Shown here: in pieces, positions 1 to 64,000 of the stretch
Layout: the number at the start of each line of letters is the position of its first letter
Numbering within the stretch: position 1 is the first letter of the stretch
DNA from: an uncultured Gammaproteobacteria bacterium
Lineage (GTDB): Bacteria > Pseudomonadota > Gammaproteobacteria > JACCXJ01
Assembly (NCBI GenBank): GCA_963764725.1
Contig: CAVXTM010000010.1
Span: 96,001 to 160,000, forward strand
Direction of reading: 5' to 3'
Length of the DNA: 64,000 nt
The notes under the pieces: model-generated
The model's database searches: none
Seen by the model: only the letters and a program-made list of their open reading frames with translations
What the model was told of the DNA's origin: nothing
Made by a program: the position numbers and the translations under genes

Positions 1-1143
1 GAACACGAAGGCGAAGGGCAGGGGACGGATCGCGCGGCCATCGCCCGGTTCGAGCGCCGCGAGCGGATCGAACTCCCACTCCTTGAGAAAACGTAGCATC
101 GCTGGATAGTCCACCAGCCCACCCTCGTCCGAGATATGGTAACGAACGAGCGGGATCCCATTGTCCCCGCTGAAGACCAAGGTGCCTTCGGAGGACTCGA
201 AGTACCGCTGAAGGGGGTCGTATTGAACGAGGGTCGGCAAGCGCGGCTCGCCGAAGAGTTGCCGCGCCGCCTCTGGCGTGCCGGCCAGGAACCGCCGGAT
301 GCACACCGACAGCGGCGTCTCATTGCCCAAGACCCCGGCATCCGCCGTCCCATAGAGCGAGGCCGCATCACGGCAGTGGTCCGATGCTCCCGCGCGCTCG
401 AGCACCAGCGTGCGCCATTCTTCGCTGAAAACCTCGCCGGCCAGGACCAGTTTGATATGGTACTTCGGCCAAGCGATGCCGCGCGCCCGTCCCGTATCAA
501 TCACGTCCTTGAGAAAGGGCGGATAGCCGAGGAGCACGACTTGATCGAAATTCGGGCCGAGGGCTTCGATGACGCGCAGGATCTCGTCTTTGTTATTGCC
601 CGGCGTGACCACCGTGAGGGGATAGCCCTTGGCGGCCAGGTGCCGGCAGCAGGCGGCGGTGTACATCCCGCCGACCCAGGTGCCGAGCGCGAAGCAGACC
701 GCGGCGAGCGTGAGGCGGGAATCGGCATGGAAACTATCGTGAAATACCTGCTCGAAGCGTACCGCGATCGCAAGCTCATCGGTGACGAAACGCGGCCAAA
801 ACGCCGGCGTGCCGGTCGAACCCGACGAGACGGCGATCATGTCGCAAGTCTCCAAGCGCCCATTCCGGCAAAGCGCCGCGAGCGGGTGCTTGGCGAGGTA
901 ATTTTGCTTGCTGGTCAAGGGCAGGGTCGCGAAATCTTCCGCGCGCCGAATCGACTCGGGCGCGACGCCCTGCTCCTTGAGAAACGCTTGGTAGGCCGGG
1001 ACTGTGCGCGCGATGTCGTGAAAGAGCGCGAGCGCACGCTCGGCCGGCGCGGGGCGGTCGTCCAGAGCGAGTAGACGGTCAAGCGGCGTGTCGATAAACG
1101 CCTGGAGACCGTTCAACAATCGATCACGTTTTTCGTAAGCCAT
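1..1143 (-). CDS. Phenylacetate-CoA ligase family (PaaK-like adenylate-forming) protein, 3' end runs off window
   Basis: Manual minus-strand translation from ATG at 1143: MAYEKRDRLL...VPAYQAFL...SSGSTGTPAFW (AMP-binding loop)...YGTADAG...GIPLVRYHISDEG. Absent from the ORF track because it has no stop in the window. Confidence 0.85.
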   Translation of the reverse strand, partial: MAYEKRDRLLNGLQAFIDTPLDRLLALDDRPAPAERALALFHDIARTVPAYQAFLKEQGVAPESIRRAEDFATLPLTSKQNYLAKHPLAALCRNGRLETCDMIAVSSGSTGTPAFWPRFVTDELAIAVRFEQVFHDSFHADSRLTLAAVCFALGTWVGGMYTAACCRHLAAKGYPLTVVTPGNNKDEILRVIEALGPNFDQVVLLGYPPFLKDVIDTGRARGIAWPKYHIKLVLAGEVFSEEWRTLVLERAGASDHCRDAASLYGTADAGVLGNETPLSVCIRRFLAGTPEAARQLFGEPRLPTLVQYDPLQRYFESSEGTLVFSGDNGIPLVRYHISDEGGLVDYPAMLRFLKEWEFDPLAALEPGDGRAIRPLPFAFVF

Positions 1144-1477
1144 AGGTTTTGCAACTAGCCGGGGGAGATTCCATACGGATAAATCGCTTTAGTCGTCACC
1201 GCATCTTCATTGAGCACAACCCTTTTTAATCTTTAACGCTGAGCGCGGCAAGCGTTCTGAGTCAGGGTAACGTCCTCGATCGCCTCGCTTGAGCAGGGTC
1301 GCGGGTCCTTTACCGATCTTCATTCTCGCTGGCAACTGCCCAGCCAAGCTGCAACCTCCCTAATGGTAGCTTCCTGCATTGGTTGTTGATCCCGAAGGGC
1401 CTCCGCGAACATGATTCACGCATTGAGAAGTGCACGGTGTTTTTTCGGGACAGATCGTGAATATGTCACAAAATGTT

Positions 1478-1493
1478 TGTGAGAAAAGTCACT
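1478..1493. promoter_or_regulatory. Possible CRP/FNR-family binding site
   Basis: TGTGA-N6-TCACT in the divergent intergenic region upstream of 1609; a second N5 variant lies at about 1456-1470. Confidence 0.3.
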
Positions 1494-1608
1494 GAACAAG
1501 CGAAGGTACATTTCGTATCCTTGCGGTGTGAAGGCTAACCGGCGCTCAACTCTGACGCGCCAAAAAGCCGCACGCCGCATACTTATCCATAGTCAGAGAT
1601 GATAAACC

Positions 1609-2631
1609 ATGCTTAACGTGACCATCGACAAAGAAATGATAAGTATCGGAGAGCGGTTTGCCGTCTCCTTCCAGCGCACGCTTCGCATTCCTGACGACGG
1701 CCGCGCTTACCCGCTGCCGCCCGGGCTCGGCAGGTTCCCGGTCTTGCAGGTGGAGGATTATCTCGACCACGTGCCACCCTTGTGGCGCGAGCAAGGCGGG
1801 GCATTCATTCCGATGTACCAACGGGAGGCGTTGTGGCTCGGATTCCACGCGGCATCCTGGAAACCGAACGCGGTGAAGATCGCGGTCGGCAGGATCAACG
1901 CGATTTCCGGCGAGCCTTCCGATGAGGTGCTTCATTCCGATCCCCAAGACTATCTCGTCTGCCCTGACCAGCCTTGGCTCGACGGCCTCCACACCGGGCA
2001 GGGTTCGGTCCGGCAGTTCGTCGCGATGCCGCTGGGACTCGGCTACACGATCGAGGCCTCAATGACGGGAGCGGAAACCTTCGGCGGCATCCAAATCACC
2101 GTCTTCGAGCCAAAGCCAGGTAAGTTCCCCGATGAACGTCCGGTCACGCCCGACACCGGTCCCGTCCGCGCCGCCATGCCGAAGCCGGGCGGGGTCGCAC
2201 CGATGGGGCTTGGTGCCGGGGGCATGATGAAACAAAAGATCTACTCCGACCCGTATGGCATCGACGCCTGGGACCAGGACAATTACGGGTGGATCTTCGT
2301 CCACATCATCAACAGCGCGGAGTTTTTCGAGATCACCGGGCTCGAGCCGCTGCCGACGCCCATCGATGCGAAGACCTATACTGAGTACGGGCTGCCTTGG
2401 TTCGACCTTTACGACGAAGCCAAGAGCGATATCGCGCCAACTGAACAGCTCGCCCGGGTCAAGACGGTTTCCGCACGAGACGCTGAGCGGGGAGAGACCG
2501 CCCAAACCGATACCTCGGTTGAGGTACCCGAATCACAGATCAAGAGATTGCGCAATAACGACTCCACCAGGGCGAAGGACCAGCAGCCTTCCTCGCCCGA
2601 TTCAGCGGAGTATTCACCCGAGGGTGAATAA
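1609..2631 (+). CDS. Conserved hypothetical protein (SFQRTLRIPDDG...YPLPPGLG / PMYQREA / QPWLDG / RQFVAMPLG / MGLGAGG family)
   Basis: 340-aa ORF with motif blocks I recall from an uncharacterised family in bacteria and fungi; first gene of a co-directional run. Confidence 0.75.
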   Translation: MLNVTIDKEMISIGERFAVSFQRTLRIPDDGRAYPLPPGLGRFPVLQVEDYLDHVPPLWREQGGAFIPMYQREALWLGFHAASWKPNAVKIAVGRINAISGEPSDEVLHSDPQDYLVCPDQPWLDGLHTGQGSVRQFVAMPLGLGYTIEASMTGAETFGGIQITVFEPKPGKFPDERPVTPDTGPVRAAMPKPGGVAPMGLGAGGMMKQKIYSDPYGIDAWDQDNYGWIFVHIINSAEFFEITGLEPLPTPIDAKTYTEYGLPWFDLYDEAKSDIAPTEQLARVKTVSARDAERGETAQTDTSVEVPESQIKRLRNNDSTRAKDQQPSSPDSAEYSPEGE

Positions 2632-2684
2632 GGCTGTCATCATCCACTGCCGAAAGTTCGGCTTTTTAATGTAAGGAGATAACC

Positions 2685-3699
2685 ATGCCCGAATATTTAA
2701 GAGTATGTCAAGACAGGCTTCTGCCGAGGGATCTTGTGCGGCCGCAACAGACCATTCGTATGGGAGGGGGAGCGAGTCGGGCGATCATCGTCTTCCTCAA
2801 ACGTTGGATCAACGGGTCGAAGCTCCATGTGCGATTTATGGGAGGAACCCCCGCCCAGCAGGCGATCGCCAAAGAGCAAGCGCAGTGGTGGACTCAGCAC
2901 GCAAATCTGACGTTCGTGTTCGACAACGCCCCAAACGCGGAGATTCGCATTACCTTCGATAGCAGCGACGGGGCGTGGTCCTATATCGGCACCGATGCCA
3001 GTTCGATTCCAACTAATCAGCCGACAATGAACCTCGGCTTCCTCGATGGCGGCACGGCGGCTCACGAATTCGGCCACGCGATCGGCCTTGCGCACGAGCA
3101 CCAAAATCCGGCAGGAGGTATCGAGTGGAATGAAGAGGTCGTCCTCCGCGACTTGAGCGGCTCACCCAATTTCTGGAGCCCAGAGGAAATCAGGCACAAC
3201 GTCCTCGAAAAGTATAAAGCCGATCAAATCCGAGGGACGAACTTCGATCGCGACTCGATCATGCTCTACTTCTTTCCCGACACCTGGGTCAAGAAGCGGC
3301 AAAGGTACTAAGGAGAACGACGTGCTGTCGAACCTAGACAAGGAGTTTATCGCCAGCGCCCAGGCGTATCCGCGCGTCGCGGTTCAGGCGGTGGAGCTAG
3401 GCGTCAATGCGGCACCCACGCCAGCGAAGATCGGCGTACCCGGTGAGGAAGACCTCTTCAAGTTCACGGTGACATCCGGCGGTCGCCATACTATCGAGAC
3501 CGACGGCCAGACCGACGTTGTGATGAAGCTGTTCGGCCCTAACAGCCAAACCAGCATGATCGCCGAGGATGACGACGGTGGCGTCGGACTAAATGCGAGA
3601 ATCGTTGCCGACATAATTCCGGGCCAATATTTCGTCCCAATCCGGCATTTTAATAAGGCTCGCGGCACCGGTTCGTACGGCATCAGAGTGAGCCGATAG
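2685..3699 (+). CDS. Astacin-like (M12A) zinc metallopeptidase with C-terminal PPC-like beta domain, split by a 1-nt frameshift at about 3297
   Basis: HEFGHAIGLAHEH metzincin motif and SIMLY Met-turn. Removing one A gives VKSGKGTKENDVLSNLDKEF, which joins ORF 3322-3699 (EEDLFKF...TDVVMKLFG...EDDDGG, PPC-like). RBS AAGGAG. Confidence 0.85.
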
Positions 3700-3725
3700 C
3701 CGTTTGAGGAACCTAGGAGCAGACG

Positions 3726-4874
3726 ATGACGATCTCATTTCCATCCGATTTCCCGCGCAACCTTACCGGCTTCGGCGGGGACCGCTCGATGAACCAGGCA
3801 CAGCACCGGGCGGCGCTTAGGAAAACGCCGGTCATCCTGGTGCACGGCAACGGCGGGCACTCGACCCATCCGAAGTGGGGGATGGAGACGCTGAAAGGAT
3901 TTCTCAAGGGCGAGAGCTACCAGGACTGCGAGATCTGGGCGATGGATCACCTCGGCGAGAACAACACTGCCGCCGACCTCAACGATCCGCATCGCAACCA
4001 TATCGATGCGCTGCGGACGTTCGTCGACCGCGTACGCGAGTATCTCGACGTGAGCAAACTCGATTTCATCGGCCACTCGCTCGGCTGCGGCATGATCAAC
4101 GCGTATTTGCGCGGCCTGCAACGGGATGGCCGATGGGACGGCAGCGCGCATCGGCTCGAAGTCGCCAGCACGTTCGTCTCGCTTGCCGGCGCCACCTATG
4201 GCCTCGGCCCTAACTCGATCAGCGAGTTCAAGTCCGGGTCCCCGTTCGAGCAGGCCTCGCATACGATCGAGCTGCCGGCGCACGGCCGCGTGGTCGACGA
4301 TTCGCCGCGCGGTTCGGGCAACGTCGCGGAGCAGCAGTCGCCGACGCCGGACTGGGCCAAGATCACTACGAGCGACGACAACTCGATCTGCTACGTCGCG
4401 TTTACCGCGGCCGGCGACTTCGTCGACGCGCAGAACCGGGACACTGGCCACCGCAAGGGGGCCGACGTAAATCGGCGCTTCAACCTCGGCGCGAGCCTTG
4501 ACGGCCACGAGAAGATCATCAAGAGCCGGACGGTATTCGACGCGTTCAAGAGCTTCCTGAACCGGAACCCGCCGCTGCCGCTGGCGACAATCAGCGTCGA
4601 CAAGGACAGCGGGAGCTACGGCGCCGGACTCGAGGTCCGCATCACCGTCGCGCCGGCGACGGTGCCGGTGCGCTATGTAGCCGAGCGCGTCACGCGGCAG
4701 TTCCAAGGCGGCTTCATCGTGCGCCAGGTCGCCGAGGCGCCCAGCGGCACGCTGGCGAGCGGCCAGTCGCTGGTGCTGGCGACCGACGGCGCATGGGACA
4801 ACTACCCCGGGACAAGCGCCTTGCTACAAAGAAGCTGTGCGACTACTACAGCAAGCTTGGATTTGTCCGCATAG
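3726..4874 (+). CDS. Alpha/beta-hydrolase lipase/esterase (EstA/Lipase_2-like), C-terminus probably truncated
   Basis: PVILVHGNGG oxyanion motif and GHSLG nucleophile elbow. Base composition changes abruptly at about 4800. Confidence 0.8.
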   Translation: MTISFPSDFPRNLTGFGGDRSMNQAQHRAALRKTPVILVHGNGGHSTHPKWGMETLKGFLKGESYQDCEIWAMDHLGENNTAADLNDPHRNHIDALRTFVDRVREYLDVSKLDFIGHSLGCGMINAYLRGLQRDGRWDGSAHRLEVASTFVSLAGATYGLGPNSISEFKSGSPFEQASHTIELPAHGRVVDDSPRGSGNVAEQQSPTPDWAKITTSDDNSICYVAFTAAGDFVDAQNRDTGHRKGADVNRRFNLGASLDGHEKIIKSRTVFDAFKSFLNRNPPLPLATISVDKDSGSYGAGLEVRITVAPATVPVRYVAERVTRQFQGGFIVRQVAEAPSGTLASGQSLVLATDGAWDNYPGTSALLQRSCATTTASLDLSA

Positions 4875-4962
4875 GCCGTACGCCGTTTATGGTTAGAGCT
4901 ACTGCGTGGCCAGTTCCGTCAGGTGAAACCGTCTAGCCTACCTGCGCGCATAGACACAAGGC

Positions 4963-5028
4963 GTCCAACCTCGGCTTCAGCGGGACGCAACGGTGGCGCT
5001 TCGCTTGCCGGTCAACTAAACGTTGGTC
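4963..5028 (+). repeat. attC-like site preceding higBA
   Basis: R'' GTCCAAC ... imperfect palindrome ... R' GTTGGTC, followed by the same leader as the integron gene-less cassette. Confidence 0.6.
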
Positions 5029-5159
5029 GGCGCGGAGCGCCGGGGCCACAGTCTTTAGAGCGGGAGATAAGCTGTTGCCTAAGGTTGCGCGCGCTACATT
5101 TCTATCCCGACCCTCATAGCTACGCTTTACGGTAATCACGCAATGCATTACTATGAGGC

Positions 5160-5438
5160 GTGATCAGGTCATTCAAGTGCGCCGATACGGAAGCGCTTAC
5201 GAAAGGCATCCGCGTCAGGCGATTGGTGAACATCACTGCAGTGGCGCGGCGCAAGCTGAGACAGATTGAGATCGCCGGTCGAGTGGATGACTTAAGGGTG
5301 CCGCCCGGCAACCGCCTCGAAGTGCTCAAGGGCAACCGTGCCGGCCAGTACAGCATTCGGATCAATGATCAGTGGCGCATCTGTTTTCGCTGGACGGAAG
5401 CGGGCGCAGAAGACGTGGAGATCGTGGATTACCACTGA
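5160..5438 (+). CDS. higB: HigB toxin (RelE/ParE, plasmid maintenance killer family)
   Basis: MIRSFK...LRVPPGNRLEVLKGNRAGQYSIRINDQWRICFRW...VEIVDYH, a classic HigB sequence. Confidence 0.95.
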   Translation: MIRSFKCADTEALTKGIRVRRLVNITAVARRKLRQIEIAGRVDDLRVPPGNRLEVLKGNRAGQYSIRINDQWRICFRWTEAGAEDVEIVDYH

Positions 5439-5442
5439 GGTG

Positions 5443-5781
5443 ATGAGCAAACTCAAACCCGTTACCCCCGGCGAGATTCTCCTGGAAGAGTTCCTCAAGC
5501 CGATGGGGCTAAGCCAGTATCGTCTGGCCAAGGAGATCGGTGTTCCCGCGCAACGCATCGGCGAGATCGTTGCCGGTAAGCGTGCCATTACGGCGGACAC
5601 CGATCTGCGGCTGTGTCGGTTCTTTGGCCTTTCCAATGGTTATTGGCTGCGTGCTCAGGTCGCGCACGACACGGAGGTCGCAGAGCGCACCATCGGTCCA
5701 GCACTCACAAAGATCAGGCCGTGGTCTGCACATGTTGCCCAACAAGGCACTGCAGCCGACGACGCTACACGGCACGGCTGA
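5443..5781 (+). CDS. higA: HigA antitoxin (HTH-XRE)
   Basis: PVTPGEILLEEFLKPMGLSQYRLAKEIGV...RAITADTDLRL; starts 4 nt after the higB stop. Confidence 0.95.
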   Translation: MSKLKPVTPGEILLEEFLKPMGLSQYRLAKEIGVPAQRIGEIVAGKRAITADTDLRLCRFFGLSNGYWLRAQVAHDTEVAERTIGPALTKIRPWSAHVAQQGTAADDATRHG

Positions 5782-5904
5782 GCTCGATTTTCGCCGATCA
5801 AGTTGACGACGGTACGCCAACCAACGGAGCGCGAGGTGTCTCTGTCGAGTTCTTCAGCACTGCGCGCCGTCCTAGGACAGCACCACTATGACTATGGCCT
5901 TGTT

Positions 5905-5937
5905 TTCCCGGATTTCGCTTCGCTGCGTCCGGGCTAC
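5905..5937 (-). repeat. GTAG-type REP palindrome
   Basis: Minus strand GTAGCCCGGACGCAGCGAAGCGAAATCCGGGAA: GTAG tetramer plus a CCCGG/CCGGG stem. Confidence 0.6.
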
Positions 5938-6184
5938 GCCGGCTGTTTCGGTCGCGGACCTCGGCGACCGACATTCAGGACAAACACAAGCCTGGTCCAC
6001 GGCTATCCGCCGGGCAAGCACCGATCCCGGGATCAGGTCGATGCTCCAGAATAAAATTCATTCCTCGCGGTCTTCCCGTGGGCCCGGCGCGTTCCGTTCC
6101 GGATCGATAGACGTGAATAGCGGAGACCTCCATGAGGAGAGGCCAGGGACACGGGCGCGAAACGACTTGACGGCGGAAGTCATA

Positions 6185-8066
6185 TCAATGGCGTAGCTCC
6201 TCGAGCAGGTACCCCGCTTCGCTCGCGAGGTCGGTTGTGGCGGGGAAGAAACCGTTCGCCGTTGTCCACCAGTTGACGTAGCGGCGGAGCTGGCGTTCGG
6301 TTGATTCGAGCGGGAATGTGTCGCCACCGGATTGCTCCCGAACTAGAGCCTTCATTTCCGCCAGGGCGTTTCGGGCTGCGTCGACAGGCGGACTCTGACC
6401 GGCTAGCGGCGCGAGCAGGTAGATCTCGATCAACGAGCCGAGCGCCCAGATGACCGCGCTCGGCTTCTGCGTTCCTCTTGTCTATTTTCGCAGCGGTGAC
6501 CGCCGCGTGCCAGCGGCCGGGGTCCACTATGCGCCCGTCGAGAACGGCATCGAGCGACAGAGACTGGACGGCCGTCCAATGGTGCGAGAGGTTGCTCTCG
6601 GAGCCCCTGCCGGTACCAGTTGCGCGAACGTTCGAGTGCTGCACGCATCAGCTGGTGCCAATGCGCGGCGTCTCCCAGGCGCGCGCGCACAAAGCACAGC
6701 TCGGCCAGGCGCTTTTCGGCGCTTCCCAAGCAGACCCACATTCTCATCCAGGATGCCACTGCCGACCGGCATTTTCGGGCTCTTTCGAAAAGCCTTCGAG
6801 CGCCTCGATGCGTGCTCGCAGCTGCGTGGCCACTTGATCGAAGCGCGGCTGGATCCCTGTCGCCTCGCTTGACCATCTCATCGGACCAGCCCTGCATCAT
6901 CTTGAGCGCGGCCAGTACGCACTCGAGCCTGACGTCCAGGAGATGATCGGCGTAACCCTCTGGGAAGCCGCGCGTATCCCACGAGGCTGGCCCAGTCGTG
7001 ACCGGTCTTGTCGCGGCTCTCGTACAAGGCGACACGCGCGTTGTGTAGCGCGACTCTTACGTCCTTGCCACCGAGCAGTGCCTTGTAGAAGATCTCGACC
7101 ATCAGGGTGGACCCGAGCTTGGTGAACGGGAATTGCGAGGCGACGACAATCGGGAATCCCAGTTCGTGGAGCTCGTGGGCGATGCTGCGCTTCGAGGTGA
7201 TGGTGTTGGTCAAGTTGGCCGCGTCGCAGGTCGCCAGGGTGACTACGACCGCGTGACCGACCAGGGGAGCCAGAGCCTTCCCGAGTTCCTCCGGCGTCAC
7301 TTCAGGCACGCCTCCCTCTTCGATAGGTATCCCTATGCCGAAATGCTGGCTCGGCGCCTCCCCAACGGGTACTCCGTGCGCCAGCAGGTGCACGTGTGTG
7401 AAGGGCTTCTTCTTCTCCACCGCTTCGCGGCAAGCCTCTGCGAGCTTCTCGAGGGTCACCTCTGCCAATGTTGTCAGCACATCGTCGGACTCGGGCGTGT
7501 TGTTGGTTGCGTGTACCACTGGGATCCAAGGCTCCAAGACGGCACGCAAGGCGCTCTCGTGCTCCTGGGACGGTACGTCGGTGGGTTCCGACAGAGGGGC
7601 CCAGGCGTACAGGAACCGTGGAGTGGCTGGCCAGCGCGCGCGGTTCTCGGCGAAAGTGTGGCGTACGCGTCGCGTCAGCACGACCGCTGAATCGTTTCGT
7701 GCGAAGAGCGGTCGTCCCTCGCTGTCGGTGGCCGCCTCGAAGGGGAGGGCAGCCACCTCAGCGGGATTGACGACGAGGTCGAGTTGCAGAGGAAATGGGC
7801 CGCTGGAGATCTCGGTCAGACTGTTGGTCCCCAGCAGCTTGGCGGCAATCTCGCCGATTTGTTTCAACGCGGTTGCGCGCGCCTGTGCATCCTTCTCGTA
7901 ACGAAGGGCGATGATTAGTTTTAGAAAGCTCTCTTGTTCCAGCGGCGACCTAAACTCGCGTACGGGATACTCAGATCCGGCTGCAACAAGGTACGGGATC
8001 GCCTTCGCGCCATATACCCGTCTTGAGATTATTGAGGCGAAGAAATTCAAGAAGCAGTGAGCGCAT
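6185..8066 (-). CDS. CHAT-domain (caspase-like) protease with helical/TPR-like C-terminus, about 625 aa, multiply frameshifted
   Basis: RBS GGAGGAGG then ATG at 8066 (MRSLLLEFLR...). CHAT motifs ALPFEA, HVHLLAHG (catalytic His), VVTLATCDA (catalytic Cys), IVVASQF and HDWASLVGY. The C-terminal part can be threaded through ORFs 6430-7035, 6180-6644 and 6185-6433 via several frameshifts. Confidence 0.8.
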
Positions 8067-8126
8067 GTTCCTCCTCCGCCGCAGCCGGTGAGCACCGGCG
8101 TGCTCGTGGTGTGCGCGTCACGCTGG

Positions 8127-9194
8127 CTACCACTCGATCATGACACCTTCCGCGTCTGACCGAGGAAAGACTGTCGTGTAACCATGCTTCTTGCGGAGCG
8201 GCTTGCCGTCCCAAAACTCGTTGAACCTGGTCCGATAGTTGAACGTCAGTTCCGGCTCGGCGCCTCCCCATTTGATCACGCGCGCGATCGCCTGCCGGTC
8301 GGGGTGCTTGAAGTGGGCGCCGTTGGTCGAGAAGAGGTACCGCTTGCAGTCCAGCGCTTCGAGGAGCGCACGGCTGACGTTCGCCTTGCTGCCGTGGTGC
8401 GGCAGCTTGCAGGCGTCAACGGCGAGCTTGCCGCTCGTGCCGAGGCGCGTGATGGCCGCCGTCAGCACACCGGGATGGGCGTCGCCGGTGAGCAGTAAGC
8501 GGTGTCCATCAAACTCGGCGAGCACCGCGATGCTGCTGCCGTTGGCTTCCGCGGTATCCTCGGAGAACTTCTCGAGTGCAAGCTCGTCCACATCGAGTGC
8601 GCCGCCGAGCAGCTCGAAGCCTTCTGGCGACTCGACCTCCTCGGGACGCTTCATGGTGGGATCGAGCCCCGCCTTGCGGACCTCCTTCTCCCACTCTGGT
8701 TTCAGATCGGCCAGCTTGCCCGGAGTGGGCGACAGCAACGTCAGAACGAGACCGCCATCGAGCTCGACGCGTGGGAGCTTGCCCTCCGTAGGGACGACGA
8801 CTGCCTTCTTCCCGAAGGCGCAGTTCCACTTCATGCCTGGGTTGACCAGCATGTCCGTGAGCTTCTCGCCCTGGACCGGGCCGAGTGTGTCGAGGTTTTC
8901 ATCGGGGAGGTGTCGATAGCCGTTGAACCAGATGTCGTTTGCCTGGAAGCCCGTTTCCTTGTCTTCCAGGAGATCCAACACTCCCGCAATGTGGTCGGCG
9001 TCGATGTGCGTGACCATGAGCAGCTCGAAGCGGCGCTCCTTCTCGGAAAGCTCGCGGAGCTTGGGACGCAAGGCGCGCTTGTAGGTGCCCGTTGCCCCTC
9101 CGTCAATCAGGACCCGTCGCGGAGCCTTGGGATCGCCATATTCGATCCACAAACAGTCACCGTGTCCTGCGAGAAGCATTTCGATACTGAACAT
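8127..9194 (-). CDS. MBL-fold metallo-hydrolase (ComEC/Avs1a-like)
   Basis: GDCLWI, LIDGG, THIDADHIAG (HxDxDH), ANGSSIA, LLTGDA, KLPHHGS, FSTNG motifs; RBS AAGGAG. Confidence 0.9.
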   Translation of the reverse strand: MFSIEMLLAGHGDCLWIEYGDPKAPRRVLIDGGATGTYKRALRPKLRELSEKERRFELLMVTHIDADHIAGVLDLLEDKETGFQANDIWFNGYRHLPDENLDTLGPVQGEKLTDMLVNPGMKWNCAFGKKAVVVPTEGKLPRVELDGGLVLTLLSPTPGKLADLKPEWEKEVRKAGLDPTMKRPEEVESPEGFELLGGALDVDELALEKFSEDTAEANGSSIAVLAEFDGHRLLLTGDAHPGVLTAAITRLGTSGKLAVDACKLPHHGSKANVSRALLEALDCKRYLFSTNGAHFKHPDRQAIARVIKWGGAEPELTFNYRTRFNEFWDGKPLRKKHGYTTVFPRSDAEGVMIEW

Positions 9195-9432
9195 TGCATT
9201 CTCCTTTCGAGGAGGTCGACGGTGACCGCCCGAGCAAGCGACACCTTTGGACTCTTCACCTCCCCGACTCTCCAGTCTCGCATGTAGCGCTTCGAGAAGT
9301 GCAAAAGCACCCCCGACTGGACGTTGGTGGTACTGATGATGAAGTGGGGCTCATCGGGCAAAAAAGGGAAGATACAACTGGACCTGTTAGCTGTCAAACA
9401 CGCGGGTCCCGGGTCCCCGGATCGGGGAATTT

Positions 9433-9536
9433 TCGGGCCATTGCATCCTCGGCGCGCCTAGCAGGCCCCCTTCGGGTCCGGCCAGCTTCGCTGGCGCTCG
9501 GGTACTCGCCCCTGGGCCTGGCTTTCATTGGCCCGA
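9433..9536. repeat. Nested palindromic repeat containing family-B element (9442-9523)
   Basis: TCGGGCCA...TGGCCCGA inverted repeat enclosing TGCATCCTCGGCGCGCC...CCTGGCT, similar to 29765-29808 and 35161-35204. Confidence 0.6.
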
Positions 9537-9574
9537 GGCGCCAAGTTTCGGGACCAGTGGCAGTATCCAAGCCG

Positions 9575-10792
9575 CTAGGGTTTTGGCGGGAGAACATCTT
9601 TGATCGCCTCGAGGCGTAAGCGTCCGATCTCGCTGCCCAAGGCCCCGCCCGTGAGTCCCTGAGCGATGAGATCGCGAGCATCGACAGACTGCGCCGCACG
9701 CAACGCCCGGCGCAGGTACTCCGGCTGAGGGTAAGCGCGATCCTCGAGCCCGGTGCGCCCGCGGGCATCGGCTTCGCAGGCCGTGAGGAATTGCTCGAAG
9801 CGCTCCGGCCTTCGGAAGGCATCCAGGGCCTCGAGGGCCGTTAGCAAGGTCGCGGGCCGAAGCTCAAGGGCATGGTGACAATGGCTGTGATAGCGCGCGA
9901 CCAGCACGGCGAGATCGCGGTAGTCATTGGGGATGCGGTAGCGCTGGCAGAAGTCAAAAATGATCTCAGCGCCGCGTTCCTCGTGACCGCGGTGATGCGG
10001 CCATTGCTCTTGAGGGGTCGTCCCTTTCCCGAGATCGTGCACCAAGGTGGCAAAGCGCACGCGCGGATCTTCGCTCAAGCGCGCGGCCTGGTCTAGCACC
10101 AACATCACATGCAATCCCGTGTCGATTTCGGGGTGGTGGCGCGGCGGTTGCGGCACGCCGAAGAGCCGTTCGATCTCGGGAAAGAGCACAACGAGGGCGC
10201 CGCAGGTCCGTAGCGTATCGAAAAATAGGCGCGGTCGGGGCTCGGCGAGGGCACGGTCGAGCTCCGCCCACACCCGCTCCGGAACCAAGGCTTCGGTTTC
10301 CCCGGCCGCGACCATCTCGCGCATGAGCGCCAGCGTTTCCTCGGCGATCCCAAAACCGAAACGCGCAGCGAAGCGGGCGACTCTCAAGATGCGCACGGGA
10401 TCCTCGGCGAAGGCGGGCGAGACATGTCGGAGGATCCCGCGTTCCAGATCCGCGCGCCCGCCGTACGGGTCGATGATGCTCCCGTCGATGTCTTCGGCCA
10501 TGGCGTTGATGGTCACATCGCGGCGTTCGAGATCGGCCTCCAAGGAAACCTCAGGCGAAGCATGGAACACGAACCCCTTGTAGCCGGGTCCGACCTTGCG
10601 TTCGGTGCGAGCGAGCGCGTATTCTTCGTGGGTCTGGGGGTGCAGAAAGACCGGGAAGTCCTTGCCAACCGGGCGATAACCAAGGGCTAGGAGATCTTGC
10701 GCCGTGGCGCCAATCACGACCCAATCACAGTCCGAGACCGAACGGCCGAGGAGCTTATCCCGGACCGCGCCGCCGACCTTGTAGACTTTCAC
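9575..10792 (-). CDS. cca: Multifunctional CCA tRNA nucleotidyltransferase (with HD domain)
   Basis: GTG start overlapping the upstream stop; [53 protein letters not shown]. Confidence 0.95.
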
Positions 10793-11757
10793 CGCCGCCG
10801 TGCGAATGTTCGCAAGATCCGATAGCGCGCCCGCTGATGCCGCTTTTGCAGATACGCCGGGACCACCGCTTCGATCGCAACCGGATCGATACCCAAGGCC
10901 GCGAGCCCGCTCTCGCCCTGGCACACGCTCGGGACCTGCAGCGAGCGGTAATTATCCAAGGACATGGGCTTCCCCGGGATCTGTTCCAAGACCTGGGCCT
11001 GAAGATACGAGATTCTCTCGTTTAGCGGTATGATGCGGCGGCGTAGATGCAGGCACGTAGCTGTATATGAGACCAGCCTCTGCAGGGTGTATTCCTTCGG
11101 TCCGCAGAGATCATAGCGCCGTCCCGCCGTTGCCGGGTCCTCTAGCGCCCGCATGAAAGCCTCCACGACGTTGGTGACGTAGACCGGGGCAAACCGCGAT
11201 CGCGGGCACGCCAGAGGAAAGAAATAGGGGCTGAGCCGTAGCAACTGGGCGAAACGATTGAAGAAGCTATCGTCGGGGCCGAAGATCACCGAGGGCCGGA
11301 AGCTCGTGATCCGTAACCCCTTTCCGGCTGCCTGATGCACCAGATCCTCGGCCTCGCCTTTGGTCTTGAGGTAGTGGCTGGGACCGACTGTCGCGTCCGC
11401 ATTGAGCGCGCTCATGTGCAAGAGGCAGTGGACAGGATTGCTCCGGCAGGCTTCCACGACTTGACGCGCCAGATCGACGTGGGCATGGCGGAAGCCGCTA
11501 CCATCGTCGCCGCGCTCGTTGAGAATACCGACGAGGTTGATGACCGCATCGCACCCTGCAAGCTGGCGTGTCAGCTCGGCGGGATCGTGTACATCACTCT
11601 CGATGAGATCCAAGGTCGGGATCACGAGCAGCTCGCGGTGCCGTTCCCGCCGCCGGGTGAGCACGCGGATGCGGTAGTCTTGCCCGCCCAGGGCATTGAC
11701 GAGATGGCGTCCGACGAAGCCGGTGCCCCCAAGGATGGCAATGGTTTTGATGATCAT
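10789..11757 (-). CDS. Complex I NDUFA9-family NAD-dependent epimerase/dehydratase
   Basis: GGTGFVG Rossmann motif, [24 protein letters not shown]; typical slt-NDUFA9-cca context. Confidence 0.9.
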
Positions 11758-11775
11758 AGCTTAACCGTAATTCTG

Positions 11776-11889
11776 AATACCCCGCCGTTTACGGTGGGCA
11801 CTTTAGCATTGAGGTTTCCAAAGGGGAGTAGTGCAACTCTCCTCTTTGGTCACGGGCGGTTCATACCCCGTCCGCGAAGTATATTGATT
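11776..11889 (+). repeat. Palindromic repeat family A, copy 1 (overlaps slt 3' end)
   Basis: CCAAAGGGGAG...CTCCTCTTTGG hairpin plus terminal TATATTGA, matching 56775-56902 and 13057-13149. Confidence 0.75.
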
Positions 11890-13980
11890 ACCTTTGGTTG
11901 CAGCGGCGCAGGTGATTCGCGTCGTGGCGGTTCCCCCGCGCGGGGACACCGCCGCAAGCCGCTCGCTAATAGGCTTCACCCGCCTTCCCATACGCCACTC
12001 GTAGAGCACGGTGTAGAATAGCGCATTGCGCACGTAGCGGTGCGTTTCCATATAGGGTATCGTCTCCACCCACAGTTCGGCGTTTTGGCAACCCACTTGC
12101 GGCCGCCAGCGTTCGACCTTCCCGGGGCCTGCGTTGTAGGCGGCCGCCGCCATAACCAGGTTGCCATTGAAGCGCGTCAGCATCTGGTGTAAATAGCGGC
12201 TGCCGAGTGCGATGTTGGTCTTGGGATCATAAAGCTTGACATCCGCTGTTAAGGGCATACCCAGGTCTTTCGCTACCAGCCTTCCCGTGCTCGGGAGCAC
12301 TTGCATGAGGCCGACCGCCCCCGCCGTCGAGCGCGCCTGATCAAAAAACGCGCTTTCCGCGCGCATGATACTGTAAAGGATAGCAGGTTCCAGGTTAAAT
12401 CGCGCCGCGCTCTCGGACACCCACGACGCATAGGGCGTCGGAAAGCGAAAATCGAGATCATCGTAGGCTTTGACCTTCCCGAGCGCGAAGATCACCCGGT
12501 CGTGCCAGCCCCACTCATGGGCGATGGCGGCCGCGGCGGGAACTGCGGAATCGGGCAGGTGATTCACCGCGTAAGTCCATTCGCTGCGCGCTTCCCGCGG
12601 GTATCCGGCGAGCCGCAGCTCACGGGCGCGCACCATGCCCGGCCGTGATCGCATGCGCGCGTCTTCTGTTGTCGAGAGCCGAGTCGGCCGATGGCCGAAC
12701 CGATAGGGCAGGCCCAGCCTATCGGCCGCCGCGAAACCATAATAGTCGCGTTCGGCCGCCAGTTCTTGGAATAGCCCGCGTGCCGCGGGCGCGTGTCCGG
12801 TGGACTCCAAGGCACGGGCACGCCAATAGCGCCAGCGCAAGGGATCCATGTCCCCGACCGCCTCGCGTTCGGTCCAACGCGCGAGATCGGGCCACGCCCC
12901 GGTTGCGATCGCCAAGCGTAACTGGGCGCGCTGGACCTGCCCATCCACGACGCTAGGGTCGATCGAATACAGCCAGGCAAACGCCTGCGGCAGACGTTGA
13001 TCGGCGGCGGCCAAACCGAGACTGCGCTCGATCCGCCCGGTGAGCGGATCGCCAGAAGTCAATTTAGACCAAAGGGGAGAGCTGCACCTCTCCCCTTTGG
13101 AAACCTCATCGCTAGGGTCCCCGCGGCAAGACCGCGGGGAATAGATTTTGAAGCGCGGCGCAAACCGTCTCCAAGCCGCATAAGCCTGCTCGGCGTCGGT
13201 GCGCGCCAACCGGGCAATGCCATGCGCGATGATCTCGCGGGCCATCGGGTGGTCGTACTTGAAGTCCTCGCTTGCCAACGCCTTGGCCGGATCGTCATGG
13301 CTGGCGATCCAGAGCGTGACCCAAGGTCGCTCGGTCGGTGATAACCCGTCACCAAGATAGGCGGCAAGGCGCGTCTCACCGGCCGCCATCGCCAGCCGGA
13401 TCCGCTGCCAAATCAAATCCTCGGTCCAAAGACCGCTCTTGCTCAAGACAGCGAACGCCGGATCGCATTCCGTAGGCCGTGGAGCCGCGCTCAGCCACAG
13501 TTGTTTGATTTGCTCCAGCACGGCGTTGTCCGGTCCCTGCTGCAGGCGGGCCGTAGCGTAGTGACACTGCAACACCGAATCTTCCTGGACTGCATAAAAC
13601 GCCAGGTAGCCGGGCCAATCGCCCCTCAAGGCAAGCGTGCGCAGCCAGGCGGTACGCAGTAGTGCGGCGACGGGGGTTTCGGAATAGGCCTTCAGAAACG
13701 CGCGGACTTCTTGGGGTGCGGCTTGCGCGAGGCGCGGGCGCAGATAGTCGTAGTGCAGGTAGGGATAAAGGGCGTAATTCTCGAGGCCTGGCGCCAGCGC
13801 GCGATAAGCTTGGAGATCCCCCGCGTGTAGGGCCTCGCGCGCGCGGCGGAAACTTTCGCGCTTGCCGCTCAACTCATCCACCCGCGATCCTGCGTAGGTC
13901 GGGCCGAGCGCGCACAAAAGCGAGACGGCAATCCAACCGAACACTGGCAAAGGTGCGAGGCGACGCGAGTGCGCTGACAT
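11803..13980 (-). CDS. slt: Soluble lytic murein transglycosylase (Slt70-like)
   Basis: N-terminal hydrophobic signal; RYWRARALE, RDYYGF, IMRAESAF (catalytic Glu), GLMQVLP, AAAYNAGPG, ETIPYMET. Confidence 0.92.
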   Translation of the reverse strand: MSAHSRRLAPLPVFGWIAVSLLCALGPTYAGSRVDELSGKRESFRRAREALHAGDLQAYRALAPGLENYALYPYLHYDYLRPRLAQAAPQEVRAFLKAYSETPVAALLRTAWLRTLALRGDWPGYLAFYAVQEDSVLQCHYATARLQQGPDNAVLEQIKQLWLSAAPRPTECDPAFAVLSKSGLWTEDLIWQRIRLAMAAGETRLAAYLGDGLSPTERPWVTLWIASHDDPAKALASEDFKYDHPMAREIIAHGIARLARTDAEQAYAAWRRFAPRFKIYSPRSCRGDPSDEVSKGERCSSPLWSKLTSGDPLTGRIERSLGLAAADQRLPQAFAWLYSIDPSVVDGQVQRAQLRLAIATGAWPDLARWTEREAVGDMDPLRWRYWRARALESTGHAPAARGLFQELAAERDYYGFAAADRLGLPYRFGHRPTRLSTTEDARMRSRPGMVRARELRLAGYPREARSEWTYAVNHLPDSAVPAAAAIAHEWGWHDRVIFALGKVKAYDDLDFRFPTPYASWVSESAARFNLEPAILYSIMRAESAFFDQARSTAGAVGLMQVLPSTGRLVAKDLGMPLTADVKLYDPKTNIALGSRYLHQMLTRFNGNLVMAAAAYNAGPGKVERWRPQVGCQNAELWVETIPYMETHRYVRNALFYTVLYEWRMGRRVKPISERLAAVSPRGGTATTRITCAAATKGNQYTSRTGYEPPVTKEESCTTPLWKPQC
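13057..13149 (-). repeat. Palindromic repeat family A, copy 2, in-frame inside slt
   Basis: 93 bp, AAAATCTATTCCCCGCGGTCTTGCCGCGGGGACC...CCAAAGGGGAGAGG...CCCCTTTGG...TTGACT; near-identical to intergenic 56775-56902. Confidence 0.85.
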
Positions 13981-14461
13981 GGGCCGCAGATTGTCCTTGG
14001 AAACCCAGGACGTTGCAATTTCCGTGAACGACATGTTGGCTTCTCGAATCCCAGGTCGTCACCGATCGAAGCTGCTCATCCTGTTCTGCCTCGCCGACGC
14101 GCGTGAAGGGTACTTTGAAGGCTTGGCAGAGCTCACCCGCGACGGTCGGCAGCCAACGCACGAGGGTCTCGTGGAATTGATGCGGAAATTTGATCAATAC
14201 CTGATTCCTGGTCCTAGTCCGACTTAAAGCGCTGTTGCTGGTCATGGTCGGTGGACCTCTGTTACCATCGCCAAGCCATTTCGGCGACGTTGATGACCGG
14301 CTCGCACCGCTCCGGGCCTGGTTAAGACCCATTCCTCCGGCCAGTGGCGCGCTGAAGGACCGGGAGGTCCATTCGATAGGAAGCGCTTCCTGAGGCCAAT
14401 ACCAGAGGGATGCGGTCCAGGTTGCGGTGGTTGGCCGAGCTGACCCTTAAAGAGTACCGAT

Positions 14462-15166
14462 ATGATTTCCGGGAATCTGGCGGATTTCGAGCGCTTGTTC
14501 GAGCTTGCGCCTTACGCCTTGGTCATGTTCGAGCCTCAAGGCAGGATCGTGCTGGTCAGCGCCAAGGCCGAGGAGATCTTTGGATACCGCCGTGACGACT
14601 TAATGAGCTTGACTATTGACGTCCTTCTACCAGAACTCATCCAGCGCCCACCCCCCGAGGCACGAAAAGAGCACCTTGATCGGCTCCAGCCTGACATGAG
14701 CGCGAAGGAGCCCGAGCAGGAACTCTACGCGAGGCGTAAGAACGAGAGTGAGATCGCTGTGGCAGTTTCGTTGGATCGGGTCGAAGTCGACGGGAATACC
14801 CTTATCCTAGCCCTCATCCGGGGCACCGCCGAGCGCAGCCTAGCAGAGGAGGATGTACTTAACATCGCCCAGGGAGTTTCCGCTGCGGCCGGTGAAACGT
14901 TCTTTGATTCATTGGTCGGGCATCTTGCCAGAGCCTTGCAAGCTGATCATGCCTTCATCGCCGAGCTCATGGAAAACGACCTCGAGCGGGTAAGAACCAT
15001 CGCCGTATGCGCCCAGGGCAAGATCGTGGATAACTTTGAATACGATTTAACCCACACCCCCTGCAGACAGGTGGTGAGCGAGAGTTTGTGCTCATACCCG
15101 AGCGGCGTGCAGCGATTGTATCCTGAGGATCGCCCACGCGGAGGCCACGATGCAAAGACGATTTGA
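14462..15166 (+). pseudogene. Truncated PAS + GAF sensor protein
   Basis: PAS (GRIVLVS...EEIFGY...IDVLLP) then GAF (GETFFDSLVGHLA...YDLTHTPC...YPSGVQRLYP), broken off where the AhpD gene begins; no output domain. Confidence 0.7.
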
Positions 15167-15617
15167 ATACCACAAGGCAGCGCCGGGCGCCATGCGAGCG
15201 ATGGTTTCGCTCCAAAAGTACGTAGAGGAGTCGGGTCTCGAGCGCATCCTGCTGGAGCTGGTCAAGACGCGGGCCTCCCAGATCAACGGCTGCGCCTACT
15301 GTATCGATATGCATACCAAGGATGCGCGGGCCTTGGGTGAGAGCGAGCAGCGGCTCTACGGGCTTCCTGCCTGGCGCGAGACGCCGTTCTACACGGAGCG
15401 GGAGCGAGCCGCGCTGGCCTGGACGGAGGCGATCACGCTCATCAGTCAGGGGCACGCGCCGGATGAGGTGTTCGAGCAGGCGCGTACCCAATTCACGGAA
15501 GAAGAGCTGGTCAAATTGACGCTGGCGATCATCGCCATCAACGGCTGGAACCGATTGACCATCGCTTTCCGGGAAGTGCCTGGCACATACCAGCTTCAAG
15601 GCAGCGGCAACAAGTAA
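15150..15617 (+). CDS. Carboxymuconolactone decarboxylase/AhpD-family protein
   Basis: LVKTRASQINGCAYCIDMH CxxC motif; ERAALAWTEA; INGWNR. Confidence 0.92.
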   Translation: MQRRFEYHKAAPGAMRAMVSLQKYVEESGLERILLELVKTRASQINGCAYCIDMHTKDARALGESEQRLYGLPAWRETPFYTERERAALAWTEAITLISQGHAPDEVFEQARTQFTEEELVKLTLAIIAINGWNRLTIAFREVPGTYQLQGSGNK

Positions 15618-15660
15618 GCGCCCAAGGTACTAATCGCATGAATAAACGAAGGAGGTGAAC

Positions 15661-15760
15661 ATGAGCAGAACGCAGAGTCCAATCCGGACCCCGGGTTACA
15701 CCTACGGCACGTCGGCAGTGGCCAAGTCGCCGCTCAGCGAGCAGGACTTCGATCTGCAAG
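15661..15760 (+). pseudogene. Protoglobin N-terminal remnant
   Basis: Strong RBS (AAGGAGGT) and ATG, then in a shifted frame PGYTYGTSAVAKSPLSEQDFDL, resembling the protoglobin N-terminus (IPGYTYG); the rest is absent. Confidence 0.45.
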
Positions 15761-15878
15761 CGCTGTGGCGGTTGAACCTGAAGGAATATTGTCCAAGGCC
15801 TGCATAGCTTAACGCAACATATAACATATATTTAGACACACTGACCCCACTCGCGGGCGACAAATTGAGAGGTATGGT

Positions 15879-16634
15879 ATGAAAATCGTTGTAATTGGTG
15901 GCACCGGGCTCATCGGAACAAAGCTCGTGAACAAACTTCGTCGGAGCGGCCATGAGGTAGTGGCGGCGTCGCCCGCCTCGGGCGTCAACACCATCACTGG
16001 TGAGGGGCTGGCTGAAGCGCTTGCAGGTGCGCAGGTTGTCGTCGACGTGGCGAACTCGCCGTCGTTCGAGGACAAGGCAGTTTTGGAATTCTTCGAGACG
16101 TCAGGTCGTAACCTTCTTGCCGCGGAAGCCGCCGCTGGCGTGGGACATCACGTTGCGCTGTCGGTTGTCGGCACCGATCGCCTTCTGGCGAGTGGTTACT
16201 TCCGCGCAAAGATGGCCCAGGAAAACCTGATCAAGGCGTCCAAGATTCCCTACACGATCGTCCGTTCAACGCAGTTCTTCGAGTTCGTGAGCGGCCATCG
16301 CGGATTCTCCACCGACGGGCAAACGGTTCGCTTGTCACCTGCCCTTTTGCAGCCCATCGTGTCGGATGACGTCGCTGATGCCCTGGCCGACATCGCAGTC
16401 GGGAGACCGGTGAACGGCACGGTCGAGGTGGCCGGTCCCGAACGGATACGTCTCGACGAACTCGTCGGACGATTCCTGCGCGCAACCCAGGATCCGCGCG
16501 AGGTGGTCACAGATGTCCACGCACGCTACTACGGCATAGAGTTGAACGATCAATCCCTCACCCCCGGCGACAACCCACGCATCGCCCCGACGCATTTCGA
16601 GGACTGGCTCAGCCGATCCATACCTCAAAAGTAA
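15879..16634 (+). CDS. NmrA-like/atypical SDR NAD(P)-binding oxidoreductase
   Basis: MKIVVIGGTGLIG; HHVALSVVG; GYFRAK; RSTQFFEF. Confidence 0.9.
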   Translation: MKIVVIGGTGLIGTKLVNKLRRSGHEVVAASPASGVNTITGEGLAEALAGAQVVVDVANSPSFEDKAVLEFFETSGRNLLAAEAAAGVGHHVALSVVGTDRLLASGYFRAKMAQENLIKASKIPYTIVRSTQFFEFVSGHRGFSTDGQTVRLSPALLQPIVSDDVADALADIAVGRPVNGTVEVAGPERIRLDELVGRFLRATQDPREVVTDVHARYYGIELNDQSLTPGDNPRIAPTHFEDWLSRSIPQK

Positions 16635-16727
16635 GTCAGCGAGGCAGGGTCGGTGCCCAGATCAAGTCGTCCGCCGTCATACGGTGGATTTGTATCCACG
16701 AATTTGTATCAACGAAGGAGAACACAA

Positions 16728-17159
16728 ATGTTCACTAGATTTCTCTGCGGAGTTGCCTTCGCAGCTCTCTCCGTAAGCGCAGCTTCAGCCGATGACTTGT
16801 CTACTGTACTGATAAGTACTGATAAGTCCAGGGTAACGCTGGTCTTTGATCGCGCCCTTCCGAATGTGCCCGGCAAGAGCATGAAAGGCGTGCTTGTCGA
16901 ATACCAGCCGGGCGGCTCAAATCCCGCGCATACTCATCCAGACTCGGCTTTCATCTATGCAACGGTCCTGGAGGGTGCAATTCGTAGCAAAGTCAATGAC
17001 GGTCCGGAAAAGGTGTATCACGCCGGCGAGAGCTGGGCCGAAGTACCTGGCGATCATCATGTCGTCAGCGCAAATGACAGTAACACTCACCCCGCACGCC
17101 TGCTGGCCGTCTTTGTCGTCGATACCGACGAAAAGAACCTAGTCAGGAACGACAAATAG
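16728..17159 (+). CDS. Secreted cupin-domain protein
   Basis: Signal peptide; PGGSNPAHTHP...YATVLEG...GESWAE.PGDHH cupin motifs. Confidence 0.88.
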   Translation: MFTRFLCGVAFAALSVSAASADDLSTVLISTDKSRVTLVFDRALPNVPGKSMKGVLVEYQPGGSNPAHTHPDSAFIYATVLEGAIRSKVNDGPEKVYHAGESWAEVPGDHHVVSANDSNTHPARLLAVFVVDTDEKNLVRNDK

Positions 17160-17285
17160 TGAGACGAAAAATCGCACATTAGATCGCGATGAAGCTGTCG
17201 CTCGACCATTGGATAGGCAAGCGCTACTTCGGGTCATGACCCCATGTCGTCCAGACAACCTATCAATTCAAGAGGAGGAGCCAAC

Positions 17286-18068
17286 ATGCTCACAGCAAAA
17301 GTGGCATTGATTACGGGTTCCACCAGCGGTATCGGTCTCGGTATCGCCCGTGGTTTAGCACAGTCCGGAGCCCACATTGTGTTGAACGGCTTCGGGGATC
17401 GCTCGGAAATCGAAGAGCTACGGGCAGGGATCCAAGCCGCCTCGGATGTCGAGGTGATCTACAACGCCGCCGACATGAGCAAGCCCGACGAGATCGTCGA
17501 GATGATCACTGAGACCCAGAAGACTCTCGGCAGCCTGGACATCGTCGTGAACAACGCCGGGATCCAGAAGGTCGCCCCCATCGAGGAATTTCCAGTGGAC
17601 AAGTGGGATGCGATCATCGCCATCAATCTCTCCTCGGCGTTTCACACCATCCGCACCGCGATCCCGTTCATGAAGGCGCGGGGCTGGGGCCGCATCGTCA
17701 ACATCGGCTCCGCCCATAGCCTGGTCGCCTCGCCGTTCAAGTCGGCCTATGTCGCGGCCAAGCACGGGATGGTGGGACTCACCAAGACCGTGGCGCTGGA
17801 GGTCGCGGAGGCCGGGATCACCTGCAATGTGATCTGCCCGGGCTACGTCAGGACGCCGCTGGTCGAAGGCCAGATCCGGGATACCGCCAAGGTGCGGGGC
17901 ATCACCGAGGAACAGGTGATCCGGGAGGTGATGCTGGGCGAACAGCCCACCAAGAAGTTCGTGACCGTGGAGGAGCTAGGCGCCCTCACCGTGTTCTTGT
18001 GCAGCGATGAGGCGGCTTCCATCACCGGGACAGCCATCCCCGTTGATGGCGGATGGACTGCCCACTAA
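17286..18068 (+). CDS. bdhA: D-3-hydroxybutyrate dehydrogenase
   Basis: TGSTSGIG, LNGFG, NNAGIQ, SAHSLVASPFKSAYVAAKHG, ICPGYVRTPLVEGQI. Confidence 0.92.
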   Translation: MLTAKVALITGSTSGIGLGIARGLAQSGAHIVLNGFGDRSEIEELRAGIQAASDVEVIYNAADMSKPDEIVEMITETQKTLGSLDIVVNNAGIQKVAPIEEFPVDKWDAIIAINLSSAFHTIRTAIPFMKARGWGRIVNIGSAHSLVASPFKSAYVAAKHGMVGLTKTVALEVAEAGITCNVICPGYVRTPLVEGQIRDTAKVRGITEEQVIREVMLGEQPTKKFVTVEELGALTVFLCSDEAASITGTAIPVDGGWTAH

Positions 18069-18092
18069 AACGAGTATTCCTAGGAGAAGATC

Positions 18093-18913
18093 ATGAAACA
18101 CGACGACATCTTGAATCAGGCTTCCATGCCGATCGCGAGTCCGAGCTATCCGCGCGGGCCTTATCGCTTTATCGATAGGGAGTATTTCATCGTGACCTAT
18201 GAGTCCGACAGAGATGCCATCCGCGAGGCGGTGCCGGAACCGCTCGTACCCGATGGAGCCAACACCGTGCTTTATGAGTTCATCCGCATGCCGGACAGCT
18301 CCGGCTTCGGCGACTATACGGAATCCGGCATCGTCATCCCCTGCAGTTACGAGGGGGAGCACGTAAACTTCACGGCCCAGATGTATCTCGACTGCGAACC
18401 GCCCATCGCGGGCGGCCGCGAGATCTGGGGCTTTCCCAAGAAAGCATGCGAAACCGAAGACTCCACGTCGCCAGCGACACGCTCACGGGGACCCTTGAGT
18501 ACGCCGGGCAGATGGTGGCGCTGGGCACCATGGGCTACAAGCACGAGAACCTGATCTGCCCGCAGGGCAATCCCCTGGCCTGTGACCCCCGCGAGATCGT
18601 TGACAAGATGAGCAAGACCCAGGTGAACCTGAAGCTCATTCCGGAGGTCCATGGGTCGCTTGGGATCGCGCAGCTGGTCGCCTACAACCTGAGCGATATT
18701 CATGTCAAGGGGGCCTGGAGCGGACCGGCCCGCCTGCATCTCGTGCCCCACGTCAACGCGCCCGTCGCCGACCTGCCGGTGAGAAAGATCGTCGGCGGCA
18801 CGCATTTCGTTGCCGATCTGACCTTGCCCTATGGCCGGGTCCTCTACGACTATCTCGCGGCAGAGGCGCGTGTCACGGAGGCCGAGAAGACGGACGCAAG
18901 AAAGTACGGTTAA
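18093..18913 (+). CDS. adc: Acetoacetate decarboxylase, frameshifted at about 18445-18465
   Basis: [37 protein letters not shown] (Schiff-base Lys); continues in ORF 18446-18913 ([17 protein letters not shown]). Confidence 0.9.
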
Positions 18914-18968
18914 AACCTCAGCACGGGTGGGTTTGAATCCGCGCATCCCAAATCTAAAGGTGAAGCAC

Positions 18969-20258
18969 ATGGCAAAAGCAATGACGAAGACGGCCAATCT
19001 GGCCCTCCAGGCTGGATCCAAGCCACCGGCGCGGCCGGCTTCGTATGACAAGAAAGTTGCTCTCGTTCTGCAAGGTGGTGGCGCGCTCGGCAGCTACCAG
19101 GCGGGCGTGTACGAGGCGCTGGCCTCCTCCGAATATCTGCCGGATTGGGTGGCCGGTATCTCGATTGGCGCGATCAACGCGGCGATCATCGCTGGCAATG
19201 CGCCGGAGAACCGCGTCGCGCGTTTGCGCAGCTTCTGGGAGGAAATCACCGCGCCGACTGCGTGGTGGCCTTCCGATCTGAGCGGACCGCTAGCCGTTTG
19301 GCAACAAAAGGCAAGCGCGCTTTCAGCTCTGATGTTCGGCCAGCCCGGCTTTTTCGCTCCGTGCGCCCTGCAAGACTGGTTTTTACCGGAAAAACCCACG
19401 AGCTACTACAACACCAATGCGCTCAAGGGCACGCTGGGGCGGCTGGTCGATTTCGACCGCATCAACAACGCCAAGGAGACGCGCTTCAGCGTAGGAGCGG
19501 TGAATGTGCGTACCGGTCGCTTTGCTTATTTCGATAGCGAGGAAATCACCATCCGTCCAGAGCATGTGATGGCGAGTGGCGCGTTGCCGCCAGGCTTTCC
19601 TCCGATCGAGATCGATGGCGAGCATTATTGGGACGGCGGGTTGGTCTCAAACACGCCGCTGCAATACGTGCTGGACTATTATCCGCGCCGCAGTCGTCTA
19701 TGCTTTCAGGTCGACGTGTTCCAGGGCCGCGGCCACCTCCCGAAAAATCTCGAAGAGGTCAGCGAGCGGGAAAAAGATATCCGTTATTCCAGCCGGACGC
19801 GGGTCAATACCGACGCCTTCCGGCAAAAGCATGAGGTGCGTCATGCGATCAACGAACTGCACAAATTGCTGCCGCAGGAAATCGCCAGGACTGAACAGGC
19901 CAAGCGGCTCTATGCATTCGGCTGCGTCACCGAGATGGACATCGTCCAGCTCATCTTTCGGCCGTACGAACCTCAAGGCGCGTCGAAGGACTATGAGTTC
20001 AGCCGAGGCACAATGAAGGCCCGCTGGGAGCAGGGGATTTCCGATGCCTCCACCACACTGCGCGCCGCGCCATGGCTCGCACCGAAACCGAAGGAAGTCG
20101 GCGTGCGCGTGTTCGATGTGATGCACGACGTCCTTGTCAAAAAGAGCCGAGCAACGACTGAAGCGATGCCGACGGGTGGCGATCGAATGAACATGCGGCC
20201 AACGAGAGGACGCTCGTCAAAAGACCCGTTGGCGTTGGTCGAACAAGAATCAGCGTGA
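18969..20258 (+). CDS. Patatin-like phospholipase with DUF3734-type C-terminus
   Basis: LQGGGALG, GISIG, MASGALPP, YWDGGL, KDYEFSR motifs. Confidence 0.9.
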   Translation: MAKAMTKTANLALQAGSKPPARPASYDKKVALVLQGGGALGSYQAGVYEALASSEYLPDWVAGISIGAINAAIIAGNAPENRVARLRSFWEEITAPTAWWPSDLSGPLAVWQQKASALSALMFGQPGFFAPCALQDWFLPEKPTSYYNTNALKGTLGRLVDFDRINNAKETRFSVGAVNVRTGRFAYFDSEEITIRPEHVMASGALPPGFPPIEIDGEHYWDGGLVSNTPLQYVLDYYPRRSRLCFQVDVFQGRGHLPKNLEEVSEREKDIRYSSRTRVNTDAFRQKHEVRHAINELHKLLPQEIARTEQAKRLYAFGCVTEMDIVQLIFRPYEPQGASKDYEFSRGTMKARWEQGISDASTTLRAAPWLAPKPKEVGVRVFDVMHDVLVKKSRATTEAMPTGGDRMNMRPTRGRSSKDPLALVEQESA

Positions 20259-20392
20259 CAGGAGCCAAATTTCGTGGACGCCTCTGACGTGATCGAGAAC
20301 GCCTTCGCGGAGCAGTATGATGAATACGACACAGAGTAGCGCACAGGCGTATAGAAAAAGGTTAATGACCCGTTCACACAAGAGGAGAAATC

Positions 20393-21382
20393 ATGAGCAC
20401 TAAAATTCTACCGCTAGAGGTTGCCGCCGATCCGCGTCTTTCAAGCGGCGTGAAGGCATTTTTGAAAGCGCTGAATTCGGGAGATGGCCCACCCTTAGAG
20501 ACATTACCCCCGCTAGAAGCGCGTGAGGTGCTGGTTAACGCGCAAGCGTCCGTTCACGTCAACCTTTCAGGCATTGAGGAGTCAGAGAAGACCATCACCA
20601 TCGATGGCTACACCGTCAAATTGAACGTCGTGCGCCCCAAGGGCGTCAAAGGAAAACTCCCGGTCTTCATCTTCATCCACGGCGGCGGTTGGGTACTCGG
20701 AGATTATCCAACACACAAGCGGATGGTTCGCGACCTCGTCGTCCTTTCCGGTTTGGCTGGAGTCTTCGTCAACTACACACGCACGCCCGACGCCAGGTAT
20801 CCACAAGCAGTCAACGAAATCTACGCCGCAACGAAGTGGGTGGCCGAGCACGGCGAGGAGATTGGGGTGGACGGGAAAAACCTGGCCGTCGTGGGCAACA
20901 GCGTCGGCGGCAATATGACGGCTGTGACCGCTCTGAAAGCTAAGGAGAAGGGCGGCCCCCTAATCAAACTTCAGATAATGATGTGGCCGATTGTGGACGC
21001 GAATTTCGAAACCGAATCCTACAAACAGTTTGGCGAGAAGCGTTTCCTCACCACGCCTTTGATGAAGTGGATGTATGACCTCTACACGACCGACCCCAAA
21101 GAGCGCAAAGAAATCTACGCCTCTCCCTTACAAGCTACGGTCGAGCAATTGAAGGGATTGCCTCCCGCACTGATCCAGGTCGCGGAAAGCGACGTTTTGC
21201 GTGACGAAGGCGAGGCGTACGGTCGCAAGTTGGACGAAGCTGGAGTCAAGGTTACCACGGTGCGATATAACGGCATGATCCACGACTTCGGATTGCTGAA
21301 TGGTTTAGCGATGGAACCAGCGACCCGTTCACTGTTCGAGCAGGCGGCCGCCGAACTGAAGAAATACCTGCGGCGTGAGTAA
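20393..21382 (+). CDS. HSL-family alpha/beta hydrolase (esterase)
   Basis: HGGGW, GNSVGG, DVLRDEG, IHDF. Confidence 0.92.
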   Translation: MSTKILPLEVAADPRLSSGVKAFLKALNSGDGPPLETLPPLEAREVLVNAQASVHVNLSGIEESEKTITIDGYTVKLNVVRPKGVKGKLPVFIFIHGGGWVLGDYPTHKRMVRDLVVLSGLAGVFVNYTRTPDARYPQAVNEIYAATKWVAEHGEEIGVDGKNLAVVGNSVGGNMTAVTALKAKEKGGPLIKLQIMMWPIVDANFETESYKQFGEKRFLTTPLMKWMYDLYTTDPKERKEIYASPLQATVEQLKGLPPALIQVAESDVLRDEGEAYGRKLDEAGVKVTTVRYNGMIHDFGLLNGLAMEPATRSLFEQAAAELKKYLRRE

Positions 21383-21485
21383 GAGAGAATGCACTTAAGC
21401 TTGCCCAGCGGCGCATTCGAGGCGAGGTAGGGTGACAGAAACTATCCGTCCTTGACAACAGACAATGGTCATTTATGATGAGCTT

Positions 21486-21725
21486 ATGACCATAACGATC
21501 ACCGAGTTCAAAGCCAAATGTCTTCATCTGATCCGTGAGGTAGAGGCGCAAGGAAAACCTATCGACATTACCCGTCGCGGGCGAGTGGTGGCACGCTTAG
21601 TCTCGGCCGCTCCAGTCGGCGCGCCCCGTGACAAGCCTTGGCAGCGCCTGCGCGGCAGCGGTCGTTTGGAGTGCGCACCCGGCGAATCGGCGTTGGCCGA
21701 CAGCGAGTTCAAAGCGCTGCGTTGA
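21486..21725 (+). CDS. Phd/YefM antitoxin
   Basis: ITEFKAKCLHLIREV...IDITRRGRVVARLV. Confidence 0.9.
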   Translation: MTITITEFKAKCLHLIREVEAQGKPIDITRRGRVVARLVSAAPVGAPRDKPWQRLRGSGRLECAPGESALADSEFKALR

Positions 21726-22126
21726 GCATCCTGCTCGATACGCACGCCTGGATCTGGTGGCTGACCGGCCAGCCAGATCTGCTCCGTAAACAGGCCGAAG
21801 CGCTCGATCGGCTGGCTGAGCGCCAATTGCCGCATCTGTCAGCTATAAGCCTTTGGGAAGCGCAGATGCTGAACGCCAAGGGCAGGCTGAAACTCGATTT
21901 GCCCTTCGATCGCTGGCTGCGCGAAGCCGCGATCCCGGAGGTGGTCCGCATACTACATCTCGACGTCGCTGTGGTTTTGGAGCTGAGCACGCTACCCGCG
22001 CGCTTTCGCGGCGATCCGGCCGATCGCATTATCGTAGCCACGGCGCGGGTGTTTAACCTCCCGCTACTCTCATTCGATGCGGCGATCCGCAAGGCGCGGG
22101 TCGTACGATTGTGGAAGGCCCCTTAG
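21722..22126 (+). CDS. vapC: VapC PIN-domain toxin
   Basis: TTG start overlapping the antitoxin stop; LLDTHAWIWW, SAISLWE, DPADRIIVATA. Confidence 0.9.
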   Translation: MSILLDTHAWIWWLTGQPDLLRKQAEALDRLAERQLPHLSAISLWEAQMLNAKGRLKLDLPFDRWLREAAIPEVVRILHLDVAVVLELSTLPARFRGDPADRIIVATARVFNLPLLSFDAAIRKARVVRLWKAP

Positions 22127-22172
22127 GGCCCGGTCGCCATCGACCGAAACCAGCTCAGCGGTTACTGTCTCG

Positions 22173-22958
22173 ATGGCGATCCTGATCGCATATCTGGCGC
22201 TCGGCGCGCTCGCCGGGATCCTCGCCGGGCTGTTTGGGATCGGAGGCGGCATCGTGATCGTGCCCGGTCTCTATTTCTTGTTTCTGGCGCAGGGGTTCTC
22301 GGAGCAGGTTTGCATGCACCTTGCCGTCGGCAGTTCGCTCGCGAGCGTGGTCTTTACCTCGATGTCCTCGGCGTCGGCGCATCATCGCCAGGGTTCCGTG
22401 CATTGGAAAGCGGTGCGGGGATTAACGCCCGGGATTTTGGCTGGGGCCGCGCTTGGGGCCGCGCTTGCCGATCTCATCCCCGGGCGGGGCTTGCGGCTCA
22501 TGTTCGGCCTCTTCGAGATCGTCGTAGCCGTGCAATTGTTGTATGGTTTCAAACCGGCTCCGCACCGCGAGTTACCTGGGCGGGGGGTGCTCGGCCTGAT
22601 GGGCGTCGTGATCGGTATGGTATCCGCGCTCCTCGGGATCGGCGGCGGCACGCTGACCGTACCGGTCTTGTTATGGTGTAATGTATCGATGCATCCAGCC
22701 GTGGGCACGTCGGCGGCCTGCGGTTTGCCGATCGCGCTCGCGGGTGCGCTTGGGTTCCTGATCACGGGCTGGGACGGCGCCGGTTTGCCGCACTGGAGCA
22801 GCGGTTATCTGTACTGGCCGGCCGTGACGGCGGTGGCCGGGGGAAGTGTCTTGTTCGCCCCGTTCGGTGCGCGCCTCGCCCACAGCCTGCCGGTCGTGAG
22901 CCTGAAGCGGTTATTCGCGCTGGTGGTCGCGGTCATCGGTATGCGCATACTTATATAG
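22173..22958 (+). CDS. Sulfite exporter TauE/SafE family membrane protein
   Basis: Twice-repeated GLFGIGGG / LLGIGGG motifs; multiple TM segments. Confidence 0.9.
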   Translation: MAILIAYLALGALAGILAGLFGIGGGIVIVPGLYFLFLAQGFSEQVCMHLAVGSSLASVVFTSMSSASAHHRQGSVHWKAVRGLTPGILAGAALGAALADLIPGRGLRLMFGLFEIVVAVQLLYGFKPAPHRELPGRGVLGLMGVVIGMVSALLGIGGGTLTVPVLLWCNVSMHPAVGTSAACGLPIALAGALGFLITGWDGAGLPHWSSGYLYWPAVTAVAGGSVLFAPFGARLAHSLPVVSLKRLFALVVAVIGMRILI

Positions 22959-23012
22959 TCTTAACGTGGGCTTTTTTATAGGCTTCTAACGGCCTACACG
23001 AGCGGTAACCCA

Positions 23013-23483
23013 GTGTCCAAGTTCCTGCTGTCGATATTGATTTTCTTAGTCTTGCTGCTTGGGCTCCTGGCCGGTGCCCTGGCGGGAAACCGGTTGCCGT
23101 GGTTGGAACCGCCCGGTCCGTGGGTGAGGCTCAAGACCTATCTCGGTTCCAACGTGGCGCGGACGGACGCGGCCAGCACCTTTACTGAGCTACGCCCCCG
23201 TCTCTATCAAGCGGCGCCTGTAGAGGTCTTTGTCAGGGCGCGGGAGGCGATGACGCAGCTTGGTTGGGAAGTCGTAGGGCAAGATCGAGACCGGCTTCGG
23301 CTCGACGCGGTAGTGACCACGCGGCTCTTGCGTTTCAAGGACGATCTCGTCGTGCGGCTGGTACCGACGGAGGGGCACACCGCTGTCCACGCCGAATCGC
23401 GCTCGCGTGTGGGCCGTGGCGATCTCGGTGCCAACACGCGCCATATCCTCGATTTATATGAGCGCTTGGACCAGGTGCGATGA
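23013..23483 (+). CDS. DUF1499-family protein
   Basis: TRLLRFKDDLVVR...SRSRVGRGDLGANTRHI. Confidence 0.8.
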   Translation: MSKFLLSILIFLVLLLGLLAGALAGNRLPWLEPPGPWVRLKTYLGSNVARTDAASTFTELRPRLYQAAPVEVFVRAREAMTQLGWEVVGQDRDRLRLDAVVTTRLLRFKDDLVVRLVPTEGHTAVHAESRSRVGRGDLGANTRHILDLYERLDQVR

Positions 23484-24508
23484 TGGAGGTGGGGCCTAGA
23501 CGGATTCCGGGCCACGCCGCCTTGGCGGTGGCGACGCGCGGGGTGGCGGTCGAGAGCATTCACTACGGGTCGATTGCCGCAGTCGATTCCAAGGGCCGGC
23601 TCATCGCCAGCGCGGGCGATCCGTGTGCGTTGACATTTACGCGCTCGGCCTGCAAACCGCTGCAAATACTGCCCTTGCTCGCTCATGATGGCGTAGATCG
23701 GTTTGCGTTCACGCCTGAGGAGATCGCGCTCATGTGCGCGAGCCATTCCGGCGAACCCAAGCACGTCGATGCAGTGCTTGGGATCCTCTCGAAGATCCGC
23801 TGCAGCCGGCGTGATCTCCAGTGCGGGGTGCATGTCCCGCTGCTGTATCAAGCGCTCGGCCGGCCGCCGAAGCCAAGCGAGGCGTTTGACGCGCTCCACC
23901 ATAACTGCTCCGGGAAGCATGCGGGGATGCTGGCGCTCGCCCGCTTGCTCGAGGCCCCGATCGAAGACTATCTCAAGGTCGAGCACCCGGTCCAACAACG
24001 GATCTTGGCGGCTATCGCGAGCATGGCGGATGTATCTCTGGGCGACATCGTCGTCGGAATCGACGGCTGCAGCGCGCCCAACGCGGCCATCCCCCTGCGG
24101 GCGCTGGCGCTGGCCTATGCGCGGCTTGCGGGCGGGGAGGGGATGCACCTCGAGGTGTGCAGGGCCGTTTTCTCCGCCATCGCCGCTCATCCCGGCATGG
24201 TGTCCGGGAGCGGCCGGTTTGACCATGCATTGACCCAAAGCGGCCGCGGGAAGTGGGTAAGCAAAGGAGGGGCGGAAGGCGTCGAGGGTATTGGCGTTAA
24301 GGGTCGCGGCTGGGGGATCGCCATCAAGATCGCGGACGGCGCGCCACGCGCGCTGCACGTGGTCACGATCGAGGTCTTGCGCCAGCTCGGAGTGCTGAAA
24401 CCACCGATCGCTACGGTGCTCATCCCCTACCGCCGGGTGTCGCTTTCGAATGCGCGCGGGGTGGAGATCGGCGAGGTGATGCCGGTGTTTAAACTAAGGA
24501 AACTCTGA
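23480..24508 (+). CDS. L-asparaginase II (Rhizobium AnsA type)
   Basis: RGVAVESIH, RSACKP, CASHSGE, HNCSGKH, DGCSAP, SKGGAEG. Confidence 0.9.
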   Translation: MMEVGPRRIPGHAALAVATRGVAVESIHYGSIAAVDSKGRLIASAGDPCALTFTRSACKPLQILPLLAHDGVDRFAFTPEEIALMCASHSGEPKHVDAVLGILSKIRCSRRDLQCGVHVPLLYQALGRPPKPSEAFDALHHNCSGKHAGMLALARLLEAPIEDYLKVEHPVQQRILAAIASMADVSLGDIVVGIDGCSAPNAAIPLRALALAYARLAGGEGMHLEVCRAVFSAIAAHPGMVSGSGRFDHALTQSGRGKWVSKGGAEGVEGIGVKGRGWGIAIKIADGAPRALHVVTIEVLRQLGVLKPPIATVLIPYRRVSLSNARGVEIGEVMPVFKLRKL

Positions 24509-24640
24509 ATAAACTACTGCGCCGCCCATCTGCTTTGTCTCGTGCTCGCTCGCCGCTCGCCTATCTGCATGGTATGTCTCGCGTCTCGCTGCGCGGCTTC
24601 GCGCAGCTGGGCGTGCTCATAACACTTATTCAGAGTTTCC
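24498..24640. repeat. MITE-like element family C, copy 1
   Basis: Perfect 15-bp terminal inverted repeat GGAAACTCTGAATAA/TTATTCAGAGTTTCC; supplies the asparaginase stop codon. Confidence 0.75.
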
Positions 24641-24947
24641 CTAGGCTAGGATGTGGCGAGCCCTTCTAGTTAGCTCGCGAACTCTTGAGCGGGCCAAAGC
24701 TAGGGATAAGCATGCTTTACTTTAGCCTGCAATGAAACCTCGCAATCCGAATGTGAAAAAAAGGTACAAACACGCAGCATCCAAATCCTGATTCTAAACG
24801 TATACAACCACGAATACTTGCTCGGAAAGGGAATTGCCAGAGTCAACCCGAGGGACGGCTACGTATTCAGGTGGACGAGTCACCCGTCTTCGGGTGGTTT
24901 CTCTTTAAGTGAAATTGCATGTATACACAGGTATTAGGAGAACGACG

Positions 24948-25823
24948 ATGAATCCAATCTCGAAGCTGTCTAAAACCGCGGCTATTGCGCTATGCGCATT
25001 GGCTCTGGGAATCACGGAAAACGCACTGGCCACGAGCAGCACGGGCAAAAGCGCAAAATCCCTTAAAGTCATCGGCCTGACTGACGATGGTCGGCTGGTC
25101 AAATTCCAGAGCGATAAACCTGGCCGCAGCCAAGAAATCGGCTTTGTCACGGGGCTTGTCGGTAACGATGTGGCGCTGGTCGGCATCGATTTCCGGGTTC
25201 AAGATGGTCTGCTCTACGGCGTTGGAAATGGCGGAGGTGTCTACACCATAGACCGGCGGACTGGTGTGGCGAGTTTCGTGAATTCGCTCAATGACGGCGT
25301 CAATCCAGTCGCATTATCCGGAACCTTTTTCGGCGTTGACTTCAATCCCGCGGCCGACCGTTTGAGAATCATTAGTGATACCGGCCAAAATCTTGCCCAC
25401 AACGTCAATGCGGGCGGCACGACGACGGTGGGGCCGGGCATGCTCAATAACGGGGCGACTCCGCCGGTGGTTGTGCTCGGTGTTAGCGGTGCCGCGTACA
25501 CCAACAACGATCTCCAGCCGACTACAGCGACGACGCTCTTCGACATCAATGCGACGGGTGATCAGGTCGTGATTCAGTCACCCCCTGCGAGCGGCGCACT
25601 CACGCCAACCGGATCGCTCGGGGTAGATGCAGGTCCCTGGGTGGGCTTTGATATTTATAGCTCGTTGGTAGGCGGTGTGACCGTGCAAAACCGTGCCTTT
25701 GCGTCACTGGTTGTGGGCGGCGTATACGGTTTCTACCAGATTAACCCGCTGACCGGTGCGGCCAAGCGAGTCGGCAAGTTTAACGACACAGTGGTGGACA
25801 TTGCCGTTCGCCTGAATCAGTAA
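24948..25823 (+). CDS. Secreted DUF4394-family protein
   Basis: Signal peptide; LVGIDFR, GVDFNPAADRLRIISDTGQNL, AAYTN, GFDI. Confidence 0.85.
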   Translation: MNPISKLSKTAAIALCALALGITENALATSSTGKSAKSLKVIGLTDDGRLVKFQSDKPGRSQEIGFVTGLVGNDVALVGIDFRVQDGLLYGVGNGGGVYTIDRRTGVASFVNSLNDGVNPVALSGTFFGVDFNPAADRLRIISDTGQNLAHNVNAGGTTTVGPGMLNNGATPPVVVLGVSGAAYTNNDLQPTTATTLFDINATGDQVVIQSPPASGALTPTGSLGVDAGPWVGFDIYSSLVGGVTVQNRAFASLVVGGVYGFYQINPLTGAAKRVGKFNDTVVDIAVRLNQ

Positions 25824-25835
25824 CTTCGGGAGTAA

Positions 25836-25870
25836 ACCGCTCGTCCGGTCGGGCCCTCGGGCGAGCGGTT
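25836..25870 (+). terminator. Hairpin downstream of the DUF4394 gene
   Basis: AACCGCTCGTCC...GGGCGAGCGGTT inverted repeat; weak U-tract. Confidence 0.4.
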
Positions 25871-26083
25871 CATCCGCCTACGGCAAGCGCCGCCTCACCC
25901 CCAAATAATTACCTAGCCACAGGATGACGGAGCACCCCCGGCTACCGCTTGGATCGAGGGGGCGGGGCACGGGTCCGTAAGAGCAAAAGACGCAGCATCC
26001 CATGACTCAGCGTCCGCAAAGGTTGACGCGCGCGCAATAATTTGCACAATGGTGGCCCCAATTGGGGGAGCGATTCTTGAGTC

Positions 26084-27043
26084 ATGCACTCGATCGAAGT
26101 CAAGCATCTCAGTAAAGATTTTGGCATTTTGCAGGCGGTCACCGATGTGTCTTTCACGGTTGAGCGCGGCGATGTTCTCGGCTTTCTCGGACCCAATGGG
26201 GCTGGTAAATCCACGGCCATGAAGATGATCGCGGGGTTCCTCGAGCCGAGCGCGGGGACCGTGACGGTGTGCGGTCACGATGTGGTCGAAAGGCCCGTAG
26301 CCGTCAAATCCAAGATCGGTTATTTACCCGAGGGCGCGCCCCTCTATGGCGAGATGACGCCCGCGGGCTTTCTCGAGTTCATCGCCGAGGTGCGGGGGCT
26401 GTCCCCCCGGCAAAGAGAGGAGAAAATTGCCGATGTCGTGCAGAAGATCCACCTTGAAGGCGTTCTCCAGCAACGCATCGAGACGCTTTCCAAAGGCTAT
26501 AAGCGCCGCGTCGGTCTCGCTCAGGCCCTGCTGCATGATCCGGAGGTCTTGATCCTGGACGAGCCGACCGACGGCCTCGATCCGAATCAAAAGCACGAGG
26601 TCCGCACGCTCATCAAGGAGATGGCCCCTCATAAGGCGATCATCATCTCGACGCATATTCTCGAAGAAGTGGATGCGGTCTGCACCCGCGCCATCATCAT
26701 CGGGCGGGGCCGGGTACTGTTTGCCGGGACGCCGGCCGAGCTCGAAGCGCGCTCACGGTATTACAACGCGGTCGCCCTGGTCCTGAACCATGGCGCGGCG
26801 GGCAATGCCAAGAGGCGCTTGCTAACCTTGAGCAACGTCGAGGACATCGAGGAGATCCCGGTGCGCGATGGGTTGGTGCGCCTGCTGGTACTGCCAAAAA
26901 AAAGCCGCTCGATTATCGCCGAAATCGGCGAGACCGTGCGCGGAAACGGCTGGGAGGTGGACGAGCTACGCGTGGAGACCGGGCACCTCGATGAGGTGTT
27001 CCGCACCATCACCGCGGATTTTAACGAGGGCGCGCGCGCATGA
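26084..27043 (+). CDS. ABC transporter ATP-binding protein (GldA-like)
   Basis: GPNGAGKST, LSKGYKRR, LILDEPT, STH. Confidence 0.93.
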   Translation: MHSIEVKHLSKDFGILQAVTDVSFTVERGDVLGFLGPNGAGKSTAMKMIAGFLEPSAGTVTVCGHDVVERPVAVKSKIGYLPEGAPLYGEMTPAGFLEFIAEVRGLSPRQREEKIADVVQKIHLEGVLQQRIETLSKGYKRRVGLAQALLHDPEVLILDEPTDGLDPNQKHEVRTLIKEMAPHKAIIISTHILEEVDAVCTRAIIIGRGRVLFAGTPAELEARSRYYNAVALVLNHGAAGNAKRRLLTLSNVEDIEEIPVRDGLVRLLVLPKKSRSIIAEIGETVRGNGWEVDELRVETGHLDEVFRTITADFNEGARA

Positions 27044-27774
27044 GGATCACCTTCGCGATTTTCAAGCGGGAGCTTCATGCCTATTTCGCGACGCCCGTCG
27101 CTTATGTCTTTATCGTGATCTTCTTGTTGTTGACCGGGGTCTTTACCTTTTATCTCGGCGGCTTCTACGAAAGCAATCAAGCCGATCTCGATGCCTTTTT
27201 CCAGTTCCATCCGTGGCTGTATTTATTTTTAATCCCGGCGATCTCGATGCGCCTCTGGGCCGAAGAGCGTAAGGCGGGAACGATCGAGCTGTTGATGACC
27301 CTGCCGGTGTCGTTGACGCAAGCAGTATTGGGTAAGTACCTGGCGGCCTGGTGTTTCACCGCCTTGGCGCTGGCCTTGACGTTTCCGATCTGGATCACCG
27401 TGAACTACTTGGGCGATCCAGACAATGGTGTCATCGTGGCCGGATATCTCGGAAGTTTGATCATGGCCGGCGGGTTTCTCGCCATCGGGGGGTGCTTCTC
27501 GGCGCTGACGAAGAGTCAGGTCGTTGCCTTCGTGCTCAGCATGGCCGTCTCCTTCTGCTTCGTGCTCAGCGGTTTCCCCATCGTGCTCGATTTGTTCCAG
27601 GCCTGGATGCCACAAGCGCTGGTCGATGCCATCGCTTCCTTCAGCTTCCTCACGCATTTTTCGGCGATTCGCAAGGGTGTCATCGATGTGCGGAGTCTAG
27701 TCTATTTTCTTAGCCTCATCGCCTTTTGGTTATACGCCACGACGGTCGCGATCGATGCGCGTAAAGCCAGTTAA
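27040..27774 (+). CDS. ABC-2 permease (GldF-like)
   Basis: MRLWAEERKAGTIELLMTLP...LGKYLA; about six TM segments. Confidence 0.9.
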   Translation: MRITFAIFKRELHAYFATPVAYVFIVIFLLLTGVFTFYLGGFYESNQADLDAFFQFHPWLYLFLIPAISMRLWAEERKAGTIELLMTLPVSLTQAVLGKYLAAWCFTALALALTFPIWITVNYLGDPDNGVIVAGYLGSLIMAGGFLAIGGCFSALTKSQVVAFVLSMAVSFCFVLSGFPIVLDLFQAWMPQALVDAIASFSFLTHFSAIRKGVIDVRSLVYFLSLIAFWLYATTVAIDARKAS

Positions 27775-27801
27775 GCTCACCTACGGGAGGAGGCGACAGT
27801 T

Positions 27802-29661
27802 ATGAGCCGCAAATGGCTCTCGGGAGGGGGACTGATGCTGGCGGCGGCGTTATTCGTGGCCGTCAACATTGTGACCGCCGAGACCTTAAGCTCATGGCGA
27901 TTGGACGTGACCGAGAGCCGGTTGTTTACGCTCTCGAAGGGCACCCGCAACATCCTCAAGTCACTCGAGGAACCGATCACCCTCAGATTCTATTTTTCCG
28001 AGAAACTGTTCTCGGGGATCCCGGCGCTGCAAAGCTACGGTAACCGTATCCGCGACTTATTGGAAGAATATGTCGCGGTGTCCAACGGTCAACTGGTTTT
28101 GAACGTCATTGATCCCGAAGCCTTTTCCGAGGCCGAGGACCGAGCGGTGGCCTATGGCATCACCCAGTTGCCGATCAGCACCACAGGCGATCGCGGGTAT
28201 TTAGGACTTGCCGGGACCAACTCGACCGACGACGAGCAAGCCATCGCCTTTTTCCAACCGGAAAAAGAGCAGTCTCTGGAGTATGAGATCACGAAGCTTA
28301 TCTATGCCCTCGCGCATCCCAAGAAACGCGTGATCGGTGTCCTCAGTTCGTTGCCGCTGTTCGGGGGAGCGGCGCAGCAGGAGTCGCAGTGGGCGCTCGC
28401 GACGATGTTGCGCGAAGCGTTTGAGATCAGGGAGATCGGGCAGGAGGCGACAGAGATCGGCGCGGACGTGGACACCTTGCTTCTGATCCATCCCAAGGCG
28501 CTGTCCGAACAGATGCGCTACGCGATCGATCAGTTCGTGCTCAAGGGCGGTAAGGCGATGGTCTTCGTCGATCCGTTCGCCGAGGAAGATCGCTCCGCGC
28601 CGCCCCCAGAGAATCCCGGTGCCTTGCCGCAATTCGAATCCAACCTGCCCGATCTTTTCGAGAAATGGGGGGTGAAGCTCGTCGCGGGCAAAGTGGCCGG
28701 CGATTTGGAGTCGGCGCTGCGCGTCTCCTTTAACGGTCCCGCCGGGCCCCAGCAAATCGAATATCTGCCCTGGCTGCGCCTCGGCCGCGAGCATTTCAAC
28801 CGCGAGGATTTCGTGACCAACGAGCTCAAAACCATCAATGTCGGCACCGCCGGTGTGTTGGAGAAAGTCGCTGCCGCCGGCACACGCTTCACGCCGCTCA
28901 TCTCCACCGGTCAGCGCGCCGCGCTCTTGGAGCGGGAGATGGTGATGTTCAACCGCGATCCGGCGGCGCTGCTCCAGGGCTTTACCCCGGGTGATAAAGC
29001 ACTGACCTTGGCCGCGCGTATCAGCGGTAAAGTCAAAACCGCCTTTCCCAAGGGCCGGCCAAAAAAGCTCGAGACGGATGCCAGCGATGCCGGTTTTATC
29101 GCGGAATCCAAGAGTCCCGTCAATCTGATCGTGGTGGCCGACACCGATCTCTTGAGCGACCGCTTCTGGGTGCAGGTACAGAACTTCTTGGGGCTTCGGG
29201 TGCCTTCGGCGTTCGCGGACAACGCCAATTTCGTGATCAATGCCCTCGACAACCTGGGCGGTAACGATGACCTCATCAGCTTGCGCAGCCGCGGCGAGTA
29301 TTCGCGACCGTTCACGCGCGTCGAAGCCGTTCAACGGGAGGCCGAGGCGCGTTTCCGCGACCGCGAGCGAGCGCTCCAAGCCAAGCTCGAGGAGACGGAG
29401 CGCAAGATCCAAGAGCTGCAAAGCAAGAAAGAGGAGGGCAGCGCCTTGCTTCTTAGCCCGGAGCAAAAACAGGCAATCGAGGCGTTTCGCGGCGAGCAGA
29501 TCGCGACGCGCAAGGAGCTACGCGCCGTGCAGCACGACCTGCGCAAGAACATCGAACGTTTGGGCGACCAATTGCGTTTTATCAACATCGGCTTGGTGCC
29601 GATCTTGATCGGGTTGTTCGGAATCGGTCTGGGGATAGTGCGCGCCCGCCGCCACCCTTGA
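27802..29661 (+). CDS. GldG-family ABC auxiliary protein
   Basis: RLDVTESRLFTLSKGT, EYEIT, IDQFVLKGG, C-terminal coiled coil and TM. Confidence 0.88.
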   Translation: MSRKWLSGGGLMLAAALFVAVNIVTAETLSSWRLDVTESRLFTLSKGTRNILKSLEEPITLRFYFSEKLFSGIPALQSYGNRIRDLLEEYVAVSNGQLVLNVIDPEAFSEAEDRAVAYGITQLPISTTGDRGYLGLAGTNSTDDEQAIAFFQPEKEQSLEYEITKLIYALAHPKKRVIGVLSSLPLFGGAAQQESQWALATMLREAFEIREIGQEATEIGADVDTLLLIHPKALSEQMRYAIDQFVLKGGKAMVFVDPFAEEDRSAPPPENPGALPQFESNLPDLFEKWGVKLVAGKVAGDLESALRVSFNGPAGPQQIEYLPWLRLGREHFNREDFVTNELKTINVGTAGVLEKVAAAGTRFTPLISTGQRAALLEREMVMFNRDPAALLQGFTPGDKALTLAARISGKVKTAFPKGRPKKLETDASDAGFIAESKSPVNLIVVADTDLLSDRFWVQVQNFLGLRVPSAFADNANFVINALDNLGGNDDLISLRSRGEYSRPFTRVEAVQREAEARFRDRERALQAKLEETERKIQELQSKKEEGSALLLSPEQKQAIEAFRGEQIATRKELRAVQHDLRKNIERLGDQLRFINIGLVPILIGLFGIGLGIVRARRHP

Positions 29662-29850
29662 GAGCTTATGAATAAATCTACTGCGCTCGGCATCTCGCGT
29701 TCCGGCGGTGCTCGGAATCCTCATGTATTTGAACATACACTCCGGTTCCTGTGCTCCGGCGGAAAGCCAGGGCCAGGGAACGGCCCTGTTTGGCGCGCCG
29801 AGGATGCAACGCGACCTGCCCTCGCTCGTTGACGATTTCTTCACAAGCTC
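29662..29850. repeat. MITE-like element family C, copy 2, carrying a nested family-B repeat (29765-29808)
   Basis: Terminal IR GAGCTTATGAATAAATC/GATTTCTTCACAAGCTC; shares TGAATAAA(T)CTACTGCGC with 24498. Confidence 0.7.
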
Positions 29851-29856
29851 AGCGCA

Positions 29857-31008
29857 ATGCAAAAGAACGCCTTTTACCTCCTTGCCCTGATCACCTTGAC
29901 GGTGGTGGTCGCCGCGTTTTTTACCCAGAAAAGAAACGCGCCAGAGACTGAAATCCGGACCACGCCGGTATTTGCGGATCTGCTCGAGCGCGTGAACGAC
30001 GTTTCCAGAATCGAGATCAAGTCCAAGACCGAACAGACGGCCTTAGTGAAACGCGACGCTACCTGGGAGGTCGAGAATCACAGCCACTTCCCGGCGCTGT
30101 TTGAAAAGGTGAAGGGCGCCGTGGTGGCCTTGGCCGAGCTGCAAGTGATCGAGCGCAAGACCGCGAATAAGGAGCTGTATTCCAAACTGGGTGTGGAGGA
30201 TCCGGCTGGCGAAGCCGCCGCCTCGAAGCTTGTGACGTTGCTAGACGGGGATGGCCAAGCGCTGGCGTCATTGATTATCGGCAATGCGAGTACCGGTAAA
30301 ACTGCCGGAACCTATGTGCGGCTTCCGGCTGAAGCGCAAGCGCTGCTGGTCAAGGGCAGTCTGGATGTTCCGGCTAATCCGATGGAGTGGCTGGTCAAGG
30401 ATGTCGCCCATATCCCCTCGGAGCGGATACGGGAAGTCGTTATTCAAAAGCCGGGGCAGGCGCTAGTGCGCGTCTACAAGAACGATCCCAAGGATGCAGA
30501 CTACACGCTGGAGGCGCTCCCGAAAGGGCACAAAGTAAAATCCCAGTTAACGGTGAACAGCCTGGCGACGTCTCTGGAGTACCTGCGCTTCGATGATGTC
30601 GCGCCACGGGCGGATCTAAAACTCCCCGCGGACGCGACGGTCACGACCTTGCGCACCTTCGATGGGTTGGTGGCCATCGTCAAAAGCGCGATCGTGAAGG
30701 ATAAGACATGGGCTAGCGTGGAAATTTTTTTTGATGCCGAGGCGGCCAAGAAGGCGGCTGCGAACACCGGGAACCCAGCCTCCGGGGATGGTAAGGCGGG
30801 CGCGAATCCCGACAGTAAGGCAAAACCACCCGCTCCATCGGTCGCCGAGGAGGTCAAAGCGCTGAGCGAAAAAACCGCGCATTGGGCCTACGCGCTGCCA
30901 AGTCACACAGGCGAGCTGTTAACCACAACCGCGGCGGCGCTCACGACCAAGGAAGGAAAGGACGAAACCAAGCCGTCACCCGCGCCTAAGAAGCCCCCCA
31001 AACCCTAG
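29857..31008 (+). CDS. DUF4340-domain protein
   Basis: N-terminal TM, KLGVEDP...VTL...LIIGN...YVR; fourth gene of the gld-like operon. Confidence 0.8.
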   Translation: MQKNAFYLLALITLTVVVAAFFTQKRNAPETEIRTTPVFADLLERVNDVSRIEIKSKTEQTALVKRDATWEVENHSHFPALFEKVKGAVVALAELQVIERKTANKELYSKLGVEDPAGEAAASKLVTLLDGDGQALASLIIGNASTGKTAGTYVRLPAEAQALLVKGSLDVPANPMEWLVKDVAHIPSERIREVVIQKPGQALVRVYKNDPKDADYTLEALPKGHKVKSQLTVNSLATSLEYLRFDDVAPRADLKLPADATVTTLRTFDGLVAIVKSAIVKDKTWASVEIFFDAEAAKKAAANTGNPASGDGKAGANPDSKAKPPAPSVAEEVKALSEKTAHWAYALPSHTGELLTTTAAALTTKEGKDETKPSPAPKKPPKP

Positions 31009-31252
31009 ACCGAGAATCGGAGGGCGCTTTTCGCCTGATTCTGGGTCAACGCGGAAACTTGTCTCGTCACGGCGAGATGGGTGAGAAACGCCTCGACCTC
31101 TGTCGCGCCCATGTCTTTCGGGTGCTTTTTGCCGTTGTACAGCACAAGCGCTTCACCCAATCCGTATACGCTTGCTCGGTGCGGATGCTATAGTTCTTCC
31201 GGCGGCACTTATCCCGCACCTGATCCAATAGCCGGGGTCCTCCATAACCCAT
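31005..31252 (-). pseudogene. intI: Truncated integron integrase (N-terminal domain only, with frameshift)
   Basis: RLLDQVRDKCRRKNYSIRTEQAYTDWVKR/(fs)YNGKKHPKDMGATEVEAFLTHLAVTRQVSALTQNQAKSAL, a characteristic IntI N-terminus. Divergent from the cassette array; catalytic domain missing. Confidence 0.88.
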
Positions 31253-31339
31253 ACGAAATCTCCCAAGGTGTGAATGGAAATAAAATTAGGGTGTGATAAA
31301 AATGGCTAGCGGATTGATATCATGCTTTTTCGTCTATAG

Positions 31340-31410
31340 CATCAAGCGTGTAAAAACCGTAAAGGCGCATTATAAAGCGCCATTTTAGGGTGGCTACTTT
31401 AAGTTGGTCG
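31340..31410 (+). promoter_or_regulatory. Putative attI region
   Basis: AT-rich region upstream of intI ending in ...ACTTTAA-GTTGGTC, where the first cassette starts. Confidence 0.5.
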
Positions 31411-31608
31411 GCGCGCAGCGCCGGGGCCACGGCTTTTAGAACGGGAGATGAGCATGGATAGGATCACAGGCCATGATAACCGCGATCGCGACGGCGCTAA
31501 GCGCGCGCCAACCAACGGAGCGCGCGTTGTCTCACGTCAAGTTGTCCGGCGCTACGCGCCGTCCAACTCTCGTTCGAGCGGCACCGCTCAACTCGCGCTC
31601 CGTTAGTT
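31404..31608 (+). repeat. Gene-less cassette, copy 1
   Basis: About 105-bp body plus attC, nearly identical to 37199-37379; no credible ORF. Confidence 0.75.
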
Positions 31609-31627
31609 TTCGCAAGGGACATAAAAA

Positions 31628-32332
31628 ATGGCCGACGGCTTCAATTGGAAGTGTCCATTCTGCAACCATGCTTCGACAATTACATATTTGAACTGTGGGG
31701 GTGATACCTTACACTTTGAGAAGGGCAACAAAGATGGTGATTTGGGTTTGCTTAGTGAAGTGATCGTTTGCCCAAATAGCGAATGCAAGGAATACACAAT
31801 TAAGGCTGGTCTTTACAAGACAAAAAAGAAGCCGAACGGGGACAGAGAATTTATTGACGAGCCACTGCTTCAGTGGCAGCTCAGACCACAATCCAAAGCT
31901 AGGCCATTTCCTTCTTACATACCGCCGCAAATACTCGACGACTATCGAGAGGCGTGTTTGGTGAAAGACCTGAGCCCAAAAGCTTCGGCAACGCTATCTC
32001 GTCGCGCACTCCAAGGCATCATCAGAGACTTCTGGGGCATAAAGAAAAATCGCCTGATAGACGAAATTAACGAACTCAAAGGCAAGGTCGATCAACCAAC
32101 TTGGGATGCCATAGATGCTGTGCGTAGCATCGGCAATATCGGCGCTCATATGGAGAAAGACATCAACCTAATCGTGGATGTCGAGCCCAAAGAAGCGGAG
32201 CTTCTAATAGGTCTAATCGAGATCCTACTAAAGGATTGGTACATAGCAAGGTATGAGAGGCAACAGCATTTGCAGAGCATAGTTGCTGTGGCGCAAGCTA
32301 AGAAACAAGTAAAGAATGAAAGCGAAAACTAA
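31628..32332 (+). CDS. DUF4145 (HEPN-like) protein with N-terminal zinc ribbon; cassette
   Basis: CPFC...CPNSEC; DYREA...SPKASATLSRRALQ...RSIGNIGAH; AT-rich; stop lies within R''. Confidence 0.85.
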   Translation: MADGFNWKCPFCNHASTITYLNCGGDTLHFEKGNKDGDLGLLSEVIVCPNSECKEYTIKAGLYKTKKKPNGDREFIDEPLLQWQLRPQSKARPFPSYIPPQILDDYREACLVKDLSPKASATLSRRALQGIIRDFWGIKKNRLIDEINELKGKVDQPTWDAIDAVRSIGNIGAHMEKDINLIVDVEPKEAELLIGLIEILLKDWYIARYERQQHLQSIVAVAQAKKQVKNESEN

Positions 32333-32470
32333 CCACGGGTTCCAGGCGACGTCGGCGCTAGCGCTGCGCTTGTGGCTTCGCCCCTATGACTCGGTCGGAA
32401 AGCTGCGCTTTCCTCCCCCGTCAAGGGGCGCCGCTCAACTCGCGCTCCGTTAGGTCTCTTGGAGAACTCG

Positions 32471-32968
32471 ATGACCAACAACCTCGCAAGCATAAAACTT
32501 GGTCTTGCATTAGTAATGCTTGGGTTGCTCGTCGGAATTGGTCTTGGCATAACGTTTGGGGTCAACGAGGCTTTTTTTGAAGCGTATGTGGCTCAAGGGA
32601 TTGCTGCGCACCCAGAGGTTCATGATGGGAAAAGCCCTGAAAAGATATGGCGCTATGCGCAACGAGCGCATTTTCACGCCACAGGAATAGCCGCTTTTTC
32701 TATTGGCTTATTGCTGCTTGTTTCGGCGTCTACCCTCAAGCAACGATTCAAGACAATCACAGCAGTATTTATTGGCCTTGGCGGCCTTTACCCGCTCGCT
32801 TGGCTCACTATGTTTATTGTTGCGCCGTCTATAGGCAGAGACGCGGCACATGCACACCCAATGACAGAACTGCTTACCTATATTGGTGTAGGTGGACTGC
32901 TGCTTGGCATAGCTATCTTGCTTGCCAATCTATATCTTGGGTTGTTCAGTGAGCCAAACGACACCTAA
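32471..32968 (+). CDS. Hypothetical 4-TM membrane protein; cassette
   Basis: RBS GGAG, hydrophobic helices, QRAHFHATG motif; stop lies within R'' ACCTAAC. Confidence 0.8.
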   Translation: MTNNLASIKLGLALVMLGLLVGIGLGITFGVNEAFFEAYVAQGIAAHPEVHDGKSPEKIWRYAQRAHFHATGIAAFSIGLLLLVSASTLKQRFKTITAVFIGLGGLYPLAWLTMFIVAPSIGRDAAHAHPMTELLTYIGVGGLLLGIAILLANLYLGLFSEPNDT

Positions 32969-33028
32969 CTTTTCACTCCAGGCGACGCTATCGTCGCGCC
33001 CGGCGTTGGGCATCAAAGGAGGCGGCAA

Positions 33029-33790
33029 ATGGATATCCGCAATAAGAGATTTCTCATAACAGGTTCATCAAGTGGTATCGGCGCAGCTACTGCTACATAC
33101 GCCGCAAGCAAAGGGGCTGAAGTTATCTTGGTTGCCCGCTCTGAAGACAAATTGAAAAGAATCTGTCAAGAAATTCGTGATTCAGGTGGCACTGCCAATT
33201 ATTACACTGCGGACTTATCAGATTTGGTCGGTGTTCGTGATGTTGCTGCTCGGATTCAGGAGAAGGAGGGCACACCCGACATTATTATGAACAATGCAGG
33301 TTCAGGTCAGTGGAAATATGCTCAAGAAACCACTCCCAAGGAAGCCTCTTCGATGATGGCCGTTCCCTATTTGGCTGCTTTTGCAATGACCCATGCTTTT
33401 CTCCCCCAACTGATTGAGAGAAAGGGGGGCGTGATAATAAACATAACTTCAGTGGCAGCTTATATGGTTTGGCCAGGCGCCGCCAGTTATATTTCAGCGC
33501 GGTGGGCGATGCGCGGATTTAGCGATGCCCTCCGCGCAGAACTCAAACCTCACGGCGTAGATGTAATATTGGTTGCTTTTGCGAAAGTGGCCAGTGAATA
33601 TTGGGCACACAATCCTGGAAGCGAGAAGAATATACCTGAACGTCAGTCAATGATCCCAGTGCTGTCTCCCGAGACCGCAGCTAAACACATTGTATCTGGT
33701 ATTGAACAAGACAAGCAGCAAGTTATAGAACCATGGCGGCTTCGCTTAATTCTTGCTCTATCTCGAATCTTTCCAGGAATGGTGAAGTGA
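33029..33790 (+). CDS. SDR-family oxidoreductase; cassette
   Basis: TGSSSGIG, NNAG, YISAR (YxxxK variant). Confidence 0.88.
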   Translation: MDIRNKRFLITGSSSGIGAATATYAASKGAEVILVARSEDKLKRICQEIRDSGGTANYYTADLSDLVGVRDVAARIQEKEGTPDIIMNNAGSGQWKYAQETTPKEASSMMAVPYLAAFAMTHAFLPQLIERKGGVIINITSVAAYMVWPGAASYISARWAMRGFSDALRAELKPHGVDVILVAFAKVASEYWAHNPGSEKNIPERQSMIPVLSPETAAKHIVSGIEQDKQQVIEPWRLRLILALSRIFPGMVK

Positions 33791-33971
33791 ATATTGCCCA
33801 ACAAGGCGCTGCACCGGATGGCGATTCCGCTGCGCTTCATCGCCACCGGTGAGCGTGTCGTTGGTCGGCGCGCAGCGCCTGCGCCCTGGTCCATCGTCGC
33901 GGAATGGCCGCTATCGGCAGCATCAGCGTTGGTAGGATGCCGGCGTAGCCTAGCCTGGCCTGGAAAATTTC

Positions 33972-34562
33972 ATGCACCCGCTTTCGATCTTCTTTCTCGG
34001 CATCGCGATGTCAACCGATGCTTTTGCCGCGGCCGTCGGCAAGGGCGCCGCCATGCACAAGCCGCGCTTTTCTGAGGCGCTGCGCGCGGGCGTTATTTTC
34101 GGCACCATCGAGGGTGTAACCCCCGTCATTGGATGGCTATTAGGTCTGGCAGCGGCAAAGCACATCAGCGCGTGGGACCACTGGATCGCCTTCACTCTGC
34201 TGGGCCTTCTCGGCCTGCACATGATCTATGCCGGCTTCAAACCAGAAAGCGACGGGGGCGCTACTGATACCGCCAAAGGCAGACATGGCTTCTGGAGCCT
34301 AGCCGCCACCGGCCTTGCCACCAGTATCGACGCGATGGCGGTAGGTGTCGGCCTCGCATTTCTCGACGTGAACATTGGCGTCGTTGCGGTGGTTATTGGC
34401 CTGACGACGCTCGTGATGGTGACACTCGGCATCATGCTCGGCCGCATCCTAGGTAGTCTCACCGGAAAGCGTGCGGAGATCATCGGTGGCTTCCTGCTGA
34501 TCGCGATCGGTGCCACGATTCTGTACGAGCACCTATCTGCTCAGAATCGGAGTGTGCTTTGA
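33972..34562 (+). CDS. mntP: Manganese efflux pump MntP, copy 1; cassette
   Basis: [39 protein letters not shown]. Confidence 0.93.
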
Positions 34563-34912
34563 GTTGGAAGCGGGCTAACAGAAGCTATGCAGATGCCGCA
34601 TAACCAGTAAGGATTGAGACGACCATGGATGGTCGTTTCAATCCAATGTTCAAGAAGCCCGGTGTTGGGTGGGTTCTTTATTAAGGGGATTGCTTCGGTG
34701 AAGGGTGGGTGATGTGGTGGCTATGGGAATCGGGAGCTGGAGATAGCCGCAGTAGAGGGCGATCGGATCTGGGTGTTGGGTATCGTAATCGGATTTAGGG
34801 ACCTGTTAATAATGCCTTTCAGGGTGCGAATTAGGGGTCGCAGGCAAAGGGAGGCCGTGACCCGAAGAAAACACTGGGCGGTGCGGCGCGAGCGTTTGCA
34901 AGTTGCTATGGG

Positions 34913-36088
34913 CTACACATGGGCTGGGGATCGTGTCGAGCCGGGTGGTCTGAGGTTTGTGGGCATCCATGGGCGGCGGATGCGCCGTGAGCTATGGAAG
35001 CGGAGTCGTCCCCCGCAGGCCTGGCAGGTCGGTTGTGGCCGGGGTGGCAGTTCGACCTCCGGTACGGTCACGGTGAAGCCAAAGGCCAATTCGACTTTGG
35101 CCTTGAGATCTGCGATGGGCACCTTGGCGGTGGGCGACAGGAAGCCATAGTAGCGGACTCTGCATCCTCGGCGCGCCAAGCAGGGCCAATCCCTGGCCCT
35201 GGCTCTCATGAACCCGGTAGGCAAGACGTGCTGGAGGAAACGGCGGATGAACTCCAAGGCGTCGAGGGTCAGGGTCCGCAACCGAGCGCTGCCGGTTTTT
35301 TTGTAGGAGAAGGAGACCCGTCCGTCCTCGACCTTGAGGATGCGGTGATCCGAGATAGCCACCTTGAAGACGTAGGGAGCGAGATAGGCGATCGAAGCCT
35401 CGGCACGGGGTACGGCCTGGCAGTTGACGTTCCAGTCCTGCAGCCAGGTCTCCGAGGGGATCTGATCGAGCAGTCCGGCGGTGTGCATGAGATCGCGGAA
35501 CTTGCCGCGGAACAGCCGTGAGAGGGCTTTCACGGGCAAGAAGAAGGCGAGGCTTGAAGCATGCCAGGCGCCATCCTCAGCGGAAAGCGCCCCGCCCGGC
35601 ACGACGTAATGGATGTGTGGGTGATACTGCAGTTGCCGGCCCCAGGTGTGAAGCACGCCGAAGAAACCGGCTTGGTCGGCGTTGAGGAAGCGCGGATCGC
35701 GCACCAGCGTCTTGATGGCTTGAGAGGATGCCTGGAACAGTGCATCGTAGCCCAGTTGCTGGTGGCTACGCAGAAACGCGCGCAGGGGCTCGGGAACGGT
35801 GAAGGTGAGCATAAAGTGGTGGCCTGGCAGCTGGCGTTGGAGCTGTCGCTCGAGCCACTGCTGGGACTTGCGGTGTTGGCAGCCGGGGCAATGACGATTG
35901 CCGCAGGCGGCCGGAACGAGATGGTGATGGCCGCAGTCATCGCACTGATAGCAGACTGAGCCATAGGTCTCGGTGCGGCATTGACAGATGGCCTCGATGG
36001 TCTTTTTGTGCTCTCTGGGCATGGATTGTTCGTAGTGCTGGAGATATCCAGGGCCGTAGGTGCGGAAGATGTCATTGATGATGCCCAT
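34913..36088 (-). CDS. IS91-family (Y2 HUH) transposase
   Basis: Zn finger (CQC...CDDC...CGNRHCPGC), LHTWG, HPHIH (HUH), YLAPY (Y2), EFIRRFLQHVLP.GF, RYYG. Confidence 0.92.
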   Translation of the reverse strand: MGIINDIFRTYGPGYLQHYEQSMPREHKKTIEAICQCRTETYGSVCYQCDDCGHHHLVPAACGNRHCPGCQHRKSQQWLERQLQRQLPGHHFMLTFTVPEPLRAFLRSHQQLGYDALFQASSQAIKTLVRDPRFLNADQAGFFGVLHTWGRQLQYHPHIHYVVPGGALSAEDGAWHASSLAFFLPVKALSRLFRGKFRDLMHTAGLLDQIPSETWLQDWNVNCQAVPRAEASIAYLAPYVFKVAISDHRILKVEDGRVSFSYKKTGSARLRTLTLDALEFIRRFLQHVLPTGFMRARARDWPCLARRGCRVRYYGFLSPTAKVPIADLKAKVELAFGFTVTVPEVELPPRPQPTCQACGGRLRFHSSRRIRRPWMPTNLRPPGSTRSPAHV

Positions 36089-36089
36089 C

Positions 36090-36962
36090 TCAGAGTCCCT
36101 CCATCACCTGGTTGATGAGGGCCGAGGCGTTTTCCTGACCGGTCTGGGTCAGGTGCAGGTAGATCATGGTGGTTTCAAGACTGCTGTGGCCGAGGTAACG
36201 TTGGATGGTGCGGATATTGACGCCCGCTTCCAGGAGGTGTGTGGCATAGGAGTGCCTGAGAGAATGCACGCAGGCTTCTCGGGCTCGGATCTGGGCTGCG
36301 AACTTGGCGCGCCGGAAGGCGCCCTGCACCGAGCTTTTAGCCATGGGATGGTCAGCCGAGCGTGCGGACTTCGCATTACGCCCCATCGCCGGAAAGAGAA
36401 GTCTCGGGTTGCGGTGTGAAGCCCAGTGTTTGCGCAGGATGAGGAGGGTTGCTTGGGGCAGCGGGAGGAGGCGATCCTTGGAGCCTTTCCCGCGGTGGAT
36501 GTGCAACATCATGCGCTGGCTATCAATATCCCCCACCTCCAGATGCTGGGCTTCCTGCAAGCGCAGACCGCAAGCATAGACGGTGGCGAGGAAGGCGTAG
36601 TTATGCGGGGTGCGTACGCAGCCCAGGAGTCGGCGGACTTCTTCACGGCTGAGCACCGTGGGCAACTGTTGCTCGCGTTGAGCATGGATAAGCTTGAGCG
36701 TGTGCCAGTCGCGATGCAGGACATGCTCGAAGAAAAACCGCAGCCCGCTGTAGCAGATCCGCAAGGTCGCGGGTGACCAACGATCGACGTTACGCCGGTG
36801 GAGAAAATAGCGCTGCAGATCGTCCTCGGTGATCTGATCCGGGGTTTTATGGTAGAACTCAACAAGCATGCGCACGGCGCGGGTGTAAGCTTCTTGGGTG
36901 CGTTCGCCTTTACCGTTGAGCTGAAGGGCATTGATTGACTTCTGATACCAATCTTTCATCAT
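36090..36962 (-). CDS. Tyrosine recombinase (SAM-like N-terminus + catalytic domain)
   Basis: LPTVLSREEV, YACGLRLQE, GKGSKDR, HSLRHSYATHLLEAG, LGHSSLETTMIY; lacks the IntI-specific insertion. Confidence 0.93.
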   Translation of the reverse strand: MMKDWYQKSINALQLNGKGERTQEAYTRAVRMLVEFYHKTPDQITEDDLQRYFLHRRNVDRWSPATLRICYSGLRFFFEHVLHRDWHTLKLIHAQREQQLPTVLSREEVRRLLGCVRTPHNYAFLATVYACGLRLQEAQHLEVGDIDSQRMMLHIHRGKGSKDRLLPLPQATLLILRKHWASHRNPRLLFPAMGRNAKSARSADHPMAKSSVQGAFRRAKFAAQIRAREACVHSLRHSYATHLLEAGVNIRTIQRYLGHSSLETTMIYLHLTQTGQENASALINQVMEGL

Positions 36963-37198
36963 GGCCGTTCTCCTGTCATGGGGATGGGATGTCCGGAACC
37001 TTCCGCGGACCTCCGACAGGAAAACAGAGTTGACGTGAGGGCTAAAGGGCGACGGCCGATCAACCGCCGGCAAACCGAATTGCGACAGCCAACCTCAATG
37101 AACCGAATCTGCCGCGTAGCGGCTTACTTGAACATCCGCATGCACCTGACCGGATACAGCGCGCTTCGCCCGCTTTCGCCGGCAGGTGATGCGAGGTC

Positions 37199-37379
37199 GT
37201 TGGTCGGCGCGCAGCGCCGGGGCCACGGCTTTTAGAACGGGAGATGAGCGTGGATAGGACACAGGCCCTTGATAACCGCGATCGCGACGGCGCTAAGCGC
37301 GCGCCAACCAACGGAGCGCGCGTTGTCTCACGTCAAGTGGTCCGGCGCTGGGCGCCGCTCAACTCGCGCTCCGTTGGGG
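37199..37379 (+). repeat. Gene-less cassette, copy 2
   Basis: Near-identical to 31404-31608, with a shorter attC interior. Confidence 0.75.
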
Positions 37380-37431
37380 CCATCCATATCTCCGTATGGC
37401 TTTTTGTATGGGCTAGTGCTACTCTGCGCTC

Positions 37432-37722
37432 ATGGCAAAAACTCGCTTTGATTGGGACCCCGACAAGGACACAGAGAATCAGGGAAAGCACGGAGTCTCC
37501 TTCTCCCGCGCCCAATACGCTTTTGCGGACCCGCAGCGCGTGATTGCCAAGGACGAGACACACAGCCAGACCGAAGAGCGGTTCTATTGCTTTGGCGAGG
37601 TTGATGGTGGTGTGCTCACGGTGCGGTTCACTTACCGCGCTTCGGTTATTCGAATCATCGGCGCCGGTTATTGGCGCAAAGGAAAGGCGATCTATGAGCG
37701 CGAAAATCAAATACACCGATGA
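37432..37722 (+). CDS. brnT: BrnT-family toxin; cassette
   Basis: FDWDPDKDTENQGKHGVSF...EERF...VLTVRFTYR...IRIIGA. Confidence 0.9.
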   Translation: MAKTRFDWDPDKDTENQGKHGVSFSRAQYAFADPQRVIAKDETHSQTEERFYCFGEVDGGVLTVRFTYRASVIRIIGAGYWRKGKAIYERENQIHR

Positions 37723-37975
37723 ACCCCTTGGCAAGGTTCAGGTGGTTCCTGACTTCCTCCCTTCGCCGGCCGAATTGGCATTTCGTGAGGAAGGCGTGAA
37801 AGTAACTCTGGCTCTGAGCAAGAAGAGTATCGAGTTCTTCAAATCGGAGGCTACAAAGCATCACACTCAGTACCAACGCATGATTCGGCGGCTTCTCGAC
37901 GCTTATGTTGATGGCCAAACCCCAACCCGGCAGTCCACACGGACGCTGCGCGGAAAAGCCGCGCAGCGCCGGTGA
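37694..37975 (+). CDS. CopG/BrnA-like antitoxin
   Basis: DFLPSPAEL...KVTLALSKKSIEFFK...YQRMIRRLLD; overlaps the toxin 3' end. Confidence 0.85.
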   Translation: MSAKIKYTDEPLGKVQVVPDFLPSPAELAFREEGVKVTLALSKKSIEFFKSEATKHHTQYQRMIRRLLDAYVDGQTPTRQSTRTLRGKAAQRR

Positions 37976-37984
37976 CTTCTACGT

Positions 37985-38506
37985 GTGTGCCGGGCATGGC
38001 ACGAAGCGAGTCGGGTGAAAGTCCCGATACCAGGTATTTGCAGAGCCGAAGGTTAGGAGAAGGGCAAGGGCGTCATCGCGAGGTGGGGTCTGAAGGAAGT
38101 CCAATCCAAAGTCGTACACGAGGCTACGTTGTGGCAGAGCTGAGAGAAGACGTACTTGGTTGGAAAGCGTACTTCGGTGTCGCTCAAGTGCTGAGCCCTC
38201 TGCGCGATGTCAACAAATGGATACGACGCAATGGAAGCAATGGAGACGAGCGGGTTATCGGGAACTGCGACGACGCGGTGTCACCGTGCGCGAAGCATGG
38301 AACCTGAGCAAGTCGGCGCATGGACCGTGGCGCCTCTCCAAGACCCCGGCGCTCACGCTGGCTCTGCCGGCGCGGTACTTCAGCGGTTTGGGACTGCCGA
38401 GTCTGGCAGCGAGCTAGGAATATGTTTCATCGAACCGCCGTGTACGTGATCCGTATGTGCGGTTGTGTGGGAGGGGCGGGGCCGCGAGGCCTCCCCCTAT
38501 CCTGAT
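37985..38506 (+). mobile_element. Internally deleted group IIC intron inserted in an attC R' box
   Basis: 5' GTGTGCCGGGCATGG; domain V GAACCGCCGTGTACG...CGTATGTGCGGTTG (CGC triad); domain VI ending CCTATCCTGAT; maturase remnants (GWKAYF, GPWRLSKTPAL...YFSGLGL). The flanks rejoin to GT|TAGGT. Confidence 0.85.
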
Positions 38507-38519
38507 TAGGTTCGATCGG

Positions 38520-39041
38520 ATGCATCTCGCCTCTGTCAACGCGAAGCGGTTTATTGAAGGTTACTCCCTGGTCATGCTGGAGATCGCAGGGGGAGGATGG
38601 CGTCGCGCAAACGGGAGCATTCTCCCGTTCCTGGCGAAGGGTCGGGCGAAGTTCCTGAAGGATCCGACACTTCTCGACAAAGCGATCCATGCCCTTCAGC
38701 TGCGGTCAGCTGAACCGGACCCCGAAGTCCTTTCTGCACTGCGCGGACTTGATACGCGTCAGTGGATCTATCTTCGTGACACGAAGACGTATTCCATCTT
38801 TCTCGATCCATCCAAGGAACAGGCGTATGGTGTGCTGGGGCTCACGGAACGCATTCGAAACATCGTGGGTGGTTCCGGAGTCGTTCTCGAAACAGGCCTC
38901 GTGCACTATTGCGGCCGGATAGTGTGCGATGGCGTGGTTTCTCAAATGACGTGGCTCGGGTCGAGCTACAGGCAGAGCTTCAATGAGAAGCTCCGGATAC
39001 TGAAGGCGGGAGGGAGGTTCCATGCGAAAGTCGATGCCTAA
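38520..39041 (+). CDS. Hypothetical protein; cassette
   Basis: 173-aa ORF bounded by the reconstituted R' and by R'' GCCTAAC, which contains its stop. Confidence 0.75.
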   Translation: MHLASVNAKRFIEGYSLVMLEIAGGGWRRANGSILPFLAKGRAKFLKDPTLLDKAIHALQLRSAEPDPEVLSALRGLDTRQWIYLRDTKTYSIFLDPSKEQAYGVLGLTERIRNIVGGSGVVLETGLVHYCGRIVCDGVVSQMTWLGSSYRQSFNEKLRILKAGGRFHAKVDA

Positions 39042-39166
39042 CCCAGGGCTCGAGGAGCGCCGAACAGCGTCGCTGTTCGGTACCCTCGTCGCTCCGCTCC
39101 TCGACGCCCCCTCAGCCCTCATGTTTGAGCGGCGCGCACAATGTCATGCAATCGTAGGAGAGTTAT

Positions 39167-39835
39167 ATGAGGAAACTCATTGCGTCCACATTTACATCAC
39201 TGGACGGTGTCATGCAGGGACCAGGAGGACCGACCGAAGATCCAACCGGAAAGTTCACGTTAGGTGGTTGGTTGTTCGCTTTCGGGGACGCAGGGATGGA
39301 TCTTTCTGCGGCAGGTTTCGATGGTAAAGATCGAGAGCTTGTACTGGGTCGCAAAACCTACGAAATATTCGAGGCATATTGGCCTGACCAACCAGAGGAT
39401 GATCCGATTGCGAGGACGCTCAATGCGGCAAAAAAGCATGTGGCGTCCCGCACTTTGAAGTCATTGCAATGGAACAATTCGTCGGTACTTGGCGGTGACA
39501 TCGTTTCAGCCATAACCGCGCTCAAGGTTCAGCCCGGACACGACCTTCAAATCATTGGCAGCGGCAATCTGATTCAGACGCTACAAGCCGCATCGCTCAT
39601 TGACGAATACAACGTATGGACGTACCCGGTAGTTCTTGGCCGTGGAAAGCGATTGTTTGAAAATGGTGCAAGGCCATGTGCACTGCGACTCGTGGCTTCG
39701 AAGGTTTCAACAACTGGCGTTGTGATGAGCACCTATGTTCCAGCCGGAGATATTCCGCTTGGCTCGCTTAGCCAGGCCGAGCCAAGCGCGAAAGAATTGA
39801 CCCGGCGCGTCAAGATGGCTACAGATGCGACGTGA
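39167..39835 (+). CDS. Dihydrofolate reductase/RibD C-terminal family protein; cassette
   Basis: MRKLIASTFTSLDGVMQGPG, LGRKTYE, IGSGNL, LIDEY, PVVLGRGKRLF. Confidence 0.9.
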   Translation: MRKLIASTFTSLDGVMQGPGGPTEDPTGKFTLGGWLFAFGDAGMDLSAAGFDGKDRELVLGRKTYEIFEAYWPDQPEDDPIARTLNAAKKHVASRTLKSLQWNNSSVLGGDIVSAITALKVQPGHDLQIIGSGNLIQTLQAASLIDEYNVWTYPVVLGRGKRLFENGARPCALRLVASKVSTTGVVMSTYVPAGDIPLGSLSQAEPSAKELTRRVKMATDAT

Positions 39836-40025
39836 ATATGCTGTCTACAAACTGTGCGCGCTAACCAACGGAGCGCGCGTTGTCTCACGTCAAGTTGTCC
39901 GGCGCTACGCTCCGTTATGCGGCATCTGGCGCCTGCGCCCTGGTCCATCGTCGCGGAATGGCCGCTATCGGCAGCATCAGCGTTGGTAGGATGCCGGCGT
40001 AGCCTAGCCTGGCCTGGAAAATTTC

Positions 40026-40616
40026 ATGCACCCGCTTTCGATCTTCTTTCTCGGCATCGCGATGTCGACCGATGCTTTTGCCGCGGCCGTCGGCAAGGGC
40101 GCCGCCATGCACAAGCCGCGCTTTTCTGAGGCGCTGCGCGCGGGCGTTATTTTCGGCACCATCGAGGGTGTAACCCCCGTCATTGGATGGCTATTAGGTC
40201 TGGCAGCGGCAAAGCACATCAGCGCGTGGGACCACTGGATCGCCTTCACTCTGCTGGGCCTTCTCGGCCTGCACATGATCTATGCCGGCTTCAAACCAGA
40301 AAGCGACGGGGGCGCTACTGATACCGCCAAAGGCAGACATGGCTTCTGGAGCCTAGCCGCCACCGGCCTTGCCACCAGTATCGACGCGATGGCGGTAGGT
40401 GTCGGCCTCGCATTTCTCGACGTGAACATTGGCGTCGTTGCGGTGGTTATTGGCCTGACGACGCTCGTGATGGTGACACTCGGCATCATGCTCGGCCGCA
40501 TCCTAGGTAGTCTCACCGGAAAGCGTGCGGAGATCATCGGTGGCTTCCTGCTGATCGCGATCGGTGCCACGATTCTGTACGAGCACCTATCTGCTCAGAA
40601 TCGGAGTGTGCTTTGA
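40026..40616 (+). CDS. mntP: Manganese efflux pump MntP, copy 2; cassette
   Basis: Protein identical to 33972-34562. Confidence 0.93.
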
Positions 40617-40966
40617 GTTGGAAGCGGGCTAACAGAAGCTATGCAGATGCCGCATAACCAGTAAGGATTGAGACGACCATGGATGGTCGTTTCAATCCAA
40701 TGTTCAAGAAGCCCGGTGTTGGGTGGGTTCTTTATTAAGGGGATTGCTTCGGTGAAGGGTGGGTGATGTGGTGGCTATGGGAATCGGGAGCTGGAGATAG
40801 CCGCAGTAGAGGGCGATCGGATCTGGGTGTTGGGTATCGTAATCGGATTTAGGGACCTGTTAATAATGCCTTTCAGGGTGCGAATTAGGGGTCGCAGGCA
40901 AAGGGAGGCCGTGACCCGAAGAAAACACTGGGCGGTGCGGCGCGAGCGTTTGCAAGTTGCTATGGG

Positions 40967-42136
40967 CTACACATGGGCTGGGGATCGTGTCGAGCCGGGT
41001 GGTCTGAGGTTTGTGGGCATCCATGGGCGGCGGATGCGCCGTGAGCTATGGAAGCGGAGTCGTCCCCCGCAGGCCTGGCAGGTCGGTTGTGGCCGGGGTG
41101 GCAGTTCGACCTCCGGTACGGTCACGGTGAAGCCAAAGGCCAATTCGACTTTGGCCTTGAGATCTGCGATGGGCACCTTGGCGGTGGGCGACAGCAAGCC
41201 ATAGTAGCGGTCTGACTGGCGCGCCAAGCAGGGCCAATCCCTGGCCCTGGCTCTCATGAACCCGGTAGGCAAGACGTGCTGGAGGAAACGGCGGATGAAC
41301 TCCAAGGCGTCGAGGATCACGGTCCGCAACCGAGCGCTGCCGGTTTTTTTGTAGGAGAAGGAGACCCGTCCGTCCTCGACCTTGAGGATGCGGTGATCCG
41401 AGATAGCCACCTTGAAGACGTAGGGAGCGAGATAGGCGATCGAAGCCTCGGCACGGGGTACGGCCTGGCAGTTGACGTTCCAGTCCTGCAGCCAGGTCTC
41501 CGAGGGGATCTGATCGAGCAGTCCGGCGGTGTGCATGAGATCGCGGAACTTGCCGCGGAACAGCCGTGAGAGGGCTTTCACGGGCAAGAAGAAGGCGAGG
41601 CTTGAAGCATGCCAGGCGCCATCCTCAGCGGAAAGCGCCCCGCCCGGCACGACGTAATGGATGTGTGGGTGATACTGCAGTTGCCGGCCCCAGGTGTGAA
41701 GCACGCCGAAGAAACCGGCTTGGTCGGCGTTGAGGAAGCGCGGATCGCGCACCAGCGTCTTGATGGCTTGAGAGGATGCCTGGAACAGTGCATCGTAGCC
41801 CAGTTGCTGGTGGCTACGCAGAAACGCGCGCAGGGGCTCGGGAACGGTGAAGGTGAGCATAAAGTGGTGGCCTGGCAGCTGGCGTTGGAGCTGTCGCTCG
41901 AGCCACTGCTGGGACTTGCGGTGTTGGCAGCCGGGGCAATGACGATTGCCGCAGGCGGCCGGAACGAGATGGTGATGGCCGCAGTCATCGCACTGATAGC
42001 AGACTGAGCCATAGGTCTCGGTGCGGCATTGACAGATGGCCTCGATGGTCTTTTTGTGCTCTCTGGGCATGGATTGTTCGTAGTGCTGGAGATATCCAGG
42101 GCCGTAGGTGCGGAAGATGTCATTGATGATGCCCAT
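40967..42136 (-). CDS. IS91-family (Y2 HUH) transposase, copy 2
   Basis: Near-identical to 34913-36088. Confidence 0.92.
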   Translation of the reverse strand: MGIINDIFRTYGPGYLQHYEQSMPREHKKTIEAICQCRTETYGSVCYQCDDCGHHHLVPAACGNRHCPGCQHRKSQQWLERQLQRQLPGHHFMLTFTVPEPLRAFLRSHQQLGYDALFQASSQAIKTLVRDPRFLNADQAGFFGVLHTWGRQLQYHPHIHYVVPGGALSAEDGAWHASSLAFFLPVKALSRLFRGKFRDLMHTAGLLDQIPSETWLQDWNVNCQAVPRAEASIAYLAPYVFKVAISDHRILKVEDGRVSFSYKKTGSARLRTVILDALEFIRRFLQHVLPTGFMRARARDWPCLARQSDRYYGLLSPTAKVPIADLKAKVELAFGFTVTVPEVELPPRPQPTCQACGGRLRFHSSRRIRRPWMPTNLRPPGSTRSPAHV

Positions 42137-42137
42137 C

Positions 42138-43010
42138 TCAGAGTCCCTCCATCACCTGGTTGATGAGGGCCGAGGCGTTTTCCTGACCGGTCTGGGTCAG
42201 GTGCAGGTAGATCATGGTGGTTTCAAGACTGCTGTGGCCGAGGTAACGTTGGATGGTGCGGATATTGACGCCCGCTTCCAGGAGGTGTGTGGCATAGGAG
42301 TGCCTGAGAGAATGCACGCAGGCTTCTCGGGCTCGGATCTGGGCTGCGAACTTGGCGCGCCGGAAGGCGCCCTGCACCGAGCTTTTAGCCATGGGATGGT
42401 CAGCCGAGCGTGCGGACTTCGCATTACGCCCCATCGCCGGAAAGAGAAGTCTCGGGTTGCGGTGTGAAGCCCAGTGTTTGCGCAGGATGAGGAGGGTTGC
42501 TTGGGGCAGCGGGAGGAGGCGATCCTTGGAGCCTTTCCCGCGGTGGATGTGCAACATCATGCGCTGGCTATCAATATCCCCCACCTCCAGATGCTGGGCT
42601 TCCTGCAAGCGCAGACCGCAAGCATAGACGGTGGCGAGGAAGGCGTAGTTATGCGGGGTGCGTACGCAGCCCAGGAGTCGGCGGACTTCTTCACGGCTGA
42701 GCACCGTGGGCAACTGTTGCTCGCGTTGAGCATGGATAAGCTTGAGCGTGTGCCAGTCGCGATGCAGGACATGCTCGAAGAAAAACCGCAGCCCGCTGTA
42801 GCAGATCCGCAAGGTCGCGGGTGACCAACGATCGACGTTACGCCGGTGGAGAAAATAGCGCTGCAGATCGTCCTCGGTGATCTGATCCGGGGTTTTATGG
42901 TAGAACTCAACAAGCATGCGCACGGCGCGGGTGTAAGCTTCTTGGGTGCGTTCGCCTTTACCGTTGAGCTGGAGGGCTTGAATGGATTTCTCGTACCAAT
43001 CTTTCATCAT
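42138..43010 (-). CDS. Tyrosine recombinase, copy 2
   Basis: Identical to copy 1 apart from two N-terminal residues. Confidence 0.93.
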   Translation of the reverse strand: MMKDWYEKSIQALQLNGKGERTQEAYTRAVRMLVEFYHKTPDQITEDDLQRYFLHRRNVDRWSPATLRICYSGLRFFFEHVLHRDWHTLKLIHAQREQQLPTVLSREEVRRLLGCVRTPHNYAFLATVYACGLRLQEAQHLEVGDIDSQRMMLHIHRGKGSKDRLLPLPQATLLILRKHWASHRNPRLLFPAMGRNAKSARSADHPMAKSSVQGAFRRAKFAAQIRAREACVHSLRHSYATHLLEAGVNIRTIQRYLGHSSLETTMIYLHLTQTGQENASALINQVMEGL

Positions 43011-43258
43011 GGAAGGTCTCCTGTCGTAAAGGGAATAGAAGTCCGGGAAGCTCCACGGACTACGACAGAAGAACAGAGTTGACCTGAAGGCTAAAGGCCG
43101 GCGACCGATGGGTATGAGACAAACCGAACTACGGCAACCAGGATCGGCAAATCGAATCTGCCGCGTAGCGGCTTACTTGAACATCCGCATGCACCTGACC
43201 GGATACAGCGCGCTTCGCCCGCTTTCGCCGGCAGGTGATGCGGGGCGTTAGACCGCAT

Positions 43259-43765
43259 ATGACACGGCCGCCGACCTTGTCAACGTCAAGCCAGGCTGTT
43301 GGCCTTCTCGTCTGGCTGTTGGTGGCGTTTGCAGCCGCTGCCGTCGGCGGGTTCGCGTCGGCAAGCGCAAGCGAGTTCTACCGCGATCTTGTCCGCCCAT
43401 CGTGGGCGCCGCCAGATTGGCTGTTTGGCCCAGTCTGGTCGGTTCTATACGCGCTCATGGGCGTCGCTGCATGGTTGGTCTGGCGAGCGCGCGGGTTCGG
43501 TGGCGCTCGAAACGCGCTGCTCGTCTTCGTCGTCCAGTTAGCTGCCAATGCTCTATGGACCTGGTTGTTCTTTGTGTGGCGCCAAGGTGGGTTGGCCTTT
43601 GCAGAGATACTCCTACTTTCGGCTCTCATCCTCGCAACCATTTTCTTGTTCTGGCGGGTAAGTAGGCTTGCGGCGGTGTTGCTCTTCCCCTATCTCTTGT
43701 GGGTTTTGTTCGCGTCAGCGCTTACGCTCTCCACATGGCGGCTTAACCCGAGGCTACTGGGGTGA
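43259..43765 (+). CDS. tspO: TspO/MBR tryptophan-rich sensory protein; last cassette
   Basis: LVRPSWAPPDWLFGPVWSVLYALMG, QLAANALWTWLFF, LLFPYLLWVLFA. Confidence 0.92.
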   Translation: MTRPPTLSTSSQAVGLLVWLLVAFAAAAVGGFASASASEFYRDLVRPSWAPPDWLFGPVWSVLYALMGVAAWLVWRARGFGGARNALLVFVVQLAANALWTWLFFVWRQGGLAFAEILLLSALILATIFLFWRVSRLAAVLLFPYLLWVLFASALTLSTWRLNPRLLG

Positions 43766-43776
43766 GTTCCGAGCGT

Positions 43777-44030
43777 GAGCGGTCGGGGAGATAGGTAACA
43801 GAAAAGTCCGGAGACATGGGTTACACATTATGTCGTGAAAGCCGTCCGAAGGATCCTCGATGCGCATGTGTCTTTCGAGTAGGCGTCCGAGTTTGAGCGG
43901 TCCGAAATACACGTTCCAGACGCCCTCATCAATCTCTTCGAGGCCTACGTATTCTCCGGCGCAGGTAATGGAAACATTGACCCACTGGTGATTCCAGCGG
44001 ATACCGCCATTGTGGCTGACGTAGCGGAGC
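43777..44030 (-). mobile_element. IS481-like remnant (transposase C-terminus + end)
   Basis: Minus strand RYVSHNGGIRW...GEYVGLEEIDEGVWNVYFG and a terminal TGTAACCCATGTCTCCGGAC...TGTTACCTATCTCCCCGACCGCTCA repeat array typical of IS481 ends. Confidence 0.65.
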
Positions 44031-44034
44031 TGCT

Positions 44035-44105
44035 GCGCCTTTCAAGAAGTCTCCTTCCCAGTGGCCCGGCACGAGGCGCTCGGTCACCTCTGGGGGGCCA
44101 CTGCC
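44035..44105 (-). pseudogene. IS30-family transposase fragment
   Basis: PPEVTERLVPGHWEGDFLKG matches the IS30 GHWEGD motif. Confidence 0.6.
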
Positions 44106-44232
44106 GGTAATGCTCTCCCATGCAACACCTCCTTCTCTCAAATACAGCATTGTGTTGCACTTGATATTAGACCCATAATATTGTGGTCTGTCCCCTATTT
44201 CCCAACCTATTTCCCCAAGTACGGGCGTTTTT

Positions 44233-47200
44233 GTGGACCTGAAGCGGTTCGTTCAGCGGGTCAGGAATCCCTGGGTGCTTGGTATTGCCGCCGCGCTGCT
44301 CTTATACGCTCTCGCCGGGTTTTTGCTCATCCCCTATCTGGTGCGGCATTATGTTCCGAAGCTCGCTGCCGAGCAGCTCCGCTGTCAGGCCGCTGTCGCC
44401 GAAGTACGGTTTAACCCCTTCCTATTTGAGTTCGAGGCGAAGGACTTTTCTTTCAAAGACGCGGCCGGGGAAGCTATATTTGGTTTTCAGCGCCTGTTCG
44501 TCGATTTCGAGGTGGAAAGCCTGTTCCGCTGGGCATGGACGTTTGCAGATATACGGCTTGAGGGTTGGTCTGCTGATTTGGTGATCGATCGGGAAGGCCG
44601 GCTGAACCTGGCCAAAGTCGCCGCTCGGCTTCCGGAGTCCGACGAGGAATCGAAACCCGATGACAAGCCGCCACGGCTCTTGCTGAAGCACATCGTACTC
44701 ACAGGTGGCTCGGTGAAATTCACGGATCGCTTGAAGTCTTCTCCGGTCGCGGAAACGGTTAGTCCGATCGACCTGGAGTTCGACGCAATCTCGACGCTTC
44801 CTGAGCACCGCGGGTCCCATGTAGTCAGCGCCAAACTGGCGAACGGCGGGGTAGTGGAATGGAAGGGCCATGTCTCCTTGAACCCAATCCGTTCGGAAGG
44901 TGAAGTGCGACTCGAGGGCTTCAAACTAGCGACGCCTTGGAACTTCGTCCGTGACCAGTTGAACCTGGCCAAACCCTCAGGGGATGTGGGCGCAACAGCC
45001 CGTTACCGCTTCCGATATGACCAAGCCAAAGCCGACCTGGCCGTGAACGATGTGGGCGTCAAATTGACGGGATTGCGGCTGTCTACCCCTTCTGCTCCGG
45101 AGCCGATCCTGGTCCTCGACACCATGGAGATCGCGGGGGCTCGCTTTGACCTTGCGAGCCGGGAATTGACTGTGCCGGCATTCAACGTGCTCAAGGGGCA
45201 TGTTGCCGTGTCTGTCGGCGAGAAGGGCGTCGCTAATTGGGAGACCTTGGTGAAGCCGGGAGCTACCACCGATGCGCCGCGGCCTGCTTCGCCCGCGACT
45301 TCGGCCGGTGCGCCCGAAGCGCCTTGGCGGGTTAAGCTCGAAGCATTCAAAGTAGCGGACATCGGGATCACTTATGCAGATGCCAGTCACGCTTTACCCT
45401 CCGTGATCTCCGTCGGGGCTTTCAAGCTGGGGCTGGGCGCGGAAGCGGAAACCGGCGCCGCTGCACCGAAGGCGCGGATCCGGGACTTGACTGTCAGTCT
45501 GGAGCGCATTGCCGTTGCCGAAGGAGATAAGAGCGATTCGCTTGCGACCTTGGATTCCATTGAGGTCGAGGGCGGACATCTGGATCTCGAGAAACGGGAA
45601 GCCACCATCCAACAGGTGGCCCTACAGGGAGGGGGCGCCAAGGTAGCCCGAGATGCGAATCAATCAATCCGTTTACTTGAATTATTCGGGCCTCGGGACC
45701 GCGAAAATGTCCATCCGGAGATCGATGTCACCGAAACGCAGAACAAGGACGGCGGCAAGCCGTGGCGCTTCGCGCTCAAGGCGTTCGACCTCCAGGAGTT
45801 TCGCATGGCGCTTATCGACCAAAGCGTATCGCCCGAGCTTGCGTACGACATAGAGGACATGAAAGTCGCGCTCACGGACATCACCAATGACGGCCAGACA
45901 CCCATCGGGTTCGATGCGCGGCTCAAGATCAAACAAGGCGGTGCGTTGAGCACGACGGGACAACTGTCACAAAAGGCTGATCGCGCGGAGGCGCAGGTCA
46001 AGATCGAGGGAGTGAACCTGACGCCGCTGAAGCCGTTGGTGGCACAGGTCGCGGCGCTTACACTCGAGAGCGCCGCCGTCTCCGCCAATATGCGGGTCGA
46101 TTATAGCCAAGCCAAAACGGGTCTCTCACTCAAGGCGGCGGGTGCGTTTAGCCTCGATGAACTGCTCCTAAAACTATCCAAGAGCGGCGAGCCCTTCCTG
46201 TCCTGGAAGGCGCTGTCTGCCGATGGCTTCGACTTCAGCCTCGGCCCCGACAAGATCTCCATCAAGGAAGTGCGACTCGTCGAACCGGGCACGAACATCG
46301 TGATCTTCAAGGATCAAACAGTTAACCTCGCCGCTGCCTTCCAACGCGCGCCATCTTCCAGGCCGCCGGCAAAGACGGAAAGGCCGAAGAGTGATCGCGC
46401 CAATCCGATTCCAGTGACCGTGGAGCGTGTCCGGATCGAGCGGGCGGACGTCGACTTCGCCGACTTGAGTCTGGCCCTTCCGTTCGCCGCCCGCATCCAC
46501 GAATTATCCGGCGCGGTGACCGGCATCTCCTCGGCTCCTAGCAACCGAACCAGGCTAAAGGTTGAGGGCCGTGTAGACGAATACGGCCAGGTCAACGTGG
46601 AGGGGTCGTTAAGCCCGTTGCAGCCTACGGCGTTTAGCGATGTTAAAGTGATATTCCGCAACGTTGCGATGTCACCGCTTTCGCCCTACAGCGGCACTTT
46701 TGCCGGGCGTAGGATCCAATCCGGAAAGCTGAACCTGGATCTGGAATACAAAGTTGAGGATCGCAGGTTGAAGAGCAACAACACCATCATCCTCGATCAA
46801 TTTACCTTGGGTGAGCAGGTCGAGAGTAAGAAAGCGGTGAGCTTGCCCCTCGACCTTGCGATCGCGCTGCTCACCGACAGCGAGGGCAAGATCAACGCGT
46901 CCGTGCCCATCACAGGCGACGTGGACCATCCTGAATTCAGCGTTGGGCACTTGGTCTGGGAGGCGATCGTCAACTTCATCACCACGGCCGTCACCGCGCC
47001 TTTCAAGGCACTCGGCGCCATCGTCGGGGGGAGGAGGGCCTCGACGCGATCCTGTTTCCGCCGGGTATCGATACCATCCCGCCGCCCGAGCGCGAAAAGC
47101 TCGCAAAAGTGGCATTGACCAAGCGGCCAATGATCGCGCTAACGGTACGCGGGGCGTACAACCCCGCGGCCGATGGCGCAGCGCTCAGGTCATTGCAGGT

Positions 47201-47663
47201 GCGGCGCGCGCTGGCGCAAGAACTCGATGTTGACTTGCAACCGGAAGAGGACCCGGGTCCGGTGGCCGTTGACAACCCCGAGACGCAACGCGCGCTGGAG
47301 GCGTTGTCCGACGAACGCCACGGCGAAGACGCCATCGAGAAGTTTGAGGCGAGTTACGAAAAATCTCAAGGCAAGAAGCCAAAAAGAGTCAGCGCAATCT
47401 TGTCACTGATGGGCCGGGCTAGCGAGGACGTCGATTTCTACGAAAAATTATTCCAGCACCTTATCGGAAAGGCCCCGTTGGCAACCGCCGACCTTGAAGC
47501 TTTGGCCGTACGGCGTGCTACGGCGGTTACCAAGGAACTGACGAGTCAGGCAGGATTCGATCCATCTCGTGCCACCGCCGGGGAAATCGAGCAGGTCCAA
47601 GATACCCAGGCGGACAGCGTCCCGACCAAACTCGAGCTTGGGGCGCTTGAACACAGGCATTAA
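44233..47663 (+). CDS. DUF748-domain (AsmA-like) protein, frameshifted at about 47030
   Basis: N-terminal TM, FNPF, repeated beta-rich units, [24 protein letters not shown]; continues in ORF 47109-47663 after a G run. Confidence 0.85.
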
Positions 47664-47810
47664 AGGAACGGGGCGCCGGATCATCGATATTAGCTTTCCG
47701 GAAATCGAAAAATTCGACCGCCTGCCCGAGGTGCGGGCGCAGGGCCCGATTAAAATGGAGGGCGGCAATCGGCAAGATGGGAGCGTCAAGGGCGCCGGCG
47801 CGTCTTCGCG

Positions 47811-48290
47811 TCACTCCACGAGCGGGATCTCAGAAGCCAACTCGAAGCGCTCGCCCGCACGAATCTTGCCTTCGATCTGGAGATAGCGCGCCACCTTCTT
47901 GCCCGGCAGCACTCTCGCCAACTTCTCGGCGTACGTCTTGCGGAGCTTGGCCTCGGATTCCTCGACGGCAATCGCTTCGTTGATGATTTTCTTGGCCTGC
48001 TCGTCCGTCAGCGTGTTGTTGTTATAGGCATTGGCGTACTCATCGATCGCCTCGCCCAGCCGCTCGTTGATCTGCTGCAGATCCTTCTGGTAGGCTTCGT
48101 AAATCGGCCAGAACACTTTGGCCTCGCTGTCTGTGAGCAGCATGTTCTGCGCCACCAACAGCCGTTTGTCGGCTTTGACCTTGTCCCCCAAGATCTGCAT
48201 GTTGGTGTCGCTAGCGGGGCTGTCTTGGGCCCCGGCGAACGTGGTCAGCAGCGCCGTTGCGCACAATACCGAGCAGATGAGTGTCTTCAT
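47811..48290 (-). CDS. Secreted helical hypothetical protein
   Basis: Signal peptide; [16 protein letters not shown] motif. Confidence 0.75.
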
Positions 48291-48372
48291 GCGATCCCCC
48301 TTTCGTACGCTAACCTTTGCAACCGTTTTGGAGACGCGCTACGCACCCCAGCAGCTATATCGTGTCTCCGTC

Positions 48373-49364
48373 CTAGAAATCGCCCAGATAGATGCGAATA
48401 CCGAAGGAAAAGAGAGCCGAGTCAAGATTGCCCTGCAACTCGGGGCCACCGTCGATCTGAAGCGTCTGGCCGCGCAAGAAGAGGTATCGCGCCTCGAGGT
48501 TGAAGGCGATGTTACTTGTGACAAAGTACTCGATACCGCCACCCAGCGACGCCGCAATGCCAAGGTCATTCCCGTCCAGCACCAGATCCATCCCCGCAGG
48601 CTTGCCGTCGTTGCGCTCACTGATGCCGATACCCAGTCCGGCAAGCGCGTAAGGGACCACACGTCCGTCCAGTAGCGGGTGCCGCATCCGAAATTGTGGG
48701 AGGACGGTATAGATTGCCTGTTCAGTAATGTCGCCAAGACCGGGACGATGGAGCACCAGCTCAAACGTCTCGAAAGAGATCTCGGCGCCGAAGTTTCGTC
48801 CGAAGTTCATACCCACCGCGAGGCCGAAAAGCTGGTCCAGGGTGTCAAAATACGCTGGCGGCTCCGCGGCGGCTTCGATACCGGAAAAGACCTCATCGTT
48901 CACTGGTAAGGCTCCGCCGGCACGGCGCCGATTGAAGCAACGGGGGTGCTGGACTCCGTGTCTATCGTCACGCCGGACGCCGAAGACACCTGATCGTTGA
49001 ACTGTGTGAATCCGATGCCGCCGCCCACGAGCAGGTAAGGGACGAGCCGGTCACGTAGCAGCGGATAGCGCAGCCGAACCTGCGGCACGATGCTCCAAAC
49101 GCTGTATTCTCCAATCTTGCCAAAGCCGGCAGGTTCGACGAATAGTTCATAGGAATCAACGGCTACCTCAATACCCACGTATCTGTTCAGGTTGGCGCCG
49201 AGCCCTATGCCCCAGGCGTCATGCACACCCGTCAGCGGATTGGTGTCCTGCATTCTGAGATTCAGGTAATAGCGGAGGCTATCGCTGTCCTCGCAGCGGG
49301 CGGGGGACCCCCGGGGATCAACCCGATTGCAATCGCCGAGCACAGAATGGTCATTCGTGTCATG
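48373..49364 (-). pseudogene. Outer-membrane beta-barrel (OmpW/OmpA-like) protein with tandem repeats, disrupted
   Basis: Two similar blocks (PQVRLRYPLLRDRLVPYLLVGGG; PQFRMRHPLLDGRVVPYALAGLG) in different frames; C-terminal GIRIYLGDF. Confidence 0.65.
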
Positions 49365-49589
49365 AAGCTATCTTTCCTTCATGGCAAGCTCATCAGTCGG
49401 CGCTTGCTGAAGACTGCAAGAGACACCCTTCGCGGGTGCTCGTGCACCCGCACTCCGTGAATGAATTTCACGTCCTTTGCGACAGCAGCGCTTTGCCGGT
49501 CGGGTCGAGGGGAGTAAGAATTTTAAAAGAGCCTTTTTTTCGGGAGCAAAGATACGACTGAAGCGTCTAGCTGTCAAATACGCATGATC

Positions 49590-49930
49590 GCCGCGGTCCG
49601 GAATCGGGGAATTAGGCTTCGAAAATCCGCTCCCGTCTCCGGCGAGGTCCCAGGTCCACGACCCAAGCTCGGCCGCGCTGGTCGCCAACTCCATGCGTTG
49701 CTCGCTCTCGCGCAGCCGGGCCCGCGGGCCCGCAACTCTTGGGTGAGCTGCGCGTACCCCCAACGTCGCGGGTCAACTCATAGCTCATGGCGATCACGAC
49801 GATAAGGAAACCCAGGCTGATCATATAGGGCATTCGCAGCATGCCCGTATCTACCAACACCGCCTGAACGGTGGCCGCACGAGGAAGGTAATACTGCCGC
49901 CGATCACCCACGGCGCCGACCGCCCTGCCG
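49590..49930 (-). pseudogene. Sensor kinase fragments (TM + PAS start)
   Basis: TM segment followed in another frame by LRESEQRMELATSAAELGSWTWDL. Confidence 0.5.
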
Positions 49931-50425
49931 CCAGAGCGTGCGGGAGGGTCGGAGGAAACCAATCCCGACATTGGGGAGCAGATTCCACGGGCTGTACACG
50001 CCTCGTGCGACGGAGAACGCCTCTCACCAGGATGTCTGCTCCGTTATTAGGCCGGTCATCTCCGTATAGACTGTGCTGTGCAGCGAACGAATATTGAGGA
50101 GTAGCGTCAGCGTCGGCGGCCCGAGCGCGGTCAGTGAAAGCAGATACGCCCTTTGGCGCGTTTGCTAGAACCAGATGGCGAGGTACATACATCCGGCAAG
50201 GATGCTAGCGGGTGCAGCGCGACGGCGATATTGGACTTTGGCCCAATGCCGCAATGCAGCAATGCGGTAATGAATAGCTGCGCGGCGAGGGAGAGCAACG
50301 CAGGTCCAAGATACCCAGACGGACAGCGTCCTGACGAAACTCGAGCTCGGGGCGCTTGAACGCATGGAAATACCGCGGCATTAGGTGTAGTTTAAATATA
50401 GAGATTGGGCGCTTCTGAGGGGTAC

Positions 50426-51787
50426 ATGCTGCATAAGCTCTACATAAAAACCTTTGGCTGTCAGATGAATGAATACGATTCCTCCCGGATCGTCGCTGCC
50501 TTGGAGAAATCGCATGGGTTGTCCAAGACCCAGAACCCTGCGGAGGCCGATGTTCTCATCGTTAATACCTGCTCCGTGCGAGAGAAGGCGCAGGAAAAGC
50601 TATTCTCGCAGCTAGGGCTCTGGCGCCAGTGGAAAAGGGTCCGGCCAGAGCTCGTCATCGGAGTGGGCGGCTGCGTGGCCAGCCAGGAAGGAGCGGCGAT
50701 TTGGGAGCGCGCCCCCGATGTCGACGTGATTTTTGGACCTCAGACCCTCCACCGGTTGCCGGCGATGTTGAACGCCGCGGCAGGGACGAGGCGCCGGATC
50801 ATCGATATCAGCTTTCCGGAAATCGAGAAATTCGACCGCCTGCCCGAGGTGCGGGCGCAGGGCCCGACGGCATTCGTTTCCATTATGGAGGGTTGCAGCA
50901 AGTATTGTTCGTTTTGTGTCGTGCCTTATACGCGCGGGGAGGAGTTCAGCCGGCCTTTCGACGATGTGATCACCGAGATCGCCGGGCTTGGCGAGCAAGG
51001 CGTGCGCGAGGTGACGCTCCTCGGTCAGAACGTCAATGCTTACCGCGGAGCGATGCACGATGGCAAGATTGCCGATCTCGCCGTATTGCTGCATTATGTG
51101 GCCGACATCGATGGCATCGAACGCATCCGCTTTACAACCTCGCATCCGCTGGAATGTTCCGATCGCTTGATCGCGGCCTACGCGGACATTCCGCAACTTG
51201 CGGATCACTTGCATCTGCCGGTGCAGAGCGGATCGGACCGCGTCCTCGCACTGATGAAGCGCGGTTACACCGCGCTCGAATACCGTGCCAAGATCCGCAA
51301 GCTGCGCGAGGTCCGGCCGGGCATCAGCGTGTCCTCGGATTTTATCGTCGGTTTTCCGGGCGAGACCGAGGAGGATTTCGAGAAAACCCTAACTCTGGTC
51401 GACGCCGTAGGATTTGATCAATCGTTTAGCTTTATCTATAGCAAGCGCCCGGGCACGCCAGCCGCGAGTCTCCCCGATGAGGTTCCGGAGGAGGTAAAAA
51501 AGGAGCGGCTACGGATCCTGCAAACGCGCATCGACGAAAACGCCCGAAACATCAGTGTGTCCATGGTGGGCAAGGTGGAACGCATCTTGGTGGAAGGCCC
51601 GTCGCGCAAGAACCCAGAGGAGCTGTGCGGCCGAACCGGCAACAACCGGGTGGTGAACGTGGCCGCGCGCCCGCGCCTCGCCGGCCATTTTGCCGAGGTG
51701 CGGATCACCGAGGCCTTAGCGCATTCGCTGCGCGGCGAGCTCATCGGGTGCGCGAACGAGTCTACTGATCGCCCAGTGCTCGCTTGA
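50426..51787 (+). CDS. miaB: tRNA-2-methylthio-N6-dimethylallyladenosine synthase
   Basis: [30 protein letters not shown] radical-SAM motif, TRAM domain. Confidence 0.97.
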
Positions 51788-52785
51788 GTACGACCAAGAA
51801 GCTGCCGCCCGCACTTGCGAGCGACATTGTTTTAGCGCCGCTCGATAACCAGCGTTTGGCCAATCTATGCGGTCAGTTCGATGAGCACCTGCGGCTGCTA
51901 GAACGCCGCTTGGGGGTCGAGATCAACAACCGCGGTAATGCCTTCCGGGTGATCGGCCTGCCGCGCTCGGTAGCCGCGGCCGGCCGTATCATCGAACAGT
52001 TGTATGCGGCGACCGTTGAGGAGATGCTCTGTCCGGAGCGCATCCATCTGCATCTGCAGGAAGCCGGCATCGAAGAGATTTTGGAGGAGGCTGAGCACGA
52101 CGATCACCTTATCCAAACGCCGCGCTGTGTCGTGAAAGCCCGCGGCGCGAATCAGCGCCGTTATGTCGATAATATTCGCCAGTGCGACATTAATTTTGGC
52201 ATCGGCCCCGCGGGGACTGGTAAGACCTACCTGGCCGTTGCCTGCGCGGTCGAGTCCTTGGAACGCGAAACGGTGCGGCGGGTGGTATTAACCCGGCCCG
52301 CCGTGGAGGCGGGCGAGCGCTTAGGGTTCCTGCCCGGGGACATCGTCCAGAAGGTGGATCCCTATTTGCGGCCCTTGTACGATGCCCTCTACGAGATGCT
52401 GGGGTTCGACAAAGTCTCAAAATATATCGAGCGTCACATCATCGAAGTCGCGCCGCTTGCTTTCATGCGCGGGAGGACTATGAATGACTCCGTGATCATA
52501 CTGGACGAAGCGCAAAACGCCACCTCGGAACAGATGAAAATGTTTCTCACGCGCATCGGGTTCGGGTCCACCGCGGTCGTCAATGGCGATATCACGCAAG
52601 TAGATCTCCCGGCGGGCCGGCTGTCGGGATTGCGGCATGTCATCGACGTGCTACGACAGACGCGGGGCGTGAGCTTTACTTTTTTCCAAGCCAAAGATGT
52701 GGTAAGACATCCGCTCGTGGCGCGGGTGGTCGAAGCTTACGAAACCTACGAAGCCGGAAGCCGGAGCGCGGCCGAGCCCTGCTGA
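51784..52785 (+). CDS. phoH: PhoH-family ATPase (YbeZ)
   Basis: [39 protein letters not shown]. Confidence 0.95.
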
Positions 52786-53243
52786 TGGCGATCCGATTAG
52801 CGCTGCAATATGCCTGCGGATCCGCGGACCTGCCCACGCGCCGGGCCGTGAACAAGTGGATACGTGCGGCCCTGGCCCGCCGGTGCGCGAGCGCCGAGGT
52901 CACGGTGCGCATTGTCGGCGAAGCGGAGGGCGCGGATTTGAATCGGCGTTGGCGCAAGCGGCGCGGCGCGACCAATGTACTATCTTTCCCGAGCGAGGGC
53001 CACGCAGCCCCCGCGTTGCTGGGCGATATCGTGATCTGCGCACCCGTGGTCGCGCGCGAAGCCCATGAGCAATCAAAATCTCCCGAGGCTCATTGGGCAC
53101 ATCTCATCGTTCACGGCGTTTTGCATCTGCTTGGATACGACCATAAAACGCAACGTGATGCCGAAGCGATGGAAACGCTAGAACAGGGCATTCTCGAGAG
53201 ACTCGGGTATCCGAATCCTTACAACGATGTGCCCGGTGCATGA
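52785..53243 (+). CDS. ybeY: rRNA maturation endoribonuclease YbeY
   Basis: TNVLSFP, GDIVIC, HGVLHLLGYDH. Confidence 0.96.
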   Translation: MAIRLALQYACGSADLPTRRAVNKWIRAALARRCASAEVTVRIVGEAEGADLNRRWRKRRGATNVLSFPSEGHAAPALLGDIVICAPVVAREAHEQSKSPEAHWAHLIVHGVLHLLGYDHKTQRDAEAMETLEQGILERLGYPNPYNDVPGA

Positions 53244-54115
53244 ACGAAGACCCTCCTAGTAAAACACGCAAGAATTCGTGGCTTGGAAGGACTAGGGAAT
53301 TTCTGCGCCTGTATCCACGGGACACGCAAGAGATCACGGACTTACTGCGTGAGCTCGAGCAACGCAATCTGATTTATCCTGAGGTCTTGGCGATGATTGA
53401 GGGCGCGCTGCTGGTCTCCGAGATGCAGGTAAGAGACATCATGTTACCGCGCGCGCAGATGGTCGTGGTCCCGGCGGACGCGGGGGTGAAGGAGTTTCTG
53501 CCGCGGGTGATCCGTTCTGGGCACTCGCGGTTTCCGGTGGTCGATGACAAACGTGATGAGGTGCTCGGGATCTTGCTCGCGAAAGACTTGCTTGCTTACC
53601 TGGCGCAGAGCGAATCCACCCCCTTCGACCTTTGGGATGTGTTACGTCCGGCGGTGTTCGTACCGGAAAGCAAGCGCTTAAACGTGCTACTGCGAGAATT
53701 TCGCAGTAGCCGTAACCATATGGCCATCGTGGTCGATGAGTACGGACGGCCGTCGGGGCTGGTGACCATCGAGGATGTCATCGAACAGATCGTGGGTGAC
53801 ATCAGCGACGAGCACGATGTCGGCGAGGAAGGCTATATCAGGAAGCACCGTGATGATCGCTACACCGTTCGGGCGCGCACGCCAATTCACGAATTCAACG
53901 CTTATTTTCAAACCGACTTTGCGGACGAAGAATTCGACACCATCGGCGGCGTCATCCTCAAGGCCTTGGGTCATATGCCGGCGCGTGGCGAGGCGATCGA
54001 GTACGGGGGTTGGAAATTTACCATACTCCGCGCCGATCCACGCCGCATCCATTTGATGCGTGTCGGCCGGGCACCAGAATGGGCCGGCGAGCAGCCGAAA
54101 GCTGGAGTTGGCTAA
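53240..54115 (+). CDS. corC: CBS/CorC Mg-Co transport-associated protein
   Basis: VRDIMLPR, HSRFPV, HMAIVVDEYG, GLVTIEDVIEQIVG. Confidence 0.93.
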   Translation: MNEDPPSKTRKNSWLGRTREFLRLYPRDTQEITDLLRELEQRNLIYPEVLAMIEGALLVSEMQVRDIMLPRAQMVVVPADAGVKEFLPRVIRSGHSRFPVVDDKRDEVLGILLAKDLLAYLAQSESTPFDLWDVLRPAVFVPESKRLNVLLREFRSSRNHMAIVVDEYGRPSGLVTIEDVIEQIVGDISDEHDVGEEGYIRKHRDDRYTVRARTPIHEFNAYFQTDFADEEFDTIGGVILKALGHMPARGEAIEYGGWKFTILRADPRRIHLMRVGRAPEWAGEQPKAGVG

Positions 54116-54124
54116 GGATCGGGA

Positions 54125-55669
54125 ATGCGTGATCGCCGCGCCGTGGCGCTCGCCGCAGAGTGGCGGGAAGGTTTGGCGAATAGAGGCCTACTTAGTCTTG
54201 CCGGGGATTTAGCAAGCCTGGTCGCGGGCGCGATTCTGCCATTGGCATTCGCGCCCTTCGAGCTGGCGCCGCTCGCCGTGCTGTCGCTCGCGGCTCTTTT
54301 CTACCTGTGGGACGAGATCTCGCCGCGGCGGGCGTTTTTGCGCGGCTGGCTTTATGGCCTCGGAATGCTTGGAACGGGTGTTTCTTGGGTGCAAATCAGC
54401 ATCCATCAATTCGGGATGCCCGTCTTGGCCTTTTCAGTCACCGTGACCGTCGGGTTTATCGCCTTTGTCGCCCTTTATCCCGGGCTGATCGGAGCGCTCG
54501 CCAACCGTTGGTTTCGCGTGTCCGCGGCAGTGCGCTTTCTGGTCGTGCTCCCGGCTCTCTGGACGCTCATGGAATGGTTCAAGGGGTGGGTTTTGACCGG
54601 TTTCCCGTGGCTGAATGTTGGTTATAGCCAGGTGGATACTCCGCTTGCCGGCTTCGCCCCGGTGTTCGGTGTATACGGAGTAAGTTTCGCGGTGGCGCTA
54701 AGCGCCGGGCTTCTCTGCGCGATGCTCCGCAGTCCCTCGCGCTTAGGCTCCCTTGTGTTGCTATCGGTCCTCTGGATAGCCGCACTTGCGTTAGGCCGGG
54801 TGACATGGACCGAAGCACAGGCGACTAAATCGCTCTCGGTGGCGCTCATTCAGGGCAACGTTGCGCAGGCGATGAAATGGTTGCCCGCCGAAAGGCAGGC
54901 AACCATCGATCGCTACCTCGGTCTGACGGCGTCCTCTTGGGGGAAGGTCGATGTCGTCGTGTGGCCGGAGACCGCCATACCGGAGTTTTATACAGAGACT
55001 ACGCCGTATGTTCGCGTACTTACCGAACAAGCACGGCAGACGGGGACCGAGCTCCTGCTCGGCGTGCCCTATCGAGACCCTGACGGAAAGCGGTATTACA
55101 ACGCGGTCGCTACTATCGGGCGCCACGCGGGGATCTATCGAAAGCGTCACTTGGTGCCCTTCGGCGAGTACTTGCCGTTCCCAGTGCTACTGGGGAAACT
55201 CCTCGATTTCTTGGATATTCCCATGTCGAGCTTCAGCGCCGGTAGCCGGGGCCAAGCACCACTTGCGGTCGCCGGTGTCCCGGTCGGTGTTTCCATTTGC
55301 TACGAAGATGCATTCGGTGAAGAAGTCATCGAACAGCTTCCGGTGGCCCGGCTTTTGGTTAATGTCAGCAACGATGCCTGGTTCGGAGACTCAATTGCGC
55401 CCCACCAGCATTTGGAAATGGCGCGCATGCGTGCGCTGGAGGGCGGCCGGGTTCTCTTGCGGGCCACCAACAATGGGATTTCCGCCGTTGTCGACCACCG
55501 GGGAAAGGTGGTGGCTCAGGCGCCACAGTTCCGGCCCTATACACTCAAGGCACGGGTTCGCGCACGCACGGGCGCGACACCTTACGTTATGTTCGGGAAC
55601 GGCCCGATGGTTGTCCTCGCCGCAGGTTTGCTTGCCGCGGCTCTCGTCTTTTGCCGCGTGCGAAGTTAG
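54125..55669 (+). CDS. lnt: Apolipoprotein N-acyltransferase
   Basis: TGFPW, QGNV, VWPETA, KRHLVPFGEY, ICYED, NDAWF, RATNNG. Confidence 0.96.
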   Translation: MRDRRAVALAAEWREGLANRGLLSLAGDLASLVAGAILPLAFAPFELAPLAVLSLAALFYLWDEISPRRAFLRGWLYGLGMLGTGVSWVQISIHQFGMPVLAFSVTVTVGFIAFVALYPGLIGALANRWFRVSAAVRFLVVLPALWTLMEWFKGWVLTGFPWLNVGYSQVDTPLAGFAPVFGVYGVSFAVALSAGLLCAMLRSPSRLGSLVLLSVLWIAALALGRVTWTEAQATKSLSVALIQGNVAQAMKWLPAERQATIDRYLGLTASSWGKVDVVVWPETAIPEFYTETTPYVRVLTEQARQTGTELLLGVPYRDPDGKRYYNAVATIGRHAGIYRKRHLVPFGEYLPFPVLLGKLLDFLDIPMSSFSAGSRGQAPLAVAGVPVGVSICYEDAFGEEVIEQLPVARLLVNVSNDAWFGDSIAPHQHLEMARMRALEGGRVLLRATNNGISAVVDHRGKVVAQAPQFRPYTLKARVRARTGATPYVMFGNGPMVVLAAGLLAAALVFCRVRS

Positions 55670-55686
55670 CGGCGCCCCTTGAAGTG

Positions 55687-56751
55687 ATGAGGACCTTGGA
55701 CCGCTACATCGCGAGGATCGTAATGGGCTCGATCGCGAGTGTGTTGGTGGTTTTGGTCGCGGTATTTTCTTTCTTTAAGTTTATCGATGACCTGGAACAG
55801 ATGGGCCGTGGCGGGTATGGGATCCTCGCCATCGTTGAGTTTGTCTTTTTCAGCATCCCGCGCTTGACCTACGAGCTGTTCCCGATCGCCGCCTTGATCG
55901 GCACTTTAATCGGTCTGGGAACGCTGGTTCGCAATAGCGAAATGATCGTGATTCGAACCTCCGGGGTGTCGCTGACGCGGATCGTTTTTTCGGTAATGAA
56001 GCTGGGATCCGTTTTCGTGCTCGCCTCCCTTGTGGTAGGCGAGTTTATCGCCCCGCCCGGCGAAGAGTTGGCGCAAAACAGAAAGTCGATTGCGACGACC
56101 AATCAGATCGTGCCCAAGTCCCCGGGCGGTTTTTGGGCTCGGGACGGGCGGAGTTATATCAACATTCGCCGGGTGTTACCCGACAATCGCGTGGAGGACG
56201 TTTACATCTATGAATTCGACGACCGGAATCGTCTCCGCGTAAGCACTTCCGCGCGGCAGGCTTATTACAAGCAAGGCCGATGGGTTCTCGAAGATATCAA
56301 TCAGACCGTTTTCGACGCGGATCGCGTGCGCAAACTGCTAATGGAGCATGCACCATGGGATTCGTTGTTGGATCCCAAGCTTATCAATCTTTTCGCGATC
56401 AACCCCCAGCACTTGTCGATGATCAATCTGTATAACTACATCCGCTTTCGAGAGGCTAACCGGCAAAACAGTCGCTACTACCGGCACGCACTGTGGGCGA
56501 AGTTGTCATATCCGCTGGCCACGGGCGTCATGGTTTTTCTTGCCATTCCGATTGTTTTGGTCACGGCGCAAAAAACGGGTATTGGGCAACGCGTCGTCAT
56601 CGGGTCATGCATCGGCCTGGTTTTCCATATCGTCAACAAGGCGGCGGGGTCATTGGGCTTATTATTCGATCTATCGCCGGTGCTCAGCGCGATGTTTCCA
56701 ACAGCCGCCACGTTCATGGCTGCCGTTTTACTCATGCGCCGAGTGCACTGA
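55687..56751 (+). CDS. lptG: LPS export permease LptG
   Basis: LDRYI, FPIAALIG, NSEMIVIRTSGVS, GEFIAP, WARDG. Confidence 0.9.
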   Translation: MRTLDRYIARIVMGSIASVLVVLVAVFSFFKFIDDLEQMGRGGYGILAIVEFVFFSIPRLTYELFPIAALIGTLIGLGTLVRNSEMIVIRTSGVSLTRIVFSVMKLGSVFVLASLVVGEFIAPPGEELAQNRKSIATTNQIVPKSPGGFWARDGRSYINIRRVLPDNRVEDVYIYEFDDRNRLRVSTSARQAYYKQGRWVLEDINQTVFDADRVRKLLMEHAPWDSLLDPKLINLFAINPQHLSMINLYNYIRFREANRQNSRYYRHALWAKLSYPLATGVMVFLAIPIVLVTAQKTGIGQRVVIGSCIGLVFHIVNKAAGSLGLLFDLSPVLSAMFPTAATFMAAVLLMRRVH

Positions 56752-56774
56752 TCAGTCCGAGGAGTTGACTGATA

Positions 56775-56902
56775 AAAATCTATTCCCGCGGTCTTGCCGC
56801 GGGGACCTTAGCGATGGGGTTACCAAAGGGGAGAGGCGCAGTTCTTCCCTTTGGTCGCCCCACGGGGTTGCATTCCCCGTGGTGGCGAAATCTATATTGA
56901 CT
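56775..56902 (+). repeat. Palindromic repeat family A, copy 3 (intergenic)
   Basis: Three tandem hairpins (CCCGCGG/CCGCGGG; CCAAAGGG/CCCTTTGG; CCACGGGG/CCCCGTGG). Confidence 0.8.
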
Positions 56903-56957
56903 TCATCATCCTTGATATCATGTCCGTCGAGTAAACTCAGTGGGAGAGACGGCCCGT

Positions 56958-59222
56958 ATGACGTGGAAAGAGGTGCTGGCTGCTAGGATACCGCTTGGGC
57001 TAGGGCGCGAAATCGACATCTTCGAGACCCAGATCGAGCTGAAACGCCAAGGAAAGGTCGAGGATAAGCTGTTCGCGGAGACCCGGTTGCGACGTGGGGT
57101 CTATGGGCAGCGCTACGATAACGGTCAACGCCACGATGGTATCGCACATCGAACTCTCGCGTTCCCGGACAACGCCTTGACCAAAGGCCCCGACACGCTG
57201 TGGGATGCCCCCGGGATGCAACGTATCAAGCTTCCCTATGGGGGATTAACCCCGGATCAAATGAACGTGTTCGCGGATTTGGCGGAGGAATATTCGGACG
57301 GCATCAGTCACGTTACGACCCGCCAGGACATACAGCTCCATTTCGTGCACATCGAGGATACTCCGGATCTTATGCGGCGCCTCGCCGCCGCGGGTATCAC
57401 CACGCGCGAGGCCTGCGGGAACAGTGTGCGCAACGTCACCGCGTGTCCGTTGGCGGGGATTTGCCGCGATGAAGCCTTCGACGTCACTCCTTATGCCCAG
57501 GCCACGGCGCGATTCCTTCTTGGTCACCCGGACACTCAAGACTTCGGGCGCAAGTTTAAAGTGGCGTTTTCAGGGTGTAAGCAACGCGCCTGCGCCCTGG
57601 TGAACATGCATGATCTCGGATTTATCGCGCACGTTGCTTCGGGAACCGGGCAGCGCGGCTTCGCGATGTATGTGGGGGGAGGGTTGGGTGCGGTGCCCTA
57701 TCAGGCGAAGCTTTTCGACAACTTCGTGCCGGAGACCGAGATCCTGCCGCTTGCCCAAGCGATCTCGCGGGTTTTCGCGCGCCTCGGTGAAAAGAGAAAC
57801 CGCGGCCGGGCGCGTATTAAATTCTTGATTGATAAGCTCGGTATAGATCGATTTAGGGAATTGGTGCTTGCGGAACGCGCCACCTTACCGCCGGATGCGG
57901 CCTGGACCTCCTATCTCCCGGAGGTTCTAAGTTACCGCGAACATCCGGCCAGAGCACCGCAACCGCTGAACGGCGCCGCGCGCGACAGCGCGTTCGAGCG
58001 CTGGCGCGCCTCAAACGCCTACCAGCAAAAGCAAACCGGCTACGTCGTCGCGGCGGTGACGCTTCCCATAGGGGACATTACGTCCTGGCAAATGCGGCGG
58101 CTTGCCGATCTCGCCAGGCGCTATTCGGGGGACAACGTGCGTACGACGGTGGAGCAGAATATCGTCCTCCGATGGGTTGCCGAGGCGGATTTGCCGGGCT
58201 TATACGAAGGCTTGTGCGCGATCGGGCTGGGCACGCCCGGCGCCGGCACGGTGAGTGATGTGGTCGCATGCCCAGGCACCGATACCTGCAAGCTCGGCAT
58301 TGCGTCCTCACGCGGCTTAGCGGGCGAATTGAGTCAGCGGCTTGCGGGAATTGCTCCCAGTCTCGATGCCGCGGTGAATGCGCTGCATATCAAGATCAGC
58401 GGTTGTTTCAATGCCTGTGGTCAACATCATCTCGCGGACTTGGGTTTCTACGGGGTCAGCCGGAAAGTCGGCGGCACTACGGTGCCACACTTCCGGGTGG
58501 TCTTGGGCGGCGAATGGGAGCACAACGCAGGCGCCTTTGGGCTGACTATCGGGGCGATTCCCTCGAAGCGGGTGCCCGATTTTGTCGAGCGTATCACCGC
58601 CAAATATCTGCAAGAACGAAGCCCGGGAGAAGCGTTCCGCAAGTACATCGAGCGTGTCGGCAAGCAAGAGATCAAGGCCTTGGTCGATGAGCTGTCCGTC
58701 GTTCCGCCCTATGAGCGCGACCGCAGCTATTATTCCGACTGGCGCGATCCGCGGGAATTTACCGTGAGTGACATCGGTACCGGGGAATGCGCCGGAGAGG
58801 TCGTCTCACGCGCCGAATTCGACCTGCAGTCGGCCGAACGGCAGTACTTTGAAGCGCAATTGCACTTCGATCGCGGCGATTACAAATTAGCTGATAACAC
58901 GGCCTACAACGCCATGCTTGAGGCGGCAAAGGCGCTTATCCGCACCCAATATCTGGATATTTCAAATAATCCGGATGCGATCGCGAGCGAATTCAAGCGG
59001 CGTTTTTGCGACACTGAAGTTTTTTATGACCACTACGCCGGGGGGAAATTCGCGCAATACCTCTTCAATCGCCATGCGGATACGGATCGCAAGTACACCC
59101 CGGAGCAAGCGCGCTATCTCATAGAAGAAGCCCAGCTCTTTATCGAGGCGGCCTATGCCTGCCACGGCCGGCTGCTGGAGCAAGGTAATTTGGCGTCACG
59201 CGAAACCGCGATTCTGCTGTAG
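56958..59222 (+). CDS. Siroheme nitrite/sulfite reductase with C-terminal HEPN-like helical domain
   Basis: GVYGQR, HVTTRQDIQLH, ACGNSVRNV, RKFK, CPGTDTC...SGCFNACGQH. Confidence 0.9.
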   Translation: MTWKEVLAARIPLGLGREIDIFETQIELKRQGKVEDKLFAETRLRRGVYGQRYDNGQRHDGIAHRTLAFPDNALTKGPDTLWDAPGMQRIKLPYGGLTPDQMNVFADLAEEYSDGISHVTTRQDIQLHFVHIEDTPDLMRRLAAAGITTREACGNSVRNVTACPLAGICRDEAFDVTPYAQATARFLLGHPDTQDFGRKFKVAFSGCKQRACALVNMHDLGFIAHVASGTGQRGFAMYVGGGLGAVPYQAKLFDNFVPETEILPLAQAISRVFARLGEKRNRGRARIKFLIDKLGIDRFRELVLAERATLPPDAAWTSYLPEVLSYREHPARAPQPLNGAARDSAFERWRASNAYQQKQTGYVVAAVTLPIGDITSWQMRRLADLARRYSGDNVRTTVEQNIVLRWVAEADLPGLYEGLCAIGLGTPGAGTVSDVVACPGTDTCKLGIASSRGLAGELSQRLAGIAPSLDAAVNALHIKISGCFNACGQHHLADLGFYGVSRKVGGTTVPHFRVVLGGEWEHNAGAFGLTIGAIPSKRVPDFVERITAKYLQERSPGEAFRKYIERVGKQEIKALVDELSVVPPYERDRSYYSDWRDPREFTVSDIGTGECAGEVVSRAEFDLQSAERQYFEAQLHFDRGDYKLADNTAYNAMLEAAKALIRTQYLDISNNPDAIASEFKRRFCDTEVFYDHYAGGKFAQYLFNRHADTDRKYTPEQARYLIEEAQLFIEAAYACHGRLLEQGNLASRETAILL

Positions 59223-59288
59223 CGTTCCTAAGCCTAGCCAAAAATATTTGAAATTTAAGCATTTCGTTAAACTCCCTCTCCCTGAGGG

Positions 59289-60847
59289 CTGTCTCTTGAT
59301 CGGATCTTTTCACTGTTTTTTGAGGCTCAGAAATTGCGCGCTGACCTGAGTAGCATCGACGCGTTCCTGCAAGCGGAACCAGCCCTCCCACAATACAGCC
59401 CAGCCAGCGCGTCCGGTGCGTTTTGTGTCTATCCAGCCGCCCAGTTTGGCGAGGGTCTCGCAGGCCCACTTCAGCGAAGGCGCTTGCGCGGGCGGGCGGC
59501 ACCGGTGCTGTGTGACCCACAATACTTTCCATTCCATCTCCTCGAGCACCCCGGCACAGCTGACTTGCCCTGCTGCCTCCACCGACAAGCCTTTGCCTGT
59601 AGCGCTATCGAGCCATTCGCGCAATTGCAGCAGCCGCACCGCGATGAATGCCAATATCACGGCCATGCGCTCCAAATTGTCGGCCGACTGCATACGTCGG
59701 GCTTCTACCCCAGCGCCGGATTTCCACGCCTTGTGAAAATCCTCCACTCGCCAGCGCCGCGCATAGTGGCTCAATACCCGCTGCGCCTCGATGATGGTAG
59801 CCACCGGTTCGCTCGCCAACAACAGCCAGCACAAGGGTTCCTGCCCATGCGGGGGATGTGCCTCCATCGCCAACACCGCATTGACCTGCAGCGAGGGCAG
59901 TCCCGGTGCGCGCCGTGGGGCGCAAAACTCAATGCAGGCGCTGCGCACCTGCAGATGCGCTTGCCGCGAACGCCGTGCATGCGCCCCACCGCGTTGCTGG
60001 ACCCGCACGCCATGCGAACCCAACACCGGCGCACGCTCCAGGGCTTCGAACAGGTGGCGCGCCTCGCCCGCCACGCGCCGGTCCCAACTTGCGCGCACGA
60101 CGAACCGCTCGCCACGCTCGACTTTGTACTGCAAATACTCGTAGATGTCAGCCTCACGGTCACACACCGAAATCACTCGCGCCTGCGTCACCCCCAAGCG
60201 CTCGGCCATCCGTCCACTGGCGCGCTGCCACTTGAAGCTTTCCTTCTCCCCATAGGCGCGCTCCCCACGCTGGTGCCGCTTGCCACGCTCCGTCACCGGC
60301 CGACACCAGCGCTCTTGCTCGATCAATCCCACTGTGCAACCGCTCTCAGCCGCCAACAACAACACCGAGTGCACAATGAACCCGCGCTTCTCGCTCTCCT
60401 GCTTGGCGCCCAAATCGCCCAACTGCTCGGCCGCTGCGTGCCCATACGACAAGCTCGTACTGTCTTCCACCGCCAGCAACTCACCCACAGTATTCGCCGC
60501 CAACTGCGCCGTCGCCTGAAAGCCCCCTTCGGCGATCGCCTGCGGGTCTACCCCCTCATTGCGCAACAATCGGTACGCTCCTTCACAGGCCGCCGAGTCG
60601 CCCCGACAGGCCCGCACCGGCGCTTGCCCCACATGCGCCGCCAATTGTGCACCCATCTTCACCAACCGTCGCGTGCGTCGCGGATCGCCCAAATCACAAA
60701 GCCCAAAGGTCCCGTGCGCCCATTGCATCGCTTCATCCGGTACTCGCATCGACCTCGTCCTCCCATGGGACATTATTAATCTGGTCGATCCGATCCGCAC
60801 ACCTGATGAAAGTTCCCGCTGGCCGGAAAAATGTGTATAAGAGTCAG
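59289..60847 (-). mobile_element. IS4-family, IS50/Tn5-like insertion sequence
   Basis: The ends CTGTCTCTTGATCGGATCT and CTGACTCTTATACACATTT closely match the IS50 inside and outside ends; 1559 bp. Confidence 0.92.
59310..60800 (-). CDS. IS50-like DDE transposase (true start may be 60773 or 60749)
   Basis: LGDPRRTRRLV, GAYRLLRN, VEDSTSL, EKESFKW, VCDREAD, YARRWRVEDFHKAWKSG (YREK), AKLGGW. Confidence 0.93.
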   Translation of the reverse strand: MRIGSTRLIMSHGRTRSMRVPDEAMQWAHGTFGLCDLGDPRRTRRLVKMGAQLAAHVGQAPVRACRGDSAACEGAYRLLRNEGVDPQAIAEGGFQATAQLAANTVGELLAVEDSTSLSYGHAAAEQLGDLGAKQESEKRGFIVHSVLLLAAESGCTVGLIEQERWCRPVTERGKRHQRGERAYGEKESFKWQRASGRMAERLGVTQARVISVCDREADIYEYLQYKVERGERFVVRASWDRRVAGEARHLFEALERAPVLGSHGVRVQQRGGAHARRSRQAHLQVRSACIEFCAPRRAPGLPSLQVNAVLAMEAHPPHGQEPLCWLLLASEPVATIIEAQRVLSHYARRWRVEDFHKAWKSGAGVEARRMQSADNLERMAVILAFIAVRLLQLREWLDSATGKGLSVEAAGQVSCAGVLEEMEWKVLWVTQHRCRPPAQAPSLKWACETLAKLGGWIDTKRTGRAGWAVLWEGWFRLQERVDATQVSAQFLSLKKQ

Positions 60848-60877
60848 CCCGGCGGGAGAGGGTTGGGGTGAGGGGGT

Positions 60878-61177
60878 TAGAATAAGGTAACTCATTGCTT
60901 CGGAAGCGAACTCATTAGCTTGGGATCTACCGAGTTCTTTTTCAATTAACCCTTCCACATTAGTATGCCAACCACGACAGTCGGGCGCCGCAAAAACACT
61001 CAATTGTTCTCTTCTCTCGGCTTCTGGTAGGCTTTGGGTTGCAACCTTCTCAGCCAGAATATGCTCGTACATTTGGTCAGCTTCTAATACATAGGCCCTT
61101 AGTTTCTTTTTCACCTGGGATAGGCGTGTAGCATGCCGCTCAGCGCCTGCGGAGAAGCGTTCGCTTTCGGAAAGCAC
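60878..61177 (-). CDS. Small hypothetical protein (3' end uncertain, runs into repeat/IS)
   Basis: AT-rich ORF immediately downstream of the 61187 stop. Confidence 0.4.
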
Positions 61178-61525
61178 GTGAGCCTCTTAGGACCGGGCTT
61201 CGTTAATGATCGCCTCATAGTGGCGCTTTAAGTCCTCAAAAAGCGGCCCCCGCTTTACGATGACGTATGGCGTACCATCAGTAGCTTTACTCAGCTGCAT
61301 CCAAAACCCAAGGCCGATTGTCTCTTTGCGATTTTTCGTCCAAGCTATTAAAGGACCGGGACTGATCCCTTCCCAGAAGTAAAACTCCAAAGTCTTGGTG
61401 GGGGATTGCTTTGTTTTTAAATGCGCAATCATGTCCTTATCCACCTGTGTCAACGAAGCAGGGACCCGAACCAGCTTCAAGATTGTCGCTAGAAATGGAT
61501 TACCATCCTCCAACATCAAATACAC

Positions 61526-62911
61526 GAGTTATGATTGAAAGTTGTGGATGAAGGAGTAAAGGAGGCGGCGTATTCTTGATGGTCTTCAAGGTCATCAATT
61601 CCTACTGAAAGGAGTGAATACGCCATGAGTGAAGATAAAGTAATTGCGTTGAAGAATCCAGGGACGCCGGCTCCGGTCGCGGATGCGCTCACAGAGATTC
61701 TGCGGGCGGGTGCCCAACGGATGCTAGCGGCTGCGATTGAAGCGGAAGTTGCGGTTTTTCTGGAAGGTTTCATGGGACAGGAAACGGCGGAAGGACGCCA
61801 GCGTGTGGTACGTAACGGTCATCTGCCGGGACGGACGATACAAACCGGTGTGGGAGCGGTGGAGGTGAAAATACCGCGGGTTCGGGACCGGGAAAAGACG
61901 ATCCGGTATAACTCCTCGATATTGCCACCCTATATACGGCGCACCAAGACGCTGGAGGAACTATTGCCCTGGTTATACTTGAAGGGGATCTCGACAGGTG
62001 ATTTTCAGGAGGCGCTGACGGCTTTGTTGGGGCGAGAGGCGCCGGGCTTGTCGGCCAGCACGATCGGTCGGCTCAAGGCGGTATGGCAAGACGAGCACGC
62101 GCGCTGGTCACGGCGCGATCTATCGAACCGGCGCTATGTGTATCTATGGGTCGACGGTATCCATTTCGGGGTACGGCTGGAAGATGCGGCCCAGTGCATT
62201 CTGGTGGTGATCGGCGCGACGGCTGAGGGTAAGAAAGAATTGGTGACGCTCGCCGATGGCTATCGGGAAAGTGAAGCGTCCTGGCGGGAAGTGCTATTGG
62301 ATCTGAAAGCCCGTGGCTTGAAGCTCGATCCGCATCTGGCCACCGGCGATGGGGCCTTGGGATTCTGGAAGGCATTACCGCAAGTCTTCGGCATGACCCG
62401 TGGTCAACGCTGTTGGGTACACAAGACTGCCAACGTGCTCAACAAGCTACCCAAGAGCCAGCAACCTAAGGCCAAGGCGGCGCTGCAGGAGATCTGGATG
62501 GCAGCCACCCGGCAGGAGGCCGAGCGCGCCTTCGATCGCTTTCTGATCCTCTACCGTCCCAAGTATCCGAAAGCTGCGGAGTGTTTGGAAAAAGATCGGG
62601 GGTCACTGTTGGCCTTCTACGATTTTCCGGCAGAGCACTGGATCCATCTTCGGACCACGAATCCGATCGAATCCACCTTTGCTACGGTCCGGCTGCGCAC
62701 CAACAAAACCCGCGGCTGCGTGTCTCGAGAAAGCATTTTGGCGATGGTATTCATGTTGGTAAAAAGTGCCGAGCGACATTGGCGGAAACTGTATGGAATT
62801 CCCCGCCTCGCTCAAGTCATCGAGGGAGTTATTTTCAAAGACGGCCTATGGGAAGACCCCGAAAGAATCGCCGCCTAACCTAGCTCCGTACACAACATTT
62901 GACTATTTCTC
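61526..62911 (+). mobile_element. IS256-family element
   Basis: 9-bp TSD CAAATACAC (61517-61525 and 62912-62920); imperfect IRs GAGTTATGATTGAAAGTTGTG / GAGAAATAGTCAAATGTTGTG. Confidence 0.92.
61625..62878 (+). CDS. IS256 (Mutator) transposase
   Basis: RNGH, PRVRDR, YLWVDG, GDGALGFW, QRCWVHK, RTTNPIES. Confidence 0.95.
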   Translation: MSEDKVIALKNPGTPAPVADALTEILRAGAQRMLAAAIEAEVAVFLEGFMGQETAEGRQRVVRNGHLPGRTIQTGVGAVEVKIPRVRDREKTIRYNSSILPPYIRRTKTLEELLPWLYLKGISTGDFQEALTALLGREAPGLSASTIGRLKAVWQDEHARWSRRDLSNRRYVYLWVDGIHFGVRLEDAAQCILVVIGATAEGKKELVTLADGYRESEASWREVLLDLKARGLKLDPHLATGDGALGFWKALPQVFGMTRGQRCWVHKTANVLNKLPKSQQPKAKAALQEIWMAATRQEAERAFDRFLILYRPKYPKAAECLEKDRGSLLAFYDFPAEHWIHLRTTNPIESTFATVRLRTNKTRGCVSRESILAMVFMLVKSAERHWRKLYGIPRLAQVIEGVIFKDGLWEDPERIAA

Positions 62912-63387
62912 CAAATACACAAGCTGAAATGGCTCCGAACTGTCGAATCGCTTTGATAACGCCTCCCAGAACACATGTTGAAGACCAAAAAACGCTATCC
63001 ATAACCACAAGTTTCTCGGAGTCCCGTATCACGGATTGAATGTTGCTGTCCCACCATTCTGCTCTGGTCGCCTTTACCTCGATATCGTTACTGTGCCATA
63101 GTGAGAGCGCGCGAGATCGAATTAACGGCCAGCTGAGAAACCCGAAGACAGTAACTCCAAGGATTAAGAATAACCCCCGTACTAATTCTGGAGTGACCCA
63201 ATGAGGGAACCCAGTAATAATAAAAGCCGCCCACTTGTCTGGGCCAAATCCGAGCGCCAGACAAATAGCGATGACCAGGGCACCCAAGAGCCTGCCAAGG
63301 AAGGTTCCGACCAGAGGTCCCCATAACATCTGCGCATGATATTACCGCCGACTACATATGCCAATGGTATACATACCTTGTTTTATA

Positions 63388-63426
63388 TCCCCTCATCCTA
63401 ACCTTCTCCCGGAGGGAGAAGGGACT
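63388..63426 (-). repeat. BoxC-like palindromic repeat
   Basis: Minus strand TCCCTTCTCCCTCCGGGAGAAGGTTAGGATGAGGGG; related halves at 59271-59288 and 60848-60876. Confidence 0.6.
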
Positions 63427-63480
63427 TATCATTTTGTCGTAGTGGTTTTGTTCAACATTTGGGCGGTAAGAATCTAGGCC

Positions 63481-64000
63481 ATGGAGATCTCCAAAATCGG
63501 CGTAAAGTTTTTTATCGAAGAGCAGGATCCTCTTGGGCTGGTCGAGTTTATTCCTATCGTGCATCGCTGGATCCAGAACCGTGCACTGCCGGATCTACTC
63601 ATTGATGTGGCCGACTATAGTCATGTCAACCAAGGCCCGGGGATCGTTCTTTTAGCCTATCAGGGAAACTACGGTATTGACGAGCACCGGGGGCGCAGAG
63701 GTGTGGTCTACTATCGAAAACGCCCGTTCAGCGGCGGCCTTTCGGATTGCCTCGCCTCCGTGTCCGAGCGGGCATTGCTTGCGTGTCAACGTCTCGAGCA
63801 AGAGCCCGGGCTTGCGGGGCGGCTGCGGATCCGCGCCAACGAGATCCAGGTGTTTGCCAACGACCGGTTGGCCGCGCCGAATACCGATCAGACTTTCGCG
63901 ACGTTTTCGCCGGCCTTAGAGCAGTTATTGGGAAAGCTCTACCCGGGCGACGAATTCACTCTGACTAGCGATCCCGATCCGAAAGAGCGCTTTTCCGTTA
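63481..64000 (+). CDS. Conserved hypothetical protein, runs off window
   Basis: Open frame MEISKIGVKFF...FIPIVHRWIQ...LLIDVADYSHV..GPGIVL...NDRLAAPNT with no stop before the window end. Confidence 0.75.
   Translation, partial: MEISKIGVKFFIEEQDPLGLVEFIPIVHRWIQNRALPDLLIDVADYSHVNQGPGIVLLAYQGNYGIDEHRGRRGVVYYRKRPFSGGLSDCLASVSERALLACQRLEQEPGLAGRLRIRANEIQVFANDRLAAPNTDQTFATFSPALEQLLGKLYPGDEFTLTSDPDPKERFSV

Follow-up and report, generated by a model that had tools for sequence, protein, structure and literature searches.

A two-gene IS91-family insertion sequence with an IntI-like tyrosine recombinase that probably homes to integron attC sites

The window, which is the whole stretch of 64,000 nucleotides analysed here (contig C10, positions 96001-160000), contains an insertion sequence in which an IntI-like tyrosine recombinase is coupled to a Y2 HUH transposase of the IS91 family, and this two-gene element very probably homes to the attC sites of integrons. 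The entry point is the AAC/GTT triplet of the R'' box, and insertion is duplication-free. The strand bearing the genes always runs colinear with the bottom strand of attC, so that the genes are antisense to the cassettes. To our knowledge, only two kinds of attC-homing mobile elements have been described, the IS1111-attC group and the group IIC-attC introns; the present element, found from Chromatiales to Planctomycetota, would be a third and mechanistically distinct kind. Taken as a whole, homing combined with integration by the element's own recombinase is the explanation that we moderately favour. The features discussed are the following (plus and minus refer to the strand of the window).

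31014-31231, minus: intI remnant (integron integrase gene fragments) at the head of the cassette array
33972-34562, plus: mntP-type manganese efflux gene, copy 1 (Pfam PF02659 Mntp, E 2.1e-49), the attC of whose cassette is interrupted
34598-34604, plus: R'' box GCATAAC of the interrupted attC, the break falling after or within AAC
34605-37133, minus: element copy 1, 2,529 bp, with the common AAC counted at the right end
34605-34654, minus: oriIS-like end, composed of the spacer CAGTAA, a 15-bp hairpin (34611-34625 / 34630-34644), AAT and the internal box GTTCAAG (34648-34654)
34913-36088, minus: tnpA, IS91-family Y2 HUH transposase, 391 aa, PF14319 and PF04986
35160-35206: dispersed repeat of 46-47 bp within tnpA, in frame, adding 15 aa before KVRYYGF
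36090-36962, minus: tyrosine recombinase, 290 aa, PF00589 and PF13495
37111-37133, minus: terIS-like end, composed of the palindrome GCCGC-GTA-GCGGC (37111-37123), TTA and the tip CTTGAAC (37127-37133)
37134-37205, plus: remaining part of the interrupted attC, copy 1 (L'', loop, L' and R' GTTGGTC at 37199-37205)
40026-40616, plus: mntP gene of the duplicated cassette (copy 2)
40659-43182, minus: element copy 2, 2,524 bp, occupying the same attC in the duplicated cassette
40967-42136 and 42138-43010: tnpA and recombinase genes of copy 2
43183-43253, plus: remaining part of the interrupted attC, copy 2 (R' GTTAGAC at 43247-43253)

The original prediction of an IS91-type element with a tyrosine recombinase and a Y2 HUH transposase agrees with the family matches of both proteins. 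TnpA contains the IS91-type zinc-binding N-terminus (PF14319, E 1.2e-27) followed by PF04986 (E 1.2e-52), and its score against NF033538 is 354 bits at a cut-off of 125. The stretches HPHIHYVV and YLAPYVF, which we take to hold the HUH motif and the paired catalytic tyrosines, are intact and conserved in the window, in the copy on contig C7 and in six relatives. The recombinase gene lies upstream and its stop codon stands 1 nt before the tnpA start, an arrangement which indicates that tnpA is translationally coupled to it. Among solved structures the best relative of the recombinase is that of IntI4 (2a3v), the match consisting of two stretches between which about 35 aa are lacking; in this split alignment residues 171-196 of the query stand opposite IntI residues 172-231. 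The score against TIGR02249 (180 bits) is below the cut-off of 265 and the IntI-specific insertion is absent, which makes the protein IntI-like and not an IntI. Residues R134, K159, H233, R236, H259 and Y268 are kept in at least 97% of 53 diverse recombinase homologues, suggesting that catalysis is under selection. The two genes also stay together: tnpA directly follows the recombinase in 69 of 80 related loci, and a contig end truncates 9 of the remaining 11. PGAP names such pairs 'site-specific integrase' and 'IS91 family transposase'. The IS91-family entries of ISfinder with an upstream integrase gene are presumably ISShvi3 and others of similar name, and these share the two-gene layout, as compared by description and not by sequence. 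In IS91 an ORF upstream of tnpA, orf121, is likewise coupled to it (PMC13181058), whereas the upstream ORF found here is an IntI-like tyrosine recombinase, catalytically intact as judged by its residues.

Both junctions lie where they had been predicted. On the left, GCATAAC is followed by CAGTAAGG, with the break between 34604 and 34605; on the right, the end GCCGCGTAGCGGC-TTA-CTTGAAC is followed by ATCCGCATGCACCTG..., with the break between 37133 and 37134. When the flanks are rejoined with a single AAC, an attC is restored, as had been proposed, and it folds as an attC bottom strand whose 3' arm bears two extrahelical bases separated by 6 nt. The predicted empty site was encountered in public run X2, the data of which are assembled contigs and not reads: two contigs pass from 34601 to 37131, skipping 2,529 nt, with three ambiguous letters at the joint and a shorter side of only 20 letters. 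The contigs of the public runs, which leave some parts uncovered, showed no circle joint. As claimed, there is no target duplication beyond the common AAC, and both genes, encoded on the minus strand, run opposite to the cassette genes. The statement that terminal inverted repeats are absent needs correction, since the tips form a short imperfect inverted repeat (CAGTAAG / CTTACTTG). The element is not a gene cassette: a cassette enters the R' of the preceding site between G and TT, ends with its own attC and usually lies in the sense direction, whereas this element is placed at R'', is antisense and has an attC-like structure divided between its two ends. A scan of the window at the Rfam gathering thresholds gave 0 matches, hence no intron or known RNA.

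The two copies in the window, at first put forward as separate support, represent one duplicated cassette and not two insertions. Positions 33875-37201 and 39929-43249 form a single 3.3-kb duplication which includes the mntP cassette (98.1% identity over 3,332 columns), copy 2 showing a patch at its right end that resembles the variant on contig C15. Each of the two IS-bearing cassettes ends exactly at the GTT of R', which is compatible with continued use by IntI. Independent support comes from contigs C7, C9 and C15, each with a full copy, and from C13 with a partial one; all have identical termini and occupy different attC sites. The genome thus holds five full copies, sharing the termini of copy 1, and one partial copy, and the full copies occupy four independent attC sites (C10, C7, C9, C15). 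The rejoined flanks fold as attC for both C10 copies and for C9, C7 and C15. By a heuristic test, the target sites possess R''/R' boxes, an L''/L' repeat, extrahelical bases and a position in an array beside intI, and further attC-like hairpins neighbour them. An intI gene or fragment lies 1.6-5.3 kb from each site (9.4 kb for the duplicated second C10 copy), and the copies are on the same strand as the nearby intI; in the window, the remnant matches TIGR02249 at G000:C10:127014-127231 over model positions 1-73 only.

It could be argued that there is no real targeting, the element inserting anywhere and surviving in dispensable arrays, or one event having been duplicated. Arrays do tolerate insertions and the window copies are one duplicated unit, but this reading is already contradicted by the exact-base, fixed-orientation pattern: the four full sites and one partial site of the genome, with differing flanks, are hit at the same nucleotide position and in the same orientation, and 35 further or overlapping sites in other phyla, as well as a case in a class 1 integron, are alike. 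We give it practically no credence.

The ends of the element follow the rules of IS91, as defined in PMC13181058 by target tetranucleotide and palindromes: target duplication is absent, the tetranucleotide at oriIS resembles the terIS cleavage site, and there are palindromes at both ends. The likeness extends to IS91, IS801 and IS1294 generally, where a Y2 HUH enzyme with the IS91 zinc-binding N-terminus is combined with duplication-free insertion, unlike ends and subterminal palindromes, and where the cleavage tetranucleotide at the ter end (GTTC) resembles the target GTTA beside ori. The gene strand reads GTTC-AAG-TAA-palindrome at its start and hairpin-TTACTG at its end, and is followed by the flank GTTA at 7 of 7 3' ends of this element type. 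The terIS-like end reads GTTCAAGTAAGCCGC on the gene strand, and its 14-nt core TTCAAGTAAGCCGC is present exactly in 51 of the 80 related loci.

The same ends contain the parts of an attC. The internal box GTTCAAG at 34648-34654 is exactly complementary to the right tip CTTGAAC, and folding of the joined ends yields an attC mimic at 13 distinct junctions. Three types of R-box pairs were found (GTTCAAG/CTTGAAC, ATTCAAG/CTTGAAT and GTTGAAC/GTTCAAC), with two-sided changes at three positions, a covariation which indicates that the pairing in the mimic is maintained by compensatory changes. After insertion, the tip CTTGAAC would serve as a substitute R'', and the interrupted cassette thereby keeps a foldable attC (hybrid site 37127-37205, tip plus attC remainder, -21.1 kcal/mol). 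The earlier suggestion that such a pseudo-R'' may keep the attC usable is in line with this fold and with the R' GTT at which the duplicated cassette ends. Insertions may consequently be carried along with cassettes and affect how downstream cassettes are expressed or mobilised. The oriIS-like end together with the flanking R'' (34598-34654) was also detected as an attC-like hairpin, a second attC-like site.

The survey of targets comprised 80 related loci from many phyla with 63 distinct insertion sites, each compared with 300 shuffles in an arm-duplex test. By this test 35 of the 63 sites were attC-like at p<=0.05 and 27 at p<=0.01; without two Nitrospirota genomes the fraction was 35/44. 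The bulged bases lay on the insertion-side arm in 31 of the 35 attC-like sites and the 5' spacer was the longer one in 26, which shows one fixed orientation. Further attC-like hairpins occur around the Rokubacteria, Chromatiales, Planctomycetota and Opitutaceae loci, and IntI genes lie less than 6 kb from loci L026, L060 and L064. The attC calls are heuristic, a MAFFT alignment of 20 seed sites having been too poor for a covariance model. A strict single-hairpin rule, which is specific and misses attCs with long or branched loops, was passed by 14 of 57 sites, a lower bound, and a whole-flank test (145-nt flanks, constrained folding energy against dinucleotide shuffles) is powerless in GC-rich DNA, giving p=0.23 for the window site. 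The predicted antisense targeting of the R'' AAC/GTT is therefore seen at four full sites and one partial site here and at 35 of 63 family-wide. The flanks of homologues had been expected to be split attC sites, with generic tetranucleotides as the contrary outcome; the expectation holds for the 35, and the contrary outcome for 17 full insertions in the two Nitrospirota genomes and 9 other sites, all at ATTN/GTTN tetranucleotides.

In the two Nitrospirota genomes, 19 motif hits were tested, one of which was spurious and one cut by a contig end. The 17 insertions stand at ATTC, ATTA, ATTT and GTTN and retain the recombinase; the target triplet is the same as the element's own ter triplet, and the first base agrees between element and target in 16 of 17. 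Their flanks have 0-2 attC-like hairpins per locus besides the element's own end, and a search of these flanks for IntI matched only the element's own recombinase. These loci bear on the proposal that host IntI inserts the circle through the attC mimic like a cassette, by rare top-strand recombination and with the element's recombinase uninvolved. In its favour, the mimic possesses spacers and an L hairpin as well as R boxes, this genome and the surroundings of some relatives contain IntI genes, and the IS-bearing cassette apparently moved as a cassette. However, the 17 Nitrospirota copies lie in flanks with few or no attC-like hairpins and no IntI match, insertion is at R'' across phyla and not within R' GTT as in cassette insertion by IntI, and the element carries a conserved IntI-like enzyme of its own; we regard participation of host IntI in this manner as very improbable.

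The Nitrospirota insertions are better suited to a further alternative, in which the Y2 HUH transposase performs both excision and insertion, as in IS91, and the recombinase is an accessory protein with a possible role in the resolution of read-through multimers, better termination or precise excision. The transposase would then recognise an AAC-GTT pairing beside a hairpin, that is, its own oriIS end with the flanking tetranucleotide, the shape of which is copied by attC. IS91 TnpA alone inserts bottom-strand single-stranded circles (PMC13181058), and by this precedent a route through the transposase only is a serious rival to integration by the recombinase. According to the same source, IS91 has an upstream ORF with a stop overlapping the start of tnpA, and this ORF acts as a regulator by which precision at terIS is improved. 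The ends fit the IS91 rules, with GTTC and a palindrome at ter and the target GTTA abutting ori; this, together with the sufficiency of TnpA in IS91, means that the recombinase is not strictly needed. Entry outside attC at triplets equal to the ter triplet is a point on the same side. In the IS200/IS605 group, an HUH enzyme acts on single-stranded hairpin ends, and the cleavage and target sequences are paired with an internal guide beside the hairpin. The internal AAC/AAT box, which matches the target triplet, could be such a guide, by analogy only; IS200/IS605 differ in having a Y1 and not a Y2 enzyme, no recombinase and another target logic.

Against this alternative stand the conservation of the recombinase catalytic residues across the diverse homologues and the fact that the only enzyme known to carry out recombination on folded attC has its closest relative in this protein. 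The IS91 members that lack a tyrosine recombinase are without reports in attC in the papers searched; for IS91, IS801 and IS1294 the described targets are bare tetranucleotides (PMC13181058), any GTTC/CTTG, whereas here the targets are mostly folded attCs hit at one base, and an attC mimic, maintained by covariation, arises where the ends are joined. A last point comes from odd junctions, L036 ATT/GTT, L042 ATT/AGT and L035b ATT/AAT, all of which fit an exchange between bases 1 and 2 of the triplet; L036 (5' ATT, 3' GTT, internal box AAC) requires an extra mutation if cleavage is outside the triplet. A crossover between G and TT is suggested by these three junctions, each of which could also be a point mutation or an off-consensus target. 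Overall, homing by the transposase only is considered rather unlikely.

Returning to the favoured reading, integration by the recombinase, the following course can be proposed. The HUH transposase would make its nick, as in IS91, beside oriIS and adjacent to the flanking (T)AAC, and one strand would be peeled off by rolling-circle replication and closed at the terIS tip; the replicative role of the HUH protein, as in the original prediction, is inferred from its family. In the single-stranded circle the ends would join into a compact attC mimic with a paired R box (CTTGAAC/GTTCAAG), asymmetric spacers and a 15-bp L-like hairpin. The recombinase would then exchange one strand between the mimic and a folded attC in an IntI-like manner, with a cut between AA and C (G and TT on the other strand), and replication would resolve the product. 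The break lies in R'' and not in R', and the presumed substrate is thus the attC top strand; a cut in its 5' R box would give a product that mirrors normal cassette insertion. The first suggestion, that the element is integrated by its own recombinase and that the folded top strand is the target, is plausible. The roles of the enzymes are deduced, and the exact division of labour, excision by HUH and insertion by the recombinase, we hold to be roughly an even matter. Where attC is unavailable, entry would take place at ATTN/GTTN tetranucleotides, probably by the transposase alone.

The relationship to IntI is close, as the best family and structure matches of the recombinase and the break within the AAC/GTT triplet show. 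An 'Integron-like' subgroup of IS91-borne recombinases has been described as the closest homologues of IntI (bioRxiv 10.1101/542381), and the first-base identity rule obeyed by IntI1 (PMC2811028) resembles the 16/17 pattern. The differences are a score below the family cut-off, the lack of the ~35-aa insertion, and the association with a transposase instead of attI and a promoter. The element therefore offers a natural experiment, in which the nearest known IntI relative and a self-made attC mimic could reveal the minimal needs for recognition and recombination of folded attC. It is tempting to speculate, doubtful as the idea is at present, that the IS91-borne recombinase is a minimal IntI which handles folded hairpins, on the top strand, without the IntI-specific domain and shares ancestry with integrons, IntI and the attC fold having descended from, or given rise to, the recombinase and end-junction of a rolling-circle IS. 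In that case, the origin of the recombination module of integrons would be open to direct test.

Like the IS1111-attC elements (ISPa21, ISPst6) and the group IIC-attC introns, which insert near the attC 5' end and antisense to the cassettes (PMC3001079), the present element enters attC near its 5' end in antisense. The machinery is different, an HUH transposase with a tyrosine recombinase replacing the IS110-family transposase of the former and the reverse transcriptase and ribozyme of the latter, and neither group has a described attC mimic. Neither ORF matches an IS110/IS1111-family transposase, so that only the target behaviour is common with IS1111-attC, and the lack of Rfam matches and the nature of the two ORFs likewise place the element outside the introns. 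In openly accessible papers, no description of attC targeting by IS91-type elements was found. From Shewanella integrons, three occurrences of ISShvi3 and IS91-like elements within variable regions have been reported, one of them 'adjacent to an attC site' (PMC9229058); that report states that no IS interrupted an attC site, and targeting was thus not recognised there. IS91-type genes annotated as 'adjacent to' attC are best read as insertions into attC.

Resistance integrons can also be entered. In a class 1 integron carried by an IncC plasmid of E. coli, a relative lies in the attC that follows aadA1 and precedes qacEdelta1; it is antisense, and its flanks are an attC-like hairpin and, on the opposite side, GTTAGAC. 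No match to it was obtained in complete E. coli genomes, and among plasmids it was found in the source record and as a 234-nt end fragment in a Shewanella plasmid only.

In the genome studied, solo left ends were considered as deletions made by IntI and rejected, since they retain element sequence beyond the internal GTT. The activity of some copies is uncertain, as judged from their genes: that on C15 has a degenerate tnpA, and the window copies carry the 15-aa insert in TnpA. The 46-47-bp repeat responsible for this insert is not in the C7 and C15 copies, contigs of the public runs X1, X3 and X5 skip it (35159 to 35206), and related repeats occur at about 28 further places in the genome.

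The window carries two copies of an IS91-family element (34605-37133 and 40659-43182), each with genes for a tyrosine recombinase and a Y2 HUH transposase (tnpA), the latter beginning in copy 1 one base past the recombinase stop. The locus is a cassette array in which the element lies antisense to the cassettes: its genes occupy the minus strand, and the plus-strand neighbours are small and unrelated (DUF4145, short-chain dehydrogenase, MntP, BrnT, RibD_C, MntP again and TspO). The junctions read from the window sequence split the R'' box of an integron recombination site (attC) at AAC, as originally noted along with the antisense gene order.

Copy 1 of the element and its surroundings (window positions)
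31014-31231 (G000:C10:127014-127231): integron integrase (intI) gene fragments
34604/34605: left junction, ...GCCGCATAAC/CAGTAAGG...
36088-34913, minus: IS91-type transposase, 391 aa, Zn_Tnp_IS91 and Y2_Tnp domains
36962-36090, minus: tyrosine recombinase, 290 aa, Phage_integrase and SAM_4 domains
37133/37134: right junction, ...GCCGCGTAGCGGCTTACTTGAAC/ATCCGCATGCACCTG...
past 37134 to CAGGTGATGCGAGGTC, then GTTGGTC at 37199-37205: remainder of the split attC

A cassette with a BrnT-family toxin gene (PF04365) and an overlapping downstream ORF (37432-37975) lies between both mntP cassettes. A small non-coding cassette (about 168 nt) that carries its own attC-like hairpin occurs at 31403-31569 and 37199-37365 (94.6% identity), and its first 55 nt are also found after attCs on contigs C7, C13, C15 and C2 of the source genome.

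The two window copies are not independent: 33875-37201 and 39929-43249 make up a single duplicated stretch that includes the mntP gene, with 98.1% identity across 3,332 columns. In both duplicated units the last bases are precisely the GTT of R' in the split attC. The copy 2 unit opens on its own R'' region in reverse complement, as an integrated cassette is expected to, and the initial 14 nt of the copy 1 unit come from another cassette type, the non-coding one of about 168 nt. The 81 differences between the copies fall into three clusters (at the left boundary, at the margin of the repeat within tnpA and in the patch 36924-37103), about 55 of them being concentrated in a ~180-nt stretch upstream of the recombinase gene (36924-37103 versus 42970-43150). 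In this patch copy 2 resembles the variant on contig C15, which suggests recombination between element copies. Duplication of the element-bearing cassette with later exchange between element copies is the simplest reading; separate insertions into two identical attCs are less likely.

Domain and family matches of both proteins confirmed the predicted pairing of a recombinase with an IS91-type HUH protein. The transposase matched NCBIfam 'IS91 family transposase' with 354 bits (cut-off 125) and retains the HPHIH and YLAPY stretches. In the window and C9 copies it contains an in-frame insert of 15 aa, the source of which is a 46-47-bp dispersed repeat (35160-35206 in copy 1, 41208-41250 in copy 2), and this makes the activity of the window copies uncertain. 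The insert is absent from TnpA of the C7 copy (376 aa) and from assembled contigs of the public runs X1, X3 and X5; the repeat has the appearance of a REP- or MITE-like remnant, as relatives of it are present at about 28 other genome positions. The 5' half of tnpA is degenerate in the C15 copy. The best family match of the recombinase was 'integron integrase' with 180 bits, below the cut-off of 265, and its best solved relative was Vibrio IntI4 (2a3v), aligned in two stretches between which about 35 IntI residues are missing. This agrees with a published classification that places IS91-borne recombinases next to IntI and without the IntI insertion (bioRxiv 10.1101/542381). Residues R134, K159, H233, R236, H259 and Y268 are at least 97% conserved among 53 distinct homologues.

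Further copies of the element and intI loci in the source genome (G000)
C7:102553-105040: copy, 98-99% identity
C9:5976-9489: copy, ~100% identity, interrupted by 984 bp
C15:168868-171355: copy, 89% identity
C13:47763-48575: partial copy
C15:164702-165643: intI, intact
C7:99992-100918: intI, one stop codon
C13:52921-53691, C9:425-670 and C10:127014-127231: intI, partial
C12:400958-401382: intI

Every full copy is bounded by TAAC-CAGTAAGG at one end and by CTTACTTGAAC at the other, and the flanks differ. The rejoined flanks of both window copies and of the C9, C7 and C15 copies fold, in their bottom strands, into hairpins closed at the base by AAC...GTT, whose 3' arm carries two lone extrahelical bases with a spacing of 6 nt, the pattern expected of attC; removal of the element and one AAC restores the site, as originally noted. 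Same termini, different flanks and attC folds indicate four full insertions that are independent of each other, plus a partial one, at an identical base and in identical orientation. An intI gene or fragment is found on the same strand 1.6-5.3 kb from each copy (9.4 kb for the duplicated window copy), with additional attC-like hairpins around the copies. In run X2, two contigs connect 34601 with 37131, skipping 2,529 nt, with three letters fitting either side; they lend moderate support to the predicted uninterrupted attC, the shorter side of the joint being 20 letters.

The genome, small at 4.2 Mb, has an unusual number of integron loci, at least five or six, with one intI intact, one carrying a stop codon and the others partial or fragmentary. 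The 984-bp insert of the C9 copy (L008:1708-2691 = G000:C9:6183-7166), 210 nt from the left end of the element, codes for a fragment similar to a DDE transposase (...YKLRWQIELLFKEWKS... stretch), presumably of the IS4 type. A second Y2 transposase and recombinase pair (G000:C13:51388-52494) adjoins the C13 intI on the opposite strand and, lacking the conserved end motif, may belong to a different subgroup. Solo ends of the element are present on several contigs; solo or variant hairpins of the ori end (left in the window) lie at C10:72910-72966, C18:182881-182960, C1:111686-111723, C5:118351 and C5:80402-80544, a (C)TAAC-type box preceding each, and deletions at an internal GTT do not explain them.

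When one genome per species was scanned with the recombinase, 496 of the 597 candidate stretches were confirmed; the relatives are mostly metagenome bins, and the best 80 loci were retained. In 69 of these tnpA directly follows the recombinase gene, and nine of the remaining 11 end at a contig end. Of the best 80 loci, 51 have the gene-strand terminus TTCAAGTAAGCCGC unchanged and five more have it with one mismatch, down to about 41% recombinase identity. The 63 distinct insertion sites comprised 59 from these loci (one a spurious motif hit) and four from the source genome. The attC calls were heuristic: a strict single-hairpin rule was passed by 14 of 57 sites, and an arm-duplex test (pairing of 30-nt arms within the AAC...GTT frame, 300 shuffles per site) found 35 of 63 sites attC-like at p<=0.05 and 27 at p<=0.01. 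The original proposal that homologues are flanked by split attCs holds for these 35, with fixed orientation, but not for the 19 sites of two multi-copy Nitrospirota genomes, none of which was attC-like by this test; without those genomes the proportion was 35/44. Bulged bases on the insertion-side arm (31/35) and a longer 5' spacer (26/35) establish the orientation. The Rokubacteria, Chromatiales, Planctomycetota and Opitutaceae loci lie within arrays of attC-like hairpins, but no such array surrounds the Nitrospirota loci; IntI genes lie within 6 kb in three related loci (L026, L060, L064). One Nitrospirota bin contains tandem elements about 200 nt apart (L035:5862-8294 and 8500-10930), 80% identical, one GTT-type and one ATT-type.

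The ends of the element themselves resemble attC. The left end with the flanking R'' folds as an attC-like site (34598-34654), and so does the right tip with the rest of attC (37127-37205), as was anticipated for the site left behind by the tip. When the ends were joined by script and folded, 13 distinct elements shared one fold, in which the internal box pairs with the gene-strand terminus as an R helix, accompanied by a hairpin of ~15 bp and by spacers of 3 and 6 nt. The three R-box types (GTTCAAG/CTTGAAC, ATTCAAG/CTTGAAT and GTTGAAC/GTTCAAC) represent two-sided compensatory changes at three positions, so that the pairing is under selection; the partners are adjacent only in the circle form.

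Among 17 copies in the two Nitrospirota genomes the flanking triplets track the type of element: ATT accompanies the ATT-type elements at the 5' side in 11/11 and at the 3' side in 9/11, and GTT the GTT-type element at the 3' side in 6/6. Three unequal junctions, L036 (ATT/GTT), L042 (ATT/AGT) and L035b (ATT/AAT), all fit exchange between triplet bases 1 and 2. They hint at a crossover at G|TT, as each may also be a mutation or an off-consensus target. The first triplet base is common to element and target in 16/17, like the rule, given in PMC2811028, that for IntI1 only the first base of GTT must be identical between both sites.

The ends of the element obey the IS91 family rules set out in PMC13181058 (no duplication, a ter cleavage site GTTC by a palindrome, a target tetranucleotide by ori), having GTTC and a palindrome at ter, the right end, and the target GTTA beside ori; for the family, the same paper also gives circles in which ori is joined to ter. 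The proposed mechanism is that the transposase generates a single-stranded circle and that the recombinase, cutting at AA|C, swaps one strand of the attC mimic with the top strand of attC; the product would be the mirror image of a cassette insertion, with R' and a substitute R'' staying in place. We give this two-enzyme route roughly an even chance; of the attC parasite originally envisaged, the identity of the element, exact-base insertion into attC in one fixed orientation, the conserved mimic and the conserved catalytic residues of both enzymes are established, and recombinase-driven top-strand integration stays at those even odds. The main rival, insertion by the transposase alone with an accessory recombinase, is less likely, its precedent being IS91, in which TnpA alone inserts a single-stranded circle and an upstream orf121 tunes termination (PMC13181058). 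Insertion by the host IntI and a chance pattern are both unlikely, given the R'' position, the spread in genomes with few or no attC-like flanking hairpins and the exact-base pattern.

The placement near the attC 5' end, antisense to the array, is the same as that described for IS1111-attC elements and group IIC-attC introns in PMC3001079. A Shewanella survey (PMC9229058) recorded ISShvi3 and IS91-like elements three times within the variable regions of integrons, in one case next to an attC, and stated that no IS was found to interrupt an attC. The openly available full texts searched held no account of attC targeting or an attC mimic for IS91-type elements.

The flanks of a Photobacterium plasmid copy showed no obvious attC. 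A rare case concerns a class 1 integron of the E. coli IncC plasmid NZ_LT985243.1: the element was found in one plasmid record and as a 234-nt end fragment on a Shewanella plasmid, with no match in the set of complete E. coli genomes searched. The order is intI1, aac(6')-Ib3, aadA2, cmlA1, aadA1, 'IS91 family transposase' and 'site-specific integrase', qacEdelta1 and sul1, the element being in antisense orientation relative to the cassettes. Read along the gene strand of the element, an attC-like hairpin extends to one junction, and GTTAGAC and the end of aadA1 come after the other.
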